64,000 nucleotides of DNA from Escherichia phage vB_vPM_PD114. Every line of letters begins with the position of its first letter. Positions within the stretch are counted from its first letter, which is position 1. Below are positions 1-64,000 of the stretch, in pieces. Location of the stretch: the sequence record MH675927.1; one strand, 5' to 3'. A model generated the notes under the pieces. The model searched no databases, was not told the DNA's origin, and was given only the letters and a program-made list of their open reading frames with translations. The translations under genes and the position numbers were made by a program.

Positions 1-1234
1 CCGCAAAGAACATATAAATACGTCCTGTCTCTGCTCTTTGTGTAATAATTTCTGCCAGAAGATCTCGTGCTTTTACAAACTTCTTCTTAATACGTTTGCG
101 ACTAACTTTTTCATATACTTCTTCAAACTCTTCCTCGCTTTTATAAAGCGCCTCATAGAGTTCTGGTGCTTCGTCATAACTAACTAGCATCCAATCTTTA
201 CCTTTTGCTGCACGGCGCAGGAAAGCATTGTTTACTACGATAGAGTAATCAAGTTTATCTACTCGTTTTTCACTAACAGTAGTTGGGTTTTTCAAACGTA
301 CCAAATCTTCAAAATCAGGTTCTAATATTGTAAACGTTACTGTTGCACTTCCACCACGACTTGCTTGTTTTGATGCTCCAACACTTGTCTCCATCCATTT
401 CAGATATGGTAAAAGACCACCGTGAACGATACGGTTGTTCTTAACACCTTGTCCTGTGGCACGGGTTTGAAGGTTAACACCAATACCTGCATTATTCAAT
501 GTATATTCATGCGCAAGATAGTTAGCAATTGCTAAAGATTCTGCTGTATCATCTGCTCTAAACAGACAACAAGAAGCACTACCTTTAATCTTAGTACGCA
601 AAGTTGTTAAATAAGGCGATGGTAAATTAATCTTAAGATCACTTACGTAGGTATATAGACGTTTAATGTCTTCTACTCTGCGATCTTTTGGTTGGATTTC
701 CATTACCTTCATTGCTACACCAATGAATAAAAACTGTGGTGATTCAAAAACAACATCATTGATCGCATCTTTCACAAGATACTTATCAACCATCTGGCGC
801 AGTACGGAATAACCATAAGTTAGGTTTTTATCGTGATTGACAATTTTACCAATCTCAATAATTTCTTCTTCTGTATAATCCATTTTTCCCCAATAGCCTT
901 TACTTACAGACATATTGTAGAAATCCAGGAGGGAGGGGATATTATGATATCCCCCATGAGCCTGTTTATAAATCATACCAAGAAGTAACCGACCTGCCAT
1001 ATCACTATATGCCTGATCTTTCTTATCAATACATGCTGCTATCATAGCTTTATGTAAATCACGAGTAGGCACACCGTCGTAACAACGTTTAACAGCTTCA
1101 AGTTCAATTTCAGACCAATTTAATTTACCAGCAGCAAACTCTGACCATTTACGAAGTTTTTCTGGATTAAATTCTTCTTTCTTGCCGTTTGTTTTTGTTA
1201 CATAACGGATAGATTTGCTTAGATACTGAGTCAC
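1..1234 (-). CDS. nrdA: Ribonucleotide reductase class Ia alpha subunit (NrdA-like), N-terminal ~410 aa; C-terminal part lies beyond the left window edge
   Basis: Own minus-strand translation: VTQYLSKSIRYVTKTNGKKEEFNPEKLRKW... (ATP-cone-like) then ...YTEEEIIEIGKIVNHDKNLTYGYSVLRQMVDKYLVKD...FESPQFLFIGVAM..., colinear with E. coli NrdA N-terminus. GTG start at 1234 preceded by AGGAG. Frame stays open to position 1. Confidence 0.6.
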   Translation of the reverse strand, partial: MTQYLSKSIRYVTKTNGKKEEFNPEKLRKWSEFAAGKLNWSEIELEAVKRCYDGVPTRDLHKAMIAACIDKKDQAYSDMAGRLLLGMIYKQAHGGYHNIPSLLDFYNMSVSKGYWGKMDYTEEEIIEIGKIVNHDKNLTYGYSVLRQMVDKYLVKDAINDVVFESPQFLFIGVAMKVMEIQPKDRRVEDIKRLYTYVSDLKINLPSPYLTTLRTKIKGSASCCLFRADDTAESLAIANYLAHEYTLNNAGIGVNLQTRATGQGVKNNRIVHGGLLPYLKWMETSVGASKQASRGGSATVTFTILEPDFEDLVRLKNPTTVSEKRVDKLDYSIVVNNAFLRRAAKGKDWMLVSYDEAPELYEALYKSEEEFEEVYEKVSRKRIKKKFVKARDLLAEIITQRAETGRIYMFFA

Positions 1235-1245
1235 TTCCTCTCCTA

Positions 1246-1506
1246 TTAATTGTGCATGTTTAGAACATCTACATCATAACCGCCACGCATCTCATTATAT
1301 AAGCCATTTGCGTATAGAAAACCTTCAAAATGATCTATACCTTCAAAACCTTTTGCCTTTGCTTTGCGGTCTGCTTCTTGTCTTTTTGGGGATAATCTTT
1401 TAGATGTATCAAGGATAACTGTTACATTGCAACCTAATGTTTCATCAAAATAGACTTCAATTTCACAGCCTTCATATTTATTACTTTCTGTCATTTGGCC
1501 TCTCAA
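1246..1506 (-). CDS. hypothetical protein (86 aa)
   Basis: ORF track; tightly packed in minus-strand operon; no recognisable motif. Confidence 0.35.
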   Translation of the reverse strand: MRGQMTESNKYEGCEIEVYFDETLGCNVTVILDTSKRLSPKRQEADRKAKAKGFEGIDHFEGFLYANGLYNEMRGGYDVDVLNMHN

Positions 1507-1917
1507 TTAGAATTCAGAATCATCATCTCGTGATGGATCATGTTCATTTCCGAAGTCTTCCATTTTGATATGAGAGCTACCCCAACCTGTAAAATCTTCT
1601 TCTCCAAAGTGCAAAATATCTACACCTTGATAGATTCGCTTATATTTATAGTCTTGTCGAACTGGGAAAGTATACAATGTAGTATTTGCAAACACCACAC
1701 GTCGATTGTTGTTACTACGAATATTAACACCACGTTCTACTGTATAATGTCCATCGGTAGACATACCAAGCATTACTAATGCTGCTCGCAATGTAGTGTT
1801 ATGATACTCGTGAGGAATTTTTCCTCCGTGTTTTTTAGCCATTTCTTTCCAGATCGGTGTAGCCTTAATGGTAGACATACTTACGGTCGCCCAAATGGTT
1901 GTATTAATTAGTGACAT
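1507..1917 (-). CDS. hypothetical protein (136 aa), acidic C-terminus
   Basis: ORF track; abuts downstream ORF; hairpin GGAGAGC-ata-GCTCTCC lies just upstream at ~1931-1950. Confidence 0.35.
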   Translation of the reverse strand: MSLINTTIWATVSMSTIKATPIWKEMAKKHGGKIPHEYHNTTLRAALVMLGMSTDGHYTVERGVNIRSNNNRRVVFANTTLYTFPVRQDYKYKRIYQGVDILHFGEEDFTGWGSSHIKMEDFGNEHDPSRDDDSEF

Positions 1918-2014
1918 AAATTCTCCTTCTCTCTTTTAAGGAGAGCATAGCTCTCCTAACGTTAGCCTATACTACACGAATCTCAATTAAAAGTCAACTA
2001 TAATTTTAAGTTGA

Positions 2015-2986
2015 TCACCATTTTGTATGGTTAGTCAAAAGTTGACGATGTTGAATCCAACCACAGAAGTTTCCACTCCATAAACGATGTTTACGATCCA
2101 TATGTGTAATACCTTCTTCCCAAGAAGTAGGGAACGGAGGAATATTAATACCACCTTTCTGTTGTTTTAATCCTGACAAATCCATTTCTTTCATTGGTGT
2201 TGCCTGGTGTTCAAACGGGGATGCATGTACCTTTTGTCCAGACAGCAAACGAGAATAGATATCCAATGCTTTATCTTTAGTATCATTCAACTTACGATAA
2301 CTTACCTGAGCGCAACAAGAAGCTGAAATAGCTTTTGCTTCATCTTCTGTCAACATTTTCTCGTTGGAGAAGGTTTCACCCAAGAAATAACGGATCATAC
2401 CAGTTTCTGGATCTCGATCACGATTAACGTAAGGTGTATGCCATTCTCCTGGGAAAAGAAGATATGGTTCAGAAGATTCATACAGTTTTTTAATTTCTTT
2501 AGCAAGAGCCTCAATAGTAGGATCTGCATCAGCATCTACGCGCAACCACAAGAAGTTTTCTAGCTCTGTAGTGGTTACTACAGTCTTCATACGCTGAAAT
2601 GGTTCTAGTAGTCGGTTTGCAACCTGTTTATGATAACCAGCAAGGGCAAACTCTTCTGCAAAACGTGCAGCACTTAGCGCAGCCAAGTCCCACCATTCTT
2701 TTGCAGTATAACCTGCATCAATCAGGGCATCGTGATCTGTGCCTTTATCTTGCATACCTGGTTGGTTAGCACCAAAGCGATAAGGACGTGCTGGAGATTG
2801 CCGTACCATTTCAATTAGAGTTTTAACAGGGATAGCTCGACTTGATGCGGCATTACGAGAAAACAAACGATGCGTCATCAATTCAGAGTGAATGATTCGA
2901 GGATATTCAAGTTCAAAGGTAACAATATCCTTACCTTCGGATGTTTGAGAGTGTGCAATAATTTTTGCTGAAATAGAATTTGTCAT
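2015..2986 (-). CDS. flavin-dependent thymidylate synthase (ThyX)-like protein
   Basis: Motif ...THRLFSRNAASSR... resembles the ThyX signature (RHRxxSxNxxSxR); no ThyA motifs; sits beside thymidine kinase. Assignment tentative. Confidence 0.45.
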   Translation of the reverse strand: MTNSISAKIIAHSQTSEGKDIVTFELEYPRIIHSELMTHRLFSRNAASSRAIPVKTLIEMVRQSPARPYRFGANQPGMQDKGTDHDALIDAGYTAKEWWDLAALSAARFAEEFALAGYHKQVANRLLEPFQRMKTVVTTTELENFLWLRVDADADPTIEALAKEIKKLYESSEPYLLFPGEWHTPYVNRDRDPETGMIRYFLGETFSNEKMLTEDEAKAISASCCAQVSYRKLNDTKDKALDIYSRLLSGQKVHASPFEHQATPMKEMDLSGLKQQKGGINIPPFPTSWEEGITHMDRKHRLWSGNFCGWIQHRQLLTNHTKW

Positions 2987-2995
2987 TATTTCTCC

Positions 2996-3586
2996 TTAAG
3001 GTAGTAAAATACTTTCAATTTCTTCCCACTGATTATCTAAACCAGTGATAATTACATTAGGAAGTTTCTTTAACTCTTCCAAATATGGATCTTCGTAAAT
3101 AGTGTTGAAATATATTTTCAACGTTTCATCTGGAAACAGGACAAGATTTTCAGCCCTATCGTCAATAGTTACATCGCAAGGTAATAAGTATTTTTCTTTT
3201 GTTGCGAAAAAACCATTACCAGATGTTCTACTAAAATCCACTTTATCTAAAGATCGTGTTACGTGTCTATATTTAGAACTAAGGTGTCCACCCTTAGTGT
3301 GGCTTGCTATAGATATATTAGCTCCATTTGCAATTATACGATGAACAACATCTGTACTATTAGGTACTACTCCCATAGTATCATATAGATGTTGGTTATC
3401 CCAAAAAGAGTAAGGATCTACACCAAATTGCTTTTTAAAATCAGGGAAATATTTCGTAATATCATAGTGCACAGTTTTATGTGTCTTATCAAATTTGATA
3501 TTAGATCTACTTACCGCATTTAACCAATTTAACCATTCTATATCCGCTGGAGCTATTACTAAATCCCAATCACATACTAGACGCAT
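2996..3586 (-). CDS. hypothetical protein (start moved to internal ATG with AGGAG RBS; track ORF 2996-3700 would overlap tdk by 131 nt)
   Basis: Minus-strand sequence AGGAGAAATA-ATG at 3586; ORF track. Confidence 0.4.
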   Translation of the reverse strand: MRLVCDWDLVIAPADIEWLNWLNAVSRSNIKFDKTHKTVHYDITKYFPDFKKQFGVDPYSFWDNQHLYDTMGVVPNSTDVVHRIIANGANISIASHTKGGHLSSKYRHVTRSLDKVDFSRTSGNGFFATKEKYLLPCDVTIDDRAENLVLFPDETLKIYFNTIYEDPYLEELKKLPNVIITGLDNQWEEIESILLP

Positions 3587-4133
3587 TATTTCTCCTGTTA
3601 TAACATTTTCTACACATTGTTTCGTAAATGTCTTCTCCTCCAATAACAATCTGTTCTTTAGAGTCGATAAGTCTAGCATTGAAAATAGCTTTTCTTCCAC
3701 ATTTACAAATGCTTTTCAATTCTGTAATTGAATCTGCTATGGCTAATAACCGTTCAGAACCTTCAAACAATTCTGTAGCAAAATCTGTTTTAAGTCCATA
3801 GCAGAATACAGGAATATCGTAATTATCTACCACATCTCCAAGAATGTCAACCATATCTTTAGTTAGGAATTGTGATTCGTCCACAAATACTGCATCTACT
3901 GGATTTTCTTTAAGTTGTGTATAAATTTCCAGCATATCTTCTTTTGTTTTAACTGGTTTTGCTTCCTCTTTAATACCTATCCTGGAAGCAATAGCACCAC
4001 CAGATCTGGTATCTAAAGCTGAAGTTAAAAGAAGAACTTTCATATTTCTTTCTTTATAGTTCCAAGCTGTTTGTAGCAGATGTGTGCTTTTACCACTGTT
4101 CATTGGACTATATCGGAAATAAAGTTTAGCCAT
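3570..4133 (-). CDS. tdk: thymidine kinase
   Basis: MAKLYFRYSPMNSGKSTHLLQ (P-loop), VFVDESQFL, CYGLKTDF, CKCGRKA...CRKCY; near-colinear with E. coli Tdk. Confidence 0.85.
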   Translation of the reverse strand: MAKLYFRYSPMNSGKSTHLLQTAWNYKERNMKVLLLTSALDTRSGGAIASRIGIKEEAKPVKTKEDMLEIYTQLKENPVDAVFVDESQFLTKDMVDILGDVVDNYDIPVFCYGLKTDFATELFEGSERLLAIADSITELKSICKCGRKAIFNARLIDSKEQIVIGGEDIYETMCRKCYNRRNNASSM

Positions 4134-4178
4134 ATTTTCTCCTCTAACGCTCCCATTTGTGGGAGCGATAATACTTTA

Positions 4179-4754
4179 TTATTTTTCTTCATCAAGAAGA
4201 ATTTTTACTATTTGTTTTCTTCGCTTACTTACTGTACTTTCTGGTGAAATTCCGCGCTTCGTTAGCCAATTTTTATCCTTTTTAGACTGGCATAAAGCTA
4301 TCGCTTCCTTCTCCGCTTTTGCTTCCCTGAATGTCATATCGTGCTTGTCAGCATAAGCTAGGATAGCGTTACACTGCTTACAAACTACACGCAGGTCGTC
4401 TTCTGTTACATACAATAGGCGTAAAACAAAACTTGGGATATCTTCATAACAGGTTAATGTACCTGCTGCATTAATATGGTCTACTTGAAAGTCTTTCATA
4501 CCTCCTGTATGTCCACACAATTCACATTTACAATTCCAAACCTGTTTCGGTTTGCCTGTTTTCTTATCTAAAACTACATTGCCATCTTTGTCCAACCTAT
4601 CGGCTTTAAATCGTACAGATTGGATCTTTTTTATCTTATTCGGGTGTCTCACCCATGCTTTCCTTAAGCAACCCCTTAAATATGTATAAAAGGCTGCTTG
4701 AGTTTTCCAAGGTGTTCCATCTCCCCAAATAATTTTAGGTTCTTTATTTTCCAA
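4179..4754 (-). CDS. HNH endonuclease
   Basis: CKCELCGHTG...DFQVDHINAAG...CKQCNAILAYADKH: Cys pairs flanking a His-Asn-His-type core. Confidence 0.6.
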   Translation of the reverse strand: MENKEPKIIWGDGTPWKTQAAFYTYLRGCLRKAWVRHPNKIKKIQSVRFKADRLDKDGNVVLDKKTGKPKQVWNCKCELCGHTGGMKDFQVDHINAAGTLTCYEDIPSFVLRLLYVTEDDLRVVCKQCNAILAYADKHDMTFREAKAEKEAIALCQSKKDKNWLTKRGISPESTVSKRRKQIVKILLDEEK

Positions 4755-4938
4755 TAGTGCTCACCTTTTTAGCTACATAATCTCCAGGTGGAATGTTATA
4801 TTTAAAGAAAAGCATACGGTCTAAACCAGCCTTACACATGTTTTCTGGGATTGTGATTGTATATAGGAGTTTATCTCCACGTTTATTGTATATTTTATAT
4901 ACTTCACCCTCTCCGTATTGTTTACCGTGAGAAGCCAT
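4744..4938 (-). CDS. hypothetical protein (64 aa)
   Basis: ORF track; overlaps neighbours by a few nt (coupled). Confidence 0.3.
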   Translation of the reverse strand: MASHGKQYGEGEVYKIYNKRGDKLLYTITIPENMCKAGLDRMLFFKYNIPPGDYVAKKVSTIGK

Positions 4939-5323
4939 CTACACTCTCCTTCAATTGTTCAATAGCATCTGCTGCTTCAATATACTTACCTTTATACATT
5001 GCTTTTAAAGCCTTACGAACAAGATTATCGTCTGTGTATAAATCAATTAGCTGATTAGCTAACTCAATTTTTACAGGATTTTTTAAGTTAGGGTAGGCTT
5101 CATACAACATATTGTAATATTTATCACTCAATTCTTTTTCAATATGAATAACGTGAATCGCTTTGTTTAGGTTGATCACACGATCACCTTTGTTTCGACA
5201 AGCATACTTAGCTAACTTAGTGAAACAAGGAGTTGCACCAATTAGATATGCAAGTTCCAAAGGTTGCATACGCATACGTTTGTAGTGATCACCATCAATT
5301 TGAATATCCAGTGCTGTAGTCAT
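4922..5323 (-). CDS. hypothetical protein (133 aa)
   Basis: ORF track. Confidence 0.35.
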   Translation of the reverse strand: MTTALDIQIDGDHYKRMRMQPLELAYLIGATPCFTKLAKYACRNKGDRVINLNKAIHVIHIEKELSDKYYNMLYEAYPNLKNPVKIELANQLIDLYTDDNLVRKALKAMYKGKYIEAADAIEQLKESVDGFSR

Positions 5324-5332
5324 AAATCCTCC

Positions 5333-5364
5333 AAAAATAAAGGGGCTTTCGCCCCTTTTTATTA
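5333..5364. terminator. hairpin AAGGGGC-TTTC-GCCCCTT flanked by A/T runs (bidirectional terminator/attenuator candidate)
   Basis: Perfect 7-bp GC-rich stem with TTTC loop followed by TTTTTATT; same hairpin sequence recurs at 58522. Confidence 0.45.
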
Positions 5365-6324
5365 AATTCCAATAACAGTGTTTACACGCTTCTCTTTGCT
5401 ACGCAAATTAACACGTCCACGAGACAGGCTATTACATGATGTGCATCTTAGCACTTGGAATGTACTAACCGCTGTTGTGTAAACCTTACCAGGAACAACT
5501 TCAAGGTGCTCTTTACCGCAACGAGGACAACGAAGTTTTTCATCGTCATAGAATGCAGATACGTTAGGATGTTGTGGAATCCACGCACGAAGTTTGATGT
5601 AAAGATCTCTAAGAGAAACAACATCACCATCGTTGTATGTTTGCATACGGAAGAAGGCGTGTCTGTCTCCTTCACAACATGCTTTCCACAAAGGAAAACC
5701 TTCATTATCAAGTTTAAAGTTTTCTGTATCAAAATACAAACACATTTCTTTAAGCGCATTAGAAGGTAGTGCAAACTGCTTCTTAGCTGCCTTGAGTGTA
5801 TCAATCACAACATAGTGTGATGGTGGCTCCATACCGTGAAAAGCAAAACGTTGGTTAATATAAGCCTTATCAAACTTAATACCGTTGTGTGCGATCACAA
5901 TATCTGCATCGTCAAGCAAGTGCCACAGATCTTGACATAATTCCCAATCATCTGTATGATCTATGTCAAACAGAGGATAATTGCTAAGGTTCTTACCTTC
6001 TACTTCTCCTGTTTCTAAATCAGCAGATGAATAGGAAAGCAAGTAACCTCGACGAATAACTTGTTCAGGTGCAATAAAGGCTTTGAAACGTGAGAAGCTA
6101 TACACAATCTCCGGTGCTGTCTCTACGTCAATAATTTTAATTACTGGCCCACCTTTATCTTGGGGAGCACCGCGATGTGGTGAATTTACACGAGCTAAGT
6201 AATCATTTACTGTGCTCTTCTTAGTAGAACTTCCCAACACCTCTTGTGCAATCTTACGCGAAGAATAACCTTGTGCTTTCATAGATACAATCAAGGCTTT
6301 CTGTTCGTCTGTTAATTTACTCAA
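5362..6324 (-). CDS. DEDD-type 3'-5' exonuclease (DnaQ-like) with N-terminal HTH and C-terminal zinc ribbon
   Basis: IIDVETAP (Exo I), HNGIKFD (Exo II), YNDGDV (Exo III); N-terminal SSRKIAQEV...STVNDYL; C-terminal CPRCG...CTSC. Confidence 0.5.
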   Translation of the reverse strand: MSKLTDEQKALIVSMKAQGYSSRKIAQEVLGSSTKKSTVNDYLARVNSPHRGAPQDKGGPVIKIIDVETAPEIVYSFSRFKAFIAPEQVIRRGYLLSYSSADLETGEVEGKNLSNYPLFDIDHTDDWELCQDLWHLLDDADIVIAHNGIKFDKAYINQRFAFHGMEPPSHYVVIDTLKAAKKQFALPSNALKEMCLYFDTENFKLDNEGFPLWKACCEGDRHAFFRMQTYNDGDVVSLRDLYIKLRAWIPQHPNVSAFYDDEKLRCPRCGKEHLEVVPGKVYTTAVSTFQVLRCTSCNSLSRGRVNLRSKEKRVNTVIGI

Positions 6325-7355
6325 TGTTCCTCCTGCTCTGAAATATATGCTTGTAGCATACTTTCAAAAGTTGTTTCATCATTCGCCCAACGTTTCATAT
6401 ATACCAACTGAAAAATTGTCTCTATCCATTCATCAGTTGTCATCTCTACTTCTTCACCATCCCAAGAAGTAAATTTAACGCCATCTGGGAACCATTCATA
6501 ATACTGATCTTTAACTGTCTGAAAAAGTTCAGCCTGTGTTTTACATTTGGAAATAAGATTAAAGCAAGTAATATCTCCAAACTTAACATCGAAATCTTGG
6601 TAAGGTCGAATACTATCTGTCTTATCGCCCATTAGCATTTGATAAGCTAACCAGTAACTACCCCAACCCTTAATTTCTTTTTTCTTACCTTTTTCTACGA
6701 TCCAGATATCGCCAATAGATTCATCAATCAGAATAATACAAGGATTTTTATAAACACCATCCTCTTTATAAAAGTTAAAGAGTAAACTTGGTGTGTGCAA
6801 GCTATCTTTGTCGATAGATGCTACAATATGAGAAAACTTACCAGTTTCCTTGTAGGCTTTATACCCTGCATATCCATAGATTTCTAAAGCATCATCTGCC
6901 TCAATACCAGTAACAACGTCACCGTTATGTTTTTCAACTAGATAATCTTTAGTATCTGATAAATGGATTGGTCTTAAATCTGATCGTTCTGATTTATATT
7001 CTTTTGGCATTTTGAAAGAATGCCGGAAGGTTTTTCCTACCCCGATGACACCGCAATACTTTTGAAGTTTTAGGTGATCCATCATCTGGGTTATTTTTGT
7101 CTTTGCAGCTTGAAACGTAAAAGAAATATTATCTGGGACTATTTGAACATCTTTTATTTCAAAATCTTCTCTAGAGAACAACTTTTTACCAGCAGCTTCG
7201 CGTTGCGCGTTAAGTGCTCCTAACCATCCTCCAATATTTTTTGAAGATTTACCCCAAAAATCTGTTCTTGTTTCAAACTCTTTTACATTACCGGAAGCCT
7301 TGTGTACAGCGTGGATTTTTCTTTGTTCTAAAGCTGAAGACGCTTGGAACGCCAC
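6321..7355 (-). CDS. putative 5'-3' exonuclease / flap endonuclease-like protein
   Basis: GIEADDALEIYGY resembles the EADD metal-binding motif of T5 D15 / T4 RNase H family; weak. Confidence 0.3.
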   Translation of the reverse strand: MAFQASSALEQRKIHAVHKASGNVKEFETRTDFWGKSSKNIGGWLGALNAQREAAGKKLFSREDFEIKDVQIVPDNISFTFQAAKTKITQMMDHLKLQKYCGVIGVGKTFRHSFKMPKEYKSERSDLRPIHLSDTKDYLVEKHNGDVVTGIEADDALEIYGYAGYKAYKETGKFSHIVASIDKDSLHTPSLLFNFYKEDGVYKNPCIILIDESIGDIWIVEKGKKKEIKGWGSYWLAYQMLMGDKTDSIRPYQDFDVKFGDITCFNLISKCKTQAELFQTVKDQYYEWFPDGVKFTSWDGEEVEMTTDEWIETIFQLVYMKRWANDETTFESMLQAYISEQEEH

Positions 7356-7447
7356 TTGATCGTAGTCTATTGCAAGAATTGTGTTCTCGTCAACATATTT
7401 GTGCAGGTCTTCCGGTTGGATTAAAATGTAACCGCTAATATTACCTC

Positions 7448-7660
7448 CTATTCATCATCTGAACTCTCTGTTGAGAATGTTCGTGTGTAGGGACACTGAC
7501 GACTTGCAGAAACCTCTATAACCTTGTCGTACATACCGTTAGAGTAAAAACAGTATTTTGTACTTCCAGAAACTTGTTCTCCAGAATTAATTAAAGTTAT
7601 TTGACCAGCATAAGAATAAGAACTGATTACTAAAAGTAAACCGACAAGAAGTTTTTTCAT
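7448..7660 (-). CDS. small secreted protein (signal peptide, 70 aa)
   Basis: MKKLLVGLLLVISSYSYA|GQ... classic Sec signal; two Cys in mature part. Confidence 0.4.
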   Translation of the reverse strand: MKKLLVGLLLVISSYSYAGQITLINSGEQVSGSTKYCFYSNGMYDKVIEVSASRQCPYTRTFSTESSDDE

Positions 7661-7734
7661 GGTGTGTCTCCTTAAAAGCCCACCTAACTAAGTAGGTAGG
7701 CATATTAACACATATTAAATTAGTAAGTCAAGTA

Positions 7735-8619
7735 TTATTTTTGAATAGTTGACTTGATAAGGTCTTGCATAATACCACGGATTTCGTTAAAGCACAGAAG
7801 GACAGATGCTTCAAAAGATCCTTCTTCATCATTAAAGTATTTAGGGAATTTAATACCACTCAACTTAAATTCTTTATCAACAATAAAGTTAACGAAACCG
7901 TCATATTCCAGGCCAATGGCAACAACGTGCTTACCATCTTCCATAAGTTCTACTGCACGAGATTCATAAAGGGACTCTTTACTCCATACAACCACACCTT
8001 CCGAATCTTCAAGTTTAATATAATTACCCAGGGTCAGTCGTTCAGCCTCATGTTCTTCTAAGATGGTATCAAAACCTTTAATAATGGCTTCTTCGTGTAC
8101 ACTAAACGGCAGAACTGGGAAAGTACCCAACACCTCACGAAGAAATACAGCAATATCTTCACTAATTTTCTTAGTACCATTAAGAACATAGGTAATACTG
8201 TTTTCAGTGTCTACAACAACATAGTTATAGAAATCATCTGCCTCTGTTTCTGGGAGCAGAGAAAACACAATATCAGCCTCAATTGCTTTTTTGCTTTCTT
8301 TGTCCAAGAAGAACTCTTTAGTAGGATTTGCAGCAATAAACTCTTGTTCCATCTCCTGGAGTTTTTCATTAAGAATGCGTTTAACTTTCTTCTTATTAAC
8401 TTTCTTAACAGACTGCCCTACTTTAATAACCTCTAAACCAGAGAACACTTTTACATAGGAACCATCATCTTCAAAACGAACAAGACCAATGGTATGTGCT
8501 TGTTGCCCCTGTGCCACAACAAAATCCAGCGGTTTGTCTGTTACTGTGTTCAGTGCTGAAATAGACAGACCATCACCAGAAATCAGGGTTACGCAAGATT
8601 TGAAATTTTTAGCAAACAT
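7735..8619 (-). CDS. hypothetical protein (294 aa; start set at ATG after GAGGAG, track start is TTG)
   Basis: Minus-strand GAGGAGAAAACT-ATG at 8619; ORF track. Confidence 0.4.
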   Translation of the reverse strand: MFAKNFKSCVTLISGDGLSISALNTVTDKPLDFVVAQGQQAHTIGLVRFEDDGSYVKVFSGLEVIKVGQSVKKVNKKKVKRILNEKLQEMEQEFIAANPTKEFFLDKESKKAIEADIVFSLLPETEADDFYNYVVVDTENSITYVLNGTKKISEDIAVFLREVLGTFPVLPFSVHEEAIIKGFDTILEEHEAERLTLGNYIKLEDSEGVVVWSKESLYESRAVELMEDGKHVVAIGLEYDGFVNFIVDKEFKLSGIKFPKYFNDEEGSFEASVLLCFNEIRGIMQDLIKSTIQK

Positions 8620-8629
8620 AGTTTTCTCC

Positions 8630-8908
8630 TCAAATAACAACTACAAAATATTTTACACCATCATATTCGACAATATGATCAGGATATTTAAATCCTTTAT
8701 AAGATTTACCAAACAGACTAACAGCTTCATTAGCTTTGTTTTGCGGATTACTCAACCACTGTTCTTCTGTGTAAAACTTAAATTCTGTTCTCTTACCTTC
8801 TTTTTCTAAACCAACAATTTCCTGTGTGATATCTTCAATACCTGCATTCTTCAAGGATTTGATCACCTGACGCAAACCGTGTTTAAAGATATCTTCTGCT
8901 GTTAACAT
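8630..8908 (-). CDS. hypothetical protein (92 aa)
   Basis: ATG preceded by GGAGG (spacing 5); ORF track. Confidence 0.4.
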   Translation of the reverse strand: MLTAEDIFKHGLRQVIKSLKNAGIEDITQEIVGLEKEGKRTEFKFYTEEQWLSNPQNKANEAVSLFGKSYKGFKYPDHIVEYDGVKYFVVVI

Positions 8909-8944
8909 AATACCTCCAATAAGCCCCCGAAGGGGCTTTATTTC

Positions 8945-9667
8945 TTAAGCAATGATTGCTGCGATATTAGGTTTAACAAAGGTAGATGGCTTCATAATTT
9001 TACCTTTGTCATCAAAGAATACGTATACCTTTTGAACTTCGTTATATACAGCATGTACTCCAGTATAAGAACCTTCTGCACGATCTTTGCTTCGCATCTC
9101 GATAGCATCACACTCTTTTTCAAGAGCTTCAACAATATCCTTAGTTTCCCAAATAGCCAGGAGTTGCTTCTTGGTAGGATACTTGGACTCATTGCTATTC
9201 AACACTTCACGCATAACCTTCTTCTCGTTATAAACAGAACGCACCAAAGTATCTCGTGCCATACGTGTAAGTGTAAGAGACATTAGGGCAAATTGCAAGT
9301 CATTTTCTACCATTTTATCAAATTCAATGATAACATCGTAAATGTTTTCTGCCAGAACATCTCCTGTCGGCATTTCCAGGGCTTTATCAACACCTTCTTT
9401 ACCAAAGAACATAAATGCCAGGTAGGATGCTACCACAAAAATATCTGCTGCTGCATCAAGTAATTCAACGTGATCATTTTCCTGTGCTGCTGCTTGGAAC
9501 TCTTTTAGTTCTTCTCGTACAAAAGAAAGTTGAGCTTCAAACATCTCTTGAGTAAATTCTGGGGTTACGCCACCACGTGCCTTAGCATTCCAAGCAACAA
9601 TTTGATCGGCAGCTTTGATAAAGAAGCTATTGTCCACTTTTACTTGTTTGAAAAAATTCTCGATCAT
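8945..9667 (-). CDS. MazG-like nucleoside triphosphate pyrophosphohydrolase (putative)
   Basis: EELKEFQAAAQENDHVELLDAAADIFVVASYLA resembles the MazG/all-alpha NTP-PPase EExxE...D motif; RBS GGAGAAACA-ATG. Confidence 0.4.
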   Translation of the reverse strand: MIENFFKQVKVDNSFFIKAADQIVAWNAKARGGVTPEFTQEMFEAQLSFVREELKEFQAAAQENDHVELLDAAADIFVVASYLAFMFFGKEGVDKALEMPTGDVLAENIYDVIIEFDKMVENDLQFALMSLTLTRMARDTLVRSVYNEKKVMREVLNSNESKYPTKKQLLAIWETKDIVEALEKECDAIEMRSKDRAEGSYTGVHAVYNEVQKVYVFFDDKGKIMKPSTFVKPNIAAIIA

Positions 9668-9676
9668 TGTTTCTCC

Positions 9677-9856
9677 TTATTTAAAATATTGTTCTAACAA
9701 AACACTAATGCGAACTACCGATTCGCCCATATACGCCCCAGCACAGAGGAAAACAACAAATCTACAAAAATTGCAGTACCATTTGTTCACTGGAAACGAG
9801 GCTAACATTATAATTGCAATAGCAATTAACATCATAAGAACTGTTACTAATACCAT
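9677..9856 (-). CDS. small hydrophobic membrane protein (59 aa), not in ORF track
   Basis: Own translation MVLVTVLMMLIAIAIIMLASFPVNKWYCNFCRFVVFLCAGAYMGESVVRISVLLEQYFK; RBS AGAGG upstream; stop overlaps RBS of next gene. Confidence 0.35.
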   Translation of the reverse strand: MVLVTVLMMLIAIAIIMLASFPVNKWYCNFCRFVVFLCAGAYMGESVVRISVLLEQYFK

Positions 9857-9865
9857 ATTTACCTC

Positions 9866-10981
9866 TTACTCTGCTGGTTCCCAAGTACCTGGAATCATCT
9901 TACGTACACGTACCCCAACAGGCTTGGTAGGAATACCTTCGTCTGAAAATTCTTCGTACTCAATTTCAACAAATTGACCAATAAGTGTCAAAGCATTTTC
10001 TTCTTTACGATAGTTAATGGTTTCATCTGAATCCTTACGCATCAGGAATTCGACTACTTTACCATTTTCCATCTCGCCTGTCAATACCCCGTCACCATTT
10101 TTATCACGCTTTGCACTTACCACCTTAACTTCAAGCGTCTGCCGTGGTTTACGTTTAATAACATCATAAGAACGTTTATCAAACTCGTAAACACCTTGTG
10201 CATTACGATACACCACACCTTCCGCTTTCTCACGCAGAGCTTTTGCATAGAATTCATCAAACTGCTCTTGGTTTTCAATGTACTCTGTATGTACTACACA
10301 AATAAGTTCGTCTAAACCTTTATCTTGAACAACTTCTTTTAGAGCAGCCAAAACTTCAACCCTCTTCTCAAATGGTACAGATGGCACAGGAACATCATAT
10401 ACATAGTATTTAAGAAGCGGAGTGTTAGCATTATGCTTTTTCCACGCACTATTAATTTGTTGAAGGCTAAGAACACCCAAACCAGCAAAAACTTCACCGT
10501 CAAGAGGATGACCAACTACTTCTTTAATGAAGGTTGGAATTTCTTTCCAGTGAGGTGGAAGTTTATATACTTCCCCAGCTTTAGATAAGCATTCACCTTG
10601 CATGTTAATCATTGAACGTAGACCATTCAATTTATACTGTGCATAACCTGGAAACAAAACACGATCAGCATAATCTTTATAATCCTGACATTTCATGGGT
10701 GTGGAAGGAACATGGTTTTCAGCTTCCTCTTTTGTTTTATAATACCCATTCTTAAGTTGCTTTGTCCATTTGGCAAGAGCTTCTATTTCAGCTTGTTCTT
10801 CTGCTGTTGTTTCATTTGAGCGACCAATATTTTTAGGTTCTGCTGTATAAGATTTGCTAGTAATCTTTCCACCTAATTGACCATGAGTAACAGTTACAAC
10901 ACTACCTTCGGTATAGACTGACCACTGTTTAATTTTACCTGTAGAAGTTTTACCATACAATGTAGGATTAGTTTGTTTCAT
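9866..10981 (-). CDS. ATP-dependent ligase-family nucleotidyltransferase (probable DNA ligase)
   Basis: Motif I-like KLNGLR, motif III-like DGEVF, motif IV-like EGVVYR, basic KRKP region and C-terminal OB-like domain; start set at ATG after GGAGG (track start 11029 lies 16 codons upstream). Confidence 0.45.
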   Translation of the reverse strand: MKQTNPTLYGKTSTGKIKQWSVYTEGSVVTVTHGQLGGKITSKSYTAEPKNIGRSNETTAEEQAEIEALAKWTKQLKNGYYKTKEEAENHVPSTPMKCQDYKDYADRVLFPGYAQYKLNGLRSMINMQGECLSKAGEVYKLPPHWKEIPTFIKEVVGHPLDGEVFAGLGVLSLQQINSAWKKHNANTPLLKYYVYDVPVPSVPFEKRVEVLAALKEVVQDKGLDELICVVHTEYIENQEQFDEFYAKALREKAEGVVYRNAQGVYEFDKRSYDVIKRKPRQTLEVKVVSAKRDKNGDGVLTGEMENGKVVEFLMRKDSDETINYRKEENALTLIGQFVEIEYEEFSDEGIPTKPVGVRVRKMIPGTWEPAE

Positions 10982-11171
10982 CTTTAACCTCCAGTTGCGA
11001 AAGAACCCATTTAGCCATTTCAATTTCACCGTGTAGTCTGCCTAGTTCATAGGCATCATCAATATTACCACCAGTGTAATCATCCACCATAAAGTAAGGA
11101 TCTTCGCTACTGTTAGGTGCGTTTGCAATTCTCGTTAGTTCTTCAATAAATGTCATAGTTACCCTTACCAA
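10968..11171 (-). CDS. hypothetical protein (67 aa)
   Basis: ORF track. Confidence 0.3.
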   Translation of the reverse strand: MVRVTMTFIEELTRIANAPNSSEDPYFMVDDYTGGNIDDAYELGRLHGEIEMAKWVLSQLEVKDETN

Positions 11172-11389
11172 TTATACACAAGAGTTTGAATCTCTTCCAT
11201 CAAATCTTCAAGATCTGTATCAACGTATTCAGAAGATGTTGCCATAAAGTATGTAATCATTGTGAACCCTTCCGAAGAAAGAGCATCAAGGATATCATTA
11301 AACATATCTTCCATTTCAGTATTCTCACCAAATGAGAATAACATTTGTTGGTCTTCGCTTACACCTTTAACATAGATAGCTGTACTCAT
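11165..11389 (-). CDS. hypothetical acidic protein (74 aa)
   Basis: ORF track. Confidence 0.3.
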   Translation of the reverse strand: MSTAIYVKGVSEDQQMLFSFGENTEMEDMFNDILDALSSEGFTMITYFMATSSEYVDTDLEDLMEEIQTLVYNW

Positions 11390-11392
11390 ATA

Positions 11393-11713
11393 TTAATCCT
11401 TAAGACGTTCATTTAAATCTGCAATAACATCACCTAAATCTTCACATTCCAGTGTTAACTCTGAAACTTGTTCATTCAAACAAGAAACTTCTTCGTTTAG
11501 ATCTGAAATAATGTTTTCTAATGAATCTACTTGGTCATCATATGAACGTTTTGTTTCTTCAAGTTCTTCCGTAAGATCATTAATCAAACGGAGCAAAGAT
11601 AAGATATAGCCGTCTCCTGTCTCGTTCCTCCACTCACTTCCGTAGCGATAAATAATAATTTCACCATTATCGACTACTGTAAAATACTTACCTTCACCAG
11701 AATAAATTTCCAT
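11393..11713 (-). CDS. hypothetical coiled-coil protein (106 aa)
   Basis: ORF track; heptad-like LxxEL repeats. Confidence 0.3.
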   Translation of the reverse strand: MEIYSGEGKYFTVVDNGEIIIYRYGSEWRNETGDGYILSLLRLINDLTEELEETKRSYDDQVDSLENIISDLNEEVSCLNEQVSELTLECEDLGDVIADLNERLKD

Positions 11714-11722
11714 ACACTCTCC

Positions 11723-12127
11723 TTATTGTAGCTTAAGTGAACTGCGAAGACGTTTCTCTTGCTGATCACGAATATGTTGTGGAACCTCATGAATTGAGTC
11801 GTTACCGTGCCTATTTTCAACAACTAAAGAGATAACTTGATAACCAAACTCTTCAGCAAGAGTAAAATAAGGTTTAAGTTCTTTCTCTGTGGTTGAAGTG
11901 TTAGAGACAATAATCTTTTTAATATTAGATGCCATAGCATCACGAACAATACTCTGACACCATGCGTGTGCTTTACCTACATTTTCTGGCTTCCAATCGT
12001 AAACACCACTTTCTGTGTAATGATATTGATCTGCCTCACAGATAGGCCAATAACCTTCAGAAATAATTTCTGCTACTGTAGATTTACCTGCACCTGAAAC
12101 ACCACGTAAAATGATAAGTTGTTTCAT
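11723..12127 (-). CDS. polynucleotide 5'-kinase (T4 Pnk kinase-domain-like)
   Basis: MKQLIILRGVSGAGKST (P-loop) and IIVSNTSTTEKELKPYFTLAEEFGYQV, colinear with the kinase domain of T4 polynucleotide kinase; no HAD phosphatase domain. Confidence 0.6.
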   Translation of the reverse strand: MKQLIILRGVSGAGKSTVAEIISEGYWPICEADQYHYTESGVYDWKPENVGKAHAWCQSIVRDAMASNIKKIIVSNTSTTEKELKPYFTLAEEFGYQVISLVVENRHGNDSIHEVPQHIRDQQEKRLRSSLKLQ

Positions 12128-13060
12128 TTAGCCTCCAAAGAAGTTTTCTATTTCTTTACGTCGCTCTTGTGGATCTAAAGCAGCCCATTGAGTCTTGGTA
12201 AAGTTGTTTCGAAGCCATTCTAGCAAAGTATAATATTCTTCGTCAACAATTTGTTTAGCATTTTTTGGGTTGTCCCAAATCATATCCCACTTCTTATTGC
12301 CACCACGCATAAGGAATTTCTTAGCAAGATAGTATGGTGACTTAATCTTTAACAGCAAGTTAAACGGATAGTTTGTTTCACGAACTACAAACCCTTCGTG
12401 CTTACATTGTTTAGACATTTCAACAACATCTGAAAATTTAATCATCTGATAAACTTCAGGACGTTTAAATTTTGTAACAGATGCAATCCCATCGAGCACA
12501 CCTTCAGGTAGCATGAAACTTGTCCCATCATCATTTTGAATTCTTGCTCCGATTAAGTATGCACCTGGTTCTTCTTCAACAATATGTGGATCAGAAGGAT
12601 CACAGATTTCAAAAAGGAAAGTTGCTTTTGCACTTTCTGTCCACTTAATGAAATATTCTATGTCATCACACTCGGAAACAATATGGTTCTTGGCAAGAGT
12701 TGCAAAATCTGACTCTAGGCTCCCTGTTGTTGATACAATAAGTTGCCCTTTGTACACACCTACAGATGCCATAAAACCGTTTACTTTACGGACAGCATCT
12801 ACAAGTTGGTCTGCTGGAAGATCTGTACCATTCTCAAAACGATTAAAGATTTTAGTAAAAGGCCAAATAACAACATTGTCTTCTGAGTCAACAACCAACC
12901 CACGACAATCTAGAAGTCGTTTGTCAACGTTCCACAAGTTATCCCAGAATACATTGTTTTTGTATTTAAGTACAGCAAGACCAGCATACTCTCCAGATTT
13001 AACTTCTTTTTTATGCACTAAACCTTTTGCAATCAGGTCATCACAATTGAACTTAGCCAC
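12128..13060 (-). CDS. RNA-ligase-like nucleotidyltransferase (putative RNA ligase)
   Basis: KVNGF (KxNG motif I-like), EGFVVR (motif IV-like), KIKSPYY (motif V-like); lies between phosphoesterase and kinase genes. Confidence 0.45.
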   Translation of the reverse strand: MAKFNCDDLIAKGLVHKKEVKSGEYAGLAVLKYKNNVFWDNLWNVDKRLLDCRGLVVDSEDNVVIWPFTKIFNRFENGTDLPADQLVDAVRKVNGFMASVGVYKGQLIVSTTGSLESDFATLAKNHIVSECDDIEYFIKWTESAKATFLFEICDPSDPHIVEEEPGAYLIGARIQNDDGTSFMLPEGVLDGIASVTKFKRPEVYQMIKFSDVVEMSKQCKHEGFVVRETNYPFNLLLKIKSPYYLAKKFLMRGGNKKWDMIWDNPKNAKQIVDEEYYTLLEWLRNNFTKTQWAALDPQERRKEIENFFGG

Positions 13061-13061
13061 C

Positions 13062-13613
13062 TTAATCTCCTTTGATTATCTTATGATGGTCTACAACAAC
13101 AATATCACGCTTATCCATAATAGAGATGATTTCGTCAAAATGCAAGATTTTTCCGTGTGCGTCCCAACCAACGTCCAACATTTTCCCATACAAATGATCA
13201 GGGAATGATCCGTGAGAGTGCCCGTGTAGCATGATTGATCCATGCCCTTGTTTATTCCAGGAAGCCATAGGGTAATGACTTAAGACGAAGAACAGTTTCT
13301 GATATTTCACTTCGTCATAATACACCACCTCGCCATATTCTGCAAGCACTTCTCGGTGTTTGCTGTAATCATGGTTCCCAACACAGTAAGTGATATCACC
13401 TTGAAGACGTGAAGCAATTTTACGGGTATCTTCTTCAGTCCCGAAACAGAAGTCGCCCAAGTGCCACATCTTGACACCAGGACTCGTAGCACATTTATTC
13501 CATGCTTCAATCAGTGCTTCTGTCATATGATCCATATCTTCCCACGGGCGATATTCAGGAGCAAACTCTCGAATACGTTTGTGCATAAAATGCAAATCAC
13601 TTGTAATAAACAT
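13062..13613 (-). CDS. calcineurin-like metallophosphoesterase
   Basis: GDFCFG...(x)GNHDY...HGHSH metallophosphatase signature; 1-nt gap to downstream gene. Confidence 0.6.
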   Translation of the reverse strand: MFITSDLHFMHKRIREFAPEYRPWEDMDHMTEALIEAWNKCATSPGVKMWHLGDFCFGTEEDTRKIASRLQGDITYCVGNHDYSKHREVLAEYGEVVYYDEVKYQKLFFVLSHYPMASWNKQGHGSIMLHGHSHGSFPDHLYGKMLDVGWDAHGKILHFDEIISIMDKRDIVVVDHHKIIKGD

Positions 13614-13975
13614 TAGTATAATCCCTCGCTGAATAGTTCACTGTCGTGACCATTTCTTTCATAGTTAATTTGTTTGGCGTTATCTGCAATGATATAAGCA
13701 TCTTTGCGACTCCACCAATTATAATACTGATCAATAAACCCTTGATTATCAGGTAAGCAAAACAGCTTATCAATCAATCCTGCATCTTTTAAAACATTAA
13801 GTTGTGCAGATAGTACAGGATTTGCATGCCTAACACAAAGAATAATCAATTCTTCGCCATTGTTGAGAATATACTTATTCGCAGCGCATACTATAACACG
13901 TTGAGCATAGTGATCCTCACCAATCCAAGTAAGAGGTTGGTAACAAATATCATGTTGATTAGTAGCGCACATCAA
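13613..13975 (-). CDS. hypothetical protein (120 aa)
   Basis: ORF track. Confidence 0.35.
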   Translation of the reverse strand: MMCATNQHDICYQPLTWIGEDHYAQRVIVCAANKYILNNGEELIILCVRHANPVLSAQLNVLKDAGLIDKLFCLPDNQGFIDQYYNWWSRKDAYIIADNAKQINYERNGHDSELFSEGLY

Positions 13976-14130
13976 TTTTCTCCGTACTCTTTTAATCTAT
14001 CAGCGAAAAAACTGTAATCAGGAAGTAAAAGATCATTACTCGTATCGTTACAGTTTTCTTCATCTTTATAGATAAAACGCCCTTCATCCTCTTCTTGCTC
14101 TGACCAAACTGAGTAATGCATAATACCTAC

Positions 14131-14505
14131 TTAATAGTTAACACGTTTAATTTCAACACCATAGGATGAAATAAAATTTTCCTTAGCTAACATATATTTA
14201 CCGGCAGCAGAAGGATTTGATGTATGAACATAGATAGTTTTAAGAGCATCCCATTCACCAGCGTACAACATACATTCTACGTCTAAGAACGCATGATATC
14301 CTTCTTGATCTTCTCCAAGATCATTATCGAAGTGTATCTCTGAGATATTATTGAAATTATCTTCATCTGAAACAAAAGATAACCAATCCTCAAAAGATTT
14401 TAACCAAATGGCATCCTCATAACCATAATCTTTAGGATCTCTTAAATCGTCTAACCAAAGAATTTTAGCCACTATCAACCCCCTTCCTGTTTCTCTTCTT
14501 TCCAA
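14131..14505 (-). CDS. hypothetical protein (124 aa)
   Basis: ORF track. Confidence 0.35.
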   Translation of the reverse strand: MERRETGRGLIVAKILWLDDLRDPKDYGYEDAIWLKSFEDWLSFVSDEDNFNNISEIHFDNDLGEDQEGYHAFLDVECMLYAGEWDALKTIYVHTSNPSAAGKYMLAKENFISSYGVEIKRVNY

Positions 14506-14666
14506 GTTTTACCATTATCTACCAACTTCTTAGAAACAGCAAATCTTTCTCCATTGATATAAAACAAATAAAGAATAAAGGATTTTCCTATAGTTACAGT
14601 ATCTACTACTTTTACACGCTTCACACCTTGCATGTATTTGGCTTTACCTGAATAAATAAGGAACAT
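14475..14666 (-). CDS. hypothetical protein (63 aa)
   Basis: ORF track. Confidence 0.3.
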   Translation of the reverse strand: MFLIYSGKAKYMQGVKRVKVVDTVTIGKSFILYLFYINGERFAVSKKLVDNGKTWKEEKQEGG

Positions 14667-14944
14667 TACTTATTCCTTTTGTTGTTGATCACATCTAAAG
14701 CTGTGTAAGGTTTGTTTGTACCGCTGTATTCAAGAATAATTGGTACATATTCATAGACCAACTCAAAAGTACCATACATAGAATCTGCAACTGAAATAAG
14801 CATTTCAGTGCCTTTGTCGTTCTTAATTAATGAAAATCTTGCCCCTGGTTTATTGAGCACTTCATATTTCTTACCTGCTGTCAGCAAACCTGAATACCAT
14901 TCATTTTGCACAACAGACAAACACTTCAGATAAGTTTTTCTCAT
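14666..14944 (-). CDS. hypothetical protein (92 aa)
   Basis: ORF track. Confidence 0.3.
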   Translation of the reverse strand: MRKTYLKCLSVVQNEWYSGLLTAGKKYEVLNKPGARFSLIKNDKGTEMLISVADSMYGTFELVYEYVPIILEYSGTNKPYTALDVINNKRNK

Positions 14945-15282
14945 TTCTTTTTGCTCCTTCTTTTAGGTTTCTCGTATAAACCTAACACAGCCGATTCTTT
15001 TGCGCAAATAGGAACTGACTTCATTCCTCGTTTTTTAGCTTCTGGTAGATTCAAAACCCACCAGCCAAACCAGTACAATTCATCTTCTGTGAAAGGATCT
15101 GCCATAGGATCTGCATCACGTTCCTCAAATTTAGCAAGAGCTTCTTCTATCTTTTCTATTGGAGTATCAAAGACAAAAGCCTCTGTGTCAAATTTTTGTT
15201 TCTTAGGAGCGGCTTTTGCCGCCCCATCTTTAGATGCGCGCTTTGTTACGGATCGCTTCTTCGGTGTTTTCGCCATCAACAA
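14941..15282 (-). CDS. hypothetical lysine-rich protein (113 aa)
   Basis: ORF track; basic N- and C-termini (KKRSVTKRASK..., KPKRRSKKK). Confidence 0.35.
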   Translation of the reverse strand: MLMAKTPKKRSVTKRASKDGAAKAAPKKQKFDTEAFVFDTPIEKIEEALAKFEERDADPMADPFTEDELYWFGWWVLNLPEAKKRGMKSVPICAKESAVLGLYEKPKRRSKKK

Positions 15283-15469
15283 CCTCCATGCGGTGTAAGA
15301 AATCTTGCTGGAATCGCCAATACTGTTGACCAGTCCTTACATCTTCGTAGATCACAACAGGATCAAATACTTTAGATACACCCGCTGGTTTAGGAAAGCC
15401 AACTACACGATATAAACCGCCTTTGCTAATACAAGAATATGTTACATCAGTTAAAATTTCTTTTTTCAT
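15230..15469 (-). CDS. hypothetical protein (79 aa)
   Basis: ORF track. Confidence 0.3.
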   Translation of the reverse strand: MKKEILTDVTYSCISKGGLYRVVGFPKPAGVSKVFDPVVIYEDVRTGQQYWRFQQDFLHRMEVVDGENTEEAIRNKARI

Positions 15470-15663
15470 TTCTTAATAAACTCCAATACAGGTACGTGAT
15501 CAGCAGTTAAAGTTACACAATTGTAACTTACCTTTTCAACTTCAGAGAATGCTTCAACCCATAGCAAGAAATTCTCTTTAGCTTCTTCATAATTCAATGT
15601 TGACTTAACAACATGGAACTCACCAAGGATTACTCTATAGATTGTTTGCATAGTTTGATTCAT
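15466..15663 (-). CDS. hypothetical protein (65 aa)
   Basis: ORF track. Confidence 0.3.
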   Translation of the reverse strand: MNQTMQTIYRVILGEFHVVKSTLNYEEAKENFLLWVEAFSEVEKVSYNCVTLTADHVPVLEFIKK

Positions 15664-15729
15664 TTATTTTTCCTTTGTTTAAAATGTGTTAAACAATCGC
15701 AAATGCTTGTGACGCACTTTGTGATCCCA

Positions 15730-16137
15730 CTAATTAACGTCAGCACTATGATTGTTGAGAGTATAGGATACTCCATCGCCCAAGTCAACATGAATCTCAA
15801 CTCCTAATTGTCTTTCTAATGGTAAACGTTTTGAGAATTGATAATTACAAAGTTTACAGTCTAAGTCAAGCAACTCATGTTTGCTTAAACCTGCAACGAT
15901 AACTTTGCTTCCTACTGTCCACTCAATACCTTCAAAGTTATCTCTTCTTTTCAAAATGTCAAGTAAGAAGATGATTTGTTGCCATTCCGTAGACAAGTCT
16001 TCTTCATAGAATGCAGAACAAAAAGTTTTATCATCGTAGAAAGCATACATTATGCCTCCATCTATTGTTTCACTTCTAACGTAACGTGTGACCCTCATTA
16101 TTCCCTCCTGTATGGCTCTGTAACGAGCTAATAGCAC
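15730..16137 (-). CDS. hypothetical protein (135 aa), first gene of the minus-strand block
   Basis: ATG preceded by CAGGAGGG; ORF track. Confidence 0.4.
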   Translation of the reverse strand: MLLARYRAIQEGIMRVTRYVRSETIDGGIMYAFYDDKTFCSAFYEEDLSTEWQQIIFLLDILKRRDNFEGIEWTVGSKVIVAGLSKHELLDLDCKLCNYQFSKRLPLERQLGVEIHVDLGDGVSYTLNNHSADVN

Positions 16138-16228
16138 CTAAGATATGCAATCACCTTACCTCACAGTAAAACTCGTTACAATCGTTTTTAGGAGGTTCAG
16201 GTTGTACTTAAAAATAATCTAAAAGGTG

Positions 16229-16257
16229 TTGACAAACGCAAAAAAGTATGCTACCCT
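16229..16257 (+). promoter_or_regulatory. sigma70-like promoter TTGACA-N17-TACCCT
   Basis: Read directly; followed by GC-rich inverted repeat CCCCCG...CGAGGGGG. Confidence 0.35.
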
Positions 16258-16437
16258 AACCCCCGAAAAACGCCGAGCGCAGCGAGGGGGTGTTATCTAA
16301 TCTTGTGATACATGATCTAACAGACAACTGAGTAGTCTACATATAGCACTATGTTATGTCTATAATACTAACATACATGCTCTATACTAACAATAGATTA
16401 TTTATTAATTTTATTATTAATTAAATAATAAATATCT

Positions 16438-16466
16438 ATTGACTTTAGATCTATCTGTATGTAGAG
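16438..16466 (+). promoter_or_regulatory. sigma70-like promoter TTGACT-N17-TAGAGT with AT-rich UP-like element upstream
   Basis: Read directly; ~40 nt before the Prs-like gene start. Confidence 0.5.
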
Positions 16467-16506
16467 TAGAGAACATAAAGTCCTAACGCAACTAAGGAGA
16501 TAAAGA

Positions 16507-17400
16507 ATGAAAGTTAGTATTCTGCATGGTGTTGACTGTTATGTTACTGATGTAGACGTTAAAGTGTTTACATTCTCTGGTGGAGAACAACATGTTCAAT
16601 TAGATACGAATCTATCAGGTTTCAATCATGCTACAGACAGAATCTTACTCACTTTAGAAGTAAGATCTGCTAAAGACTTGATGACTTTGGTTATGACTAA
16701 GAATGCATTGGACAATATGCTATATCATAAACCATATTGTGTTGATTTACTCATGTTGTATGTGCCGTATGCACGACAAGACAGAGTGTGTGAGCCTGGG
16801 GAAGCATTCGGAGTTAAAGCATTTGCTTCTATAATTAATTCATTAAATTTCTCACGTGTTATCGTTGCTGATCCGCATAGTGATGTTACTCCAGCAGTGT
16901 TTGACAGACTCTGTGTAATACCTCAAGAGGAGATTGCTTACGAAACTTTAAAGTGGAAGTTACGTATGGAGAATTTTGCTCTTGTTAGCCCTGATGGTGG
17001 TGCTCTTAAGAAAATATTTAAATTATCTAAGAAAATGTCTTTAGATGTGTTCTGTGCAGAGAAGGTTAGAGATACCGCAACAGGTGCTATTGTTCGTACA
17101 GACATTTCTGTACAGGATTTCAATAAGCGTAACCTGATGATCGTAGATGATATCTGTGATGGTGGTAGAACTTTTATTGAATTGGCTAAAGTGCTACGTG
17201 CTCGTAACGCAGGTAAGATTGAGTTATATGTTACACACGGTATCTTCTCTAAAGGTCTTAAAGAGTTGAGTGAACACTTTGACTGCATTCATTCTCTTAA
17301 TGTGTGGGAAGATAACATCCAAGAAGATTCCGGTGTTCTTGTTAAGAATCAGTCAGATTTGCAACAACAAATTGTATCTCCATACGTGTGGAATTTTTAA
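16507..17400 (+). CDS. PRPP-synthetase-family pyrophosphokinase; candidate ADP-ribose pyrophosphokinase (Adps) of NARP1
   Basis: PYARQDR, LVSPDGGALKK, LMIVDDICDGGRTF, VTHGIFSKG align with Prs motifs (PYFGYARQDRR, VVSPDIGG, VLVDDMIDTGGT, ATHPIFSG); RBS AGGAG; followed by NAMPT-like gene. Confidence 0.7.
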   Translation: MKVSILHGVDCYVTDVDVKVFTFSGGEQHVQLDTNLSGFNHATDRILLTLEVRSAKDLMTLVMTKNALDNMLYHKPYCVDLLMLYVPYARQDRVCEPGEAFGVKAFASIINSLNFSRVIVADPHSDVTPAVFDRLCVIPQEEIAYETLKWKLRMENFALVSPDGGALKKIFKLSKKMSLDVFCAEKVRDTATGAIVRTDISVQDFNKRNLMIVDDICDGGRTFIELAKVLRARNAGKIELYVTHGIFSKGLKELSEHFDCIHSLNVWEDNIQEDSGVLVKNQSDLQQQIVSPYVWNF

Positions 17401-17410
17401 ATAATAAGTG

Positions 17411-17439
17411 TTGACAATAGGGAGTATGCTTAGTAAGAT
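17411..17439 (+). promoter_or_regulatory. sigma70-like promoter TTGACA-N17-TAAGAT overlapping inverted repeat GGGAGTAT/ATACTCCC
   Basis: Read directly. Confidence 0.4.
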
Positions 17440-17471
17440 ACTCCCACATTAACAAACAAGGAGACATAACT

Positions 17472-19205
17472 ATGAATATTTTTGCACCTTTTGCTACTGA
17501 TTGGTACAAACCTGGTCACAAGCAGATGTACAATCAAAATACAAAACTCATTTTCTCTAATTTAACTCCTCGTAATGATAAAAACTTTGCACACTATGCA
17601 GATCGTGAAGCACGTGGTGTGATTGTTTTAGGTATTCGTCGAGCAGTCACTGATGCTCTTGTAACTATGTGGGATAGCTTCTTTAAAATGTCTCGTAGTG
17701 CAGCAGTAAATAAATTTTATCGTATGTCTAAAAATGCATTAGGTGCTTCTGCTCCTTCTGCTGAATGTTGGGGAGAATTGCACGATTTAGGTTATCTTCC
17801 GCTGGAAGTTCGATCTCTGCCAGAAGGTGTTTTGTGTCCTATTGGTGTTCCTGTGTTTACTGTGCATAATACTTTAGAAAAATTCTTTTGGTTAACTAAC
17901 TATGTGGAAACACTGTTGTCAGATGAAACTTGGAAGACAATGACTAATGCCACAGCAGCTTTTCAGTATAAGCGTATCGCTATGGCATATGCGATGGCAA
18001 CGTGTGATAATATTGATCACGTTAACTTCCAGTGTCATGACTTTAGCCTACGTGGTTTAAGTAATATCGAAGATGGTTATAAGAGTGGTATCGCTCACTT
18101 GGCATCGTTCACAGGAACAGATAATATTCTGGCTATTGAAACTGTGCATGACTATTATGGTATTGATTATGATCAGTTTGTTGCAGGTTCTATTCCGGCA
18201 ACAGAACATTCAGTAGCAACGACTAACATTGGAGCTATTGTTGAAGATCTGAAGAAACATTTCCCACATCTTAAAGATGATGTAGATGGGCTTCGTTATG
18301 TAGCAGAAAAAGAGTTTCTTCGTCGTTATATCGAAGAAATTGTTCCAGAAGGTTTTTGTTCATATGTAGCAGACTCTTATGACTATTGGGCTGTATTGAC
18401 TCGCATTCTGGTAGAATTGAAAGATTCCATTATGTCACGAAATGGTCGTCTTGTTATTCGTCCAGATTCAGGAGATCCGGTTAAAGTTGTTGCAGGATAC
18501 AATGTTGAATCTTTTGATAACTATGAAGACCTCTTAAATAATGGTATTGCGACAGCCACTGAAGTAGTTCATTTGGCTGATGTTAATAAGTATTACAATG
18601 TTCTTCAGGATTGCAGTGTTGCTGACTGTATTGATGAAACTTATGAGATTCCTTATTGTGAAGCAGTAGGTTCTATTCAAATCCTTTGGGAAGTGTTTGG
18701 TGGTACTATCAACCGAAAAGGCTACAAGGTTCTTGATCAGCATATCGGTATGATTTATGGTGATTCTATTACTGTTGAACGAGAACACGAGATCTTACGC
18801 CGACTGAAGAAGAAAGGTTTTGCAGCTTCCAATATTGTATTTGGTGTTGGTAGTTATACTTATCAGTTCAATACACGAGATACTTTTGGTTTTGCTGTTA
18901 AAGCAACAGGTAGTATTATCGGTGAACACGAAATTTTGGTAAGTAAGGAGCCTAAAACTGATCCTGGTAAACGCTCTGCAAAAGGTTTTATTAAGGTTGT
19001 TAAGGATACCAATGGTAATCTGTCTCTTGTAGATAATCTTTCTTTTAAAGATATCCAGGATGAAGACAATGAGTTACAAGTTATCTTCAAGGATGGTAAG
19101 GTTATTACACCACAAGTAGAAGGCCGTGATGAAACATTCACTGATATCCGCAACCGTGTTGACGTAGAGGTTCTTCGTACTATGGGAACCATCCAGGTTG
19201 ACTAA
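17472..19205 (+). CDS. nicotinamide phosphoribosyltransferase-family protein; candidate nicotinamide ADPR transferase (Namat) of NARP1
   Basis: 577 aa, NAMPT/NadV-like length and motifs (e.g. SIPATEHSVATT, GDSITVE); RBS AAGGAG; immediately downstream of the Prs-like gene. Confidence 0.7.
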   Translation: MNIFAPFATDWYKPGHKQMYNQNTKLIFSNLTPRNDKNFAHYADREARGVIVLGIRRAVTDALVTMWDSFFKMSRSAAVNKFYRMSKNALGASAPSAECWGELHDLGYLPLEVRSLPEGVLCPIGVPVFTVHNTLEKFFWLTNYVETLLSDETWKTMTNATAAFQYKRIAMAYAMATCDNIDHVNFQCHDFSLRGLSNIEDGYKSGIAHLASFTGTDNILAIETVHDYYGIDYDQFVAGSIPATEHSVATTNIGAIVEDLKKHFPHLKDDVDGLRYVAEKEFLRRYIEEIVPEGFCSYVADSYDYWAVLTRILVELKDSIMSRNGRLVIRPDSGDPVKVVAGYNVESFDNYEDLLNNGIATATEVVHLADVNKYYNVLQDCSVADCIDETYEIPYCEAVGSIQILWEVFGGTINRKGYKVLDQHIGMIYGDSITVEREHEILRRLKKKGFAASNIVFGVGSYTYQFNTRDTFGFAVKATGSIIGEHEILVSKEPKTDPGKRSAKGFIKVVKDTNGNLSLVDNLSFKDIQDEDNELQVIFKDGKVITPQVEGRDETFTDIRNRVDVEVLRTMGTIQVD

Positions 19206-19276
19206 ATAAAAACTTCGTGATAAGATTAAGGTAAGGAGAGCCTACAACTGCCCTGGATGGGCTTCACGAAGGATTT

Positions 19277-19498
19277 ATGAAACAACATAATTTTTATTTT
19301 CGTTGCCGAGCCTGTAACAGACACTTGACTAATCATTCCCGTAGAGACAGGAATGGTAATATTCAAGAGTCGGATCTATGCTCGATTTGTACAAGTTTGG
19401 CATTCGATGACAGTCCCGAAAGGGTTTATCAACATCAAAGTGTAACTGATCTTCTTCTAAATTACACAACACCAGAGGAGGAATTAGATTTCACATAA
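19277..19498 (+). CDS. hypothetical zinc-ribbon-like protein (73 aa)
   Basis: CRACNRH ... CSIC Cys pairs; ORF track. Confidence 0.35.
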   Translation: MKQHNFYFRCRACNRHLTNHSRRDRNGNIQESDLCSICTSLAFDDSPERVYQHQSVTDLLLNYTTPEEELDFT

Positions 19499-19511
19499 TT
19501 AAGGAAACAGT

Positions 19512-19622
19512 ATGTCTACAGAAATTATTTTTGGCTTATCTGTTTTTATTGCTATTGTATCTTTTGTATGCGGTTATACACTAGGTTACAGATCAAGAAA
19601 AAATATTGTAAAAACTAGTTGA
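19512..19622 (+). CDS. very small hydrophobic peptide (36 aa), not in ORF track
   Basis: AAGGAAACAGT-ATG; MSTEIIFGLSVFIAIVSFVCGYTLGYRSRKNIVKTS. Confidence 0.25.
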   Translation: MSTEIIFGLSVFIAIVSFVCGYTLGYRSRKNIVKTS

Positions 19623-19648
19623 CAACATAGCTAGTTATTTGCTAAGAT
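19619..19648 (+). promoter_or_regulatory. sigma70-like promoter TTGACA-N18-TAAGAT
   Basis: Read directly. Confidence 0.4.
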
Positions 19649-19678
19649 AAGCACAAGTTAAACAAAAAGGAGAAAACT

Positions 19679-19945
19679 ATGACAGAACGTACTTATGGTA
19701 AAGAATTGATTGAGAAGCACGTATTGATTGATAATAAAGGTGGAGCAATCTTTATTTTTGAACCTGAATCAGTTCTTACTGAAAACGAAAATGGTAGCGT
19801 TAGCCTTAAAACAGAAAGTTTGGTAATTGACTTCCTTGCTCTTCTGGATGAAATGGGGCTTCCGCACGAAGAAGAAGCAGCTATTGCTTTGATTACAGTT
19901 CTTCTGGAGAAACGCGAAGCTGGTGAAATGACCCAGTATGCTTAA
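19679..19945 (+). CDS. hypothetical protein (88 aa)
   Basis: AAAGGAGAAAACT-ATG; ORF track. Confidence 0.4.
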   Translation: MTERTYGKELIEKHVLIDNKGGAIFIFEPESVLTENENGSVSLKTESLVIDFLALLDEMGLPHEEEAAIALITVLLEKREAGEMTQYA

Positions 19946-19952
19946 TATTCAA

Positions 19953-20028
19953 GGTTCCATAGCTCACTGACGAGAGCGCACACCTCATAAGTGTCGAGGG
20001 CAGGGATTGTAACCCTGGGGAACCACCA
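19953..20028 (+). tRNA. tRNA-Met(CAT)-like, atypical T-loop
   Basis: Acceptor GGTTCC/GGAACC (position 7 mismatched), D-stem GCTC/GAGC, anticodon loop CTCATAA, T-arm CAGGG-ATTGTAA-CCCTG, encoded CCA. Hand-folded. Confidence 0.4.
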
Positions 20029-20059
20029 TTTAAAAGGAGATGCTATGCATCTCCTATAT

Positions 20060-20145
20060 GCAAGTGTGGTGGAATTGGTGATACACATTGTGCTTAAAAC
20101 GCAACGCTTAAATGATTGAGGGTTCGAATCCCTCCACTTGCACCA
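20060..20145 (+). tRNA. tRNA-Leu(TAA), class II
   Basis: Acceptor GCAAGTG/CACTTGC, anticodon loop CTTAAAA, long variable arm, T-arm GAGGG-TTCGAAT-CCCTC, discriminator A, CCA encoded. Confidence 0.6.
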
Positions 20146-20147
20146 AC

Positions 20148-20253
20148 GCCTAGTAGGGTATTTGGTAATTCCGAGGCCATCAAAGCCTGAAAAATATGTT
20201 AGACCGCTTTGTCTAACTAAATACGAAATATGGTTCGATTCCATAACTAGGCT
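20148..20253 (+). tRNA. tRNA-like element, unusually long (106 nt); possible pseudo-tRNA or tRNA with insertion
   Basis: Perfect acceptor pairing GCCTAGT/ACTAGGC and T-arm TATGG-TTCGATT-CCATA, but 74 nt between them with internal 7-bp hairpin GTTAGAC/GTCTAAC. Confidence 0.25.
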
Positions 20254-20285
20254 TCAATTTAAATAATAATTTTAGTAAAAATATC

Positions 20286-20314
20286 TTGACATTCACTTAG
20301 TTTTTTGTTATAGT
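20286..20314 (+). promoter_or_regulatory. sigma70-like promoter TTGACA-N17-TATAGT
   Basis: Read directly; ~12 nt upstream of next tRNA. Confidence 0.5.
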
Positions 20315-20325
20315 TACTGTGAAAA

Positions 20326-20407
20326 CGGGGTGTATCTCACCTGACTTCTAATCAGGCGTTAACCGAGTAATTGGAGTATGCAGGTTCGAATCCTGTCACC
20401 CCGACCA
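20326..20407 (+). tRNA. tRNA-like with Arg(TCT)-type anticodon arm, atypical D region
   Basis: Acceptor CGGGGTG/CACCCCG, T-arm GCAGG-TTCGAAT-CCTGT, CCA encoded; hairpin CCTGA-CTTCTAA-TCAGG only 7 nt after acceptor, no D-arm found by hand. Confidence 0.4.
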
Positions 20408-20425
20408 AAAAGTTTTAAAAACTAC

Positions 20426-20455
20426 TTGACAAGCAAGATAGTTTTATGTTAGATT
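20426..20455 (+). promoter_or_regulatory. sigma70-like promoter TTGACA-N18-TAGATT
   Basis: Read directly. Confidence 0.4.
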
Positions 20456-20470
20456 TAAAGTATGATAACG

Positions 20471-20560
20471 GGAAGGTAGGGCGCAGCGGTGCGCAACCAG
20501 GTTTGAACCCTGGCCCATTGTAGCGATACGGTGATGGTTCGACTCCATTATCTTCCTCCA
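20471..20560 (+). tRNA. tRNA-Ser(TGA), class II
   Basis: Acceptor GGAAGGT/ATCTTCC (one G-U), anticodon arm CCAGG-TTTGAAC-CCTGG, long variable arm, T-arm GATGG-TTCGACT-CCATT, CCA encoded. Confidence 0.55.
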
Positions 20561-20578
20561 AATTCAACTAGGAGCTTT

Positions 20579-20731
20579 ATGAATTATAAAACTATTGGAC
20601 AGGTTGTTACCGGAGTTAAGATTGTAGATAATAAAGTTGTTTATGAGTATTCTAATCTTCAACAATCTGAAGATGGTAAAAATATTCGTATGGTAAAAGC
20701 AGAACAAAAAGATTCCGGTTGTTTTGAATAA
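20579..20731 (+). CDS. hypothetical small protein (50 aa; track ORF 20531-20731 trimmed to avoid tRNA overlap)
   Basis: TAGGAGC...ATG at 20579 right after tRNA-Ser. Confidence 0.3.
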   Translation: MNYKTIGQVVTGVKIVDNKVVYEYSNLQQSEDGKNIRMVKAEQKDSGCFE

Positions 20732-20739
20732 TTAAGAAC

Positions 20740-20825
20740 GGTAGATTGGTGAAATGGTAGCCACAACAGTTTGCTAAACTGTCGTCGGAAACGGCGTGTA
20801 GGTTCAAGTCCTACATCTACCGCCA
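20740..20825 (+). tRNA. tRNA-Ser(GCT), class II
   Basis: Acceptor GGTAGAT/ATCTACC, anticodon arm ACAGT-TTGCTAA-ACTGT, long variable arm, T-arm GTAGG-TTCAAGT-CCTAC, discriminator G, CCA encoded. Confidence 0.6.
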
Positions 20826-20845
20826 AATTTATGCGAGGAGGATGT

Positions 20846-21226
20846 ATGCCAAGCAATGATTATATGCGGGAATACATGAAAACTCGGTGGCAGAAGCGAA
20901 GAGCTTCCGCAATCCTCCAGCTTGGAGGTAAATGTGTTAATTGTGGGTCTGTAGATGACTTGGAATTTGATCATAAAGATTCAAGCGAGAAGAAGTTTTA
21001 TATTAGTCGAATGAGTTCATGCTCTGAGGCTAAATGGCAGGAAGAACTTGCCAAATGTCAACTTTTGTGCCATGACTGTCACATGAAGAAGACAAGAATA
21101 TCCCAAGACATGGGAAACAGAATTAGAACAACGGTGTGTGTTTGCGGGGCAGTATTTTATAGTACAAAGGCTTATGCTGGACATACACGGTGGTGTAAAG
21201 AGTATGCATCGTTAGCCAAGCGGTAA
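20846..21226 (+). CDS. HNH endonuclease (free-standing, inside tRNA cluster)
   Basis: CVNCGSVDDLEFDHKD...CQLLCHDCHMKK...C-terminal Cys/His cluster; RBS GAGGAGG; last ~7 codons overlap the 5' end of the following tRNA. Confidence 0.55.
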   Translation: MPSNDYMREYMKTRWQKRRASAILQLGGKCVNCGSVDDLEFDHKDSSEKKFYISRMSSCSEAKWQEELAKCQLLCHDCHMKKTRISQDMGNRIRTTVCVCGAVFYSTKAYAGHTRWCKEYASLAKR

Positions 21227-21280
21227 GGCACTTGACTTTTAATCAAGGGAGCGAAGGTTCGAATCCTTCACGATGTACCA
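21206..21280 (+). tRNA. tRNA-Lys(TTT)
   Basis: Acceptor GCATCGT/ACGATGT (G1-U72), D-stem GCC/GGC, anticodon arm CTTGA-CTTTTAA-TCAAG, T-arm GAAGG-TTCGAAT-CCTTC, CCA encoded. Confidence 0.55.
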
Positions 21281-21285
21281 AACAC

Positions 21286-21372
21286 GTAGGTATCGCATAG
21301 CGGCAATTGCTGGAGACTGTAAATCTCCTGCCCTTCGGGGCTTCGTTGGTTCGAGTCCAACTACCTGCACCA
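21286..21372 (+). tRNA. tRNA-Tyr(GTA), class II
   Basis: Acceptor GTAGGTA/TACCTGC, anticodon arm GGAGA-CTGTAAA-TCTCC, long variable arm, T-arm GTTGG-TTCGAGT-CCAAC, discriminator A, CCA. Confidence 0.55.
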
Positions 21373-21379
21373 AATTAAA

Positions 21380-21464
21380 GATGGATTGGCCTAGTGGTTG
21401 GGCGACGGACTGTTAATCCGTGAACGAAAGTTCTAGCAAGGTTCAAATCCTTGATCCATCGCCA
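21380..21464 (+). tRNA. class II (Ser-like architecture) tRNA with GTT anticodon
   Basis: Acceptor GATGGAT/ATCCATC, 3-bp D-stem GCC/GGC, anticodon arm ACGGA-CTGTTAA-TCCGT, 15-nt variable hairpin GAAC-GAAA-GTTC, T-arm CAAGG-TTCAAAT-CCTTG, discriminator G, CCA. Confidence 0.45.
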
Positions 21465-21471
21465 GAATTAT

Positions 21472-21548
21472 GGACTTGTAGAGTTAAGGTAAACCCTCAG
21501 TCGCAAAGAGGCTTCTGGAATTGCAGGTATCGAATCCTGCCGAGTCCA
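21472..21548 (+). tRNA. tRNA, anticodon unresolved
   Basis: Acceptor GGACTTG/CGAGTCC, T-arm GCAGG-(T)ATCGAAT-CCTGC with 8-nt loop; anticodon arm could not be folded unambiguously (possible loop GTCGCAA). Confidence 0.35.
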
Positions 21549-21554
21549 ATTATT

Positions 21555-21629
21555 GCTCCTATCGTATAACGGCTATTACGGTTGCCTTGTAAGCAACTTA
21601 TCAGGGTTCGAGTCCTTGTGGGAGCACCA
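21555..21629 (+). tRNA. tRNA-Thr(TGT)
   Basis: Acceptor GCTCCTA/TGGGAGC, anticodon arm GTTGC-CTTGTAA-GCAAC, T-arm CAGGG-TTCGAGT-CCTTG, CCA encoded. Confidence 0.55.
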
Positions 21630-21652
21630 ATTTTAACTCTAAAGGAGTGTAT

Positions 21653-21976
21653 GTGACAGAAAAAGAGTTAGAGAAATATTTTAATATCAATGTTTTCGAT
21701 GGTTTTGATGATATTGAAGATGTTGAAAGATATTATGAAGTAGAGTTAGATAAGGATAACATTGTAATTCTTTCTGCCACTTATGATTGTGCATATTATG
21801 AAGGTGAATCTCACGTTTATTTTTATGATATGAAAACATCTTTGTTTTATGAAGTACACGCATATCATTGTTCTTGTTATGGTTTAGAAGGTCAGTGGGA
21901 ACCTGAAGAAATAGGTGATTTGAGCTTTACGGTTGCATATCTAAACAGACGTGGTGCATCTACTATTTTAAAATAA
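21653..21976 (+). CDS. hypothetical acidic protein (107 aa) inside tRNA cluster
   Basis: AGGAG then GTG at 21653 (track start 21647 overlaps the RBS); ORF track. Confidence 0.4.
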   Translation: MTEKELEKYFNINVFDGFDDIEDVERYYEVELDKDNIVILSATYDCAYYEGESHVYFYDMKTSLFYEVHAYHCSCYGLEGQWEPEEIGDLSFTVAYLNRRGASTILK

Positions 21977-21990
21977 ATATTAAAAGCCTC

Positions 21991-22020
21991 TTGACAAAGG
22001 GGCTAATAATATGTTAGAGT
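21991..22020 (+). promoter_or_regulatory. sigma70-like promoter TTGACA-N18-TAGAGT
   Basis: Read directly; precedes tRNA-Gly. Confidence 0.45.
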
Positions 22021-22031
22021 AATATTGTTAA

Positions 22032-22106
22032 GCGGGTATAGTGTTAATGGTAGCATATGAGGTTTCCACCCTCCAGGTGCAGGTTCAAGTCCTGTTACTC
22101 GCTCCA
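22032..22106 (+). tRNA. tRNA-Gly(TCC)
   Basis: Acceptor GCGGGTA/TACTCGC, anticodon loop TTTCCAC, T-arm GCAGG-TTCAAGT-CCTGT, CCA encoded. Confidence 0.5.
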
Positions 22107-22537
22107 AGATTATTTAAATGGAATCGCTAGAGAAAATTTCTCTTTTCGCTCATGGTTTTCTCCTTCAAACTCTAGCGGTTCTTTTTAAGTGATTTTTTAG
22201 TTTATTGGAGATTCACTGCCTTAGTGTGAGCTAAAATCGAGGAGCCATCGAACTGTCTGATTAATGATTTGCGAATCATTATAGTTTTAAGACCCCGGCA
22301 GTTTTATGGTGTACCTCTTGAATGTGAATGATGACGGGTTTATGGTTATCCTGGTCGTTAAATATCCAAAAACCTATGTTCCCCTTGAGGGCTTGCGCAG
22401 GCAATGCCAATAAGTCCTGCATTTTCATTTAAAAGAGAATTTATAATGGAAAAAGATGAACTTAAGTATGCTAAGCCTCTGGCTTCTGCTGCACGAAAAG
22501 CAGTTCGTCACTTTGTGGTAACACTGAAGTAATTTAT

Positions 22538-22612
22538 TGGAGATTAGCCTAGTGGGAAGGCAACGGCCTTTGAAGTCGTGATGACTAGGTTCGATTCCTA
22601 GATCTCCAGCCA
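22538..22612 (+). tRNA. tRNA-Gln(TTG)
   Basis: Acceptor TGGAGAT/ATCTCCA, D-stem GCC/GGC, anticodon arm ACGGC-CTTTGAA-GTCGT, T-arm CTAGG-TTCGATT-CCTAG, CCA. Confidence 0.5.
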
Positions 22613-22619
22613 AGATTTA

Positions 22620-22695
22620 CAGTGCGTAGCGCAGTTGGTAGCGTGGGAGCCTTGGACGCTTCAGGTCGCAGGTTCGAGTCCTGCCGCACTGACCA
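22620..22695 (+). tRNA. tRNA-Pro(TGG)
   Basis: Acceptor CAGTGCG/CGCACTG (C1-G72), anticodon arm GGAGC-CTTGGAC-GCTTC, T-arm GCAGG-TTCGAGT-CCTGC, CCA. Confidence 0.55.
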
Positions 22696-22700
22696 AATTT

Positions 22701-22775
22701 GCAGAGATAGCTGAGACGGATTAGTGCTACCCTGAAAAGGTAGAAAGGATGGATCGTTACCATCTCTCTGCACCA
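22701..22775 (+). tRNA. tRNA-Phe(GAA)
   Basis: Acceptor GCAGAGA/TCTCTGC, anticodon arm CTACC-CTGAAAA-GGTAG, T-arm GATGG-ATCGTTA-CCATC (atypical loop), CCA. Confidence 0.5.
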
Positions 22776-22852
22776 AATAACACCATCCAAGGAGTAGACT
22801 TGGTTAACTGTCAATAGCACATTGAGGCTTCTTACAGTGGTGTACTTATTAT

Positions 22853-22937
22853 GGCTAAGTGGTGGAATGGTATACACGATACGCTTAGAACGTATTGCCC
22901 CAAGGGATTGTGAGTTCGAGTCTCACCTTAGCTACCA
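22853..22937 (+). tRNA. tRNA-Leu(TAG), class II
   Basis: Acceptor GGCTAAG/CTTAGCT, anticodon arm ATACG-CTTAGAA-CGTAT, long variable arm, T-arm GTGAG-TTCGAGT-CTCAC, discriminator A, CCA. Confidence 0.55.
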
Positions 22938-22952
22938 AATTATTACAGATTG

Positions 22953-23031
22953 CGCGGGATAGAGGAGTCTGGTCGTCCTCGCCAGTTTCATATGCTGGAG
23001 ATCATCGGTTCAAATCCGATTCCCGCCTCCA
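22953..23031 (+). tRNA. tRNA with CAT anticodon (Met, or Ile2 if lysidine-modified), C1:C72 mismatch
   Basis: Acceptor CGCGGGA/TCCCGCC with unpaired 1:72, D-stem GAGG/CCTC, anticodon arm CCAGT-TTCATAT-GCTGG, T-arm ATCGG-TTCAAAT-CCGAT, CCA. Confidence 0.45.
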
Positions 23032-23089
23032 CTAAATACCTCCCTTCTGGTGTAATGATTAAATTACATTGACACCTCAAGGAACTCAT

Positions 23090-23172
23090 AGCTGGGTAGA
23101 TTTAAAAGAGTATGGTACTCAATATGGCTCCAAACCATAGATCAAGGGGTTCGATTCCTCACCTTGCTGCCA
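23090..23172 (+). tRNA. tRNA-Trp(CCA)-like, boundaries uncertain
   Basis: Anticodon arm TATGG-CTCCAAA-CCATA, T-loop TTCGATT, 3' CCTTGCT-G-CCA; acceptor pairing has a mismatch, D region long. Confidence 0.3.
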
Positions 23173-23177
23173 ATTAT

Positions 23178-23253
23178 TGTGGTATCGTACAGATGGTTAG
23201 TACACTCGACCGATAATCGAGAAACAACGGTTCGACTCCGTTTACCACGACCA
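23178..23253 (+). tRNA. tRNA-Ile(GAT)
   Basis: Acceptor TGTGGTA/TACCACG, D-stem GTAC/GTAC, anticodon arm CTCGA-CCGATAA-TCGAG, T-arm AACGG-TTCGACT-CCGTT, CCA. Confidence 0.45.
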
Positions 23254-23366
23254 AACTCCGTGCCAGCGGTGTCTTCGAAGAACAAGCCTAGTTCCTTCTG
23301 AGATGGAGGGGTGCGACTCCTTAACGCACAATTCTAATAAAGCATTTCAACTTAACAGTATTTATT

Positions 23367-23391
23367 AGCCTCCTTATTGGAGGCTTTTTGC
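23367..23391 (+). terminator. rho-independent terminator AGCCTCC-TTATT-GGAGGCT + TTTTTG at end of tRNA array
   Basis: Perfect 7-bp stem followed by T-run. Confidence 0.6.
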
Positions 23392-23457
23392 TATTTATTG
23401 AATAAAACTTGACTTATTATTTTTTATATGTTATCCTTAAGTAAGGAGGTGCATATT

Positions 23458-23748
23458 ATGCCTAAATTGAAAAGAGGTCGAGGTAGACCTACAGCCGAAA
23501 TGCAACAGATTTATGCTATGGATGCTGCACAGGCGCAAGTAAAAGAAATTTTTGCTGGTCGTTATTTAGATGCTATGCGTTACATTGCAGATCTTGTTGT
23601 AGATGAAAAGGCTTCTGCTAATATTAAGTTGACTGCTTCTAAGATCATCAAAGAACAAGTAGAAGAATGGCTGGAAGAACATTATGAATCTATGGAAGAA
23701 GAAGATATTCTTCCAGAAAATTCTCCCCCTCAAAAAATCGTTATCTAA
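23458..23748 (+). CDS. hypothetical DNA-binding protein with AT-hook-like KRGRGRP (possible small terminase; speculative)
   Basis: AAGGAGG-N8-ATG at 23458 (track ORF starts at 23428); basic N-terminus, acidic C-terminus. Confidence 0.35.
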   Translation: MPKLKRGRGRPTAEMQQIYAMDAAQAQVKEIFAGRYLDAMRYIADLVVDEKASANIKLTASKIIKEQVEEWLEEHYESMEEEDILPENSPPQKIVI

Positions 23749-23886
23749 TTCTCCTCTCTTGGGAACTTTGTTCCCCCCTCTCCTTGTTAATTAACACCCC
23801 TTTCCGAAAGGTTAGGGGGTTTTTTATTTATACCTATTGCTTTTATATATGTTTTTATGATATGATTAATACAGGAGGACTATAAA

Positions 23887-24060
23887 ATGAGAAACTATGT
23901 AGCTAAACACGATTTCAATAGGGCTTCTTATCACAGAGATAAGAAGAACAGTTATTCGCGTAAATGGGATCTGGAGGAAGAATTAGATTATGATTACAGA
24001 AGAACAATGGAAGGAGATTTTGGAGAATGCACAACCGATGGTAGTGAAGAAGATAGTTAA
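23887..24060 (+). CDS. small acidic protein (57 aa), not in ORF track
   Basis: AGGAGG-N8-ATG; MRNYVAKHDFNRASYHRDKKNSYSRKWDLEEELDYDYRRTMEGDFGECTTDGSEEDS. Confidence 0.3.
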   Translation: MRNYVAKHDFNRASYHRDKKNSYSRKWDLEEELDYDYRRTMEGDFGECTTDGSEEDS

Positions 24061-24095
24061 TAATTCACCAAGTCTCCCTAAAGTAAAATTTAAAG

Positions 24096-24527
24096 ATGAT
24101 GATACTGATTATGTTAATAAACCTACTGAAGAATAAATGGGTTAGGTATTTTGTTCTTATTATAGCATTGTTTGGTGGTTTGTATATTGGTTTAAACAAA
24201 TTACACGATGATGTGTATGCACAAGGCTACAACGCAGGTGTTGCTAAACAAGAACAAATATTACAACAAAACCAAATTAAAGCAAAACAGCAATTCGATA
24301 TTTTACAAGCAAAAGCAGATTCAGAAAGATCTAAATTGAATGAAAAAATTCATTCATTAACGAAAGAAAAAAATGATCTTCTTATACAATTGGATAAGAA
24401 GAGTAATAACATAACACAAGAGAGAATAGATTATGCGAAAACATCTTCTGGCGCTATGTCTTGTTTTAGCCCTAATGATGACGGGTTGCGCATCATCAAC
24501 AACAGCTTCCCAGCCTCTACTGATTGA
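24096..24527 (+). CDS. i-spanin-like protein (N-terminal TM helix + coiled coil)
   Basis: TM segment VRYFVLIIALFGGLYIGL followed by Q/K-rich coiled coil; 3' end overlapped by a lipoprotein ORF in another frame. Confidence 0.4.
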   Translation: MMILIMLINLLKNKWVRYFVLIIALFGGLYIGLNKLHDDVYAQGYNAGVAKQEQILQQNQIKAKQQFDILQAKADSERSKLNEKIHSLTKEKNDLLIQLDKKSNNITQERIDYAKTSSGAMSCFSPNDDGLRIINNSFPASTD

Positions 24528-24762
24528 GCAGTGTAAAGCTGTAGCAACACAACAAATAAAAGCCCCTGATTCTGTTAGTATGGAGAAACCATCTACCCCT
24601 GTTTTATATACTCCTAATCAAATAAAGAAAGGAGTTACAAGATCAGAGGTAGTTGATAATCAAACTTTAAACAACGCTTTGTGGGAAAAAGATAGGATAA
24701 AACTTATCAGTTTGCAAAACTATATTAAAACATTACAAAGCGAAGGAATAATTTCTAATTAG
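24433..24762 (+). CDS. o-spanin-like outer-membrane lipoprotein, overlapping the i-spanin-like gene
   Basis: MRKHLLALCLVLALMMTGC lipoprotein signal/lipobox-like; starts within the 3' part of the previous ORF in a different frame. Confidence 0.4.
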   Translation: MRKHLLALCLVLALMMTGCASSTTASQPLLIEQCKAVATQQIKAPDSVSMEKPSTPVLYTPNQIKKGVTRSEVVDNQTLNNALWEKDRIKLISLQNYIKTLQSEGIISN

Positions 24763-24770
24763 GAGGAGAT

Positions 24771-26009
24771 GTGGCAAGGAAACCTGTCAAACAATCTTTT
24801 GAAAATGTAGATATTGAAGTTAAAGCCCAACCTGGCAAACAAACACTAGCTATGGATCTTATGCCTGAAGTAATGATTTATGGTGGTGCGGCAGGTTGTG
24901 TTTCAGCAGAAACAGAATACTTAACAAGAGACGGTTGGAAACAAATAAGTGAATATGATGGTGAGGATATTTATCAATACAATCCAAGAAACAAACGTCT
25001 TGAATTAGTTACACCATCTTTTGTAGAATATGATGCTAAAGATAATCTGTATTGTATTACAAACGGAGTAGGTGTCTTCCAAGAATTAAGTATGGAACAT
25101 CGCTTTGTTTTCTACAAGAAGAAAAAATCCAAAAAACATTTTGAAATTCTTGTTGGGGATCTTATTGCACTACAGCAAGCAGGACACCCATTACGAGGAT
25201 ATATTGAAAATCCTTTTGGTAAACGTGTTCCGTTTAACATTCAAGGTAAACCTAGCACATATCTAAAAATTCATGAGGTAATGACAAGTGATGATAAGAA
25301 ATATTGCTTTGAAACTCCAAGCAGTTATGTCGTGTTTAGACGTGGCGATCACATCTTCGTTACTGGGAATAGCGGCAAAAGCCGTCTGCTACTTCTAAAA
25401 GCACTTAAATACGCATATAAAGATCCACTGTTTGGTGGTATTCTTTTCCGTAAAAATACAACAGCTTTACGTAAATCTGGTGGTTTGTTTACTGAAGCTA
25501 AAAAACTTTATCTACCATTAAAGCCTCACGTAAGAGAACAGGCTATGGAGATGGAGTTCAGAGCCACAAAAGGTGGCACACTTAAATTTGACCATCTTGA
25601 AAATGATAACGTAACTGCTGAAACTAACCATCAAGGTACACAGTATTCGATGGTAGGGTTTGACGAACTTACACATTTTACACAATATGAAATGCTGTAT
25701 CTGTTAGGGCGTATGCGTTCTGAATCAGAAACATCTTTTATGCTGTGTACTTGTAACCCTGATGCTGACAGTTGGGTGTTGAAATGGGTACTTCCTTATT
25801 TGGATGAAGCTGGTTATCCACGGGAAGATATGTGTGGCAAACAGCTATACTTTCTTATTGTGCAAGATGAACCAGTATTTGCTGAAACAGCAGAAGAGTT
25901 GAAAGAAAAGTATCCTGAAAACTGTTTTATGCAAAACCCAAACACAGGTGAAACAGTGGTTATTGAACCACAAACATTTGTGTTCATTGGTGGAACCATT
26001 AATCAATAG
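24771..26009 (+). CDS. terminase large subunit, ATPase domain (contains mini-intein in Walker A)
   Basis: GTG start after AGGAGG; YGGAAG|C...intein...N|SGKS reconstitutes P-loop GGAAGSGKS; Walker B SMVGFDELTHF; followed by portal gene downstream. Confidence 0.7.
   Translation: MARKPVKQSFENVDIEVKAQPGKQTLAMDLMPEVMIYGGAAGCVSAETEYLTRDGWKQISEYDGEDIYQYNPRNKRLELVTPSFVEYDAKDNLYCITNGVGVFQELSMEHRFVFYKKKKSKKHFEILVGDLIALQQAGHPLRGYIENPFGKRVPFNIQGKPSTYLKIHEVMTSDDKKYCFETPSSYVVFRRGDHIFVTGNSGKSRLLLLKALKYAYKDPLFGGILFRKNTTALRKSGGLFTEAKKLYLPLKPHVREQAMEMEFRATKGGTLKFDHLENDNVTAETNHQGTQYSMVGFDELTHFTQYEMLYLLGRMRSESETSFMLCTCNPDADSWVLKWVLPYLDEAGYPREDMCGKQLYFLIVQDEPVFAETAEELKEKYPENCFMQNPNTGETVVIEPQTFVFIGGTINQ
24897..25370 (+). 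mobile_element. mini-intein (158 aa) inserted in the terminase Walker A motif
   Basis: Starts CVSAETEYLTRDGW (block A-like, Cys1), ends ...DHIFVTGN followed by Ser (+1); flanking extein residues join to a canonical P-loop. Confidence 0.6.
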
Positions 26010-26063
26010 TGGCTTTGTGCAGCGATGCACATCGAATAACTTTGTTAATTGCTGGGAAGTCTA

Positions 26064-26092
26064 TTGACAAATAGATAATCAGCAGCTATAAT
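26064..26092 (+). promoter_or_regulatory. consensus sigma70 promoter TTGACA-N17-TATAAT driving the HNH endonuclease gene
   Basis: Exact -35 and -10 consensus hexamers, 17-nt spacer. Confidence 0.55.
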
Positions 26093-26124
26093 CACTTCTC
26101 CAAAAATATTAGTAGGAGAGTAAA

Positions 26125-26805
26125 ATGAAAAACTTAGATTTCATCGGATACCCGCATTATTGCGCCACATACGATGGTCGTATTTTTAGTTTATACACCC
26201 AAAAATTCCTAAGCGAAAATAAGATGCTTGGAGATTACAAGGGAGTAACCATTTGTGAAAATGGTAACAGGATAGAAGAATTACAGCACAGGTTGATAGC
26301 AAAAGCATTTGTGCCTAACCCTGAAAATAAGCCTTTTGTTAATCACAAAGATGGCAACAAACTTAATAATTGTGCAGACAATCTTGAGTGGACAACAGAA
26401 CAAGAGAATACTCTTCACGCTATGTCCACAGGGTTAAGACGAACAGAAGTCATAAATGACTACAGACCTATTCCAGACACTGTTGCTGTGGAAATTTGCA
26501 AACTGTTAGAGCAAGGATCACGTAACAAAGATATCTGTCAGATGTATAATGTGGCACAATCTGTTGTTAGTGATATAAAAGCTGGCAGAACATATAAAGA
26601 CATTTCACAAGACTTTAACTTTAGAAAAATACCCTCTTCCAACAGAATAAGTGAAGATAAAGTCTTAGGGATTTGTGAAAAGCTGCAAGAAAATATTCTA
26701 TCAATAAATAAAATAGCTAAAAAATACGGCGTAAGTTTTAATGTAGTTAAGAGTATTAAAGATAGGAAAACCTATACGTACTTATCTAATAACTACAATT
26801 GGTGA
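26125..26805 (+). CDS. HNH homing endonuclease (HNH_3-type with C-terminal DNA-binding region) inserted within the terminase gene
   Basis: VNHKDGNKLNNCADNLEWTTEQEN core motif; RBS GGAGAG; located between the two terminase reading frames. Confidence 0.65.
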   Translation: MKNLDFIGYPHYCATYDGRIFSLYTQKFLSENKMLGDYKGVTICENGNRIEELQHRLIAKAFVPNPENKPFVNHKDGNKLNNCADNLEWTTEQENTLHAMSTGLRRTEVINDYRPIPDTVAVEICKLLEQGSRNKDICQMYNVAQSVVSDIKAGRTYKDISQDFNFRKIPSSNRISEDKVLGICEKLQENILSINKIAKKYGVSFNVVKSIKDRKTYTYLSNNYNW

Positions 26806-27017
26806 TGTAGTTCAACGACTATCCCGAAAGGGAGTAGGGCAGAAGCAAATGCTGCTCGAAAAGCAAAGCATCTCTTAGGAGATGATGATATAGTCTATTC
26901 TGCACAGTGATGTGCAGCAGTTCATAAGAGAACGTGGAGTAGAGTTGCGACTACTCCAGAATAAAAAGATTTGATAACCCTGAACTAATAAGACTTAACC
27001 CTAAATACTTAGCTTCT

Positions 27018-27824
27018 TTGAAGGCTCAAACCGCCGTTAAGAGAGCACAGCTTTTAGATGGTTGTTGGTTTGCTCGTGCGCAAGAAGAGAGTTTCTTTAA
27101 CAGAGAATGGTTACACGTTATCAAGTTTAAAGATTTACCAAACAATCTTAAATATATGCGAGCGTGGGATAAAGCAGTATCTGTTCCAACAGAATCTTAT
27201 CGTTATCCTGACTACACAACATCTGTTAAAATGGCTAAAGACTCTGATGGAAATTATTACATTTTTGGTGATTATGATTATGATGCTCACGATGAAGGTA
27301 GTAAAATTTTTGGTAGATTCAGAAGACTACCAGGTGATCGAGATAATTTAATTCTAAACCAATGTAAGATTGATGGAGATGAAGTTACAGTTGTATTGCC
27401 AAAAGATCCTTCTGGTGCTGGTTTGATTGAATATACAGAATCAGCTAAAAAACTAATTGCTGAAGGGTTTGTTGTTAAACCAGACGCTATGCCTGGTAAC
27501 AAGAAAAAGTTACAACGCTTTATGCCATTTAGTAGTGCTTGTCAAAATGGTTTTGTTTATATTGTAGAAGAATCTTTCCCTAATAAAGAAACTCTTGATC
27601 ATTTCTATAAAGAGATGGAGTCGTTTAATGGAGAAAGATCTACAGCAACATTAAAAGATGATATTCCAGATGCTGCTGCATCTTGCTTTAATACTTTGTC
27701 AAAAGAACAGATGTTTAAAGCAGTAGCAATACCTTCTGCAACAAATGCATTAACAGGGTATGGTAAGATGGGTGGAAGATCAAGAAACTCTTTATCTTCT
27801 CCATATAGTATCAGAGGAAGATAA
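27018..27824 (+). CDS. terminase large subunit, C-terminal (nuclease-domain) part; true 5' end uncertain
   Basis: In the same frame as the N-terminal terminase ORF; frame open from 26943; track start is TTG; position between ATPase part and portal. Confidence 0.45.
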   Translation: MKAQTAVKRAQLLDGCWFARAQEESFFNREWLHVIKFKDLPNNLKYMRAWDKAVSVPTESYRYPDYTTSVKMAKDSDGNYYIFGDYDYDAHDEGSKIFGRFRRLPGDRDNLILNQCKIDGDEVTVVLPKDPSGAGLIEYTESAKKLIAEGFVVKPDAMPGNKKKLQRFMPFSSACQNGFVYIVEESFPNKETLDHFYKEMESFNGERSTATLKDDIPDAAASCFNTLSKEQMFKAVAIPSATNALTGYGKMGGRSRNSLSSPYSIRGR

Positions 27825-27827
27825 ATC

Positions 27828-27857
27828 TTGACAAAACTATTTAAAATATGTTAAAGT
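27828..27857 (+). promoter_or_regulatory. sigma70-like promoter TTGACA-N18-TAAAGT
   Basis: Read directly; upstream of portal gene. Confidence 0.4.
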
Positions 27858-27921
27858 AGCATTATATGTCTACCCCTTCAATGGGGTAGAGTCATTTGTC
27901 CAGCATTAGCGGAGGTTCTGA

Positions 27922-29490
27922 GTGTCTACAGGTAAGCGTAAGTACACTAAAAGATCGGATTACTGGAACAAAGGCTCAACTGAAAAAGCTGCACTGTCTC
28001 CAACACAAAGTGCAACTAAAGAGAAGAACTTGGTACTTTCACCAGAAATAGGTACTATTGGTCTTAATTCGATTAAAGCCTTTACGAACTTCATGCAACC
28101 GTATGAAACTCGCTTCCCAGAAAACATCCGAACATACAAAGAAATGGGAGAAGACCCTGACGTAGCTACTGCTCTTGATGCTACGTATATCTTTGTAGAT
28201 AGAGCATTCTTTGATTTTAAAATAAAATACAATGTTAGTTCAGCTAAGTCAAGACGTGCTGCAAAGTTTGTAGACTACACACTTCGCAACATGAATGCAC
28301 CACTAAGACAGTATGTACGCTCCTTGCTAACATATAAGCAATTTGGGTTTGCATTTGCAGAAAAGGTGTATGAACTTGATGAAGATCCAAAAAGCCCGTA
28401 TTTTGGTTATTACCGTCTTGTTAAATTGGCGTTTAGACCCCAGGATACAATTGATTTGGCACAACCTTTCACCTATTCTGATGACGGTCGCACTATTCTT
28501 ACGGTAAACCAAAACATTACTAATGCAATGGTAAGCCCCGGTACTAACGCAACTCTGATAGGAAGAAAAGAAATTCCTATGGAGAAAGTTATTTACGTAG
28601 GGAGCAACATTACAGAGAATAATCCATTAGGTGTAAGCCCACTTCTTGCAGTATATAGAAGTTGGCGTGAAAAATCTCTGATTCAAGAATACGAAGTTGT
28701 TGGTGTTTCGAAAGACTTAGGCGGTATGCCAGTGTTGATGGTTCCAAGTGATATTCTCAACAGGGCATCACTAAACCCAAGCGGGGATGAAGCACAATCT
28801 TTACGTGTTCTGCAAGCAAATATCGCTAACTTACACGCAGGTGAACAATCTTATATGGTGTTACCTTCTGATGTTTATGAAGGTACTGTTATGCGCCAGT
28901 ATGATCTTGTATTCCAAGGTGTTGAGGGTAGTGGTAAGCAATTCGATACACAGGCTCTAATAAAACAACGTAAATTAGATATCTACAACAGATTTGGTGC
29001 AGGTGTTCTGATTATGGGTGATGGAGAAGGTGGTAGTTACTCTTTGTCAGATAACAAACAAACCCTTCTTTCACATTTTATTGAGCGTGATGTAGATATT
29101 ATTACAGAAGCACTAAATACTCAAGTAATTCCCCAACTTCTACGTTTGAACGGTATTTTCTTATCTCAAGAAGATATGCCTAAATTTGTTAGTGACGATA
29201 TTGGTGATCCTGATATTGAAGTTAATGCTAAGGCAATCCAACAAATCGTAGCTGCTGGTGCAATACCATTAACGCCAGAAGTAATTAATGAATTCTTCGA
29301 ACGTTTAGGTTTCAATTATAGAATACCTGATGATATTGTTGCTGATCCAGATAAGTTCCAAGAGTTCCTTGAGACTTTTATGCCAGATAAGACTTCAAGA
29401 TCTGGTGATGGTTTAGCGGCTGGTGCTGGTAATGGAACGTCAACATCTCCTGCTGCATTAGATACATCGGCAGCAAATTTGGCAAATTAA
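27922..29490 (+). CDS. portal protein (putative)
   Basis: 522 aa ORF immediately after terminase; GTG start after GCGGAGG; size and position typical. Confidence 0.55.
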   Translation: MSTGKRKYTKRSDYWNKGSTEKAALSPTQSATKEKNLVLSPEIGTIGLNSIKAFTNFMQPYETRFPENIRTYKEMGEDPDVATALDATYIFVDRAFFDFKIKYNVSSAKSRRAAKFVDYTLRNMNAPLRQYVRSLLTYKQFGFAFAEKVYELDEDPKSPYFGYYRLVKLAFRPQDTIDLAQPFTYSDDGRTILTVNQNITNAMVSPGTNATLIGRKEIPMEKVIYVGSNITENNPLGVSPLLAVYRSWREKSLIQEYEVVGVSKDLGGMPVLMVPSDILNRASLNPSGDEAQSLRVLQANIANLHAGEQSYMVLPSDVYEGTVMRQYDLVFQGVEGSGKQFDTQALIKQRKLDIYNRFGAGVLIMGDGEGGSYSLSDNKQTLLSHFIERDVDIITEALNTQVIPQLLRLNGIFLSQEDMPKFVSDDIGDPDIEVNAKAIQQIVAAGAIPLTPEVINEFFERLGFNYRIPDDIVADPDKFQEFLETFMPDKTSRSGDGLAAGAGNGTSTSPAALDTSAANLAN

Positions 29491-29521
29491 AAATATTTTT
29501 AAAAATTTTTTAATTTAGGTA

Positions 29522-29550
29522 TTGACAAATAAGCAAATATCCTGTAGACT
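29522..29550 (+). promoter_or_regulatory. sigma70-like promoter TTGACA-N17-TAGACT
   Basis: Read directly. Confidence 0.4.
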
Positions 29551-29586
29551 AAGATTTATGGGATATTTGTTTTTATGAGGAACCGT

Positions 29587-30066
29587 ATGGAACTTAATAA
29601 AGACACGCTTTGGGAACTCTATAAAACGTTCAGTGGAACGAAAGAGAAAAAGCAAACCCAACAAAATTCCACTCCAGAAGAAACACCTGCTACTATCGTC
29701 AAACAAAATAAATTTGACGAAGAAAAAATGCAAGTGATTGAAGTGATGTATTGTCCACCAGAACACGATGACCTCCACGGTGAACGTATGTCTGAAATTG
29801 AAATCAGAAAGATGGTTGACAACTTCAACGCAAATATTACTAACGTAAGTGGTAATCTTGGTCATATCAAAAACACCGATAAATTTAAACCAGTTAAGGC
29901 TTGGGTTAATGAAGTCGATTGTTATATTGGTGACGAGTTTGTTGTTGAAGGAACACCACTCGTTAAAATTCAATTCTATGATCCTGAACTGTATGAAGCA
30001 AGAAAGAACGGCGTTCTTAAAGGTTTAAGCATTGGTGCAGTAGGATGTAAAGTGAAGAAGGATTAA
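29587..30066 (+). CDS. head morphogenesis protein (possible prohead protease)
   Basis: Position between portal and scaffold; start moved to ATG after GAGG (track 29575). Confidence 0.3.
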   Translation: MELNKDTLWELYKTFSGTKEKKQTQQNSTPEETPATIVKQNKFDEEKMQVIEVMYCPPEHDDLHGERMSEIEIRKMVDNFNANITNVSGNLGHIKNTDKFKPVKAWVNEVDCYIGDEFVVEGTPLVKIQFYDPELYEARKNGVLKGLSIGAVGCKVKKD

Positions 30067-30068
30067 TT

Positions 30069-31184
30069 GTGGCACATACATATCTAGCTGACGTAGACTT
30101 TTCGGGTAAAGCTACGGAAGATTCTTGCGGAGCACACATTGCTTACACCTTCGAATTTCAAGGTGGTGCTGCTTCTGGCTTTAATACCCCTCTACTTTTT
30201 AAATCTGGCGACAACCCAGACATTAGCTTCACTAAATTAGAAGCTCTAGAAAAAATGGGTGAAGACGTTACTGAATTACGTAAATCATATATGAACCAAC
30301 TTATGGGATCATTATCTGATGCCGTTCGTGAAAAATACGAATCTGGTTGGGATTGGGTTTATGTAGTCGATGCCGATTTTGATAATGGCATTGTTATTTT
30401 CTGTTCTGACTATGGAATGTTCTCTACTGATTTTACCATTAACGGACTTCTTGTTGAAGTTGGTGATGTTGCAAAACCAGTAGTACAAACAACGGACTAT
30501 GAAGTAGTAGACGGTGATGTTTTAGTTTCCCTGGATTTCTTTGATAACTTGATTGATGATGCTCTAGGTGATTTAGTTAAGAGCGCAATTAAGTTTGATC
30601 ACGTAAAAGATTATTTAGTAAAAGCTCACGAAGCTCGTACTAATAAAGACTCTGTGATTGCAGAGGATAATCCAGCAGATCTTGAATCTGCAAACACAAC
30701 CGATATAAATAAAGGAGATACCCCTTTGGAAAATATTAACAAAGAAGAATTCCTGAAATCTGCTGAGGTGCAAGACCTTATTAAAGCACAGATTGCAGAA
30801 GCGGTAGAAAAAGCTGCTGCTGAAGCTCGTGCAGAGGCAGAAGCTAAAGCACAGGAAGAAATCAACAAAGCTAAGGCAGAAGCCGAAGAACTTCGTAAAG
30901 CAGAAATTGCTCGTATCGAAGAAGACTATACCAATGTAATTAAGTCTTATGGCTATGTTGAAGAAGACAAAGTTGAAGCACTTGTTAAATACCTAGTAGA
31001 TAACAAAGAAATTGCTGAAACTGTTGTTACTGCATTTGAAAAAGCTCGCGAAGAAGTTGAAACAGTTAAGAAAGAATTTGGCAAAGAAGTAGGTGTTGAT
31101 GTTGAAAACAAAGAACCTGTTGCTAAATCTGCTTCTGAACTGATTCGTCAAAAAGCTGCTGAACTTAAAAAAGCCCAGAAATAA
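30069..31184 (+). CDS. scaffolding protein (putative)
   Basis: Ala/Glu/Lys-rich coiled-coil C-terminal half (AEAVEKAAAEARAEAEAKAQEEINKAKAEAEELRKAEIARIEE); precedes capsid gene. Confidence 0.5.
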   Translation: MAHTYLADVDFSGKATEDSCGAHIAYTFEFQGGAASGFNTPLLFKSGDNPDISFTKLEALEKMGEDVTELRKSYMNQLMGSLSDAVREKYESGWDWVYVVDADFDNGIVIFCSDYGMFSTDFTINGLLVEVGDVAKPVVQTTDYEVVDGDVLVSLDFFDNLIDDALGDLVKSAIKFDHVKDYLVKAHEARTNKDSVIAEDNPADLESANTTDINKGDTPLENINKEEFLKSAEVQDLIKAQIAEAVEKAAAEARAEAEAKAQEEINKAKAEAEELRKAEIARIEEDYTNVIKSYGYVEEDKVEALVKYLVDNKEIAETVVTAFEKAREEVETVKKEFGKEVGVDVENKEPVAKSASELIRQKAAELKKAQK

Positions 31185-31202
31185 TCTAAGGAGATTTAAT
31201 TA

Positions 31203-31595
31203 ATGGCAACTGGAATTTCTTTATCAAACTACCGCCAGGAATTTGGACACCTTGTTCTGGGTGGAGTATTTAGTTCTGACCTAGGTCACTGTGTTCGTGA
31301 AGTGAACCTGGTTAAAACTGCAACCATGAAAATTGGTTCTGTACTGAAAGCTGACAACACAGAAGCTGCTTCTGCTGGTGAAGCTGTTAAAGTTCTGCTG
31401 TGGACTGACGCACTGTTCGGGATCGATGATGTTGCAGTAGGTGACACTTTCACCGCAGTTGTTGGTGTACGTGACCTGACTCTCAACCGTTATGCAGTTT
31501 ACTACAAGAGTGGTGATCTGATTGATGACGCTGGCGTTGCAGCACTGGAAACTCACGATCTGAAACTGACTGAAAAAGTTGTTTTCACTTCTTAA
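31203..31595 (+). CDS. head decoration / minor capsid protein (putative)
   Basis: 130 aa ORF between scaffold and major capsid gene; high-expression-style codon usage. Confidence 0.3.
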   Translation: MATGISLSNYRQEFGHLVLGGVFSSDLGHCVREVNLVKTATMKIGSVLKADNTEAASAGEAVKVLLWTDALFGIDDVAVGDTFTAVVGVRDLTLNRYAVYYKSGDLIDDAGVAALETHDLKLTEKVVFTS

Positions 31596-31616
31596 TTTTT
31601 AATAGGAGATTTATAC

Positions 31617-32618
31617 ATGCCAGCTATTATCTTAGATCAGGTTGTTGACTTTAGCCCAATGATTGAGCTACAAGAAACTCCTGATACACTTATCGCAAGT
31701 CTGAACCTGTTTGATGTTCAGTATCATGCTACCACTGCTATCGAAATTGGCAGACAGAAAAATGCAGATGGTCTGATCCCAGCACGTGAACGTGGTGGTG
31801 AGCGTAACTTCCTGACTATGGACGCTCCAAGCGTTAAAGTCTTCCGTATTCCGTTCTTCCCTCTGGATAAGAACATTAAGGCACAGGATATTCAATCCTT
31901 CCGTAGCTTCGCTATGGGTGGCATCAATGATAACCTGCGTACCGAAGCGGAAGTTGTTAACCGCTATATGACTCAAATCCTGCGTGATGTTGCAAAAACT
32001 AAAGAAAAAATCTTTGCAGAAGCAGTAATGGGTCGTGCATACAATGGTGTTGGTGGTGCAGCTAACTCTGCATACAACTGGTACACCGAATGGGGTGCTA
32101 CCCAGAAATCAGTATCTGTAGATTTCTCTTCTACTACTGTTTCTCCGGCTGCTACCATTGAGAAAGAAGCTCGTGCATACATCATCGATCAGAAACAAGA
32201 CGGTTCTACCGCTACTCGTATCGTTGCTCTGTGCTCTCGTGAGTTCTTTGCTTCTCTGGTTAACTCTCCGTTTGTTCGCCAGGCTTATCAATACTTCCAA
32301 GGTACTCCTAACCTTCTGCGTGACCGCCTAAGCGGTAATATGGACGTTCAAGTATTCGAATGGAATGGTGTAACCTACATCGAAGATATCCACGGTAACA
32401 TTCCTGCTGGTGAAGCGTTTGTTCTGCCAATGGGTATTCCAGATATGTTCCAGGCGCACTATGCTCCAGCGGATACTCCAGAACTGGCTAACACTGTTGC
32501 TCGTGATCTGTATACCTTTATGGTATCTGAACACCGCACTGTACAGCTACAGTCTGAATTCTCCTTGCTGGCGGTTAATACCCGTCCAGAACTGGTAGTT
32601 AAACTGACTACTGCTTAA
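31617..32618 (+). CDS. major capsid protein (putative)
   Basis: 333 aa; strong RBS AGGAG; codon usage biased toward ctg/cgt/ggt; strong terminator follows. Confidence 0.55.
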   Translation: MPAIILDQVVDFSPMIELQETPDTLIASLNLFDVQYHATTAIEIGRQKNADGLIPARERGGERNFLTMDAPSVKVFRIPFFPLDKNIKAQDIQSFRSFAMGGINDNLRTEAEVVNRYMTQILRDVAKTKEKIFAEAVMGRAYNGVGGAANSAYNWYTEWGATQKSVSVDFSSTTVSPAATIEKEARAYIIDQKQDGSTATRIVALCSREFFASLVNSPFVRQAYQYFQGTPNLLRDRLSGNMDVQVFEWNGVTYIEDIHGNIPAGEAFVLPMGIPDMFQAHYAPADTPELANTVARDLYTFMVSEHRTVQLQSEFSLLAVNTRPELVVKLTTA

Positions 32619-32639
32619 TCCTTAACGGGATTCTAAAAA

Positions 32640-32666
32640 GCCTGCCCCTTGCGGGTGGGCTTTTTT
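32640..32666 (+). terminator. rho-independent terminator GCCTGCCC-CTTGC-GGGTGGGC + TTTTTT
   Basis: 8-bp stem (two G-U) followed by T6. Confidence 0.55.
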
Positions 32667-32685
32667 ATTATGTGTCCCACTAACA

Positions 32686-33054
32686 ATGAGAGGAAACACG
32701 ATTATGGGTAACGCTGTACTGAAAACATATTTTAGCTACCATGAAATGATTATGGATTTTGCTTCACTATCTCCTGCCTTAGATGCAGGTAAGACACTTA
32801 GTGTTGCTCCACCTATGTCATTCTATACTACAGATGGTAGAGTAGCCCTTGGCGGTAACTTTATTCACTTCTTAGTTCGTCTACGTGAAGAGACAGGGAT
32901 TCAGGTTCATCCTTTCGGAAGTGAAGAACATCCTGGCTACTATCTCGTTAGCTATGAAGATTATGCCCCTGTAGAATTAAAAACGCAAGATAAAATTGAA
33001 GTTAAAGCAGTAGACACACCAGCAAAGAAACGTGCACAGCGCACTAAAAAGTAA
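32686..33054 (+). CDS. hypothetical structural protein (start possibly at 32703)
   Basis: ORF track. Confidence 0.35.
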   Translation: MRGNTIMGNAVLKTYFSYHEMIMDFASLSPALDAGKTLSVAPPMSFYTTDGRVALGGNFIHFLVRLREETGIQVHPFGSEEHPGYYLVSYEDYAPVELKTQDKIEVKAVDTPAKKRAQRTKK

Positions 33055-33066
33055 CAGGAGGTTTAC

Positions 33067-33615
33067 ATGCTTGTAGCTAGTGACCTTGTACCTATGATCC
33101 GCATATTGGTGTTTAATCCTTCACAAGAAACACTTCCTGATGCAATGATTGAACAAATCATTCAAACGTGGATAGATGTGCTAGGAAATGATGATGCCAA
33201 TAAATGTGCCGTATTGTGGAACAGTCTGATCTCTGTACTTGAATACTTGTGGAATACAGACGTACTAAATCATAATACACAGACAGGTGGTGCTCTTTCT
33301 AGAAAAGAGAAAGTTGGCGAAGTACAGGTTGAAGTAACCTTTGGTACTGGACAGACAGAATACATCTCACCTTGGGAAAATATCTATAAAGGATATCTTG
33401 ATGGTGATATGATGATACCTGGTTGTACTTCTGGCAGAGGTGTAACGAGTAAAGTATTAGTTGGTGGTGTTGATGCTCGTGAAATTGATCGTGTCAACAG
33501 TGATCCTAATTCAGTAAATGGTTTAGGTGGTGTTGGCAGTGTAGATCGACATACGAGAAATATCAAGTATGCCAGAAACTATGGCCCCATTGGTTACTAC
33601 AGAAGGGATAAATAA
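33067..33615 (+). CDS. head-tail joining/structural protein (putative)
   Basis: ACAGGAGG...ATG; ORF track; stop overlaps next start (TAATG). Confidence 0.35.
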   Translation: MLVASDLVPMIRILVFNPSQETLPDAMIEQIIQTWIDVLGNDDANKCAVLWNSLISVLEYLWNTDVLNHNTQTGGALSRKEKVGEVQVEVTFGTGQTEYISPWENIYKGYLDGDMMIPGCTSGRGVTSKVLVGGVDAREIDRVNSDPNSVNGLGGVGSVDRHTRNIKYARNYGPIGYYRRDK

Positions 33616-34103
33616 TGAAATGTGAGATCAAACGTGGCGATGATATGTCGTTAGATGAATATTTTAGTAAAATGCTGGCTCTGGATAATATAGAAATAGA
33701 TGCTGGTTTTCTTACTGCTGTTCGCCATCCAGAATCAGATCTCACTATCCCTGCAATTGCTGCCATACAACAGTTTGGTAATGAAACAAACAATACTCCT
33801 GCACGTCCGTTTTTAACGGATGGTGCAGTCCACGCCAGCAAAGAAATACCTAAACATTTTGATGAAGTGTTTAGAGATTATTTACTTCGTGGAAGGGGTT
33901 TAGCTGCCTTTGAACCTATTGCAAAAGTTTCACGAGAATCTATTGCTAAAGCGATTGCTCTGCAACGTTATAGACCACTATCTCCTGTGACTATCAAAAT
34001 CCGTAGAGATAAAGGTAACTACTCTTCTCATATTCTTATTGATACTGGACACTTAATTAACAGTATTGAATCAGAAATCAAGAAGGGTCGTTCTAAAAAA
34101 TAA
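33615..34103 (+). CDS. structural protein (putative)
   Basis: Translationally coupled (TAATG); ORF track. Confidence 0.35.
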   Translation: MKCEIKRGDDMSLDEYFSKMLALDNIEIDAGFLTAVRHPESDLTIPAIAAIQQFGNETNNTPARPFLTDGAVHASKEIPKHFDEVFRDYLLRGRGLAAFEPIAKVSRESIAKAIALQRYRPLSPVTIKIRRDKGNYSSHILIDTGHLINSIESEIKKGRSKK

Positions 34104-34147
34104 CTTGCAATAAGTCTGTTTTTGATGTATACTAAAAAGGAGATACA

Positions 34148-34564
34148 ATGCTATTAGACCAATTTACTCTCCTTGATCTTACAACGTATCAGGGTCGTAA
34201 AAGAACCTATGTTCAAGATCCTGATTCGCCAATTTCCAATATGGGTAATACAGTAGCATACGAAGACTTTACAATAGAGGCTGCAAGTTTGCAACCAATA
34301 TCAGGTAGAACACTTCAAGCACTGCCAGAAGGATACAGATCTAAGGCACAATATAGCTTCTGGACAAAAACAGAAATCAGAGGCATTCAGCAAGGATCAG
34401 ATCAATTATCTGACCAAATACTAATAGATGGACAATGGTTTTCCATTTATTCTTTGAAAGATTGGACAAGAACATCTTTCTTAATACACACACATTGTGT
34501 TGCTATTCTAGATGACCAGAATAACACCTATTCTTATTCTGAGGAGGGTGGTAATTTTGGCTAA
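34148..34564 (+). CDS. structural protein (putative)
   Basis: AAGGAG...ATG; ORF track. Confidence 0.35.
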   Translation: MLLDQFTLLDLTTYQGRKRTYVQDPDSPISNMGNTVAYEDFTIEAASLQPISGRTLQALPEGYRSKAQYSFWTKTEIRGIQQGSDQLSDQILIDGQWFSIYSLKDWTRTSFLIHTHCVAILDDQNNTYSYSEEGGNFG

Positions 34565-35213
34565 TATCTACGAACAAATTGAATTGTATGAAAATACGAT
34601 ATTATTAAATATCGCTAAGTTCTTACAAAGACTCGTGGGGCTTCCGGTTTATGTTATGGATAAGCCATTTGTTAAACCAACAACCCCATATCTGACATTA
34701 CGTATTGTATCATCTGATGATTCAGGTGGTTGGTCACAAAAATATTCTTTTAGTGAAGATGCGTTTTCATATCTAATGGACAATAAGTATGAAATAGAAC
34801 TTATGGCTTTTAGAGGAAGACCAATGACACTTTTAAGTTATGTTCTTGCGGCACTTCGTGGTGCAGATGAATTAAAATACCAGTATCTTTATTCCAAAGG
34901 TATTAGCTTCTTGTCTGCAACAAATGTTGCACAGGCTAACACTGTTCTGGATGGAGATAAAACTGAACAAAGAGCGAGAATATTTCTTACATTCAATACT
35001 ACGATGGTTATTGAGGATTTAGTAACTACCGAAATTGAAGCAATTAATATGAACATTCATTCGTTCAGAGATGATTACGATGATCCTACTCCAATAGATC
35101 TTCCTTTGGATAAGATTTACATTGTTGCTCACAGAAGTAAAACTTATTACTTTACGACGACTGATGATGGATCATTAATTAAGTATATCCCAACGGATAA
35201 TTCATTGGAATAA
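34557..35213 (+). CDS. structural protein (putative); start set at TTG after GGAGGG
   Basis: Track ORF 34512-35213 trimmed to the start with an RBS. Confidence 0.3.
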   Translation: MANIYEQIELYENTILLNIAKFLQRLVGLPVYVMDKPFVKPTTPYLTLRIVSSDDSGGWSQKYSFSEDAFSYLMDNKYEIELMAFRGRPMTLLSYVLAALRGADELKYQYLYSKGISFLSATNVAQANTVLDGDKTEQRARIFLTFNTTMVIEDLVTTEIEAINMNIHSFRDDYDDPTPIDLPLDKIYIVAHRSKTYYFTTTDDGSLIKYIPTDNSLE

Positions 35214-35233
35214 AGTTTCTAACAGGAGCATAA

Positions 35234-36640
35234 ATGGCAACTTTTCGTGATAAGGTAGTTTCCGTAACCCTTACCTACGGTGCTACTTCAATTAGTGAAA
35301 CACAGTTTGATATCCCTCTAATTCTTACAGGGCATAACGTTACTGGCAATCTTGTAGATTATTTCACTTCTTCAGACGCACTTCTGCAAGCAGGTTTTGG
35401 CACTGCCGATCCAGCTTATAAAATGGCAAAACTACTATTTGACGGTCTGTTCGCACCAGAACAAGTTATCGTCGGTAAGCGTGATGTTTCTAAAACAACT
35501 CTAACTCCAGTAGTTGAAGATAGTGCAACTTACGTTATCACTATTAAAGCAAATTCAAAAAGCAAGGACTTCAAGTTTGTTGCCGATGATACTGCAACTG
35601 CTCAAGAGATTGTTGTTGGTTTAACAGAAATGATCAACGCAGACATGGTGTATAAAGAATTCTTCACTGTGTCAAACGATGGTAGTGTTATCACTGTAAC
35701 CCCAGTTGCAGGTAAATACGCTACTATGGATAGTTCAGGATTCACAACTAAAGTAGAATATGCAAATGATATCTTAGAAGATATTGCTAAAATTGCAGAT
35801 TATGAAAACAGTTGGTTCTGGTTACTATCTGATTCTCACGCAGAACAAGATATTATCGATCTAGCAGGTTATGTAGAAGAGCACGATAAAGTGTATTTCT
35901 TCTCTACCTCGCAACCAGGTGTTCTAACTAAACAAGAAGATAACATTCTAGAACGCTTAGGTGATATGGGCTACAATAACACTTGTATGGCATTGTGGAT
36001 GACTAACGCTGATACAGTGTTCCCAGAAGCTGCTGTAGTTGGTTCTATCTGCTCTGCAACACCAGGTACTACTACCCTGCATGGTAAAACCCTTGTTGGT
36101 ATCGAGATTGAAAAACTTGGTCAGACAGCAGAAAACTTTATCGTTCAACAGAATGGTAATATTTACCGTAAAGAACACGGTGTTCTGTTCTACCGTGATG
36201 GTTTCATGGTTAGTGGTTTCTATGTTGACTATGTGGTACACGCTCTGTGGTTCAAAGCTCGTGTAGAAGAATCTCTGTTCGCTCTATTTAAACAGCAATC
36301 TATGCTTGGTAGTGGTGTTAGAGCAACTTCTGCTGGTCTTGCTTTGATTCGTCAGGCTGTTACTGCAAACCCAATCCAAGTAGGTATTAACAATGGTTCT
36401 ATTGCCAATGAGGTAGTAACTTCAGAGGAAACAGGACTTCTGGTAAGCCTTAAACCTACTATCTATATCCCATCTCGTGCAGATATGACTGATGCTCAAA
36501 TCAATGCACGTTTGGTTGATGGTATGGTTATTGAATACGTATATGCTGGATTCTTCCACTATGTTAAAGTGCAGGTAAACGTTCTGACGAACCGCACTGC
36601 AAATAGCCAGAATTCCAATAGCTCTACTGTATCTTCATAA
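35234..36640 (+). CDS. tail sheath protein (putative)
   Basis: 468 aa ORF directly upstream of a ~160 aa tube-like ORF and tape measure; order and sizes typical of contractile tails. Confidence 0.5.
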   Translation: MATFRDKVVSVTLTYGATSISETQFDIPLILTGHNVTGNLVDYFTSSDALLQAGFGTADPAYKMAKLLFDGLFAPEQVIVGKRDVSKTTLTPVVEDSATYVITIKANSKSKDFKFVADDTATAQEIVVGLTEMINADMVYKEFFTVSNDGSVITVTPVAGKYATMDSSGFTTKVEYANDILEDIAKIADYENSWFWLLSDSHAEQDIIDLAGYVEEHDKVYFFSTSQPGVLTKQEDNILERLGDMGYNNTCMALWMTNADTVFPEAAVVGSICSATPGTTTLHGKTLVGIEIEKLGQTAENFIVQQNGNIYRKEHGVLFYRDGFMVSGFYVDYVVHALWFKARVEESLFALFKQQSMLGSGVRATSAGLALIRQAVTANPIQVGINNGSIANEVVTSEETGLLVSLKPTIYIPSRADMTDAQINARLVDGMVIEYVYAGFFHYVKVQVNVLTNRTANSQNSNSSTVSS

Positions 36641-36698
36641 TTAAAAGCAGCGGGGGAAACCCCGCTTATATGAAAAGTAGTATAAAAGGAGATCCACT

Positions 36699-37178
36699 TT
36701 GGATAAAATGCTTACTGGCGTAATGGCCTATGATCCTTCTCAAGTAATCCTGTCTTTGGGTGGTTGGGAACCTTGGGGTTTCGCCGCAGATACCAAAATT
36801 GTTATTAACAAAACTAACGATATCATCAACCCATATTCAGGTACTGATGGTGACGTTTCCTTGGCGCTTAGTCGTAACCGTTTAGGTACGCTAACAATGT
36901 CACTGCAACGTACTTCTCCAGCAAACGAAGTTCTTGCTGCTTATGCACAAACGATGTATTCTACTCGTCAAGTAGCATTTAGCGTATATCTGGAAGACCC
37001 TCGCGGATATTATATCAGCACAATTGGTTGGATTCAAAGCCAACCGGACGACACTATTGGTGAAACTATTCAAGAAAACCAATGGGTAATTGGTCTTAAA
37101 GATGCAAGCCTACTTCGTTCTACTGTAGGTGTTGGTGTTAACGCACTTAACTCTATTAGTGCTCTAACTATTCAGTAA
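36699..37178 (+). CDS. tail tube protein (putative)
   Basis: 159 aa ORF after sheath; strong RBS AAAGGAG; terminator hairpin follows. Confidence 0.45.
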   Translation: MDKMLTGVMAYDPSQVILSLGGWEPWGFAADTKIVINKTNDIINPYSGTDGDVSLALSRNRLGTLTMSLQRTSPANEVLAAYAQTMYSTRQVAFSVYLEDPRGYYISTIGWIQSQPDDTIGETIQENQWVIGLKDASLLRSTVGVGVNALNSISALTIQ

Positions 37179-37183
37179 TAAAA

Positions 37184-37206
37184 AGGGCAGAAATGCCCTT
37201 TATTTT
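37184..37206 (+). terminator. hairpin AGGGCA-GAAA-TGCCCT + T-rich tail
   Basis: Read directly. Confidence 0.45.
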
Positions 37207-37221
37207 TAAAGAGAGGAAATA

Positions 37222-37704
37222 ATGGAACAACAAAAAGATAATACTATTGCAAAATTTGCTCGTCCAGAAGTAATGGTTGAAATTGATCTGGATGAAGGAC
37301 GCAGTGTAAAATTTAGAGTTCTCAAGTGGAGTCCGACTAAAGTTTTTGAAAGGATTCCAGAACTAGGTAGTGTACTGGCTGTTCCTATGACAATGTATAA
37401 TACTGCTCTTATGTCAGCAGACGAAGATCTAGAAGCTCGTATTGCTATGGCACTGATCCAATTATTCAGTGGTCTGGAAGAAAAAAACTTAGCTGCATTC
37501 TTACGTAAAATTTTAGATGAAGTTTACACAGAAGCAGGACACAGTGTTTCCGATAATTTTGATGAATTGTTTTTTGCTCACCCAGAATTAGTTGTTGACT
37601 TAGCTGCAAAAGTTCTTGAGGTGAACTATGCCCCTTTTTTCAAACGAGGTTTCGGAAAACTGTTGACCCAATTTCAAGGAATAGAGACTCTAGCGAAGAG
37701 TTAA
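37222..37704 (+). CDS. tail assembly chaperone (putative)
   Basis: Acidic 160 aa ORF between tube and tape measure. Confidence 0.35.
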   Translation: MEQQKDNTIAKFARPEVMVEIDLDEGRSVKFRVLKWSPTKVFERIPELGSVLAVPMTMYNTALMSADEDLEARIAMALIQLFSGLEEKNLAAFLRKILDEVYTEAGHSVSDNFDELFFAHPELVVDLAAKVLEVNYAPFFKRGFGKLLTQFQGIETLAKS

Positions 37705-37751
37705 GTCCGGCAATTAAATCAGCAATTGAAATTGCCTCACAAACCCTTAGC

Positions 37752-37979
37752 TTGACATGGTATGAAGTAATTCTTTGTAAGGTAATTAAGAATACCTCCG
37801 AAACCTTGTCCTCGTTAGATAATTATGGTGTAGATTATCTACTTAAAATTTATGAATATTTAACATTTGAAGACTATGTACAAGATCTTCACGTTAAAGA
37901 TGCGGATATTAAACGTGGTCAACAGAGAACAATAAGAGAACTGGATACGGCTATGAAAAAATTAATTCCAGATTCATAA
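37752..37979 (+). CDS. hypothetical protein (75 aa) upstream of tape measure
   Basis: ORF track. Confidence 0.3.
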   Translation: MTWYEVILCKVIKNTSETLSSLDNYGVDYLLKIYEYLTFEDYVQDLHVKDADIKRGQQRTIRELDTAMKKLIPDS

Positions 37980-37998
37980 GTAATACGGAGGATTACCC

Positions 37999-39978
37999 TT
38001 GTTAGAAATTAACACTTCCAAGATTAAGAATACAGTAACGTTTACTGTAGATAAAGACAGTTTAAAAAATACTAAAGACGCAATTAAAAACCTTAAAACT
38101 TTTACAGAATCTATTGAACCATCTTTAAATATGACTAAAATGCGTCGTCAGTTTAAAAGTATGGAAGAGTATGCTAAAAGAATAAGGCAGCAAATGTCAG
38201 GTCTTGGCGGCGGTAATCCTCCACCAATCCCACCAACCGGAGGTTCAAGTGGTGGTGGAAAAGGAGGAAGTGGTAGAGGTGGTTCTGGATCTTCTGGAGG
38301 ACGTAAAACACCAGAAGAAAGAGCCGCAGAAGCCGCCGCTAAACGTGCAGCACTTGCTAATATGAAGCAAGACGATTTTAGTTTTAAAGCTATGCCTTTT
38401 ACAAAAGCAGACAGCAGAATTCTAGAAAAATCTAAAAAGATTGTAGAAGAAACTATTGAACTTTATCGTAAAGGTGTGATCACTAGCCAACAAATGAATA
38501 ATACTTTGGCTAGACAGTTAGAAGAACTACGCAGATCTCATAAAGAGAAGAATGCACAACTTCTTGATGAAGAGAGAGCTAGACGTAGAATTGCCCGTCT
38601 GCAAGAAGCAGAAGATAAAAGAAGACAGCGTATCCGAGAAAGAGAAAGAAAGGATTTCGAACGTCAGCAAAGAAGAGAAAAAGAAGCAAGACAACGCGAC
38701 AGACAACGTAAGCTATCTGGTGTAGGTAATGCTGCTATTGCTCTTAACCCTGCTATGTTTGGTGCTGCTCTTTTAGGTGCTGGTTTATATCAAGGTATAA
38801 GCAAAATAGCTGAAAGTATCACAACTGCGGCAGAACGTATTAATATGGTTAGTAAAGGTGGTCAGAACGTACAGGTAAACCCTAACGCAATTTTAACAAT
38901 GCGTACTTGGGGTGAAATGAACGGTGTAGACTCTGCCAGCATTATTAAAGCCATTGACAATATTAAAGACGTTCGTGAACGTTTAGGTAATACTGTACTC
39001 CACTCTGAATTTGATGAAAAATCAGGTAAATGGAAAGGTGGAGACAGTGGTATTAATGAAATCATGAACCAATTTGGTTGGTCGAAAGAAGATGTTGCTA
39101 AATTCCAGAACAGACCTCTAGACTTTGTTCAAGCACTTGTTAATGAAGGTCAAAAAAGAGGAATGAACTCCGCGCAAATTGGTCGTTTGATGGAAAACCT
39201 TGGTGATGACTTAATGCACTACCAACGTATGTTTTTGGATAACGGTAAAGAGTACATGAAAGTCTTGGATATGTTAAAAAATTCAGGAGCAACTCTTAAC
39301 GATGAAAACATCAAAGCAGCACAAGATTTTGTTAAACTAAGAGCACAAATTAGTGCAGCAGGAGAAGGTTTTACCAATAACTTACTTGTAGGGTTTATGG
39401 ATGGTTTAAAATCTGCACCAGATTTTGCAGAAAATATGAAAACTTTCCAAGAAGCTGCTCGTGGTCTTGGTGAAATGTCTGGTAGTATTGTAAGTAGCCT
39501 TGCAAAAATTGCAAAATATTTCCTTGATTTTTCCAATAAGGTTGGGCCAAAAAACAATACTAAAGAAGCTGTAAGAGATTATTATAATGGTACGCAGTAT
39601 GGGTACGATGCACAGGTTGGTGGTAATCCTTGGGCTTATTGGCCTATTGGAAGAGATCAACATAAACCTGAAAATCAACCTTTAGGTGACTTTGATAGTA
39701 GTTTCTTAACTAGCGCCTTAAATCCAAGTGCTTCTAGTATTGGTTACAATAGACCTGATTTAACAGCATCTATGCTAACACCACGCCAAGGTGTTCCAGT
39801 ACCGTTAAGTCTAGAGAATACGGTTGTTATCCCAGACAACGCATTCCAGATTAATGTTATTCCAGATGGTTATGGTTTTAGTAATTATCTAGATGCGACA
39901 ATGAATACCAGTTTTAGTAACTTCTCACAAGGTTTAACTCTTCAGTTAAGCAGTGGACAATCTTCTACTGGTGGTTAA
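37999..39978 (+). CDS. tail tape measure protein (putative)
   Basis: 659 aa; Gly-rich low-complexity stretch (GGGNPPPIPPTGGSSGGGKGGSGRGGSGSSGG), R/E-rich coiled coil, hydrophobic segment; TTG start after GGAGGA. Confidence 0.55.
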   Translation: MLEINTSKIKNTVTFTVDKDSLKNTKDAIKNLKTFTESIEPSLNMTKMRRQFKSMEEYAKRIRQQMSGLGGGNPPPIPPTGGSSGGGKGGSGRGGSGSSGGRKTPEERAAEAAAKRAALANMKQDDFSFKAMPFTKADSRILEKSKKIVEETIELYRKGVITSQQMNNTLARQLEELRRSHKEKNAQLLDEERARRRIARLQEAEDKRRQRIRERERKDFERQQRREKEARQRDRQRKLSGVGNAAIALNPAMFGAALLGAGLYQGISKIAESITTAAERINMVSKGGQNVQVNPNAILTMRTWGEMNGVDSASIIKAIDNIKDVRERLGNTVLHSEFDEKSGKWKGGDSGINEIMNQFGWSKEDVAKFQNRPLDFVQALVNEGQKRGMNSAQIGRLMENLGDDLMHYQRMFLDNGKEYMKVLDMLKNSGATLNDENIKAAQDFVKLRAQISAAGEGFTNNLLVGFMDGLKSAPDFAENMKTFQEAARGLGEMSGSIVSSLAKIAKYFLDFSNKVGPKNNTKEAVRDYYNGTQYGYDAQVGGNPWAYWPIGRDQHKPENQPLGDFDSSFLTSALNPSASSIGYNRPDLTASMLTPRQGVPVPLSLENTVVIPDNAFQINVIPDGYGFSNYLDATMNTSFSNFSQGLTLQLSSGQSSTGG

Positions 39979-39984
39979 TGCATA

Positions 39985-40012
39985 AAGCCTCGCTTCGGCG
40001 GGGCTTTTTATT
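39985..40012 (+). terminator. rho-independent terminator AGCCTCGC-TTCG-GCGGGGCT + TTTTTATTT
   Basis: Read directly. Confidence 0.55.
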
Positions 40013-40016
40013 TGTC

Positions 40017-40046
40017 TTGACAAAGAGTTGTTTTTCGTGATAAAAT
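40017..40046 (+). promoter_or_regulatory. sigma70-like promoter TTGACA-N18-TAAAAT with TG extended -10
   Basis: Read directly. Confidence 0.45.
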
Positions 40047-40093
40047 GAGTGATAAGGGAGAATGTTTCTTATCACATTAAGAGGTAAAATTAT

Positions 40094-40804
40094 ATGGCAG
40101 CAAACACTCCAGAACAACACGTTCAAGCGGTTTATAAAGCGGAACAAGATATAAATTCTACAAAAAACACAAATAACTCTGCCTCTACTGTGAAAGGGGA
40201 GAATGGTTTTTGTATTTTAGCAAGTGTTTACAATAGTGCAAGTGATCAATATATTCAAAACTACCAGGCTATAGTTTTTGATGCTGTGCCAAATATCGGT
40301 GTAAAACGTCAAGCAGATGTAACTAGTTATCCTGTAGAAAATGGTGCTAATGTATCGGATCACGTTCAAGTTAAGAATAATACTTTCTCTTTATCAGGAA
40401 TGATTACAGAGACACCTGTAAGATTAATGCGAGATATGCTATATAGTGCTGGTGTTAACGGTACTCGTATCAGTCAAGCAATTACTTACTTAGATAAAAT
40501 ATTTGATGAAAGACAGCCTATCATTTTAATAACAGAACATAAGGTGTATGAGAATGTTATTTTGAAAGGCATATCATATGAATATCAAACAGAGTATGCA
40601 ATGCAATTTGACTTGGAATTTGAACAAGTAAGATTAGTTTCCTACGGGGAAACAAATGCTATTGCACTTAAGACAAAACCAAATAAGAATACAGGTGTTA
40701 AAAACAAGAAAGGTACTAGTCCAGATGCTGATTTGGATGCAAGAACAGGGAAAGCAACTGGTACAGAACATCTTAGTGATCACAGTGCAGATGGTAAAAA
40801 ATAA
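40094..40804 (+). CDS. tail/baseplate structural protein (putative)
   Basis: ORF track; position. Confidence 0.35.
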   Translation: MAANTPEQHVQAVYKAEQDINSTKNTNNSASTVKGENGFCILASVYNSASDQYIQNYQAIVFDAVPNIGVKRQADVTSYPVENGANVSDHVQVKNNTFSLSGMITETPVRLMRDMLYSAGVNGTRISQAITYLDKIFDERQPIILITEHKVYENVILKGISYEYQTEYAMQFDLEFEQVRLVSYGETNAIALKTKPNKNTGVKNKKGTSPDADLDARTGKATGTEHLSDHSADGKK

Positions 40805-40815
40805 GGAGAAAATTT

Positions 40816-41235
40816 TTGGCTATTTCATCTTATTCAAAGATCAGTAGAAGCACATCTAATAGTGGCTACAATGCAGTATTTATTGATCGAAATTTAGGTT
40901 ATTATTCTTGGTACTTACCTACAGAACAGTACCCAGACCAAACATATACGGTAACTCTCGATGGAGTAGATTATGATATACGTTTGAGATGGAATACAAG
41001 AGATCAAGCGTGGCAAATGCAATTAGGATTATCAGGAGACAACCCTAGTGTAACTTTTAAAGTAACCAATGGTTTAGATCTTCTAGAACCATATAAGTAT
41101 ATAGAATCTGTGCCGGATGGTCAACTCTATTTGGTAGATACTGTTAAAATAAACGGTAGACCTAATTACTATGACACAGGTGTAGATAAAAGATTTGCTT
41201 TGGTTTATATCGACGCTCTTCCATATCAAGCATGA
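40816..41235 (+). CDS. tail/baseplate structural protein (putative)
   Basis: ORF track. Confidence 0.35.
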   Translation: MAISSYSKISRSTSNSGYNAVFIDRNLGYYSWYLPTEQYPDQTYTVTLDGVDYDIRLRWNTRDQAWQMQLGLSGDNPSVTFKVTNGLDLLEPYKYIESVPDGQLYLVDTVKINGRPNYYDTGVDKRFALVYIDALPYQA

Positions 41236-41251
41236 TAAAAGGAGTTTTTAA

Positions 41252-42262
41252 ATGGCAGAAGAAAGAAATTACACAAAAGCTCCTGCACCCAATCTAAACA
41301 GAGCATACAAACTGTTAATAGGTACAGCTACTAATACTAAAGAAAAAAGGACAAAAAATTCCTCTTTCAAATCTACAGTAGACTTAGATACTAAACTAGG
41401 GGATGCTAAAAAATCAACCCCTAATTTGTATGTTATTACGGAGCACCAAATATCTTTCACAATAAGAAAAGATAATAATAAAGATCCTAATCAAGCCGAG
41501 ATAACTATTTATAACCTAAGTGATGATACTGTTAATTATATTAACAAAGGTATTCGTAACAACTTGGCTGTTGCTTTGGCAGTAGGTTATGAAGGTCAAG
41601 AGTTAATTATGATCTTTAAGGGAACGGTGCAGTGGGTGAGTGATACCTTTAACAATACAGACAGACGTACAGTGTTACATTGTCTGGATGGTGGTATTAA
41701 CATCTCCGAAGCAAGGACAAGCAGAAGTTATCCGAAAGGTACAAAAGTAAGTAAGGTTGTTAAAGATTTAGTTAAAGATTTAGGTACTACAGAAGGTAAT
41801 ATTCACGTAGATACAGAGAAAACTTTATCATCTGCAACAGCTATGTGTGGGAACACATCACATTACTTAGAAAGTATCTGTAAAGGTATTGATCATAATG
41901 TGTCAATACAAGACGGATCTGTTTACGTAACACCAAGATCACAAATGTCTAGTGCAAGATGCGCATATATTAGTGCAGAAACAGGTTTAATTGGTAGTCC
42001 AGAACCTTTCCACAACGATATTAAACCGACACAAAAAGTAACTAAATCTTCTAAGAAAGCTAAAAAGCCTACAGATGGTGTTAAGTTCAGATGTGAAATG
42101 AACGGTGCTATCTTACCAGAAAAAACTGTTTGGCTCAAGAGCCATAATTACGATGGTGGTTTTAAGGTAGTATCTGTTGTTCATACAGGAGATAGGGAAG
42201 GTAAAGACTGGACAACTGAAGTAGAGTCTGTATCTGTATCTGCAATTATTAAGAAGGGCTAG
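41252..42262 (+). CDS. baseplate hub-like protein (putative)
   Basis: ORF track; position before spike-like gene. Confidence 0.3.
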   Translation: MAEERNYTKAPAPNLNRAYKLLIGTATNTKEKRTKNSSFKSTVDLDTKLGDAKKSTPNLYVITEHQISFTIRKDNNKDPNQAEITIYNLSDDTVNYINKGIRNNLAVALAVGYEGQELIMIFKGTVQWVSDTFNNTDRRTVLHCLDGGINISEARTSRSYPKGTKVSKVVKDLVKDLGTTEGNIHVDTEKTLSSATAMCGNTSHYLESICKGIDHNVSIQDGSVYVTPRSQMSSARCAYISAETGLIGSPEPFHNDIKPTQKVTKSSKKAKKPTDGVKFRCEMNGAILPEKTVWLKSHNYDGGFKVVSVVHTGDREGKDWTTEVESVSVSAIIKKG

Positions 42263-42264
42263 AA

Positions 42265-43002
42265 ATGGATGCTTTAAATTTTGTAACAGCAATCCGTGGA
42301 TTAATCAACGAGCAAGTTGCGGAAGTACATACATCTTTACCTGTAAGGGTAATTGGTGTAGATTATGGATCTAAGACAGTAACTTTAGAATCTATCGTAA
42401 AAAATACCAGATCGACTGAAGATGAAATAGATTATCCAACATTCCACGATGTTCCTTTTATGGTAAATGGTGGTGGTACAGGTAGAATTTCATTTCCAAT
42501 TAAAGCAGGAGATATTGGTGTTGTTGTTTTTTCAGAAAGAGATCCGTCGAATGCTTTCCAGACAGACGGAGATACAGCCAGCAGCGGAACATTAATTCAA
42601 CCTTGTGGTTTGTATCCAGCCTGTTTTATTCCTAAGATAGCAACAGCTACAGATTCTTCTGAAGAAGTAGATTCTGAAAAAGTTGTTATCTCAAATAATA
42701 AGCAAACTTACGCTTCGTTTGATCCTAACGGTAATATATCTGTGTACAACACACAAGGTATGAAAATAGATATGACACCAAACAGTATCGTTCTTACTGA
42801 TGCAGGAGGAGGAAAACTTACACTGCAAGGCGGGACTATGACATATAAAGGTGGTACTGTAAATTTAAACGGTTTAACAATCACACCTGACGGTCGTATG
42901 AAAGATAGTGGTGGCATTGGTTTACACACACATACACACCCTGTACGCGGTGTTGAAACTGGTGGTAGCACTGTTACTTCCGACAAACCAAATGGAGGTT
43001 AA
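42265..43002 (+). CDS. baseplate spike protein (gpV-like, putative)
   Basis: N-terminal ...LPVRVIGVDYGSKTVTLESIV... reminiscent of P2 gpV OB-fold N-terminus; Gly-rich C-terminus. Confidence 0.4.
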   Translation: MDALNFVTAIRGLINEQVAEVHTSLPVRVIGVDYGSKTVTLESIVKNTRSTEDEIDYPTFHDVPFMVNGGGTGRISFPIKAGDIGVVVFSERDPSNAFQTDGDTASSGTLIQPCGLYPACFIPKIATATDSSEEVDSEKVVISNNKQTYASFDPNGNISVYNTQGMKIDMTPNSIVLTDAGGGKLTLQGGTMTYKGGTVNLNGLTITPDGRMKDSGGIGLHTHTHPVRGVETGGSTVTSDKPNGG

Positions 43003-43005
43003 CAG

Positions 43006-43641
43006 ATGGGAATACCATTTGATTTAAAACTTGATGGTTCTAACGATTTAATAATGGTGGATGGTGATTTAACACTAACCACAACTAAAAGTGAAATTGC
43101 AGCACAGACGCTTGGAATAACACTTAGAACTTTCCGTGGAGAATGGTTCCTCAATTCTAATTTTGGGGTTCCATATCTACAAGAGATTATTGGTGTTGCC
43201 AAGAAGAAAGAGATTGTTGATCGCATTTTCTTATCAACTATCGCAAGTAATGTTTATATAGATAATATCAATTCCTATACATCCTCTTATGATAGAGATG
43301 ATAGGTATTACTCAATGAACGTTACTGTTACAGTTGGTGAACAAGTTGTTAGTGCTCTATTCAGTACACAGCCGTCTGAAGAATATATCTATCCAGAAGC
43401 TGGTGATGATAATGCAGCAATCACTTGTGAAGCATTTGAAATTGTTGAATCTGCAAATAGACTCTATCGCTTTATTAACATTGTTGGTCTTCCTAAAGAT
43501 ACTTATTCTACTTGGTGGAATGAGTGGTCTAACGAGGCATTGCTTGAAAAATACCTTGTTAACGAAGCCAATAAAGGTCTTGCAACCAATTACAATTATG
43601 CTATAACAGCAACAATGGGAGCTACAAATAATAATGGCTGA
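43006..43641 (+). CDS. baseplate protein with gp25/GPW-like N-terminal motif (putative)
   Basis: SEIAAQTLGITLRTFRGEWFLNSNFGVPY resembles the GPW/gp25 motif. Confidence 0.35.
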   Translation: MGIPFDLKLDGSNDLIMVDGDLTLTTTKSEIAAQTLGITLRTFRGEWFLNSNFGVPYLQEIIGVAKKKEIVDRIFLSTIASNVYIDNINSYTSSYDRDDRYYSMNVTVTVGEQVVSALFSTQPSEEYIYPEAGDDNAAITCEAFEIVESANRLYRFINIVGLPKDTYSTWWNEWSNEALLEKYLVNEANKGLATNYNYAITATMGATNNNG

Positions 43642-44107
43642 TTTAACTACAATCAAGGTGTCTGATCTACCTGTAACAACATCTGTTTCAGACACAGATT
43701 ATTTTGTAACAGATCAATCAGGCATCACTAAGAAAACATCATTACGTGTTCTTCTTGCGGGTGCTGGTGTTACACGAAATCGTCTTTCTGCAAGGGGTAC
43801 TGTCACAAATACCCTAGCTTTAGATATTAGCACGGCAGAGTATTTCTCTGCCACTTTATCTAGCCCAACTTGCAGTATTTCATTTAGTAATGTTCCAGTT
43901 ACAACTAACATTGTTCAAAACTTTACTCTATCCCTACGTCAAGGCAGTGGAGCAAATAAAGTAACGTGGCCTCAATCTGTTAAATGGAGTTTTGGTCGCG
44001 CTCCTGTTTTGAGTTATAAACAGGGAGCTACAGATATTTTTGAATTTGTTAGTTATGATAATGGAGCTACCTGGATAGGTAGTTTAGTGATGGCAGGAGT
44101 GATTTAA
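43634..44107 (+). CDS. tail protein with fibre-type N-terminal motif (putative)
   Basis: N-terminal LP...DY.VTDQ motif shared with the 49160 fibre; overlaps neighbours. Confidence 0.35.
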   Translation: MADLTTIKVSDLPVTTSVSDTDYFVTDQSGITKKTSLRVLLAGAGVTRNRLSARGTVTNTLALDISTAEYFSATLSSPTCSISFSNVPVTTNIVQNFTLSLRQGSGANKVTWPQSVKWSFGRAPVLSYKQGATDIFEFVSYDNGATWIGSLVMAGVI

Positions 44108-46983
44108 TGTCAAGAATTAAGCACAGAATTGACAATGTTTTTCAACTGATCGATGGACATATTCAGTTCTTAGATCGTAATACAGGTTTAACTGTAGATC
44201 CTACAGTGCAACACTATGTATTAAACCCACAAAACGTTCTAGCTAATAACAGACACTTTATAAACTGGACTGCTCAAGAAGGGCAACCAAACGGGGATGC
44301 TACAACAGAAGGTCAATCCGTGCTTATTCTTGGTTGCGCTTATGCATACCTGGCTTCCGGCGATACAAAGTATTTAGACTCTGCTAAAAAATATTGGCAA
44401 GCCTATATAGATTACTTCTTTGGTGGTCAACCTATCCCAGATCCGCCAGCAAAATATCGCCCTAACTGGATTATTAACGGTAAAGAACCACGTCTTGCAC
44501 ACTATCCTCTTACAGATGATGGCTACCCTACACACGGAGGTTTTAAGGGTAGCTTAATGACGTGGACTAACGGTAGAACAGTTATTCCTCATGGTGCTCC
44601 TCATTGGGGAGAATACCTTGACAAAGCATGGTTTGCTTTTAATGGTAATCTAGGATGGAACTCTGTAAACGCTACAGTATATGCTGTTAATGCAGATGGT
44701 ACAACAGATTGGTCTAAGAATGGAGATCAATGGGATGTTGATTGGATCATTGATCGTCTAGGACGTAAAGTTGATTGGGATGGAAATATCTTAGAAGAAG
44801 GTTTTCCAACATCTCAATACGGAACAGTTCAACTAAAAAATACTTCTGTAAACGGTACATATAAATTTAACTACGCGACTTGTAACCCTGTTGAACACGG
44901 TGGTTATTTAATGGAGCGTAACACTATGTGGCATAACAGACCAGTTAACGTTCCGGTAGAAATGGGCTTTCAGGATAATGCGTCAGATGCTGAAACTTGG
45001 TGGTGTGATGCTAATTACCTGATGTACCAAATTACAGGAGAAAGAAAATATTGGCTATGCTGGCAGTCTTCACTGTTAGTGTGTCAAGATTACTCAAACA
45101 TTGATATGTTTGATAAATTCTTCCGTAAGTCTACATATGCAACTATCCCGTTTACAGATGGCATCTCTTACGATTATTCGTATCCATCTACAGCAATACC
45201 TAAATATTCAAGAGATACTTTAGGTTATATTGTTATTAGACAAGATGTTGCTGCTCAAACAACATTAGAACAGCAAGCCATTTGGTTTAAAGTTGATCAG
45301 AACTCTAAGTTACGAGTTCAGTTCCAAGGTGTAGATGACGTAGGACATGGTATCCTTTTCCGTCCAGAATTGGAGCTAAGTAAGACCAAAGATGAAAATA
45401 ACACAGTAACTTACCGTTGTGGTTTACCACTAGGTACAGCTAATATGACAAGCATGGATATTCCATTATCCAGCTTTATGAGAAGTACCCCTCCGAATGG
45501 TGGAACATATATTATCGCAGACCCGCGAATTATTGTTGACTGGGGTGACAATACTGTGGTACAATATAAGTATGTAACAGGTATTGCTGGAACTAATAAT
45601 GACCAGATTGTTACTGCATCAATGGATACGGATGGTGGTGTTACTGTTGGTTTTTGGTTAACTCCTACATCAAAAGCTAATGTTAAGTCTATCACATATA
45701 GAACATATGAAGATGACTTTAACATGACTATCACGGATGCTCAAGGTTGGAGATGGTGGGCTATGCTGCCTAAAACGCAAGGGGCATGGAGTACGAAGAC
45801 TTTATCAGCCTCTGCTTTTAAGTTAAGTGCTTACCAGCCTAATCATCCAGAAACAGATCCTAAACCTTCAGCAATAAATCTTACTGCGGTAGATCAGGTA
45901 AATTTAGTTCTGGATACGGCTCCTGTCAATGGTTTAACAGGAACAATAGATTTCTATTGTATTAACGATGTACCTGAAAGATATTCATCATCTTCTGGTG
46001 ATGATTATACCATGTACTTCCGTATCACTGTACAGGCTTCAAGTTCTCATACTGCTAAGTTAGGTGATTGTACTATTATTGACTATAAGTTAAATAGTCT
46101 TAATTACACACCAGGAATAATTCCATTCTCTAATATCAGTGACCCAAACACTGCATTATACGATGGATGGCGTGGTATTCCATACCCAGGATACCAGTAT
46201 CCTTCCTTATACTGTTTCGCAGGTAGGGATATTGATTGGACACGTTTAAACAACAGTATTGATTTCTTGTATGATGCTCAAATGTGGTTTTATAACACGT
46301 TTGATCCTGTGATGCCTGGGCCTATGGCACAAGCATATGTGTGGGATCGTTGGGATGCAAGAAAATACGGTGAACCTAATACGTTTACAATGAAACACTG
46401 GAATGAAAAAGCGTGGGATGGTTATGAAGCTCGTGCATTCTACTGTGCTTGTCATGCTGTATACGAACTTGTACAAAGAGGAGAAACACCTCCTGAAAAA
46501 CTAGTAACTGTTTGTAAAAATTGGATCAACTACCTTAAATGGTTCCAAGACAATAATGATGGAAGAACACCAACTATCTTTAACCCAGATGGTACAGTTC
46601 TTGCACCTATAGATGACTTTACTAGTCATATGTCTGCACTGTTTATGGCGGGTTGTTCAATCATGGGTTTGGCAGGTTATGATTCACAAATTCCAAACAT
46701 TGGTATTGTAGCAGACAGATGTTTTGATCTGATTCAGCAAAACTATATTGTGCTTTCCCCTAACCATCCGATGAATGGTTCCTGGAGTGTTGCACCACGC
46801 CCAGATTCAGATAACGGAATGTTCTTTGGTTTCCATGCTGGAGAACTATTACGTGGTTTTGGTTTATATGCCTTGTATCGTAAACTAAACCCTCAAAACG
46901 CTTTACCAATTTTGGATAATAGTAACATACCAACACTAACTGTTCTAACTATGAATGATATTAGTGTTGATGTAACCAAATAA
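44107..46983 (+). CDS. large baseplate/tail structural protein (958 aa)
   Basis: ORF track; start overlaps previous stop (TAATG). Confidence 0.4.
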   Translation: MSRIKHRIDNVFQLIDGHIQFLDRNTGLTVDPTVQHYVLNPQNVLANNRHFINWTAQEGQPNGDATTEGQSVLILGCAYAYLASGDTKYLDSAKKYWQAYIDYFFGGQPIPDPPAKYRPNWIINGKEPRLAHYPLTDDGYPTHGGFKGSLMTWTNGRTVIPHGAPHWGEYLDKAWFAFNGNLGWNSVNATVYAVNADGTTDWSKNGDQWDVDWIIDRLGRKVDWDGNILEEGFPTSQYGTVQLKNTSVNGTYKFNYATCNPVEHGGYLMERNTMWHNRPVNVPVEMGFQDNASDAETWWCDANYLMYQITGERKYWLCWQSSLLVCQDYSNIDMFDKFFRKSTYATIPFTDGISYDYSYPSTAIPKYSRDTLGYIVIRQDVAAQTTLEQQAIWFKVDQNSKLRVQFQGVDDVGHGILFRPELELSKTKDENNTVTYRCGLPLGTANMTSMDIPLSSFMRSTPPNGGTYIIADPRIIVDWGDNTVVQYKYVTGIAGTNNDQIVTASMDTDGGVTVGFWLTPTSKANVKSITYRTYEDDFNMTITDAQGWRWWAMLPKTQGAWSTKTLSASAFKLSAYQPNHPETDPKPSAINLTAVDQVNLVLDTAPVNGLTGTIDFYCINDVPERYSSSSGDDYTMYFRITVQASSSHTAKLGDCTIIDYKLNSLNYTPGIIPFSNISDPNTALYDGWRGIPYPGYQYPSLYCFAGRDIDWTRLNNSIDFLYDAQMWFYNTFDPVMPGPMAQAYVWDRWDARKYGEPNTFTMKHWNEKAWDGYEARAFYCACHAVYELVQRGETPPEKLVTVCKNWINYLKWFQDNNDGRTPTIFNPDGTVLAPIDDFTSHMSALFMAGCSIMGLAGYDSQIPNIGIVADRCFDLIQQNYIVLSPNHPMNGSWSVAPRPDSDNGMFFGFHAGELLRGFGLYALYRKLNPQNALPILDNSNIPTLTVLTMNDISVDVTK

Positions 46984-46991
46984 GGAAAATA

Positions 46992-49151
46992 ATGAAACAG
47001 GCTATTTTTACTGTAACTCGAAATACGAGAGTAAATGCCAGTTCATTCAGCTATAAGACCGTCGATGGAACGGCGGTCGCTGGTAGAGATTATGTAGCTA
47101 AACAGGGAACAGTAACGTTCCCTTCTGATGCAGATTCTGCTACTGTAGTGGTTGATGTATATGAACGTCCGGCAAACTCTTTAGATCTTTATTTTACTCT
47201 TGAGATTACTAGCATAAGTCAAAATAACATGATGATCAATGAAGAAATTCGTTGTGTTATTACGACTAATCAATCGAATACAACCCCGCTAACTTGGCCT
47301 GTTGTGAAGTCTAGAATGTTTGATCCTAAGTTTTGGACAATAGATTCTCAAGCAACAGAAAGTTGTTCTATTATCTCTAATGGTGATTCTTTCACAGCAA
47401 GAATGGTTAATAGGACAGTGGCTGGTCTTGCTGGGATTATTTGGTCAACTTACGATAAATATGATCACAAAGGATTAGGCTACCAAGAACATTCTGACTT
47501 AAGTAAAGAGAAACTTTGGTTTAAAATGGAACTTAGTCAAGGTGTTCCTGGATTAAAAGAAGAAAAATTATTGCCATCCTTAACAGTGACACTGAAGGAT
47601 GAAACAGTTCATTATGTATCTCTAAACTTTTATGCAGAAGAAGTTTCAGAGGATGGTAAAACAGCAACAATCAAATTAGATTTCTCAAATTTAAAATCTG
47701 GGCCAGAAAATAATATTGTTGTTGACACTACACAGGTAGATAATATGTTCTTCTCCTTGATCTCCACAAGGTATCAAGAAATTGAAGATATTATTCCTGT
47801 AGAGAATGAGGATCTTTCCTTTAAGTTTACCATACTGGAACCTGATACGGGTTATAGTATGATGAATATGGGTAATTTAAATGTTCCAGCACACACCATA
47901 AGAATGTGTACATCTTATGATGATATGTATAACCTTACCCCAGAGCGAGTTATTTCTAACACCTACAGATTAGGTTATAGGGATATGATTAACCACTATA
48001 ATGGTATGTCACACTATTATCAATTTAGTTGGGACGCTGGCTCTAATAAATGGGCTTTGAACAGAACAGAATATTTAAACCCAGCAACAGAAGCCTGGTT
48101 TGATAACTTCCACGCTAATGCAAAAGCTATGGGCTACACAGTAATGAACTCCTTAAGTTTTGAACTTATGAGTACAGTGTGTCCTGTAGAATGGGTACAA
48201 CATACTTGGAATGATGATCTGGCTGCTACAGGTTATGAGCCACCAAGTTATGTTTTATCTCCTTCAATTGACGAAGGGATGAATTATTTACAAGGTGTAA
48301 TAAATAAGATAGCTTCTATATCCGCTGCTAATGATCTTCCGGTTATTATTCAGGTTGGTGAACCGTGGTGGTGGTATAACACAGCTACCAATGTACCGTG
48401 TATTTATGATTATACAACCAAAGTTGCATTTAATAATGAAACTGGATTATATGCACAAGATGTTGGTACAGTTAAAAATTATAAAACTGGTACACCATAT
48501 GATGAATATTATGCATTCCTATCTAAAACATTAGGACTGCGTGTTGCTAAATTTGCAACAGATACCAGATTAGCATACCCTGGAGCGAAAGTTACATTGT
48601 TACCATTTGTACCATCCATCTTAGGTAATGGTATGATGGAGTTTGTTAACTTCCCTAAAGATTATTATATCCCAGAAAACTTTGACTTTTATTGTTCAGA
48701 ATGTTATGACTGGTTGTTGGAAGGTAAAATGGAAAGATCTTTCGACGCTATCACAATACCTAATGAGCAACTAGGTTTTAGTTACGATAAGATACATTAT
48801 CTTGCAGGGTTTGTTCCAGATGCAACTCTAGCACCATTATATGGCTTTGATCCTGAATCAAACTATAGAACATATTTGTGGAAAATGATTATAGGCAATA
48901 TTGTATTGAATGACCAGAAGTTTGTTGGTTTATATCAATACATATGGGCTTACCCACAAATAATGCATGATTCAATAACTGTTCTTAATTCAAAATCCCA
49001 AGTGTTTTATATGGGTAATGTGCCTTTGAATTGCTACTTGCAAGATATCACTCTTAAACAGGTAAATGTTGAGATTGCCACTATAAGTGGAATTACATTA
49101 GCCACTAAATCTGGAGAAGATTTAGTAACAACACAAAAATTTTATATATAG
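46992..49151 (+). CDS. baseplate/tail structural protein (719 aa)
   Basis: ORF track. Confidence 0.4.
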   Translation: MKQAIFTVTRNTRVNASSFSYKTVDGTAVAGRDYVAKQGTVTFPSDADSATVVVDVYERPANSLDLYFTLEITSISQNNMMINEEIRCVITTNQSNTTPLTWPVVKSRMFDPKFWTIDSQATESCSIISNGDSFTARMVNRTVAGLAGIIWSTYDKYDHKGLGYQEHSDLSKEKLWFKMELSQGVPGLKEEKLLPSLTVTLKDETVHYVSLNFYAEEVSEDGKTATIKLDFSNLKSGPENNIVVDTTQVDNMFFSLISTRYQEIEDIIPVENEDLSFKFTILEPDTGYSMMNMGNLNVPAHTIRMCTSYDDMYNLTPERVISNTYRLGYRDMINHYNGMSHYYQFSWDAGSNKWALNRTEYLNPATEAWFDNFHANAKAMGYTVMNSLSFELMSTVCPVEWVQHTWNDDLAATGYEPPSYVLSPSIDEGMNYLQGVINKIASISAANDLPVIIQVGEPWWWYNTATNVPCIYDYTTKVAFNNETGLYAQDVGTVKNYKTGTPYDEYYAFLSKTLGLRVAKFATDTRLAYPGAKVTLLPFVPSILGNGMMEFVNFPKDYYIPENFDFYCSECYDWLLEGKMERSFDAITIPNEQLGFSYDKIHYLAGFVPDATLAPLYGFDPESNYRTYLWKMIIGNIVLNDQKFVGLYQYIWAYPQIMHDSITVLNSKSQVFYMGNVPLNCYLQDITLKQVNVEIATISGITLATKSGEDLVTTQKFYI

Positions 49152-49159
49152 GAGTAAAA

Positions 49160-51277
49160 ATGTCAACTACAATTACTAATTTACCCGAAACATCAAAAGT
49201 TAATGGTTCTGATTACCTGGTTTTAGACCAACCTGATAAGACTGTTAAAAGCACAGTTTCCAACTTTCTTGCTGACACTGGGGTGGTTTTAGCCACCCAG
49301 TTGAAAGATACAGATGGAGCAGATTTAATACAATCCTCAAATGGTAATACTGTTCAGGAAGAGTTGAATAACAATCTTCTTAATGATCGTGAACAGTGGC
49401 GTCGTAGTCTTGCTGAAGCGGGGTTAACACTTGTTGATGGTAGCTTTGAGGATGGTGCTACATTAAATAATAATACTGATGCTGTTTGGTATATTGCAGG
49501 TGGACAGTGCTATACATGGGGTGGTGCTTTCCCTAAAGCTGTTCCCGCTGACTCAACCCCTACATCAACCGGTGGTGTTGGTCCTAGTGCGTGGGCTAGT
49601 GTTGGTGATGCCACCCTGAGGGGTGATTTAAATAAAACAAATGGCTTGTCTTATATAGGAACTGCATCATCAGTTTCTGAGTTATCATCAATATCAGGAT
49701 CAATTGGTGATTCCATAATACTTGATTCGTATGTGAGCGGTTTTAACTTTGGTGGTGGTATTATGGTAGCTGTTAGCGCGGATACAGCTATAGACAATAT
49801 TGTTACCTTCCCCGGAAACGGTGTGGTATGGAAAAGAAAATTCTTCAATGGTTCCGTGGATGTGTATGATGCTGGTTATACTGGAACCGAAGATTTGGCG
49901 GTATTCATCAACACAATAAACGCTGCCGGGTTTGACTGTGTAGTCCCTGTTTCAGGAGAGATAACAACACCAATTATTTTCGACATAGCAAAAGGCGCAC
50001 TTATTGGAAAAAATAAATGTACTTTAACAGAATCTTCATCTGTAACCGGTGACTACTACCTAACCATCATTAATACAGGCGCTGATTACACTAACAGAGA
50101 TGCAATTAACGCAACTTCTTTGATTAGTGGTGTGTCATTCGTCGGGAAAGGTTCCAGGAAATTGGCTATCGGTGGTTCTACCAGTGGTGAAGTATCAGAG
50201 TTAAGAATCTCTAATAGTGGGTTTATCTCAACTGCCGGGATTGAGTTTCTTGATAATGCATATCGTATTCTTTTTGATAAATGTGCGTTGTCCAGAAGTT
50301 TTACAAATTCTGTTATTTTCAATTCACCAGCAAATTCCGGTGAAGTTATAAGATTTAATCATTGTTGGATGGTTGACAACGGTGGACCTTTCACATTTGT
50401 TAATGGTCAATTTATATTCGATGGCTGCTCTCTGCCAGCAGGTAAAAAATCAGGATATTTTGACCCTGCTGTTGCGCTATCTGATAACGCAACAGTGGTT
50501 TTCACAAACGGTAACATTGAGTACCAACCTGGTCAGAGTTTCGTTGGGTTTACTGTGGAGGGCAGTTCACGATTAACCGTCAGTAATTCGACGATACTAC
50601 TCCCAGACGGGTATACCAGTGTACCTATTGTTAGCAACGGCGATGGGGTTGTTAGCCTAAATAATTGCTCGTTATCCCTCTATGGGAATACAACGATTGC
50701 TACTGGATTTCCCACAAGACAGTTGATAGGTGGCGCGAGCAAAAAAGTAATGTCCAGAGGGTGCTATCCACGGGCAGGATTTATCACAAGTAACTGGAAT
50801 TTAGGGAGCATTGTAAGCCCTTATATTAATAGCATCAGTAATGGCTCAGGACAGTTTTTAAACACATCTAACTGGACACTATCGCAAACTGGAACAGGAG
50901 TTGTCACTGCTACTACAGCAAACGATGTTCCTAATGATTTAATGTTTTCAACTTCTTTTGTTTTATCTGTACCATCAGCTGAGGCAGCAGCTAATTTCAC
51001 CCAAACAATCATTGATTGTGAGCCTGGTCGTTATTTTCAGCTTGGTTTTTGGGCTAAAAATCTAACAACAACCCTGGCGTCAATTAGATTCCTGGACCAG
51101 CAAGGAAATGCTGTTGCGGATTCCATAGGGTATAACATCCCAGTAGGCGACACATTCAATTTTTATGCTTTAGTGGATTCAGTCCCTCAAGGAGCATACA
51201 AGGCTGAGGTGAATTTTAATGTTGGGAACTCGATTGGCAGTTTAACAATACACAATGTAGTGTATGGTTTAATATAA
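49160..51277 (+). CDS. tail fibre / tail spike protein (putative)
   Basis: N-terminal fibre-anchor-like motif; shares YTWGG..PKAVPADSTPTSTGG module with the 58558 ORF. Confidence 0.45.
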   Translation: MSTTITNLPETSKVNGSDYLVLDQPDKTVKSTVSNFLADTGVVLATQLKDTDGADLIQSSNGNTVQEELNNNLLNDREQWRRSLAEAGLTLVDGSFEDGATLNNNTDAVWYIAGGQCYTWGGAFPKAVPADSTPTSTGGVGPSAWASVGDATLRGDLNKTNGLSYIGTASSVSELSSISGSIGDSIILDSYVSGFNFGGGIMVAVSADTAIDNIVTFPGNGVVWKRKFFNGSVDVYDAGYTGTEDLAVFINTINAAGFDCVVPVSGEITTPIIFDIAKGALIGKNKCTLTESSSVTGDYYLTIINTGADYTNRDAINATSLISGVSFVGKGSRKLAIGGSTSGEVSELRISNSGFISTAGIEFLDNAYRILFDKCALSRSFTNSVIFNSPANSGEVIRFNHCWMVDNGGPFTFVNGQFIFDGCSLPAGKKSGYFDPAVALSDNATVVFTNGNIEYQPGQSFVGFTVEGSSRLTVSNSTILLPDGYTSVPIVSNGDGVVSLNNCSLSLYGNTTIATGFPTRQLIGGASKKVMSRGCYPRAGFITSNWNLGSIVSPYINSISNGSGQFLNTSNWTLSQTGTGVVTATTANDVPNDLMFSTSFVLSVPSAEAAANFTQTIIDCEPGRYFQLGFWAKNLTTTLASIRFLDQQGNAVADSIGYNIPVGDTFNFYALVDSVPQGAYKAEVNFNVGNSIGSLTIHNVVYGLI

Positions 51278-51524
51278 AACCCCGCTTCGGCGGGGGAAAT
51301 GAATACTTACTTATTGATGACAAGAGGCCAAAAATGGCATTCCGCACAACCCATACAAACTATGTCCTGCAAGCGCATGTCATCGCCATGTGATAAAATG
51401 ATGAAAACATATCGTAGCAGGGTTAATCTTGTCTTTAGTTACTATCGTACTAACTCAAAGTGTTGTCACTACCACTGCAAGCCCCTCCAAAGAGGGGCTT
51501 ACTTAGAAAAACAAAGAGGTTGTT

Positions 51525-51833
51525 ATGAACGAAATGTTCTCCCAAGGTGGTAAAGGTTCAACCGGAATCTTAACCAATAAACAAGCAGTAGCCCGTCACT
51601 TTGGAGTTAAACAATCTGAGGTTGTTTACTTCTCAGTTGGTGTGGATTTGGGTGGGTATAAGGTTATCTATGATAAGGAGACGCAAAGGGCGTATTCCCT
51701 ACCTGCTGATATTGCCCCAGGTACTACTGCCATTAGTCTTAGTGCTGCTGTACTTGTGCATTCAGCGGGTTCTGTAGACCTTGGGGAATTAGCTGTATAT
51801 CGTGATTTAAAAAGTAATGAGAACGCACCATGA
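51525..51833 (+). CDS. hypothetical protein (102 aa)
   Basis: ORF track. Confidence 0.35.
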   Translation: MNEMFSQGGKGSTGILTNKQAVARHFGVKQSEVVYFSVGVDLGGYKVIYDKETQRAYSLPADIAPGTTAISLSAAVLVHSAGSVDLGELAVYRDLKSNENAP

Positions 51834-52075
51834 GAAAATTTTTAATAGGTATGTTTTGTACATATCCTGATAATAAAGTCAGTTCTACTAAAGTTTGGAA
51901 TGCTATTGGTATGATTGTTATGTCCAGTATGTTTATTTATTTGGGAATTGATAAAGAAATTCCTGAATGGATGGGCTGGGCTTTTGTTTTTATGATCACA
52001 CCATCCAGACTAATGAAGAATTTAATAGATTTACGTTGGGGCAGATCACCTGCCCCTGATAAGGAGGATAATTAA
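51830..52075 (+). CDS. small two-TM membrane protein (holin-like topology; function unproven)
   Basis: Hydrophobic segments VWNAIGMIVMSSMFIYLGI and WMGWAFVFMITP; ATGA overlap with upstream ORF. Confidence 0.3.
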   Translation: MRKFLIGMFCTYPDNKVSSTKVWNAIGMIVMSSMFIYLGIDKEIPEWMGWAFVFMITPSRLMKNLIDLRWGRSPAPDKEDN

Positions 52076-53562
52076 TGGCAGATTATGGTTTAACAGATGC
52101 TGGTTTTGTAATTCCAACGTTTGATGATATTTTAAATAATTATATGACAGCATTGAAAAACACTTTCGGTGCAGATACAGCTACATCTGAAGATACTGTC
52201 TTTGGTCAACTGTTCCGTATTATTGCATACACAGATTACACCCTTTGGGAAGGTATGCAAGGTGTTTACAATACCCAAACCTTAGATGGTGCAGAAGGTA
52301 TTTACCTTGATGAAATCTTCTCTAAAAGAGGTTTTTATCGTAAAGCTGCTTCTGCTGGTAGTGGTCATGCTTATGTTAAATCTAACAATAAGGCAGCTTG
52401 GACTTATGAGCTAAGCACAGATGTTTATTTTAATGCCGATAACGATTTGACATATTATGTCAGTGCACCAACAATGTTGAATGCTAAGATTGGAGCATAC
52501 ACCATTTCTAAAGCAAACGCAACAGCTTCTGGTGAAACTTCTATTACTTTCTACATTCAAAGTGCTATTGATGGTGGTCTTAACAGTAAAACATTAAGTC
52601 CTAGCAATACAAACTTTATTTTAGATCTCACGAATTTCATTAAAGCTAACGTATCAACAACAGATCGTGCTTTAGTATGGAATGATGCTAGTAATGTTTA
52701 TATGGGTTATAATCCAGAAGATAATGTTAACCCAATAGGTCTAGTAACACCAGTGAAATTTTACGCATCTATTGCAATTGGTACAAAATGGAGTGAAATT
52801 CCAGTTACGTGTTCAGACGTTGGTTATAATCCAGTAGGTACAGAAAGTATTACAGGTATTTCTTCAACGTTTACAGGCTTTTTAGATACAGGTAACTTCT
52901 ATCCATTCTCTCCAGGTACGGATGTTGAAACAGATGCAGAATTCCGCTCTCGTTTCAATGATAATATGGATGAAGCTAATGCTGCTACTCGTGCTGCTAT
53001 TGTTAAAGCTCTACTACTGACAGATGGTGTGACAAAGGTTAAGATTTATGATAACCCTACACTACATGATCAGGAACATGCTCCAGCTATGACATTCCAG
53101 ACTATTGTGTATGGTGGTACAGCAGAAGAAGTTGCACAGGTTATTTATAATACTAAGCCTATTAACACCTTAACCTATGGTACAACAGCAATTACTATCA
53201 TAACAGAAGATGGTGGTCAAGAAGTAATTCGTTTTTCTCCTGGGGATAATGCGGAATACTCGCTTAAACTGGTGTATCAAACTGGCAATGGTAGTGTGTT
53301 AAGTACAACAGAAAGGGAAAATATTGTTTCTGCTCTTGCAAACTTACAGGCTTATTTTGAATTAGGGTCAACAGTAACTAACGATCAGATAAAAGGTGTA
53401 ATTTATTCTGCACTTGCGTTCGGACGCTTGACTTCTCTCCGTGTTTATGTTAAACTTAATACTGAGGATGACAGTAAATATAATGAGGGAGATATTACTC
53501 CAGCGTACAATGTTGTACCATCCTTTGACCTTGATAATATTTCCTACGAGTACGGAGTCTAA
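52075..53562 (+). CDS. baseplate/tail structural protein (495 aa)
   Basis: ORF track; TAATG coupling. Confidence 0.35.
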   Translation: MADYGLTDAGFVIPTFDDILNNYMTALKNTFGADTATSEDTVFGQLFRIIAYTDYTLWEGMQGVYNTQTLDGAEGIYLDEIFSKRGFYRKAASAGSGHAYVKSNNKAAWTYELSTDVYFNADNDLTYYVSAPTMLNAKIGAYTISKANATASGETSITFYIQSAIDGGLNSKTLSPSNTNFILDLTNFIKANVSTTDRALVWNDASNVYMGYNPEDNVNPIGLVTPVKFYASIAIGTKWSEIPVTCSDVGYNPVGTESITGISSTFTGFLDTGNFYPFSPGTDVETDAEFRSRFNDNMDEANAATRAAIVKALLLTDGVTKVKIYDNPTLHDQEHAPAMTFQTIVYGGTAEEVAQVIYNTKPINTLTYGTTAITIITEDGGQEVIRFSPGDNAEYSLKLVYQTGNGSVLSTTERENIVSALANLQAYFELGSTVTNDQIKGVIYSALAFGRLTSLRVYVKLNTEDDSKYNEGDITPAYNVVPSFDLDNISYEYGV

Positions 53563-53564
53563 AA

Positions 53565-54194
53565 ATGGCAGTGAGTGTTGACCATGTGACAACGTGGGAT
53601 AGTATCAATGAAGATGTTAAAGACCTACTGATTGAAGATTTTAAATCTTCTCCGAACATTGTCAAACTACTCTATATCATTTCTAGCGAAAAACAAAAGA
53701 TAGATCAGGCAATGATCTATCTTGCCAAACACCGCTTAATCTCTACTGCAACTGGTAAGTATTTAGATCTTATTGGTGAAGAAATGGGAATGGAAAGAAA
53801 TGGTGCTACAGATGAAGAGTATCGTACAATATTAAAAATCAGGGCTTATCGTGTTGCGTCTTCTGGTACGCGAGATGATATCATTGATATGTTCGCTCGT
53901 TTTACAGGAACAGAAAAAGAAACGATTAATACATACGTTGGATTAAATAAAACATTCGACGTATTCTTTTATAATTTGTGTCTACAATCCGATCAGGCAG
54001 TAGCACAGTTACTTAACGTTTTCCCGATCCTAAGTAGTTATCGCTTAGGTGCGAAAGCGGGTTCAGCCTTTGGTTTCACTTCCTATTATGCCACAAATCC
54101 ACCTCATGGTATAGGTGGTTTAGGTTCTCTTTACACAGAGGCTGAAGGAGATGATACAGGGCGAATGACTATGCTGATAGCTCAAATAGAATAA
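53565..54194 (+). CDS. tail structural protein (209 aa)
   Basis: ORF track. Confidence 0.35.
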   Translation: MAVSVDHVTTWDSINEDVKDLLIEDFKSSPNIVKLLYIISSEKQKIDQAMIYLAKHRLISTATGKYLDLIGEEMGMERNGATDEEYRTILKIRAYRVASSGTRDDIIDMFARFTGTEKETINTYVGLNKTFDVFFYNLCLQSDQAVAQLLNVFPILSSYRLGAKAGSAFGFTSYYATNPPHGIGGLGSLYTEAEGDDTGRMTMLIAQIE

Positions 54195-54207
54195 GGAGTT
54201 ACCCTTA

Positions 54208-55191
54208 ATGGCAAAGCCACAATACTACCCTGACTGGGCGACACAAACAGTAACCCTCCCAGGAACGGGAAACACAAACAAGATTAGACCAAAAGAAACC
54301 ATCCGTAATGTCGGTATGGACTTTGGTCAGATTATGACTTGTGAAGAAATGAACTGGATCTTAAACAATATTGGGTCTTGGATTCGCTATATGCAAGATG
54401 AATTCTTCCCAACATTGCCTACGACATATCTTCCTATAGTCGGTACTAAAATTACAATGGCAGGTGATGCTACAGGTGAAGTTACATGGAATGGTAATGC
54501 TGCTGTAACATTATCTATTCAAGTCGTAGATAACAGTCACAATCACTTATCAGCTAACATTACAGACGCAACATCAAGCCAAGTTGTAGGGAATGTCCTT
54601 GTTAAGCGTGATAATGGTGGTGCTATCTATGCAGGTGATATTTACACTTGTGGTACAGGTGCTACAGATCCTGCAACATTATTTTTTAGAAACTATAATG
54701 GACAAACAGTAGGCAATATGTCTTCTGAACCAGGTGCAGGTGATCAACTCTATATTTATAGAATAAATCCATCTACTGGAGGAACATCTTGTGGAGTCCG
54801 TTTGTATGATGCAGGTTATGTTTTAATAGACAATCCTCGTTCTAATTCTGGTCAAGATACTGGCAATGGTAATGCTCTTGTAAGATTAGATTATCTTAAC
54901 TCAAGACTAAACTCATTGCAAAGTACACTGCAAAATAATATTAACAACGTTAATAGCAACTTGCAAGGCCAAATTAATAACATTAACAATAGAGTTTCTT
55001 CTGTTGTGTCTTCTATCCGTCTAGGAGCACGTATCCAAGCTGGTGTGTCCGAGTCTCGTTTCTATGCTGGTCACGTGATCACAGGTTGGGGCTTTGGTGA
55101 TAAGAAAGAACTTCGTGGTGCTTGGTATTGGTCAGCCCCGCTACAATATTATATTAATGGTAGCTGGATAACAGTAACCAACGTTTCATAA
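54208..55191 (+). CDS. tail fibre-like protein (327 aa)
   Basis: N/Q-rich coiled segment LQSTLQNNINNVNSNLQGQINNINNR; ORF track. Confidence 0.35.
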   Translation: MAKPQYYPDWATQTVTLPGTGNTNKIRPKETIRNVGMDFGQIMTCEEMNWILNNIGSWIRYMQDEFFPTLPTTYLPIVGTKITMAGDATGEVTWNGNAAVTLSIQVVDNSHNHLSANITDATSSQVVGNVLVKRDNGGAIYAGDIYTCGTGATDPATLFFRNYNGQTVGNMSSEPGAGDQLYIYRINPSTGGTSCGVRLYDAGYVLIDNPRSNSGQDTGNGNALVRLDYLNSRLNSLQSTLQNNINNVNSNLQGQINNINNRVSSVVSSIRLGARIQAGVSESRFYAGHVITGWGFGDKKELRGAWYWSAPLQYYINGSWITVTNVS

Positions 55192-55200
55192 GGAGAGTCT

Positions 55201-55752
55201 ATGAAAAAAGATGTTATTTTTACAGGTTTTGAATTGTACGAACCGGAATTAACAGAGGAGAACATTCTTTATCTTTCTGTTGGCGGTGGTTTTTTGCAAG
55301 ACAAGGATGGTAATGATTGGTATCAACTTCAAAAAACTTTGATGGCTGAATATCCCGACGCTTATTTCATTACCTTAGATGATAATAATATTGTACGTGG
55401 TGCTACTAAAGATGTTACTACCTATTTCCCTGCCGGACAATCTATTTTAGTTACATATAATGCACCAGATAAAATAGAAGATGAAAGTAATATTGGCTCT
55501 TGGCAATATGTTGAAGGTAAATTTGTTCCTCACAATAGTCTTGCTATTGAAGATGCTACTCTTAAGTTAGAAAAGGAGTTAACTTGGGCTACGAATCAAG
55601 TGTCTGCGATTCAAGATTTAGAGGAATTACAAGGTTTATCTCAAGAACAAAAAGATTGGTTAGGAAAAGTTAAACTATATCGTGCAACACTGATTCAAAT
55701 TAACGTTGAAGATGCACCTAATATAACTTGGCCTACAAGACCTAAGAAATAG
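55201..55752 (+). CDS. tail fibre assembly/chaperone-like protein (putative)
   Basis: 183 aa ORF immediately after a fibre-like gene. Confidence 0.3.
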   Translation: MKKDVIFTGFELYEPELTEENILYLSVGGGFLQDKDGNDWYQLQKTLMAEYPDAYFITLDDNNIVRGATKDVTTYFPAGQSILVTYNAPDKIEDESNIGSWQYVEGKFVPHNSLAIEDATLKLEKELTWATNQVSAIQDLEELQGLSQEQKDWLGKVKLYRATLIQINVEDAPNITWPTRPKK

Positions 55753-55761
55753 GGGTAATGT

Positions 55762-56103
55762 ATGGAGCTAACAGAAGTATGGGATATCGCTAAAGAGGCG
55801 ATTATCCCTCTTATTGGTGTAATCTGGGTGGTCTTCAAACAGAAGATAGATGATATGGCAAGTGATTTGGACAAAATGGAAGAGAAATACCGTGAACTAG
55901 AAAAGAAGTTGGTGTTTGTTGAATCCACTTATGCTACCAAAGCAGAACTTGCTCAAATGCTTAACCAGATCAACTCTACATTAATGGCAAATAATACTGC
56001 CTTAGAACAGAAGATTGAAAAAATAATGGATTTAAAAAATGCTCCTGTTCAATTAATGCTAGAGGAGATTACGAAGCGCACACAAAGTAAGGACAAAAAT
56101 TAA
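55762..56103 (+). CDS. hypothetical coiled-coil protein (113 aa)
   Basis: ORF track. Confidence 0.3.
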   Translation: MELTEVWDIAKEAIIPLIGVIWVVFKQKIDDMASDLDKMEEKYRELEKKLVFVESTYATKAELAQMLNQINSTLMANNTALEQKIEKIMDLKNAPVQLMLEEITKRTQSKDKN

Positions 56104-58517
56104 TGGCGAATTTTCCAACATATCCTGCTACGACACTAGAACAAGGTGTTGATCTGGTTATATTCTCGTCTAACCAGATGCATGATGTTATTAACGGGGA
56201 TGCTACAGCAACTGTAGAAACCGAAACAGGTTTAATACCTACACTGCGTAAAGCACTTGTTGATAACTTCTTCTTTAAGAGTCCTGTTGCTTGGTCAGCA
56301 GGATCAACTGAAACTGTATTTAACCAGTTACGTTATTTTGAAAACGGCATCTTGAGTGGGTACTACTATGCCCCATCTGCCACTACTGCGAACCCTGTAC
56401 CTATGCAGGGTACACCTGTAGGAGACAGTAACTGGACTCTGTACGCTCTTAAAACTGAACAGTTAGCTTCAGATGTGTATCCTTGGTATTTTAAAGGTGC
56501 TACAGGATATGAAACAGAAATCAGTCCTCCTTATATCTTTGATAATGCTATTGTCACCATTAACGGTGTAATTCAGATTCAAGGTGAAGCATTTACTATC
56601 AAAGATAGTAAAATTATTCTGGCAGAACCATTAGGTTTAGATCCGTCTACTGGTCTACCTAACAAATTGTTTGCTTTTATTGGTAAAACAACAGCCTCTA
56701 CTTCTTATGTAGAGAAAAACCTTTTGTCATCTACCACTGGTGCAGCAATGGTTGGTCTTCCATCTGGAGGCAACCTGTTACAAGCTCAATACTTTGTAAC
56801 GCCTGAACAGTTTGGTGCAATTGGTGATGGAGTTACCGATGATACTCAAGCAATTCTAAAAACCATTACTTTCGCTAACACGAATAACATTCAAGTACGT
56901 GCAGATAAGAATTATAGATTCACAAGCTCAATTGCTATGTCTGGTATTCGTTGGTATGGTGGTACATTCACTGGTAACGGTGGAACAATGATTTCTACTG
57001 TGTCCTGTTGGATTGAAAACGTTCGCTTTGAAAAATGTTATGTTAAGATGTTAGGTGGTGATTGTCGATTCTATCGTAATATCTTCTCCAACGCAACATC
57101 TACAGCAGCATTTTTAATGCAAGCAATGACAAGTGAAGGTACGTTGGACTTCAGTTACAACGAAATGTATGGTTGTAAATATGCGATCCTGCAACAAGGT
57201 ACTGGAGAAGTAATGACCTATGGGCGTTACTCTAACAACTACATTCACGATATCAAAGGTGATGCTATTGAACTTAACGTAGTTCAAAGACACTACACTG
57301 AAGGTTTGATCATCGAGAATAACCACATTGCTAACGTAGATGCTTCTGGACAAGGTGCAAACTGGGGTATTGGTATTGGTGTAGCAGGTAGTGGCCCATA
57401 TGGTGTTGATGCTCCTGATTCACAATATGTACGTAACTTCAGTATCGTTGGAAATAGGGTTTACAATTGCCGTCAATGTCTACACGTTGAAATGGGTAAA
57501 AACTTCACAATACGTGATAACGAAGTTTATCCTAACACAGCAGTTTCAACAGGTACAGGTTTAACTACTTGTGGTGTTGCATTATACGGATGCCAAGACT
57601 TTGAAGTTGATGGTTTAACTGGTTATCTGCTTAATGATCCGTCTGTTTCAACACGCATGGTCTTTATTGACTGGGGTGTTAACGGTGGAAGATATGCGGG
57701 GCCACCAATTAACTTTACAATTAAGAATTTGGATATTCCAGAATCTTCGATTGAGATTGCAACTGCTGGATCAGACGACTGGGAAAACTCTACAATTGTT
57801 AGTAACATCAATTGTAATGATTTTAAATGGCGTGGGCTACCATCTAGCTCTACTTTTAATAATATTCGTTGCCGTAGTATTGACTTTATTGGTCAACACG
57901 GAAGCGGAGAAGGAAGTGGTGGCGGTTTCTATGCTCGCAGCCAATTCACGTATATGAAGTGGGTAGGATGTACAGCACTTAGCGGAGATGAAACAACAGT
58001 TTCTTTTGCTAAAATCTACACGGATCGTTGCGATCAGGTTGGAAATAACTTTGGTGTTCCAACTGCTGTTGATGGTACAGGTCATCGTGGGCCAGTCTTA
58101 ACCACTATTTCTGAACAATATTTTACAGATTATGATGAATTCCCAGGTGGGCGTGACTTCCCTACTGGAACAGTTATTCATTGTGCAAGCGGTAAAAAAC
58201 ACGTTGTTACAGCAGGTGGTGCTTTCTTTAGTGATAATGAGAAAATAAAAGCAACTGTTACAGGTCAAACCTATCTACAGTCTAATGCTTTAAACTGGGC
58301 TAGTAATGGCTACGCTAAAGCAGCAGGTACTAAGATTGTTATTCCAGGTGCAGGAGCAAATGGTGGCGATCTTGTGACAACTATAGCACGTGCTACATAT
58401 GTGACAAATAGTTTGTACACAATAGATATTGCAGATCCAATTGTAACACCTACAGCAGAGAATACACAAATTAAAGCTCTGAACCCTGTTACTTTTGTTA
58501 CTGTCAATAATGCTTAA
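56103..58517 (+). CDS. tail spike protein (804 aa; beta-helix/pectate-lyase-like fold suspected)
   Basis: Large ORF with repetitive G/N/T-rich segments typical of beta-helix tailspikes; terminator follows. Fold not verified. Confidence 0.4.
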   Translation: MANFPTYPATTLEQGVDLVIFSSNQMHDVINGDATATVETETGLIPTLRKALVDNFFFKSPVAWSAGSTETVFNQLRYFENGILSGYYYAPSATTANPVPMQGTPVGDSNWTLYALKTEQLASDVYPWYFKGATGYETEISPPYIFDNAIVTINGVIQIQGEAFTIKDSKIILAEPLGLDPSTGLPNKLFAFIGKTTASTSYVEKNLLSSTTGAAMVGLPSGGNLLQAQYFVTPEQFGAIGDGVTDDTQAILKTITFANTNNIQVRADKNYRFTSSIAMSGIRWYGGTFTGNGGTMISTVSCWIENVRFEKCYVKMLGGDCRFYRNIFSNATSTAAFLMQAMTSEGTLDFSYNEMYGCKYAILQQGTGEVMTYGRYSNNYIHDIKGDAIELNVVQRHYTEGLIIENNHIANVDASGQGANWGIGIGVAGSGPYGVDAPDSQYVRNFSIVGNRVYNCRQCLHVEMGKNFTIRDNEVYPNTAVSTGTGLTTCGVALYGCQDFEVDGLTGYLLNDPSVSTRMVFIDWGVNGGRYAGPPINFTIKNLDIPESSIEIATAGSDDWENSTIVSNINCNDFKWRGLPSSSTFNNIRCRSIDFIGQHGSGEGSGGGFYARSQFTYMKWVGCTALSGDETTVSFAKIYTDRCDQVGNNFGVPTAVDGTGHRGPVLTTISEQYFTDYDEFPGGRDFPTGTVIHCASGKKHVVTAGGAFFSDNEKIKATVTGQTYLQSNALNWASNGYAKAAGTKIVIPGAGANGGDLVTTIARATYVTNSLYTIDIADPIVTPTAENTQIKALNPVTFVTVNNA

Positions 58518-58520
58518 TTA

Positions 58521-58543
58521 AAAGGGGCTTTCGCCCCTTTATA
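58521..58543 (+). terminator. hairpin AAGGGGC-TTTC-GCCCCTT (same sequence as at 5341)
   Basis: Read directly. Confidence 0.45.
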
Positions 58544-58557
58544 AAAGGAGTAGTAAA

Positions 58558-60519
58558 GTGATTTTAACACGTCCAAATAGTGCCATTGCAGACATGGTAG
58601 AGTCTCGCTATAGAAAGCGTAGAAGTTTTGCAAGTGGTTTTACCTTAAGAGATGCTCGTGAAGCATTGCTCTTTGAAGCTGACGGTAACTACTATCAGTG
58701 GAAAGGTTCTCTACCTAAAGTTGTACCTGCTAACTCTACTCCTACATCTACTGGAGGGATTTCAGATACAGCTTGGAAAAATGTGGGTAATGCAGATGAC
58801 ATTGCTCAAATAGAATCAGAATTAGATGCTATTGAAGCTGAAATTGAAGATCTTAGAGAATCCATCCCAGAAGCTGGTAAATCAGCTTACCAGATGGCCG
58901 TAGACAATGGTTTCCAAGGTACTGAGACACAGTGGTTGGCTTCTTTAAAAGGTGATCCAGGTGCTCCATTAAAGCTATTAGGGACACTATCTAATACCAA
59001 CCAATTACCTACAAGTGGAAACAATGCAGGGGATGCATGGATTGTAGGCGAGAATATGTATGCTTGGGATGGTACTGCTTGGAGAAAAGTAAACTCACAG
59101 GGGCCAGAAGGTAAATCTGCTTATGAAGTATGGCTTGCAGCAGGAAACGAAGGTACAGAACTAGATTATCTTGCCGCAATTAAAGGTGATAAAGGGGAGC
59201 CTGGCCCAGAGGGGCCACAAGGTGTGCCAGGTAACAATGCTAATGGTTTTGATTACCAAGGTGCAGCTAATTCCGTTTCAGATCTTCCTTCTGCATCTCA
59301 TGGAAACACATCTCAAGCATGGAGTGTTGGTACATATCTATACGTGTCAAACGGTGTAGAATGGATCAATATGGGCGCTATAGTGGGGCCAAAAGGAGAT
59401 AAAGGCGACAAAGGAGATAAGGGTAACACTGGTGATTCAGCTTATCAAGTCTGGTTAAATGCTGGTAACGTTGGTACTATTGACGAATATATTGCCTCTC
59501 TGAAAGGAGAAAAAGGTGATAAGGGAGACAAGGGTGATCAAGGTGAACAGGGTATACAAGGCTTGACGGGGCCAACTGGTGCAGGGTTGACCATTATTGA
59601 CATTCTGACTAGCACTTCTGAACTGCCACAAACTGGAGAAGAGGGTGATGGTTATCTGATCAATAATGAACTTTGGGTCTGGTTGCAAGGAGCCACAGAG
59701 TGGACAAATGTTGGTCGTTTAGCTGGTACTCCAATCACTGCAAAAGGACACGTTGCGTCTGCAAGTGCACTTCCTCCTACAGCTAATTACGGTGATGCTT
59801 ATCTGACGGAAGATACAGGTCATCTTTACATTTACACCTATGATGAACAAACTCAAACTGCTGAATATGTAGATATGGGTAGTTTGAAAGGTGATAAGGG
59901 TGAAAAAGGTGACGCTGGTACTAACGGTACAGACGGTGCAACTTGGATTGTTAAAACAACAGATCCAATCTCTAGTGATGGTAAACAAGGTGATTATGCC
60001 TTTAATATCTCCACTGGCGAGGTGTTCTTAAAAACATCTGCAACTGTCTGGACTTCTCAAGGTACACTACCTAGTATCACAGATGCACCTAGTGATGGTA
60101 AGACTTATGCTCGTAAAGATGGAGCATGGGAAGAACTCACTAGTTCTGTAGATGGTCAAGATATAGTTCCAACAAAAGTAACAACTAATTTTATAGAGGT
60201 TACAGCATATACCAACAATTCTGTTACAGGGGACTGGACACCTCCAGGAACACATAACATGAATGTGTTGAATCTTACTGGTAACTCTACTATAAAAGCA
60301 TGGCCTGGTGTCGAAGATAGCACAAAACCTAAACCATTCTCTGCAATAGTTTATCTTATCCAAGATGCCACTGGAGGTCATACTGTTACTTTAGATCCAT
60401 CTTACAAAGTAATTGGTTCTAGTGATATTAATACAGATCCTAACGGAGTAACAATACTACAACTAACATATTGTGGTGTTGGCGATTACGTGGATGCTAT
60501 TGTTGCTAAACGCACATAA
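58558..60519 (+). CDS. tail fibre protein with collagen-like Gly-X-Y repeats
   Basis: GDKGEPGPEGPQGVPG, GPKGDKGDKGDKGNTGD, GEKGDKGDKGDQGEQGIQGLTGPTG, GDKGEKGDAGTNGTDG; GTG start after AAGGAG. Confidence 0.55.
   Translation: MILTRPNSAIADMVESRYRKRRSFASGFTLRDAREALLFEADGNYYQWKGSLPKVVPANSTPTSTGGISDTAWKNVGNADDIAQIESELDAIEAEIEDLRESIPEAGKSAYQMAVDNGFQGTETQWLASLKGDPGAPLKLLGTLSNTNQLPTSGNNAGDAWIVGENMYAWDGTAWRKVNSQGPEGKSAYEVWLAAGNEGTELDYLAAIKGDKGEPGPEGPQGVPGNNANGFDYQGAANSVSDLPSASHGNTSQAWSVGTYLYVSNGVEWINMGAIVGPKGDKGDKGDKGNTGDSAYQVWLNAGNVGTIDEYIASLKGEKGDKGDKGDQGEQGIQGLTGPTGAGLTIIDILTSTSELPQTGEEGDGYLINNELWVWLQGATEWTNVGRLAGTPITAKGHVASASALPPTANYGDAYLTEDTGHLYIYTYDEQTQTAEYVDMGSLKGDKGEKGDAGTNGTDGATWIVKTTDPISSDGKQGDYAFNISTGEVFLKTSATVWTSQGTLPSITDAPSDGKTYARKDGAWEELTSSVDGQDIVPTKVTTNFIEVTAYTNNSVTGDWTPPGTHNMNVLNLTGNSTIKAWPGVEDSTKPKPFSAIVYLIQDATGGHTVTLDPSYKVIGSSDINTDPNGVTILQLTYCGVGDYVDAIVAKRT
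59390..59580 (+). repeat. collagen-like triplet-repeat coding region (GGN-GAN-AAR periodicity)
   Basis: Nucleotide-level 9-nt periodic repeats ggagataaaggcgacaaaggagataagggt... Confidence 0.5.
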
Positions 60520-60522
60520 TCA

Positions 60523-60547
60523 AAGCCCCTTCGGGGGCTTATTATTT
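60523..60547 (+). terminator. rho-independent terminator AAGCCCC-TTCG-GGGGCTT + TTATTATTT
   Basis: Read directly. Confidence 0.5.
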
Positions 60548-60558
60548 AAGGAGATTAA

Positions 60559-62445
60559 ATGTATCCTATTCCTTTATTTATGTCAACAACATCAGCTTCA
60601 GTAGTAACAGCTACGTCTATAACCACTTCCTCTATTGGTATTGCAATAGTTGGTAGTAAAAAGCAACTGACATACACAGTTTCACCAGAAGATGGTGCGT
60701 TATTTGATATAGCTTTTTCATCTTCAGATAATACCAAAATGGTTATAGATAATAACGGTATGATGGAGTTTGTTGCTGAAGGCGGTTTTGATGCAATAAT
60801 GACAGCTAAAAATAATTTAGGTGCTGTCTTAACTGATCAATCTGGTGGCTATGCTTCAGAATTAAGTGTGTACACTGAAAGTCTGTCTGCTATGGATGCA
60901 GGAACTACTCAACAATTGGTTGCTACAATCAGTCCAGAAGGTGCTAAAGACCTTCCAGACATGGTAATTACGTACACCACAACAGATCCAGAAGTAGCTA
61001 CTGTAAGCCCTACAGGATTAATAACTGCTCTTAAAGATGGCAGTTGCCGTATAGGTTGTACTGCAACTTATCAAGGAACAGTGGTGGCCTCTGATAGTTC
61101 TTATTTAGGTGTTAATGCTATTCCTGTTATTTCTAATGTAACAGCCGTGGCAAACAGCTATGGAGACATTCGTGTTGCTTGGGATGTAGCTGATCCGCTA
61201 GATGGTGATACTTATACTGTAGAAGTATTAGATTTAAGTAATAACAGTGTCCAGTGGACTACAACAACCACGAATACTTACGCTTACTTTGATATCTCTG
61301 ACTCTATTCCTCTTTATGGGTTTGCTCCAACATACCTTAAAATTAGCGTTAAGAGCACCAAAGCAGCACCCGTTATCTTTAATAACTCAATAGCTACAGA
61401 TGATTCATTCATTAAAGAAGTTATTGTCTTTGCTGGACAAGATAACGTAAATGCACACTTTACAGAATTATCTGGTGCAAATAAAGCAGCAATGAGTAGC
61501 ACAACAGCCCGTAACGCATATGCTACGCAACGTGGTTTAGCAAATGCTGAAGTTCTTCCGTTAAATGCAGCTTCTGGATCATCAGCAGCAGATAAATATG
61601 CAGATGATAAAGCCGGAACAGGTACACCAGACAACTACTGGTATGATCTGGATAACGCAGCAGATGGGCCATGCTTAACTAATTTTATCACTAAAGTCAC
61701 ACCTTATGCAAGTAAGGTTAAAGCAATTATTTGGGGACAAGGTGAAAACGATGCTGTATCAGCATCTTCGACTGTTGCAGGTAGGTACAGTAACACTACA
61801 CGTTACCATGATGCTACGATAGCTATCTTTGATAAGATGCGTACAATAGTTCCTGCTTCTCAAGCAAAAATTGTTTGGCAGATCCTAGGACGTTCTTATC
61901 TATATGGTGTAGAAGTTAATGGTGTGGATTGGCAGAAATACAGAAATGTACAAAGAACCATCTCTACAGCACGTGACGATGTTATCATTGGTTCTTGGGT
62001 GGATGGTGCTGAACGCTACAGTGGTTATGTTTATGAAGAAGGTATTGATGGTCGTATCCATTATGTTTCTTCTGTATATCAAACAGCAGCTACAAAACTT
62101 GCTAAATCAGCAGCAGACGGTACAGACTTAACATCAACACCGCCTGTTTGGGTTGATATGTCTGTTCCAACAGGAGGAGCCGCTGTAAGACAAGCTAACC
62201 AAGATGCAATTATTTCTTGGGAACCAGCAGGATATACCAAACATTACTTCCGAAATGTAAACGTCCTCACAGCAGCAATTCTTACAGAACAAACTCTTGA
62301 TACTAACACTTACACATTTACTTATGCAGATCAGGTTGAACAATACGGGTTTGCAGCAGGTACAACAGTGTTTGATGTTGCACACTATGATGCTGATAAT
62401 GACGTGTTATCACCTCTTGTCAGATTTACAGTTAATATTACATAA
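60559..62445 (+). CDS. tail protein with Ig-like (Big_2-type) domains and SGNH/SASA-like esterase domain
   Basis: N-terminal Ig-like repeats (TYTVSPEDGALFDIAFSSSDNTKMV...); C-terminal AIIWGQGENDA motif typical of sialate O-acetylesterase/SGNH hydrolases. Confidence 0.45.
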   Translation: MYPIPLFMSTTSASVVTATSITTSSIGIAIVGSKKQLTYTVSPEDGALFDIAFSSSDNTKMVIDNNGMMEFVAEGGFDAIMTAKNNLGAVLTDQSGGYASELSVYTESLSAMDAGTTQQLVATISPEGAKDLPDMVITYTTTDPEVATVSPTGLITALKDGSCRIGCTATYQGTVVASDSSYLGVNAIPVISNVTAVANSYGDIRVAWDVADPLDGDTYTVEVLDLSNNSVQWTTTTTNTYAYFDISDSIPLYGFAPTYLKISVKSTKAAPVIFNNSIATDDSFIKEVIVFAGQDNVNAHFTELSGANKAAMSSTTARNAYATQRGLANAEVLPLNAASGSSAADKYADDKAGTGTPDNYWYDLDNAADGPCLTNFITKVTPYASKVKAIIWGQGENDAVSASSTVAGRYSNTTRYHDATIAIFDKMRTIVPASQAKIVWQILGRSYLYGVEVNGVDWQKYRNVQRTISTARDDVIIGSWVDGAERYSGYVYEEGIDGRIHYVSSVYQTAATKLAKSAADGTDLTSTPPVWVDMSVPTGGAAVRQANQDAIISWEPAGYTKHYFRNVNVLTAAILTEQTLDTNTYTFTYADQVEQYGFAAGTTVFDVAHYDADNDVLSPLVRFTVNIT

Positions 62446-62450
62446 ACAAA

Positions 62451-62477
62451 AAGGAGCCATTAGGCTCCTTTTCTTTT
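62451..62477. terminator. bidirectional terminator AAGGAGCC-ATTA-GGCTCCTT between convergent genes
   Basis: A-run upstream and T-run downstream of a perfect 8-bp stem; near-identical hairpin at 63621. Confidence 0.55.
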
Positions 62478-62480
62478 ATC

Positions 62481-62912
62481 TTAATCAGTGAAAATTACGC
62501 TTACATCTTCTTTAGAGAAGAGTTTATGATCTTCACCTTTTGTCTCAAGAGTTTCATACAGGTTAAGAAGTTCTGAAACATCTTTCTCTACTAGTTTCTT
62601 CAATGTTGCAATTTTCTGTTTGCGATTTTTAATACGTTCAGCTACAACCTTACGTTGGTATCCAGCAGTACGATAACCTGAGAAAGTTACACCAGTAAGA
62701 CTTGCAGTTACAGGATCGTAGTGACGTTCAATCTGAAATTTATTAAAAGGTACAGCGTCATCACGAATAATCTTACCGCCATTACTTACTTGACGAAGAC
62801 CAGTAACTTGTTCCAGTCGTGCCATAGAAATCTTTGGAGACAGACCAGAGTCCAGGTTCATACCGTTGTTAATCAGTGCTTTCAGGGTGATTTTGCTGTT
62901 CAGTGTACTCAT
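62481..62912 (-). CDS. hypothetical protein (143 aa)
   Basis: ORF track; GGAGG upstream of ATG. Confidence 0.35.
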   Translation of the reverse strand: MSTLNSKITLKALINNGMNLDSGLSPKISMARLEQVTGLRQVSNGGKIIRDDAVPFNKFQIERHYDPVTASLTGVTFSGYRTAGYQRKVVAERIKNRKQKIATLKKLVEKDVSELLNLYETLETKGEDHKLFSKEDVSVIFTD

Positions 62913-63600
62913 TTAGTCGTTCCTCCGCTTGCTTAAAAATATTTACATCGGCTTCACAGCCTAAGTATTCTCTACCTGTTAAAAGTGCCGCAACTTGTGT
63001 TGTTGCACTTCCAGAGAAGAAGTCTAAGACTACATCTCCTTCGTTGGTATGTATATTAATAAGGTCACAAAACAAAGTCAAGTGTTTTTGTGTTGGATGA
63101 AAACGATCTGCTCCTTGATAGATAGGATACTCAAACACACCCTTATGGTAGGAAGCATTGAAGGTTGGCTTCGAACCTTTAACACAAACAATAGCCATCT
63201 CTTTAGCGTTACTAAGGTAGTTAACACCACTGTTGATGGGTACAGGGTTTGTTTTAATCCATTCAATAGTACGGAACATACGAAAACCAAGTGGTTCAAG
63301 GATCTCACGTAGCTCCTGGATCTTCCAGATATCATACCAAACTATGCAAGTACCACCTTTTCTAAGCACCCTATAGGCTTCTTTGAATACTTCTTTAAAG
63401 TAAGGAATATCTACAACATCCCAGTCACCAAAGTTGTAAGATACACGGAATCTATCCGTATCTTTTCCAGTAGGCTCTCCAGATTGAAAATTTGTGTCAC
63501 GAGAAATAGCATATGGTGGGTCAGTAAGAATCAAATCTACACTATTGCTTTCGAGGGTTTGCAGGTAGTTTAATGCAGTGTTGTTTACAAATTCGCTCAT
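62869..63600 (-). CDS. DNA methyltransferase (DPPY motif; probably N6-adenine)
   Basis: VDLILTDPPY (motif IV) and C-terminal VLDFFSGSATT (SAM-binding motif I); RBS GAAGGAG. Confidence 0.7.
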   Translation of the reverse strand: MSEFVNNTALNYLQTLESNSVDLILTDPPYAISRDTNFQSGEPTGKDTDRFRVSYNFGDWDVVDIPYFKEVFKEAYRVLRKGGTCIVWYDIWKIQELREILEPLGFRMFRTIEWIKTNPVPINSGVNYLSNAKEMAIVCVKGSKPTFNASYHKGVFEYPIYQGADRFHPTQKHLTLFCDLINIHTNEGDVVLDFFSGSATTQVAALLTGREYLGCEADVNIFKQAEERLNEYTEQQNHPESTD

Positions 63601-63611
63601 TATATCTCCTT

Positions 63612-63638
63612 CAAAGAAAAGGAGCCGTTAGGCTCCTT
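63612..63638 (-). terminator. rho-independent terminator GGAGCC-TAAC-GGCTCC + TTTTCTTTG (minus strand)
   Basis: Read directly. Confidence 0.5.
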
Positions 63639-63660
63639 ATATTCACACAATATTTAATTA

Positions 63661-64000
63661 TTAGAAACAGTGCAGGAAGTTTCGACCATATTGCAAACCA
63701 ATAGGAGCAAATGGGATATCATCATCGAAATCTTGAACAACAGGTTCTGGTTCTTTCGGTGCTGGCTCTTTCTTCTCTACTTTTTTAGTTTCTTTCTTAA
63801 CTTCTTGTACTGGAATAGACATTCCACGGATAGCAGCAGCTACTTTATCAGACAAAGCAAGAACTTCACGAGCAGCTTCAATAATCTCTTCTGCCGTTAC
63901 AGTTTTACCTGTATGATCACGACAAGCGTTAAGAATTGCGTGTCCAACTGAAGCACCAAGATCATAGTCAGTCACATCAACGCCACGATCTTTAGCAATT
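63661..64000 (-). CDS. partial ORF (N-terminus beyond right window edge) carrying an SSB-C-terminal-tip-like motif DFDDDIPF
   Basis: Frame is open from 63975 to the window end (no stop); Lys/Glu/Pro-rich linker then ...EPVVQDFDDDIPF followed by 18 more residues. Confidence 0.4.
   Translation of the reverse strand, partial: IAKDRGVDVTDYDLGASVGHAILNACRDHTGKTVTAEEIIEAAREVLALSDKVAAAIRGMSIPVQEVKKETKKVEKKEPAPKEPEPVVQDFDDDIPFAPIGLQYGRNFLHCF

Follow-up and report, generated by a model that had tools for sequence, protein, structure and literature searches.

The element and its neighbourhood

The window, by which we mean the whole 64,000-nt stretch of sequence record MH675927.1 that was analysed, comes from Escherichia phage vB_vPM_PD114, a phi92-like coliphage (Justusliebigvirus). 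At positions 20148–20253, on the plus strand and inside a cluster of 16–17 tRNAs, it carries a 106-nt element that is preceded by plus-strand genes for tRNA-Met(CAT) (19953–20028) and tRNA-Leu(TAA) (20060–20145), both called by ARAGORN, the latter with an encoded CCA and a score of 57.1 bits under the Rfam tRNA model. An Rfam tmRNA match falls on tRNA-Leu and not on the element. The gap between the tRNA-Leu CCA and the element is 2 nt (AC, 20146–20147), and a junction of CCA and about 2 nt lies directly 5' of the element in nearly all homologues. A plus-strand promoter-like site found by consensus scan (TTGACA-18-TAAGAT, TG-extended; 19619–19648) is a position-based candidate for the start of a unit comprising a small ORF, tRNA-Met, tRNA-Leu and the element. 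The next such site on this strand (TTGACA-17-TATAGT; 20286–20314), with 11 of 12 consensus matches and also kept in phi92 and muut, heads the following unit, which includes a non-canonical tRNA-Arg-like gene (20326–20404), and is the downstream boundary of the unit that holds the element.

A sequence-only reading of the window had picked out this segment as tRNA-like with an oversized core, and its account holds base for base. The RNA, as delimited by the covariance model R2 described below, would run from G1 to a discriminator U (20148–20253, plus strand). Its acceptor stem is formed by GCCUAGU (GCCTAGT in the DNA, 20148–20154) and ACUAGGC (ACTAGGC, 20246–20252), which pair perfectly, the 3' strand being followed by the discriminator U at 20253. 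After A8 and G9 (20155–20156) comes a D-arm (20157–20172) whose stem, GGUA/UUCC, has one U.U mismatch in the window; RNAalifold predicts an extension of the stem through U14–A21 and U15–A20, two pairs that are invariant in 34 of 34 sequences, to 6 bp with a 4-nt loop, UGGU. G26 (20173) precedes the anticodon-like arm (20174–20188), in which a 4-bp stem, AGGC/GCCU, closes the loop CAUCAAA (20178–20184); the arm has 15 nt as against the canonical 17, an A at the place of U33 and UCA at the anticodon position. This is the TCA-containing loop that had been suspected (CATCAAA, closed by AGGC/GCCT), but no anticodon is conserved across relatives.

Between the anticodon-like arm and the T-arm lies an insert (20189–20228) made up in order of GAAAAAUAU, a 7-bp hairpin and UAAAUAC-GAAA. 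It begins with a single G (20189), and the 39 nt that follow (20190–20228) constitute the variable region: a conserved single-stranded 5' linker, AAAAAUAU (20190–20197), the extra hairpin (20198–20217), which is the lineage-specific part of the insert, and a conserved single-stranded 3' linker (20218–20228). The hairpin has the form first described, GTTAGAC (20198–20204) pairing over 7 bp with GTCTAAC (20211–20217) around cgcttt (20205–20210; loop CGCUUU). The T-arm (20229–20245), UAUGG-UUCGAUU-CCAUA, is encoded by TATGG (20229–20233), TTCGATT (20234–20240) and CCATA (20241–20245); it abuts the 3' acceptor strand and is separated from the 5' acceptor strand by exactly the 74 nt (20155–20228) that had been counted. 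Covariation points to an elbow pair between a D-loop G (20165) and a T-loop C (20236). The discriminator U is followed in this lineage by UCA and not CCA, whereas U-CCA is encoded in most other lineages and U-CCC in one close relative; among close relatives sequence conservation ends exactly at the discriminator, 20253.

Covariation and a phage-restricted RNA family

Folded as a single sequence, the element gives −28.8 kcal/mol (z = −2.7, with 3 of 200 shuffles as good), which is only a modest excess. It is the comparative evidence that, at the level of sequence, provides decisive proof against a chance fold. Model R2 was built from 13 homologues, from Vequintavirinae, one Schitoviridae phage and uncultured viral contigs, with the window's own phage lineage left out. 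In the 64-kb window it matches exactly 20148–20253 with 80.4 bits (E = 8.7e-18) and over model positions 1–106 of 106, while ordinary tRNAs reach 20 bits at most, the runner-up being tRNA-Tyr at 20.0. The search with a covariance model for a tRNA-like fold, which the sequence-only reading had suggested, is thereby answered with an end-to-end match. In an alignment of 34 distinct sequences, the modelled pairs are formed in 98.0% of cells, and 16 of the 25 have changed on both sides. The covariation score of 0.544 compares with 0.129 or less in slid controls and is matched by none of 500 shuffles; the covariation counts are somewhat inflated, since the aligned sequences are related and were fitted to the model. 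The same fold was independently predicted by MAFFT with RNAalifold.

Covariation extends to all four helices of the cloverleaf and to the tertiary pair at the elbow. Among the 34 sequences the acceptor stem has 7 of 7 pairs formed in 100% of cells, with compensatory changes in five, and the T-stem has its five pairs formed in 100%, with compensatory changes in three; three of the four pairs of the D-arm core covary, and the outer pair of the anticodon-like arm changes from A–U to G–C. The elbow pair is G:C in 26 sequences, U:A in eight and broken in none, the T-loop C becoming A exactly in those sequences whose D-loop G is a U. The extra hairpin is found in every member at the same place with unrelated sequences, and its three modelled pairs all covary (89% paired). 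The G-AAAA core of the 5' linker is invariant or nearly so throughout the family, and the AAUAC of the 3' linker, which reads AAUAC-AUAG in other lineages, is invariant in 34 of 34 sequences. Within the window's lineage there are seven substitutions, four of them in loops, two converting Watson–Crick pairs to G.U and one breaking a pair; most fall in the loop of the extra hairpin.

The standard tools see little of this. ARAGORN makes no call on the element in its default, -ps or tmRNA modes; its intron mode does match the ends, but by a forced fit, a tRNA-Asn that we rejected since it invents an 18-nt 'intron' and has mismatched stems, and since bacteria lack such splicing. The generic tRNA model RF00005 gives no match even at E values up to 10, and the Rfam scan that had been proposed returned no family matching the element at gathering thresholds. 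When the linker–hairpin–linker block of about 35 nt is deleted in silico, however, ARAGORN calls a tRNA in 19 of 21 family members, compared with 0 of 21 at full length; together with the covarying helices and elbow, this bears out the earlier suggestion of a tRNA with an insertion.

Judged from these alignments, the element is shown to be a member of a phage-restricted family of RNAs of about 97–107 nt with a predicted tRNA L-shape. As aligned, its members are shown to hold in common a 7-bp acceptor stem, a D-arm, a UUCGAUU T-arm, a covarying elbow, a discriminator U and, in most lineages, an encoded CCA; they are likewise shown to depart from tRNA, in predicted structure, by the insert in the variable region and by an anticodon-like arm that is 1–2 nt short and whose loop sequence is not conserved. 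The family, which combines a tRNA-like fold with an extra domain of about 35 nt and a defective anticodon loop, is previously undescribed, and the searchable literature yielded neither a description of the element's RNA nor expression work on these phages.

Family matches are confined to large phage genomes and contigs, with none in 185,579 bacterial and archaeal species genomes; the carriers include the therapeutic-phage genera Justusliebigvirus, Vequintavirus, Mydovirus and Seunavirus. Identities among family homologues are 72–88%, so these are not recent copies of one sequence, and the Schitoviridae copy is 88% identical to one from Vequintavirinae, which implies horizontal spread. A search for an ancestor among ordinary-sized tRNAs with the same acceptor stem gave 27 matches of many identities and indicated none. 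In the genus of the window's phage the element is present in 30 of 55 records, and two independent deletions have left remnants. Its absence from 45% of the genus shows that it is dispensable in the laboratory and gives no pointer to function; we infer that it has an accessory and not an essential role, and natural deletion variants, of the phi92 and KKE7M types, are available for direct comparison with element-positive phages such as vB_vPM_PD06, muut and BME3. GenBank labels of the homologues are inconsistent (tRNA-TERM, tRNA-OTHER, tRNA-Lys or nothing), those in Erwinia phages Hena1 and pEp_SNUABM_01 being annotated as tRNA-TERM/tRNA-sup(tca) and those in rV5-like phages as tRNA-Stop(tta) or tRNA-Lys, and the records of some relatives place a hypothetical-protein CDS on the wrong strand at this locus. 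The 'suppressor tRNA' labels in rV5-like phages, Henunavirus and related phages are not evidence of stop-codon read-through.

Decay, decoding or mimicry

The notion of a degenerate tRNA, that is, a decaying pseudogene drifting after acquisition of an insertion, draws on the failure of standard tRNA finders to see the element, its deletion in 25 of 55 genus genomes without obvious harm, the U.U mismatch in the D-stem and the want of an encoded CCA in this lineage. We find it scarcely credible. The element is kept in Stephanstirmvirinae, four Vequintavirinae genera, a Schitoviridae phage and uncultured contigs, and across these three phage groups it has been retained with compensatory changes, which affect every helix and the tertiary pair; the insert has invariant linkers, and conservation is sharply bounded at the 3' end of the RNA. 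Because of the covariation this reading is effectively refuted. Least credible of all is that the signal belongs to the minus strand, as an ORF at 19942–20244 or as an intrinsic terminator (a hairpin and then ATATTTTT): a 100-aa ORF does exist, several records place a CDS there and a terminator-like site was flagged at 20217–20198, but the ORF lies antisense through tRNA-Met and tRNA-Leu, conservation tracks the RNA helices and not codons, and, since every neighbouring gene lies on the plus strand, there would be no minus-strand transcript to terminate. A tmRNA was also considered and rejected, since ARAGORN's tmRNA mode finds nothing and pair 3:70 is C:G and not the G3.U70 of the tRNA-Ala type; relatives do not conserve the tmRNA-like mini-ORF AUG UUA GAC CGC UUU GUC UAA that lies in the hairpin of the window.

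A functional decoding tRNA, acting on the ribosome as an opal (UGA) suppressor or in the manner of tRNA-Sec with the anticodon UCA and a charge supplied by the host, deserves more attention, but we regard it as unlikely, and the same holds for the proposed charging by SerRS through the long extra arm or by GlyRS through G1:C72, C2:G71 and U73. In its favour are the suppressor, stop and Lys labels given to homologues in Erwinia and rV5-like phages, the sub-threshold scores under the Rfam tRNA-Sec model (39 bits for Hena1 and 29.4 for the window element, with a gathering score of 47), an rV5-type copy that exceeds the generic tRNA threshold (35.5 as against 29), and the combination of three features: a D-stem predicted to have 6 bp and to close a loop of 4 nt, a long extra arm, and UCA where the anticodon would be. 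UCC and GCC are glycine anticodons, and G1:C72, C2:G71 and U73 are GlyRS identity rules; the variants with a 6-nt loop all have NCC (UCC/GCC) alongside these same acceptor features. The loops themselves tell against decoding. They fall into CAUCAAA/UAUCAAA, with A33, a 6-nt form C[A/C/U][U/G]CCA (CAUCCA, CCGCCA), which is carried on a 5-bp stem, and UUU[U/A]UAA, and they differ even between close relatives, so that the 'anticodon' switches among UCA, UCC/GCC in 6-nt loops and UUU/UAU, a variation that no single decoding role would allow. Moreover, A33 replaces the near-universal U33, and the arm has 15–16 nt instead of 17, through either a 4-bp stem or a 6-nt loop; the acceptor and T stems add up to 7 + 5 = 12 bp and not the 13 that define tRNA-Sec; and the 39-nt variable region, with its unpaired linkers of 8 and 11 nt, exceeds that of any class II tRNA. 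The genetic code of the phage is the standard one (51 TAA, 7 TGA and 5 TAG stops; 84% coding), in which TGA is a normal, rare stop, and stop-codon recoding was rejected on this ground; its TGA stops are mostly backed by another stop within 0–7 codons, with no read-through design visible. An origin from tRNA-Gly, to which the G1:C72, C2:G71 and U73 positions and the NCC loops might have pointed, was likewise discarded, the insert-free core resembling none of the cluster's tRNAs in particular, the phage's own tRNA-Gly included.

The best explanation in our view, to which we assign a probability of about 0.55, is that the element is a stable, processed, non-decoding tRNA mimic, since an RNA with a tRNA fold and a defective anticodon loop probably mimics tRNA rather than decoding. 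Going by its position and by what is usual in tRNA biology, the element would be co-transcribed with tRNA-Met and tRNA-Leu, RNase P would make the 5' end by cutting at G20148, the 3' end would be trimmed to the discriminator, and, as this lineage has UCA where others encode CCA, the RNA would be completed by the CCA-adding enzyme of the host. The mature molecule would keep the surfaces by which proteins handle tRNA (the acceptor/T minihelix, the elbow and the 3' end) and would have lost a functional anticodon loop, so that it may act by occupying or diverting a tRNA-recognising factor, with the inserted domain perhaps supplying its specificity. The most plausible setting would be phage–host conflict over tRNA, involving tRNA-cleaving defence nucleases or a tRNA-handling enzyme. 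Phage tRNA clusters form part of an arms race with bacterial tRNA-cleaving defences, and their non-canonical members are invisible to standard annotation; conservation of the tRNA shape with loss of the decoding loop and spread between unrelated phage families suggests a function as a tRNA mimic.

Two features sit less easily with mimicry. One would expect an anticodon-nuclease decoy to show an authentic anticodon loop, whereas the loops of this family are abnormal. The highest primary conservation lies in the single-stranded linkers, which would suit a specific contact between the insert and an RNA or protein no less than general mimicry of tRNA. The tRNA shape could then be a chassis that secures processing by RNase P and at the CCA end and protects against nucleases, with the insert serving as a small regulatory RNA or protein-binding aptamer. 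In the family no invariant single-stranded stretch is longer than the two linkers (G-AAAA..., AAUAC), which lie among helices that all covary, the hairpin between them is always there though it differs in sequence between lineages, and the anticodon-like loop is free to vary. We nevertheless consider this possible rather than probable, and give it low odds. The analysis turned up no target or partner; the 3' linker of the window, UAAAUACGAAA, differs in its second half from the family consensus, AAUACAUAG, so that a base-pairing seed would not be conserved; and the conservation of the elbow pair and D-arm exceeds what a mere processing handle needs. Neither RNAalifold nor inspection of the alignment found consistent loop–loop or linker–linker pairing: RNAalifold predicts no pairing of the two conserved linkers, and intramolecular kissing of the anticodon-like and hairpin loops (UCCA with UGGA) is possible only in Seunavirus-type copies and is not general. 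A hammerhead-like CUGA...GAAA in the window does not recur in relatives, and no Rfam ribozyme gives a match. Non-decoding tRNA mimicry remains the reading that we favour.

Comparison with known RNAs

With canonical tRNA the element shares a 7-bp acceptor stem, a 5-bp T-stem, a UUCRANY T-loop (UUCGAUU) and a D-arm that would dock through a G19:C56-type pair. It lacks the canonical 5-bp anticodon stem and 7-nt U33 loop, having 4 bp and CAUCAAA with A33, and its 39-nt variable region lies outside the tRNA range, which is 4–5 nt and in class II reaches about 21 nt. The class II tRNAs (Leu, Ser and bacterial Tyr) resemble it in the hairpin between the anticodon and T arms, which is kept in presence and free in sequence, and tRNA-Tyr and tRNA-Ser are the next best matches of R2, at 18–20 bits; their variable regions are of about 13–21 nt, however, while this family has long conserved single-stranded linkers and an abnormal anticodon arm, and a gap of 60 bits separates them from true family members. 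The best Rfam match, for both the window element and its Hena1 homologue, is tRNA-Sec (RF01852), with which the element has in common a long extra arm, UCA in a C-UCAAA loop and the predicted 6-bp D-stem with 4-nt loop. It differs in scoring below the gathering threshold and in its acceptor and T stems, which are neither 8+5 nor 9+4 bp, the alignment deleting two acceptor pairs; it has A33, a 4-bp anticodon stem and a discriminator U rather than G, its extra arm stands between unpaired linkers, and its relatives have other loops and are absent from cellular genomes.

Some phage tRNAs counter tRNA-targeting defences, among them T5 tRNA-Lys against PARIS, tRNA-Tyr against retron Eco7 and anticodon-loop variants against anticodon nucleases, and these too are accessory genes of tRNA clusters that are valued in phage–host tRNA conflict (PMC11464382, PMC11555353, PMC10264068). 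The family is like them in being dispensable, horizontally spread and fast-evolving in its anticodon-like loop, but they are bona fide decoders that replace cleaved host tRNAs, and the element cannot plausibly decode. Bacterial Y RNA/YrlA domains and viral tRNA-like structures are non-decoding copies of the elbow and acceptor/T surfaces that are handled by tRNA enzymes, and in this they resemble the element as we read it. The termini of YrlA RNA, however, lie in the Ro-binding stem and not in an acceptor stem, and the tRNA-like structures of plant viruses are genome 3' ends built on pseudoknots; the Rfam Y RNA/YrlA and viral tRNA-like families give no match to the element.

The T4 species 1 RNA (rnaC; NC_000866, 70908–71046), of 137–140 nt and confined to T4-like phages, is likewise a small stable RNA with an A-rich tract and an extra hairpin, and neither RNA has an Rfam family; after 50 years rnaC is still without a known function (PMC3014915, PMC9697503). 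We collected seven Tevenvirinae homologues of rnaC and confirmed their fold, in which 22 of 44 pairs show compensatory changes; model R1 was built from these seven. Both RNAs come directly after a tRNA in phage tRNA clusters. In each, an acceptor stem of 7 bp stacks on a T-arm of canonical form, the 5' strand of this stem is followed by AGG, and an AAAAAUAU tract precedes a hairpin of 7–10 bp; a C-R-U-C-A-A hairpin loop is common to T4 (CGUCAA), Yersinia phage TG1 (CAUCAA) and the window (CAUCAAA). It is nevertheless very doubtful that the element is a diverged homologue of rnaC. Under R1 it scores 14.9 bits, no higher than ordinary tRNAs (13–17), and R2 gives no match to rnaC; the motifs are not collinear, the A-rich tract standing before the CRUCAA hairpin in rnaC and after it in the family; and in rnaC a hairpin of about 60 nt closed by AGG/CCU takes the place of the D and anticodon-like arms, which in the element are separate and covary. 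As far as these models can tell, rnaC is an analogue of the element and not a demonstrable homologue. It is conceivable, if speculative, that the family and rnaC are independent phage inventions of non-decoding tRNA mimics whose C-R-U-C-A-A loop titrates or misdirects some host factor that recognises tRNAs, for instance a synthetase or a defence nuclease, or that they are charged as non-ribosomal aminoacyl carriers. If this were true, the presence and absence of the element within the phi92 genus would offer isogenic material for approaching the function of phage RNAs that have been unexplained since the 1970s.

Genomic setting of the element

The phage examined here, a Justusliebigvirus (phi92-like coliphage) with about 99% identity to vB_vPM_PD06 and a standard genetic code, carries a cluster of 15 tRNAs called by ARAGORN, one found by Rfam only and one low-scoring tRNA-Trp, with NAD-salvage genes upstream and terminase and portal genes downstream. 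A gap of 2 nt separates the element (20148-20253, +) from the CCA encoded at the end of tRNA-Leu(TAA). Ahead of it come, in order, a promoter-like site (19619-19648), a small ORF, tRNA-Met and tRNA-Leu; downstream, a near-consensus promoter-like site at 20286-20314 (+) starts the next unit.

The sequence-only reading had proposed a tRNA-like RNA with an oversized core, and its parts are all present: a perfect acceptor stem (GCCTAGT, 20148-20154, with ACTAGGC, 20246-20252), a T-arm (TATGG-TTCGATT-CCATA, 20229-20245) adjoining the 3' acceptor strand, 74 nt between the 5' acceptor strand and the T-arm, a hairpin GTTAGAC-cgcttt-GTCTAAC (20198-20217), and a TCA-containing loop, CATCAAA (20178-20184), on an AGGC/GCCT stem. 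That interpretation was essentially right, and the element is real. Neither default ARAGORN nor Rfam detects it; ARAGORN in intron mode, one of the checks then suggested, returns the same ends, but as a tRNA-Asn with an invented 18-nt intron and a mismatched fold, which we rejected. The single-sequence fold beats shuffles only modestly (z = -2.7).

Directly upstream of the cluster lie genes for a PRPP-synthetase-like protein (16507-17400, +) and a NAPRTase/Nampt-family protein (17472-19205, +), together (16507-19205) presumably a salvage pair of the type that phages deploy against NAD-depleting defences. The large terminase gene is split at 24771-27824 (+), an HNH endonuclease gene (26125-26805, +) separating the N-terminal ATPase part (Terminase_6N, 24771-26009, +) from the C-terminal nuclease part (Terminase_6C, 27018-27824, +). 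The tRNA-Trp(CCA) candidate (23095-23172, +), called by ARAGORN at a relaxed threshold only and not reported by Rfam at the gathering score, may be another non-canonical cluster member.

A further non-canonical tRNA lies at 20326-20404 (+), behind a promoter-like site of its own (20286-20314). It has an acceptor, a T-arm and an anticodon arm with a CUUCUAA loop (anticodon UCU, Arg), and holds only 7 nt, UAUCUCA, at the D-arm position. Its variable region, about 21 nt long, contains a short hairpin (CCGA-GUAA-UUGG) resembling a D-arm that has been displaced. Default ARAGORN misses this tRNA and the Rfam tRNA model gives it 40 bits with the D-arm deleted; it is kept in phi92 and muut, and is labelled tRNA-OTHER or tRNA-Undet in some records.

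On the opposite strand, a 100 aa ORF (19942-20244, -) runs antisense to tRNA-Met, tRNA-Leu and most of the element, and a 'hypothetical protein' or minus-strand CDS annotated over the element in several GenBank relatives is almost certainly spurious. The minus strand of the hairpin (20198-20217) and the linker at 20190-20197 scores as an intrinsic terminator (hairpin then ATATTTTT) owing to the A-rich tract ahead of the extra hairpin, an arrangement found in all family members; since no minus-strand gene lies near the hairpin, we treat this as a by-product.

Fold and departures from canonical tRNAs

A covariance model (R2) trained on 13 family members, with the window's lineage left out, matches 20148-20253 end to end (80.4 bits, E = 8.7e-18); in the window, tRNA-Tyr comes next with 20.0 bits and tRNA-Ser after it with 18.5. 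Among 34 distinct sequences aligned to R2, which are related and whose alignment is model-fitted, 98.0% of pair cells hold standard pairs, and in 16 of 25 pairs both partners have changed. The covariation score of 0.544 is reached by none of 500 shuffles and is at most 0.129 for structures slid by 1-3 columns. Covariation is seen in the acceptor stem (5/7 pairs), the D-stem core (3/4) and the T-stem (3/5), in the outermost pair of the anticodon-like stem and in all three pairs modelled for the extra hairpin; the two pairs that would lengthen the D-stem to 6 bp do not vary and carry no covariation signal either way. MAFFT with RNAalifold gives the same fold without the model.

The D-loop/T-loop tertiary pair of the tRNA elbow (G19:C56 in tRNA numbering) corresponds to G 20165 and C 20236. 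It is G:C in 26 sequences, U:A in eight and broken in none, the D-loop U occurring in exactly the eight with the T-loop UUAGAUU. This is our most telling result: selection maintains the elbow and, with it, the L-shape.

Family members carry an insert of 33-39 nt in the variable region, comprising a conserved G-AAAA(A)UAU linker, a hairpin of 4-7 bp with unrelated sequences in different lineages, and a conserved (U/G)(A/G)AAUAC-AUAG linker (UAAAUAC-GAAA in the window). ARAGORN finds none of 21 members at full length and 19 of them once the insert has been cut out in silico. The anticodon-like arm has 15-16 nt rather than the 17 of tRNA, and takes the form of a 4-bp stem with loop YAUCAAA and A at position 33 (window type), a 5-bp stem with a 6-nt loop C[A/C/U][U/G]CCA (Mydovirus and Seunavirus) or a 4-bp stem with loop UUU[U/A]UAA (rV5-like). 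Since these loops vary between close relatives and the rest is fixed, no single decoding role is conserved. Positions 8 and 14, normally U8 and A14, are A8 and U14. After the discriminator U most lineages encode CCA, the window UCA and one close relative CCC.

Distribution, loss and spread

The element is present at 98% identity or more in 30 phage records, none of which annotates an RNA there. These carriers are 30 of the 55 records of the genus; in 21 others a common 124-nt deletion (phi92 type) has spared 5 nt of the 5' acceptor strand, and in four a common 99-nt deletion (KKE7M type), between CTAG microhomologies, has spared the 3' acceptor strand. The element is therefore ancestral in the genus, where it disappeared on at least two occasions, and dispensable. 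Carriers differ by seven substitutions within the 106 nt, four in loops, two turning Watson-Crick pairs into G.U and one, in the extra hairpin, breaking a pair. Just 3' of position 106, 8 of 20 positions differ in some relatives, and thus the conserved block stops at the discriminator base.

A relaxed blastn search with the element core gave weak matches in the Erwinia phages Hena1 and pEp_SNUABM_01 (Vequintavirinae), at a 108-nt locus 2 nt after tRNA-Thr labelled 'tRNA-TERM / tRNA-sup(tca)', and at an unannotated site in the tRNA cluster of Salmonella phage UTK0002 (Schitoviridae). The UTK0002 copy as query retrieved 226 records and found the window's genus again (72% identity, E = 4e-6). Members occur in Henunavirus, Mydovirus, Seunavirus and Vequintavirus (rV5-like), labelled tRNA-Lys, tRNA-OTHER, tRNA-Stop(tta) or nothing, and in uncultured viral and metagenome contigs; the motif of 3' linker plus T-arm has no match in 185,579 bacterial and archaeal species (one genome each). 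The generic Rfam tRNA model scores an rV5-type copy just above threshold (35.5 versus 29) and does not match the Ro1 and EspYZU15 copies, which explains the inconsistent annotations. The tRNA lists in the genome papers for rV5 and BME3 omit this RNA; the family is undescribed, and standard tools overlook or mislabel its members.

A Schitoviridae copy and a Vequintavirinae copy are 88% identical, which implies horizontal spread. HNH or homing-endonuclease genes lie beside or inside the tRNA cluster of Raoultella phage Ro1 (locus L053, 1-246) and other tRNA clusters (H7, H19 and H20); in Ro1 the endonuclease gene ends 5 nt before the element, and a leftover tRNA 3' end (...ACCAAT) is present. 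This suggests that endonucleases drive shuffling of tRNA-cluster cassettes, the element included.

Proposed role and comparison with known RNAs

The element is an RNA conserved in phages and confined to them. It combines a tRNA L-shape with an extra domain and an undersized, non-conserved anticodon loop, is always encoded directly behind another tRNA, and is best classed among the tRNA-like RNAs of phage tRNA clusters. By analogy with established tRNA biology, it would be co-transcribed with tRNA-Met and tRNA-Leu, cleaved by RNase P at G20148, trimmed at its 3' end and, in the window's lineage, given its CCA by the host enzyme. It retains features read by tRNA-binding proteins and lacks those read by the ribosome; its probable mode of action is therefore to bind a factor that recognises tRNAs. 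We put the probability that it is a non-decoding tRNA mimic, as a class, at about 0.55, and that of any particular target far lower. Its accessory status, horizontal spread and fast-changing loop fit a tRNA-centred phage-host conflict, as documented for true phage tRNAs (PMC10264068, PMC11464382, PMC11555353). Natural deletion variants already exist for a direct test of its function.

A real suppressor or odd decoder, as the stop-codon labels imply, is unlikely given the variable loops; a tRNA chassis carrying a functional insert, to which the conserved linkers would point, is equally so. The losses within the genus could be those of a pseudogene, a reading that we find hard to credit beside the consistent pairing, and a non-RNA feature, for which the minus-strand signals might speak, is harder still to credit beside the covariation.

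The best Rfam match under lax filters is tRNA-Sec (29.4 bits for the window element, 39 for Hena1; threshold 47), a match that stems from the predicted D-arm (6-bp stem, 4-nt loop) and the C-UCAAA loop; tRNA-Sec's defining 13-bp acceptor/T helix, its U33 and its extra-arm geometry are lacking. The T4 tRNA cluster encodes rnaC and rnaD, stable RNAs of unassigned function (PMC3014915, PMC9697503, PMC12685909), and Rfam has no family for either. T4 rnaC resembles the element: its acceptor-type stem stacks on a T-arm, AGG follows the 5' strand, an AAAAAUAU tract precedes a hairpin and the loop is CGUCAA. With homologues from six other Tevenvirinae genera the rnaC fold is well supported (compensatory changes in 22 of 44 pairs), and these homologues repair two U.U mismatches of the acceptor stem. 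An rnaC-built covariance model gives the element 14.9 bits, within the 13-17 bits of ordinary tRNAs, and the reverse search with R2 does not match rnaC. Because the searches fail both ways, rnaC is an analogue rather than a demonstrable homologue, and distant homology is very improbable. The rnaC family (T4 locus L033:1409-1547 (-); homologues L034-L039) has an invariant 6-nt hairpin loop, CGUCAA, on covarying stems; the loop is CAUCAA in the Yersinia phage TG1 homologue and CAUCAAA in the window element (20178-20184). The C-R-U-C-A-A loop common to these two unrelated tRNA-shaped phage RNAs may reflect either chance or a shared target.

Follow-up and report, generated by a model that had tools for sequence, protein, structure and literature searches.

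We analysed a 64,000-nt stretch of the genome of Escherichia phage vB_vPM_PD114 (MH675927.1), referred to here as the window, which comes from a phi92-like phage of the genus Justusliebigvirus. The region of interest, which is 98% identical to that of Serratia phage KKP_3264, contains a + strand open reading frame (ORF) within an array of tRNA genes. The first-pass annotation, made from the sequence, had placed this ORF between tRNA-Ser(GCU) and tRNA-Lys, and the coordinates confirm that placement. The features of the locus are as follows:

20426-20455, + strand: nearest upstream sigma-70-like site, TTGACA-18-TAGATT, lying upstream of tRNA-Ser(UGA) (a consensus match only)
20740-20825, + strand: tRNA-Ser(GCU), the upstream neighbour, with its 3' end 20 nt from the HNH start
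20830-20834, + strand: left copy of the junction repeat, TATGC in the window and TATAC in four relatives
20835-20841, + strand: Shine-Dalgarno sequence GAGGAGG, read from the sequence, 4 nt 5' of the ATG and kept in all five HNH-carrying phages
20846-21226, + strand: HNH endonuclease ORF, with an ATG start, 126 aa and a TAA stop
about residues 28-83 of the ORF: HNH core
20969-20974, + strand: catalytic D42-H43
21137-21196, + strand: putative C-terminal C2HC finger (C98, C100, H113 and C117)
21203-21207, + strand: right copy of the junction repeat, TATGC, which includes tRNA-Lys positions 1-2
21206-21226, + strand: 21 nt shared by the ORF and tRNA-Lys, codons A121-R126 plus TAA being tRNA positions 1-21
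21206-21280, + strand: tRNA-Lys(UUU), 'allele 2', with a G1.U72 pair and an encoded CCA (ARAGORN; Rfam RF00005)

ARAGORN and Rfam give the same 5' end for tRNA-Lys, i.e. 21206. Rfam places the gene at 21206-21277 with 72.8 bits, the top tRNA score of the array, and the cloverleaf has a 7-bp acceptor stem (G1.U72 followed by six Watson-Crick pairs), a 3-bp D-stem and a 9-nt D-loop. The boundary of the tRNA is therefore not downstream of the ORF stop, which ends at 21226. A mis-called tRNA-Lys 5' end was ruled out by the agreement of the two programs and by the empty-site alleles, which begin at the identical base. The shared 21 nt cover the acceptor 5' strand, U8-A9, the D-stem 5' strand and the D-loop, and are read in the ORF as GCA (A121), TCG (S122), TTA (L123), GCC (A124), AAG (K125), CGG (R126) and TAA. 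The TAA forms the final three bases of the D-loop, so the ORF and the ARAGORN cloverleaf together confirm the earlier claim that the stop falls inside this loop. That the end of the ORF (ASLAKR) is encoded by tRNA-Lys also held, although the count of about seven codons did not, as there are six sense codons and the stop; position 21280, previously given as the end of the feature, is the end of tRNA-Lys and not of the ORF. In alignments, the homologues close to the HNH protein terminate at ...WCK plus 0-4 residues, whereas in the window protein KEY and ASLAKR form an extension, whose last six residues are tRNA-derived. ASLAKR is therefore a non-homologous tail supplied by tRNA-Lys: the native C-terminus lies three codons short of the tRNA gene, and the stop codon comes from its D-loop.

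Family matches and fold both identify the ORF as an HNH endonuclease. Its best family match is PHROG 4234 'HNH endonuclease' (E=2.9e-25), and nine more HNH PHROGs also match. The Pfam HNH model PF01844 scored 15.3 bits on the window protein, below its 21.4-bit threshold, and PF01844 matches are precomputed for several homologues of the protein. There are 349 homologues in a 90%-clustered database, while at 50% identity 9683 clusters match at E<=1e-3, 1553 of them at E<=1e-10. C30, C33, D42, H43, C71, C75 and H79 are invariant in the alignments, and this arrangement (C30/C33...D42-H43...C71/C75/H79) is the CxxC...DH...CxxCH sequence signature of zinc-stabilised HNH nucleases. The protein thus has the feature of the HNH superfamily, i.e. 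a catalytic His in a beta-beta-alpha-metal core with zinc-binding Cys pairs on either side, and the original call of an HNH endonuclease is borne out by the PHROG match and the conserved catalytic and zinc residues. The family scan returned only HNH, zinc-ribbon and (weakly) small-terminase families, with GIY-YIG absent from the results, and a sequence search of solved structures with the window protein gave marginal matches only. Residues 98-117 (C-x-C-x12-H-x3-C) read as a C2HC finger, which probably has a DNA-binding role.

The start of the HNH gene is only 20 nt from tRNA-Ser(GCU) because 127 nt of the Ser-Lys spacer have been deleted. This segment is present in EC_OE_11, JohannJBalmer and arall and is missing in the window and in KKP_3264, with the deletion junction at 20825/20826. 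No promoter of its own was found directly 5' of the HNH gene in the window, and the spacer that could have contained one is deleted. The sigma-70-like site at 20426-20455 would likely start a Ser-ORF-Ser-HNH-Lys-Tyr-Asn-Thr transcript, and a terminator-like hairpin is found downstream of the array at 23367. A hairpin occluding the ribosome binding site (RBS) and start, as proposed for segB of phage T4, was ruled out, since the segment 20826-20905 folds no better than shuffled sequences (z=-1.3).

The ORF is present at >=95% identity in only four database phages (KKP_3264, EC_OE_11, KKE7M and JohannJBalmer), and the next database relative is 54% identical. It is annotated as a 'putative homing endonuclease' overlapping tRNA-Lys in EC_OE_11 and JohannJBalmer, and was left unannotated in the records of KKP_3264 and KKE7M (two of the four GenBank relatives). 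We carried out the comparison suggested in the first-pass annotation, with the arrays of related phages that do not have the ORF, and found clean empty sites. An intact tRNA-Ser(GCU)-spacer-tRNA-Lys arrangement is present in arall, AV123, EmilieFrey, EC.P2, PD06, BME3, PATM and Paula, among others, the spacer being ~136 nt in other members of the genus. Aligning occupied with empty sites gave an insert of ~372 nt. The empty site reads ...AAAGATAATTT(T)ATAC/ATCGTTAGC... and the occupied site reads ...AATTTATAC/GAGGAGG...AAAGAGTATGC/ATCGTTAGC..., where the slashes mark the edges. The insert corresponds to 20835-21207 or, equivalently, to 20830-21202, as its edges carry a 5-nt TATRC repeat that is imperfect in the relatives (TATAC...TATGC) and TATGC at both ends in the window. 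As the right copy spans tRNA positions 1-2, the insertion point is narrowed only to the interval from 5 nt upstream of the tRNA through tRNA position 2. All five occupied alleles have G at position 1 of tRNA-Lys, and every empty allele examined has A there. The left TATGC also makes an in-frame ATG at 20831 that is specific to the window and has no RBS.

Homing endonuclease genes (HEGs) typically occur sporadically among close relatives and leave an empty site that is intact at the corresponding position, as is seen here. We compared the HNH copies with their flanks. Over 381 nt there is no difference among the copies of KKP_3264, KKE7M and JohannJBalmer, and that of EC_OE_11 differs by 1 nt, while the flanks of these four phages differ by 1-4%. 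In the table of variable sites, the haplotype downstream of the gene (21465-21552) in JohannJBalmer is that of the HNH-less phage EmilieFrey, and that of the window, KKP_3264 and EC_OE_11 is shared with the HNH-less phages arall and AV123. This sharing of haplotypes places one element on no fewer than two backbones, and for each of these there are also phages that lack the element. Between the window copy and the other four there are 12-13 nt differences, with nine synonymous and two non-synonymous codon changes (D77A and Y105H), a pattern that indicates purifying selection on the HNH ORF. The possibility that the ORF is not a gene was ruled out by its homology, its RBS and this 9:2 pattern. 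The window copy is ~3% diverged whereas the window flanks are ~1% diverged from KKP_3264, which suggests allelic replacement from a more distant donor. The incongruence between the history of the HNH gene and that of its flanks constitutes moderate evidence, from a small sample, for lateral spread.

The earlier proposal of a mobile endonuclease that inserted beside a tRNA gene, and now shares sequence with it, is thus supported by its sporadic presence, the empty site, the junction and the non-homologous tail. We consider it likely, on sequence comparison, that the ORF is a free-standing mobile HNH HEG of PHROG 4234 lying flush with the 5' end of tRNA-Lys(UUU). A very unlikely alternative is that the HNH gene is decaying or domesticated, i.e. 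that it no longer homes and persists either as a remnant or with another role, e.g. degradation of host or competitor DNA, or recombination-driven amplification of the adjoining tRNAs. The gene is rare in the genus, where nothing points to an ongoing sweep, the window copy has two substitutions relative to the other allele (D77A and Y105H), and a second role, amplification of anti-defence tRNA genes, is documented for T4 SegB (PMC13096335), all of which would fit this alternative. However, the protein retains its catalytic residues and zinc ligands, synonymous changes outnumber non-synonymous ones by 9:2, and the identical copies on diverged backbones indicate recent transfer. The window HNH is best described as a real and probably active selfish nuclease gene, and its insertion partly explains the indel mosaic seen across the tRNA array.

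We used the INPHARED phage collection to compare the tRNA-Lys genes that do and do not adjoin the HNH gene; the allele statistics rest on this collection because an exact-pattern scan of IMG/VR for allele-2 tRNA-Lys gave one contig only. The genus has two tRNA-Lys(UUU) alleles with identical acceptor and T arms, which differ in the D-arm, anticodon stem and variable loop, the differences being confined to a 36-nt internal patch:

allele 1: D-arm TAGCTTAGTTGGTAGAGC; anticodon stem AGGGG/CTCCA; 28 records; HNH in 0
allele 2: D-arm TAGCCAAGCGGTAAGGC; anticodon stem CTTGA/TCAAG; 10 records (9 phages); HNH in 4, plus the window

The HEG is thus found in 4/9 allele-2 phages and 0/28 allele-1 records (one-sided Fisher p ~0.002, calculated by hand and uncorrected for phylogeny). 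Each HNH-bearing backbone has an HNH-less allele-2 counterpart, from which it differs near the junction only in the insert and in A1/G1, and these counterparts favour allele 2 as the site that was invaded. From the allele distributions in these few dozen related genomes, we judge the chances to be about evenly balanced that allele 2 is the homing target. If so, the enzyme would, during co-infection, nick or cut genomes without the HEG at, or close to, the 5' part of tRNA-Lys allele 2, and recombinational repair would copy the HEG and the linked G1 into the recipient genome.

The same distribution could be produced by marker exclusion, in which the HNH enzyme cuts the common allele 1 and the adjoining allele 2 resists it. 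Under that scheme, homing would swap allele 1 for allele 2, with or without the HEG, and the HEG-less allele-2 phages would be products of partial conversion. The 36-nt patch does resemble a conversion tract beside a HEG, both alleles are found within phages named Justusliebigvirus alia, and T4 SegB and other T4 Seg enzymes have been described as acting comparably on tRNA or neighbouring genes (PMC2330249). However, all five HEG-less allele-2 phages have A1 and an unchanged spacer just 11 nt from the patch, on two backbones, which under marker exclusion needs repeated conversion tracts that all end within the same 11 nt. A pre-existing allele 2 that was later invaded is a simpler account, and we regard marker exclusion as unlikely. 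The question of cargo versus target was also looked at in a second lineage, with a DUF2828 gene beside locus L104, where any HNH homologue was present in only 3/80 loci and the relatives were distant (<=53% identity).

We scanned IMG/VR with a protein pattern and obtained 80 loci with relatives that were 38-58% identical, mostly over the N-terminal 90 residues. A same-strand tRNA lies within 2 kb downstream in 41/80 of these loci. Among the 38 HNH relatives that end between -45 and +100 nt from a tRNA start, 28 have their stop inside the tRNA, whereas control ORFs from the same loci (>=60 aa and ending near tRNAs) do so in 15/58 cases (26%), giving an odds ratio of 8 (Fisher p=7e-6). The overlaps range from 2 to 39 nt, with 10 nt the commonest, where the stop is U8-A9-R10. 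The identity of the tRNA is also strongly biased. In 22 of the 34 IMG/VR relatives that end <=20 nt from a tRNA, the abutted tRNA is tRNA-Lys (UUU or CUU), while the background share of Lys among the other tRNAs of the loci is 6.8%; on clusters at 70% identity the bias remains (20/32, p=4e-16), and tRNA-Lys is also the commonest upstream neighbour (6/22). HNH distance and adjoining tRNA-Lys distance are weakly correlated (Mantel r=0.245, p=8e-4), which is compatible with long-term linkage, vertical inheritance and joint transfer not being separated by this correlation.

Individual relatives show the range of layouts within the family:

P0003: 64% identical HNH, overlapping tRNA-Lys by 10 nt
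P0004: final stop base is base 1 of tRNA-Asn, in a syntenic array
Mendera: HNH overlapping tRNA-Arg by 39 nt
GodonK: HNH overlapping tRNA-Val by 10 nt
mycobacteriophage Cali: homologue intact and not annotated, with 45 nt of overlap with tRNA-Gly

The homologue is likewise unannotated in many sister phages of Cali. Co-arrival of the HNH gene and tRNA-Lys in the window from a donor like the closest metagenomic relatives found no support, as the tRNA-Lys adjoining P0003 shows no sequence relationship to allele 2. The nearest relatives in the GTDB genome collection show the tRNA-Lys pattern again, and no tRNAs were found near the distant chromosomal relatives in Acidobacteria. Two members have other arrangements, i.e. 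the PcCB7V relative has its own stop 44 nt before tRNA-Glu, and P0002 sits downstream of tRNA-Lys. A stop inside a tRNA is nevertheless the rule, not the exception, in this HNH family. An open-access full-text search found no description of either the tRNA-Lys bias or the stop-in-tRNA frequency of the PHROG 4234 HNH family, and it is the strong preference for tRNA-Lys, apparently undescribed, that may be new.

The overlap has a predicted consequence for expression. As the search of the window gave no promoter for the HNH gene itself, the message for the HNH protein would be the tRNA precursor. A cut by RNase P at 21205/21206 would remove the last six codons and the stop from the HNH message and, since the stop codon lies 3' of the RNase P site, maturation of tRNA-Lys would turn this message into a non-stop mRNA. 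Non-stop mRNAs in bacteria are substrates for tmRNA rescue and decay. Full-length HNH would then be made only from unprocessed precursor, and a potentially toxic nuclease would be held at a low level. Arguing by analogy with the mechanism proposed for T4 segB, we tentatively put an RNase P brake on HNH expression at a little under an even chance.

A homing HNH gene could also have acquired the overlap with no regulatory role, as a neutral by-product either of insertion within a few bases of the tRNA or of a compact array having later lost a short 3' UTR. Frames that read into a tRNA meet a stop within about 10-40 nt, as U8-A9-R10 and the D-loop are stop-rich, and the overlaps group around lengths of 10, 14-15 and 23 nt, at which the structure of a tRNA gives stops in the three frames. 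This stop-rich 5' part of the tRNA, together with the 15/58 control ORFs of the same tRNA arrays that also stop inside a tRNA, means that the overlap need not have been selected for regulation, and the PcCB7V relative and P0002 indicate that the family can function without it. On the other hand, the HNH relatives are enriched ~8-fold over the other ORFs, and the overlap recurs in three unrelated lineages, i.e. the GIY-YIG gene segB of T4, the NUMOD4-HNH genes hegC and hegD of T5, and the PHROG 4234 family. The convergence of these lineages on ORFs that end at the next tRNA or within it suggests that selection or a common mechanism of insertion was at work. We regard a neutral origin, by either route, as a serious alternative, with the chances leaning against it; the convergence of three lineages makes the idea of a brake through RNase P and non-stop mRNA worth testing.

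An ORF that runs into a tRNA is not itself a new layout, as it is already found in T4 segB and T5 hegC/hegD. T4 SegB, which serves as the functional model for the window HNH, is a free-standing GIY-YIG homing endonuclease whose gene lies among the tRNA genes of T4 (Brok-Volchanskaya et al. 2008, PMC2330249). It cuts inside tRNA genes via a T-psi-C motif and drives inheritance of the tRNA region. The same study proposed a negative control of expression in which RNase P, as tRNA-Arg is matured, cuts segB between its final sense codon and its stop. SegB homologues co-localise with tRNAs across phages with no isotype preference, and SegB amplifies tRNA-Tyr to escape the Septu defence (Chihara et al. 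2026, PMC13096335). Like SegB, the window HNH is free-standing in a co-transcribed tRNA array, is missing from close relatives and has an ORF ending at the 5' end of the downstream tRNA, which for segB is tRNA-Arg. It differs in that the protein has an HNH and not a GIY-YIG fold and is not a SegB family member, that the overlap is 21 nt and not the stop codon only, and that the HNH family is biased to tRNA-Lys whereas SegB recognises a universal T-psi-C motif.

The T5 genes hegC and hegD are also HNH-type HEGs within a tRNA array whose 3' ends overlap the downstream tRNA. In the T5 annotation (NC_005859), hegC shares 14 nt with tRNA-Ser2, and hegD shares 23 nt with the pseudo-tRNA-Gln2. The same annotation has T5.069 overlapping tRNA-Asn by 24 nt. 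For the T5 enzymes F-TflI/II/IV, control of expression by transcript processing has been proposed (Akulenko et al. 2004, as cited in PMC2330249). BLASTP aligned the window protein with hegC and hegD over just 8-19 residues around the catalytic DH (LExDHKD; E=0.01-0.05) and found no full-length homology to either. The T5 proteins are ~194 aa and carry IPR002711 and IPR010902, whereas the window protein is 126 aa with the putative C-terminal C2HC finger. Relatives of the window protein also occur in the tRNA arrays of Bixzunavirus. In the parts of two published accounts consulted here, HNH genes are reported to be more widespread in mycobacteriophage and Mycobacterium tRNA arrays than any other CDS and are implicated in the diversity of the tRNA repertoire, with no mention in those parts of ORF-tRNA overlap or isotype bias (Morgado & Vicente 2018, PMC5966550; 2019, PMC6409571).

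The bias to tRNA-Lys concerns the tRNA that is central to the anticodon-nuclease arms race of PARIS and PrrC. It is the target of PARIS AriB and also of PrrC. The bias offers a system for asking whether homing endonucleases spread or diversify anti-defence tRNA alleles, as was recently shown for SegB and tRNA-Tyr. A broader reading would be that this HNH clade is a homing lineage specialised on tRNA-Lys, which travels with and reshuffles tRNA-Lys alleles, and that the stop-inside-tRNA layout is a selected governor coupled to RNase P and tmRNA. We hold this combined reading to be doubtful on the sequences compared here. Were it correct, the HEG would itself drive the diversification of anti-defence tRNA-Lys instead of being a passenger, and the governor would tie production of the nuclease to the state of tRNA processing. 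JohannJBalmer, which has the HNH gene, and EmilieFrey, which does not, were both isolated on E. coli K-12 and form a suitable phage pair available from a public collection.

The genus carries two alleles of tRNA-Lys(UUU) (window 21206-21280 compared with loci L094-L097 and L100). The window has allele 2, which keeps the E. coli-like sequence U36-A-A-U-C-A41, i.e. the sequence in E. coli tRNA-Lys at which PARIS AriB cuts, whereas allele 1, the commoner of the two in the genus, has U-A-A-C-U-C at this place. The allele 1 sequence includes the change A41->C, which has been reported to inhibit cleavage by AriB (PMC12409363). Judged from its sequence, allele 1 is a candidate defence-evading tRNA. 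The next four tRNAs downstream of the HNH endonuclease ORF are Lys(UUU), Tyr(GUA), Asn(GUU) and Thr(UGU) (window 21206-21629); the tRNAs for Lys, Thr and Asn are reported targets of AriB, and tRNA-Tyr is a reported target of Septu (PMC13096335).

In several other phages the HNH gene is either flanked by two tRNA-Lys genes, CUU upstream and UUU downstream, or placed directly 3' of tRNA-Lys (loci L013, L024, L054 and L061; L005, from phage Mendera; and L089). At a further three loci (L019, L102 and L104) the tRNA-Lys abutted by the HNH gene is the sole tRNA within 2 kb. Together, these placements hint that the HNH gene and tRNA-Lys form a two-gene module. Many deposited genomes carry intact HNH homologues that are unannotated, apparently because of the overlap with a tRNA; examples are Mycobacterium phage Cali (L099, 892-1320), KKP_3264 and KKE7M, and for many Bixzunavirus records the tblastn table gives 'none' under the match. 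Within the T5 array (NC_005859, 27000-47000) T5.069, a hypothetical gene, shares 24 nt with tRNA-Asn, and T5.057 shares 6 nt with tRNA-Met. Counting the HNH endonuclease genes hegC and hegD, which also overlap tRNAs, it is therefore common in this array for an ORF to end inside a tRNA.

The array of the window also contains odd tRNA-like segments, listed here with a neighboring promoter-like site.

Odd tRNA-like segments and promoter-like site in the window
20286-20314: sigma-70-like, promoter-like site, TTGACA-17-TATAGT, 11/12 matches
20326-20404, + strand: tRNA-like segment, called as a tRNA by Rfam (40 bits), missed by ARAGORN
21465-21554: 90-nt gap between tRNA-Asn and tRNA-Thr

The sigma-70-like site is the best in the region and is followed by the tRNA-like segment. 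An acceptor stem and a T arm are present in this segment, together with the anticodon loop CUUCUAA (UCU, Arg), but it lacks a normal D-arm and contains a long additional stretch; one relative's annotation labels it 'tRNA-Undet'. The gap resembles a degenerate tRNA: GGACTTG/CGAGTCC gives an acceptor-like pairing of 7 bp, and CAGGTATCGAATCCTG is similar to a T arm. The gap occurs as two haplotypes that differ at ~25 positions. No tool called a tRNA in it, including Rfam at E<=1.

In relatives, the spacer between tRNA-Ser(GCU) and tRNA-Lys is 136 nt long (L004:1927-2062); it folds well (-35.6 kcal/mol, z=-3.6) and is closed by the long-range stem AGUUAUCUUUAA/UUAAAGAUAAUU. In the window and KKP_3264, 127 nt of this spacer are deleted (window junction 20825/20826), and the end points of the deletion fall in both arms of the stem. 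The interval from tRNA-Gly to tRNA-Gln (window 22107-22537) contains ~330 nt extra in the window, arall, AV123 and EC.P2, which are missing in KKP_3264, EC_OE_11, JohannJBalmer and EmilieFrey; this segment holds only short ORFs of 42-49 aa. Besides these indels, the array has another presence/absence polymorphism:

20579-20731: 50-aa Phi92_gp111-like ORF between the two tRNA-Ser genes

This ORF is found in the window, KKP_3264 and arall, and is missing in EC_OE_11, KKE7M and JohannJBalmer.

Follow-up and report, generated by a model that had tools for sequence, protein, structure and literature searches.

The DNA analysed here, which we call the window, is a stretch of 64,000 nucleotides from Escherichia phage vB_vPM_PD114 (sequence record MH675927.1) with a GC content of 37.9%. 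Its tRNA region is 97-99% identical to that of phages KKP_3264, PD06 and phi92, and the phage is a phi92/PD06-like E. coli myovirus (Stephanstirmvirinae). The same tRNA array is present in phi92. Within the array ARAGORN calls a tRNA-Asn(gtt) of 85 nt at 21380-21464 on the plus strand, with the anticodon at position 33 of the gene, and in the record of phi92 this 85-nt gene is already labelled tRNA-Asn with anticodon GTT. Rfam model RF00005 scores the gene at 56.5 bits (E=1.1e-10; gathering score 29). The order of genes around it is Lys(UUU)-Tyr-Asn-[tRNA-like]-Thr(UGU), and the spacer between Tyr and Asn is only 7 nt long, which suggests one processed transcript. The features that we refer to below are as follows.

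19953..23253, plus strand: phage tRNA array, 15 genes called by ARAGORN and one by Rfam only
21206..21372, plus strand: tRNA-Lys(UUU) and tRNA-Tyr(GUA), immediately upstream (ARAGORN)
21380..21464, plus strand: the tRNA-Asn(GUU) gene in full, 85 nt with its encoded CCA, long variable arm (ARAGORN, Rfam, fold, covariation)
21380..21386, plus strand: 5' strand of the acceptor stem, GATGGAT, which pairs with ATCCATC at 21454-21460 (sequence)
21389..21403, plus strand: D arm, GCC-TAGTGGTTG-GGC (sequence, fold, and covariation with the helix 100% paired)
21405..21421, plus strand: anticodon arm, ACGGA-CTGTTAA-TCCGT (alignment with E. coli K-12 asnT)
21412..21414, plus strand: anticodon GTT, which reads AAC/AAU (ARAGORN; invariant across homologues)
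21422..21436, plus strand: variable arm, GAAC-GAAA-GTTC-TAG, 15 nt (sequence, fold, compensatory changes)
21422-21425 with 21430-21433, plus strand: stem of the variable arm, GAAC/GTTC, 4 bp
21426-21429, plus strand: GAAA tetraloop of the variable arm
21434-21436, plus strand: unpaired TAG on the 3' side of the variable arm
21437..21453, plus strand: T arm, CAAGG-TTCAAAT-CCTTG (sequence, covariation)
21461..21464, plus strand: discriminator G73 (21461) and encoded CCA (sequence)
21472..21548, plus strand: degenerate tRNA-like element downstream, homologous to T5 'rna3', which marks the syntenic Asn locus (28.0 bits on RF00005, slightly short of its gathering score, 29; aligned with T5, Lindwurm and phAPEC8)
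21555..21629, plus strand: tRNA-Thr(UGU), the next gene of the array (ARAGORN)

The minimum-energy fold of the 85-nt tRNA (-29.5 kcal/mol, z=-2.6) is a cloverleaf with an extra hairpin. A preliminary description of this DNA had listed a 3-bp D stem, a 15-nt variable arm, G73 and the anticodon loop CTGTTAA, all of which are accurate by sequence, ARAGORN and fold; it had also allowed that correct folding might place a different triplet at the anticodon position, and among the alternative folds of the tRNA we found none that does so. The D stem consists of the three pairs GCC/GGC, C11-G24 among the pairs present, with U13-G22 as a possible extra pair, and the acceptor stem begins with G1-C72, A2-U71 and U3-A70. 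The variable region, however, is not the short loop of 4-5 nt of a canonical class I tRNA-Asn but 15 nt with a 4-bp hairpin. We considered and rejected an intron or a processing artefact as the origin of this arm, since the 4-bp hairpin covaries and lies at the canonical variable position. The textbook class II tRNAs of bacteria are those for Leu, Ser and Tyr (plus Sec). A class II-type tRNA with the Asn anticodon GTT is unusual, and ARAGORN, Rfam and covariation bear out that one stands at this locus.

Is the extra arm kept by selection? In 13 diverged homologues with the layout of the window tRNA, 99.4% of the cells are in standard pairs, as against 63.9% when shuffled and 33-49% when the pairing is slid. 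All seven acceptor pairs covary. The helix of the variable arm is 100% paired and both sides have changed at three of its four pairs, so that the arm stems of the homologues read GAAC/GTTC, GAGA/TCTC, GAGT/ACTC, GTTC/GAAC and GTC/GAC. The loop of the arm is nearly always GNRA: GAAA accounts for 81 of 99 sequences in a pattern-selected set (among the matches listed), and GTAA, GAAA, GCAA and GAGA occur in an unbiased set. Judged by these substitutions, the extra arm is maintained by compensatory changes. The preliminary description had entertained a pseudogene, and one can imagine a duplicated class II tRNA (Ser or Tyr) that has acquired an anticodon mutation and is decaying: the geometry of the arm is Tyr-like, the gene adjoins a tRNA-Tyr both here and in phAPEC8, and one family member, that of Bas34 (SelmaRatti), is truly broken. 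However, the gene is 100% identical over dozens of phi92-like genomes and remains conserved as identity drops to 75%, each helix showing compensatory changes; the anticodon GTT never varies, G73 hardly ever, and by HMM the family is distinct from both Tyr and Ser. We take covariation and conservation to rule out a pseudogene, and leave it practically no weight.

The family to which the gene belongs is large. The 85-nt gene matches 154 phage records: in Justusliebigvirus phages the identity is 100%, and it falls to about 92% in Klebsiella phages, to about 84% in Salmonella phages of the PVP-SE1 type and to about 75% in phages like phAPEC8. For the long tRNA-Asn of a T5-like phage the number of matching records is 695, and T5-like as well as T4-like phages (CC31, PKO111, CHI14) are among them. 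At every homologous locus that we fetched, ARAGORN calls a tRNA of 82-86 nt with anticodon GTT. Structural pattern scans of IMG/VR returned at least 120 loci in each of two scans; the first pattern fixed the arm length and demanded GAAA and the second left the gap free and was unbiased, and the conclusions are the same. In total we gathered at least 156 unique long GTT tRNAs, from phi92-, rV5-, T5- and T4-like phages and from many metagenomic phages. The same pattern applied to cellular genomes gave only 15 loci among 185,579 bacterial and archaeal species, one genome each, and all 15 lie on MAG contigs with dense mixed tRNA arrays, some of them in 'archaeal' bins, which argues that they are phage DNA. 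On the genomes scanned, the long-armed tRNA-Asn family is confined to viruses. A scan of viral sequences that accepted both forms found the long form on 9 of 80 viral contigs among the matches listed. GenBank records label it plainly as tRNA-Asn, and we found no description of a long-armed tRNA-Asn in the full-text literature that we searched, including reviews of tRNA identity and of non-canonical tRNAs, although absence there is not proof. The family thus appears to be both virus-only and previously undescribed.

Which amino acid would such a tRNA carry? In E. coli, Asn identity consists of the three anticodon bases GUU and G73, a set that can be moved to a different tRNA; for SerRS, which takes no notice of the anticodon, identity lies in the long arm and the tertiary shape (PMC9976931). 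The pairs G1-C72 and G2-C71 are invariant in E. coli tRNA-Ser, C2-G71 is an antideterminant against SerRS, and G73 is one against LeuRS and TyrRS (PMC9976931). The pair U1-A72 is a signature of bacterial tRNA-Asn and a determinant of GatCAB transamidation, but is not needed by E. coli AsnRS (PMC9976931). The window tRNA has the full E. coli AsnRS identity set, anticodon GTT and G73, and the 16 nt at positions 28-43 of its anticodon arm are identical to those of E. coli asnT. Such a set on a host-identical anticodon arm means that the tRNA is most probably charged with asparagine by the host AsnRS. Across the family GTT is invariant, and G73 is found in 144 of 156 long tRNA-Asn (92%), close to its share in phage class I tRNA-Asn (48 of 51, 94%). 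The pair U1-A72 occurs in 53% of the long forms and 55% of the phage class I forms, as compared with 0-6% in Ser, Tyr, Leu, Lys, Asp, Thr and His; the window tRNA itself has G1-C72 instead.

The preliminary description had read the 3-bp D stem, the 15-nt variable arm and the discriminator G as the structural identity set of tRNA-Ser, and here our analysis departs from it. G73 is a determinant in the Asn set too, which makes it equally an Asn feature, not diagnostic of Ser, and Tyr and Leu are excluded by it. Of the phage tRNA-Ser at the same loci (among the matches listed), 57 of 60 have G2-C71 and 55 of 60 have A3-U70; the window tRNA has neither. In the long Asn family the pairs 2-71 and 3-70 are unconstrained, with C2-G71 in about one third and G2-C71 in 35 of 99 (among the matches listed). 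The arms differ in geometry as well: long tRNA-Asn have 3-4 bp and 3-4 unpaired 3' nucleotides (4 bp and 3 unpaired in the window, and the unbiased sample agrees), phage tRNA-Ser modally have 5-6 bp and one unpaired 3' nucleotide, and phage tRNA-Tyr have 3-4 bp and 3 unpaired, so that the window arm is Tyr-like and not Ser-like. The phage's own tRNA-Ser(GCT) has the loop TTGCTAA on a different stem, unlike the anticodon arm of the window tRNA, although its 15-nt arm, too, is capped by GAAA.

In place of isotype-specific models we trained anticodon-masked HMMs for each isotype, with two-fold cross-validation. True Ser, Tyr, Leu and class I Asn tRNAs score 32-43 bits on their own model and 8-17 elsewhere (held-out Ser has a median of 33.4 bits on the Ser model, and true Tyr about 34 on the Tyr model). 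Held-out long tRNA-Asn score 45.5 bits on their own model and 22, 20, 9 and 18 bits on those for Ser, Tyr, Leu and class I Asn. The window tRNA scores highest on class I Asn (19.0 bits), followed by Tyr (16.2 bits) and Ser (14.9 bits). Among the 78 held-out members, Ser is the best non-self model in 42 cases, Tyr in 22 and class I Asn in 13, all at low scores. There is thus no single parent model at the level of the family, and we make no claim that it descends from Tyr or Ser; what we do claim is its distinctness. By these measures it is a class of its own with Asn-type ends.

The likeness to bacterial tRNA-Tyr(GUA) nevertheless deserves to be spelled out. Both have an arm of 3-4 bp flanked by 0-1 unpaired nucleotides on the 5' side and 3 on the 3' side, and both have G34-U35 and the loop CUGUNAA; some members of the long Asn family also have Tyr-like D arms (CCCGAGTGGTAGCAGGG). 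On the other hand, tRNA-Tyr has A73 (66 of 66 in phages) and A36, where the long tRNA-Asn have G73 and U36, and on the Tyr model the latter score about 20 bits as against 34 for true Tyr. Compared with E. coli tRNA-Asn(GUU) (asnT/U/V/W), the window tRNA has the same GUU, G73, A37, positions 28-43 and AsnRS identity set; it differs in having a 15-nt arm for a 5-nt variable loop, a 3-bp for a 4-bp D stem and G1-C72 for U1-A72, and is otherwise about 50% different. Long arms on tRNAs whose anticodon is not that of Leu, Ser or Tyr are known from the nematode nev-tRNAs (PMC3333845) and from allo-tRNAs (PMC5389517). In those, however, the body keeps Leu or Ser/Ala elements and charging follows the body, whereas in the window tRNA the elements fit its own anticodon and the Ser elements are absent.

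How serious, then, is the possibility of a missense tRNA, in which SerRS would read the long arm and G73, charge serine and so have Ser put at AAC/AAU codons, fully or in part? Like bacterial tRNA-Ser, the window tRNA has the long arm, G73, G1-C72 and C11-G24, and SerRS is anticodon-blind and relies mainly on the arm and the tertiary shape (PMC9976931). Moreover, a good part of the family carries G2-C71, as counted above, and Ser is the most frequent best non-self HMM, at low scores. We nonetheless regard this missense reading as improbable. tRNA-Ser differs from the window tRNA in its G2-C71 and A3-U70, its longer stem, its one rather than three unpaired 3' nucleotides and its anticodon arm; about a third of the family carries the antideterminant C2-G71; 53% have U1-A72, a pair at odds with Ser identity but usual for Asn; the complete Asn identity set is conserved; and, as discussed below, the long form swaps with class I tRNA-Asn at one locus. 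The demand for asparagine points in the same direction. Asn codons make up 5.7% of the 17,176 codons in the ORFs of the window, and in the phage NAMPT homologue residues encoded by AAY match conserved Asn in solved NAMPT structures. Codon usage and these conserved sites together indicate that the coding logic of the genome treats AAY as Asn, and Ser substitution at so many codons, conserved Asn positions included, would be broadly damaging. G73, the long arm and G1-C72 may leave some room for weak serylation of the window tRNA, but the gene is most likely a functional Asn tRNA and not a Ser tRNA. Should it be charged with serine nonetheless, nature would have provided a device for proteome-wide Asn-to-Ser mistranslation.

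Further evidence on the role of the long form comes from T5-like phages. At one and the same Cys-Asn-rna3 locus, T5 holds a class I tRNA-Asn and Lindwurm the long form, and the two align except for a clean 10-nt gap at the variable arm. An rna3-like element also follows the Asn gene in the window and in phAPEC8. That the long and class I forms are interchangeable at one locus argues that they do the same job. A class I tRNA-Asn is also found nearby at 47 of the 198 long-form loci gathered, however, which suggests that the two forms may not be fully redundant. The exchange bears as well on another reading, that of a decoy, which the preliminary description had floated. Such an RNA would take no part in translation but would titrate the host's tRNA-directed nucleases (or other defence proteins that bind tRNAs) which read the Asn anticodon arm. 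The anticodon arm is indeed identical to the host's, AriB site included, and overexpressed viral tRNAs have been raised as possible competitive inhibitors by the authors of PMC12409363. But the perfect acceptor stem of 7 bp, G73, the encoded CCA, U1-A72 as a signature and the canonical T loop are conserved or covary, although a decoy could do without them; and the swap with a normal class I tRNA-Asn speaks for a role in translation. We therefore consider a decoy unlikely.

Our analysis suggests that the gene is best explained as a functional tRNA-Asn of a virus-specific structural variant, charged by the host AsnRS and with an arm that alters its shape, a reading to which we assign a probability of roughly 0.7 on the comparative evidence. 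The molecule would be an ordinary tRNA-Asn cloverleaf with a short hairpin (3-4 bp, a GNRA loop and 3-4 unpaired 3' nucleotides) built into the variable region. G34-U35-U36 and G73 on the host-identical anticodon arm would lead to charging by the host AsnRS, and the charged tRNA would then decode AAC/AAU in a phage with many Asn codons in its genes. The extra arm would change the shape of the tRNA beside the 3' strand of the anticodon stem, which is the same strand on which AriB cuts the host tRNA-Asn (between positions 40 and 41). With its altered shape the phage copy could survive host defences that cleave tRNAs and still be usable by the ribosome, which already takes tRNAs with long arms. 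Class II synthetases are generally described as approaching the tRNA from the side of the variable arm, and a long arm could for that reason hinder AsnRS. If AsnRS does charge the long form, a class IIb synthetase tolerates a long arm, which would be useful for tRNA engineering (aptamer-tagged and orthogonal tRNAs). Asn joins Leu, Ser and Tyr as a fourth isotype with a class II-type form, one that on the genomes scanned is confined to viruses and is present in hundreds of sequenced phages, among them well-used E. coli phages.

What might the arm be for? The leading candidate, which we hold only tentatively and at less than even odds, is that it acts as a nuclease shield, for example against AriB of the PARIS system. 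AriB cleaves E. coli tRNA-Lys(UUU) along with tRNA-Thr(UGU) and, less efficiently, tRNA-Asn(GUU) between positions 40 and 41; the Lys, Thr and Asn tRNAs of T5 together neutralise PARIS; and AriB recognition includes elements away from the cut, the second contact in an AlphaFold 3 model being the D loop and not the variable region (PMC12409363). A recent preprint describes P2 OLD as another TOPRIM tRNase, and phage tRNAs vary in their resistance to it. The window tRNA is a phage-encoded isoacceptor of an AriB target and stands beside the Lys(UUU) and Thr(UGU) tRNAs, as one looks for in a counter-defence tRNA. Its AriB-type site U36-A-A-U-C-C41, however, is unchanged from E. coli, where a counter-defence tRNA would have a changed one. 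With UAAUCC intact, any resistance would have to come from shape, and the hairpin of the arm begins at position 44, three nucleotides from the AriB cut. The PVP-SE1 homologue carries U39G in the region of the site.

The comparison with T5 has to be made with care. The T5 tRNA-Asn(GUU) (T5t17) resembles the window tRNA in being a phage Asn isoacceptor at the syntenic Cys-Asn-rna3 locus with G73, and it is one of the phage tRNAs that stand in for the targets of AriB (PMC12409363). We had expected the T5 tRNA-Asn of the PARIS experiments to be of the long form, but it is a class I tRNA of 78 nt with an altered anticodon stem at the cut site (UAAGUU), whereas the window tRNA keeps the host site and has the extra arm. 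The T5 record notes in addition that anticodon replacement of tRNA-Asn gives no amber suppressor. Since the T5 tRNA-Asn is class I, neither the PARIS data nor this remark transfers to the long form.

The arm of a functional Asn tRNA could also be unrelated to nucleases, serving instead as a handle for a factor (in transcript processing, stability, modification or escape from an acceptor-end toxin), or it could be a neutral insertion that AsnRS tolerates. The GNRA tetraloop is a common motif of RNA-protein and RNA-RNA contacts and is strongly preferred here, and the unchanged AriB cleavage site fits as well. However, a neutral insertion would not be kept by compensatory changes and with a fixed geometry across 156 diverse sequences, and it is suggestive that the same arm turns up again on Thr, Lys and Asp, isotypes that tRNases are known to attack. 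We consider a role apart from nucleases rather doubtful, though less so than serine charging or a decoy.

More generally, the same kind of arm is seen on phage tRNA-Thr(UGU), Lys, Cys, Met, Asp and Glu. It is conceivable, if speculative, that the GNRA-capped arm is a portable 'armour' module which phages graft onto class I tRNAs, most frequently onto Asn, and whose altered shape would block the docking of nucleases (PARIS AriB, OLD-type TOPRIM tRNases, colicin-like anticodon nucleases) but leave synthetase identity in place. Were this so, the structural class of a tRNA would be a front in the arms race between phage and host, and an alternative to the mutation of the cleavage site seen in T5. 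If the arm protects against tRNA-targeting immunity, it would constitute a second, shape-based route of phage escape and help to explain why phages carry tRNAs of their own; the resistance of a given phage to PARIS-like systems would become predictable as well, a point of importance for host-range engineering in phage therapy.

Only one family member occurs in a phage tested against PARIS, namely Bas34. Its long tRNA-Asn has three mismatches in the acceptor stem, receives no ARAGORN call and is, from these defects, probably dead. Bas34 has a tRNA-Asn of its own and yet needs that of T5, which could be taken as evidence against function of the long form; we dropped this argument because a broken copy is uninformative. 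A broken copy would, for its part, explain why Bas34 needs tRNA-Asn in trans.

The tRNA-Asn of the window is followed on its 3' side by an element that resembles the 'rna3' of T5, a putative tRNA-like RNA, and the same order, with an rna3-like element 3' of tRNA-Asn, is found in T5, in the T5-like phage Lindwurm and in phAPEC8.

Window 21472-21548, + strand: degenerate tRNA-like element between tRNA-Asn and tRNA-Thr, homologous to T5 rna3

This element scores 28.0 bits against the Rfam tRNA model RF00005, slightly below the gathering score; it has an acceptor stem of 7 bp and a good T arm, its anticodon arm is aberrant, and CCA is absent. On the other side of tRNA-Asn the two T5-type phages differ. 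In T5 (L009:13953-14525 in the fetched T5 locus; NC_005859 33952-34524) a coding sequence, T5.069, lies between tRNA-Cys and tRNA-Asn and overlaps the 5' end of the ordinary, class I tRNA-Asn, whereas in Lindwurm the long tRNA-Asn directly follows tRNA-Cys. This difference suggests a cassette replacement, in a region that is rich in homing endonucleases.

How do these tRNAs relate to AriB, the tRNA-cleaving nuclease of PARIS? In the window, the AriB site of tRNA-Lys(UUU) (21206-21280) is unchanged from that of E. coli, UAAUCA; tRNA-Thr(UGU) (21555-21629) has G at position 39 (UAAGCA), the same position at which the substitution U39A abolishes AriB cleavage of tRNA-Lys (PMC12409363). In Escherichia phage SelmaRatti (Bas34, MZ501103) the annotated tRNA-Asn is a copy of the long form (L230:401-483 in the fetched Bas34 locus), but its acceptor stem has lost the pairing between GGGTCGT on the 5' side and ACCCGCT on the 3' side, and ARAGORN makes no call for this gene. 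Bas34 has been reported to need the T5 tRNA-Asn in trans (PMC12409363), and the broken acceptor of its own long tRNA-Asn may be the reason.

A short variable-arm hairpin of a similar kind is also seen on other phage-array tRNAs that are normally class I, namely Thr(tgt), Lys(ttt/ctt), Cys(gca), Met(cat), Asp(gtc) and Glu(ttc).

Examples, among others, of hairpin-bearing non-Asn tRNAs in fetched loci of other phages or contigs:
L015:4406-4492
L028:8996-9086
L023:1179-1262
L034:1828-1915
L002:3286-3374

Among the unique by-catch genes, lengths of at least 82 nt are reached by 25% for Cys, 13% for Thr, 11% for Met and 5.6% for Lys, though part of these long non-Asn tRNAs may be ARAGORN miscalls. 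An 86-nt gene of Salmonella phage PVP-SE1 (L003:2348-2433), annotated as tRNA-Lys, is read by ARAGORN with a 4-base anticodon (ggca). Two further tRNA entries come from the window.

Window 20326-20404, + strand: tRNA found by Rfam only (40 bits), not called by ARAGORN
Window 22953-23031, + strand: tRNA-Met(cat), 79 nt, anticodon at position 37

Just 5' of the former is a sigma-70-like promoter match (11/12; 20286-20314). The anticodon position of the latter points to a 5' half of unusual length, and its phAPEC8 homologue is annotated 'tRNA-Pseudo-CAT'.

The long tRNA-Asn further appears within phage-type mixed tRNA arrays on 15 MAG contigs (L130-L144), whose assigned taxa are very diverse (Heimdallarchaeota, Thaumarchaeota, Methanothrix, Bacteroides, Treponema and others); binning has probably placed viral contigs in these MAGs by mistake. 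Four 'Campylobacter phage' records (MG065639, MG065656, MG065645 and MG065689; search matches H14-H17; stated host C. jejuni) share ~97% identity across the tRNA array with the window's E. coli phage group, which looks like mislabelling or contamination.

Among protein genes, the window encodes a NAMPT-type nicotinamide phosphoribosyltransferase (17472-19205, + strand), which matches solved NAMPTs with E=4.5e-118, and an ATP-dependent DNA ligase (9866-10981, - strand); genes for the terminase, portal, tail sheath and baseplate are located downstream.
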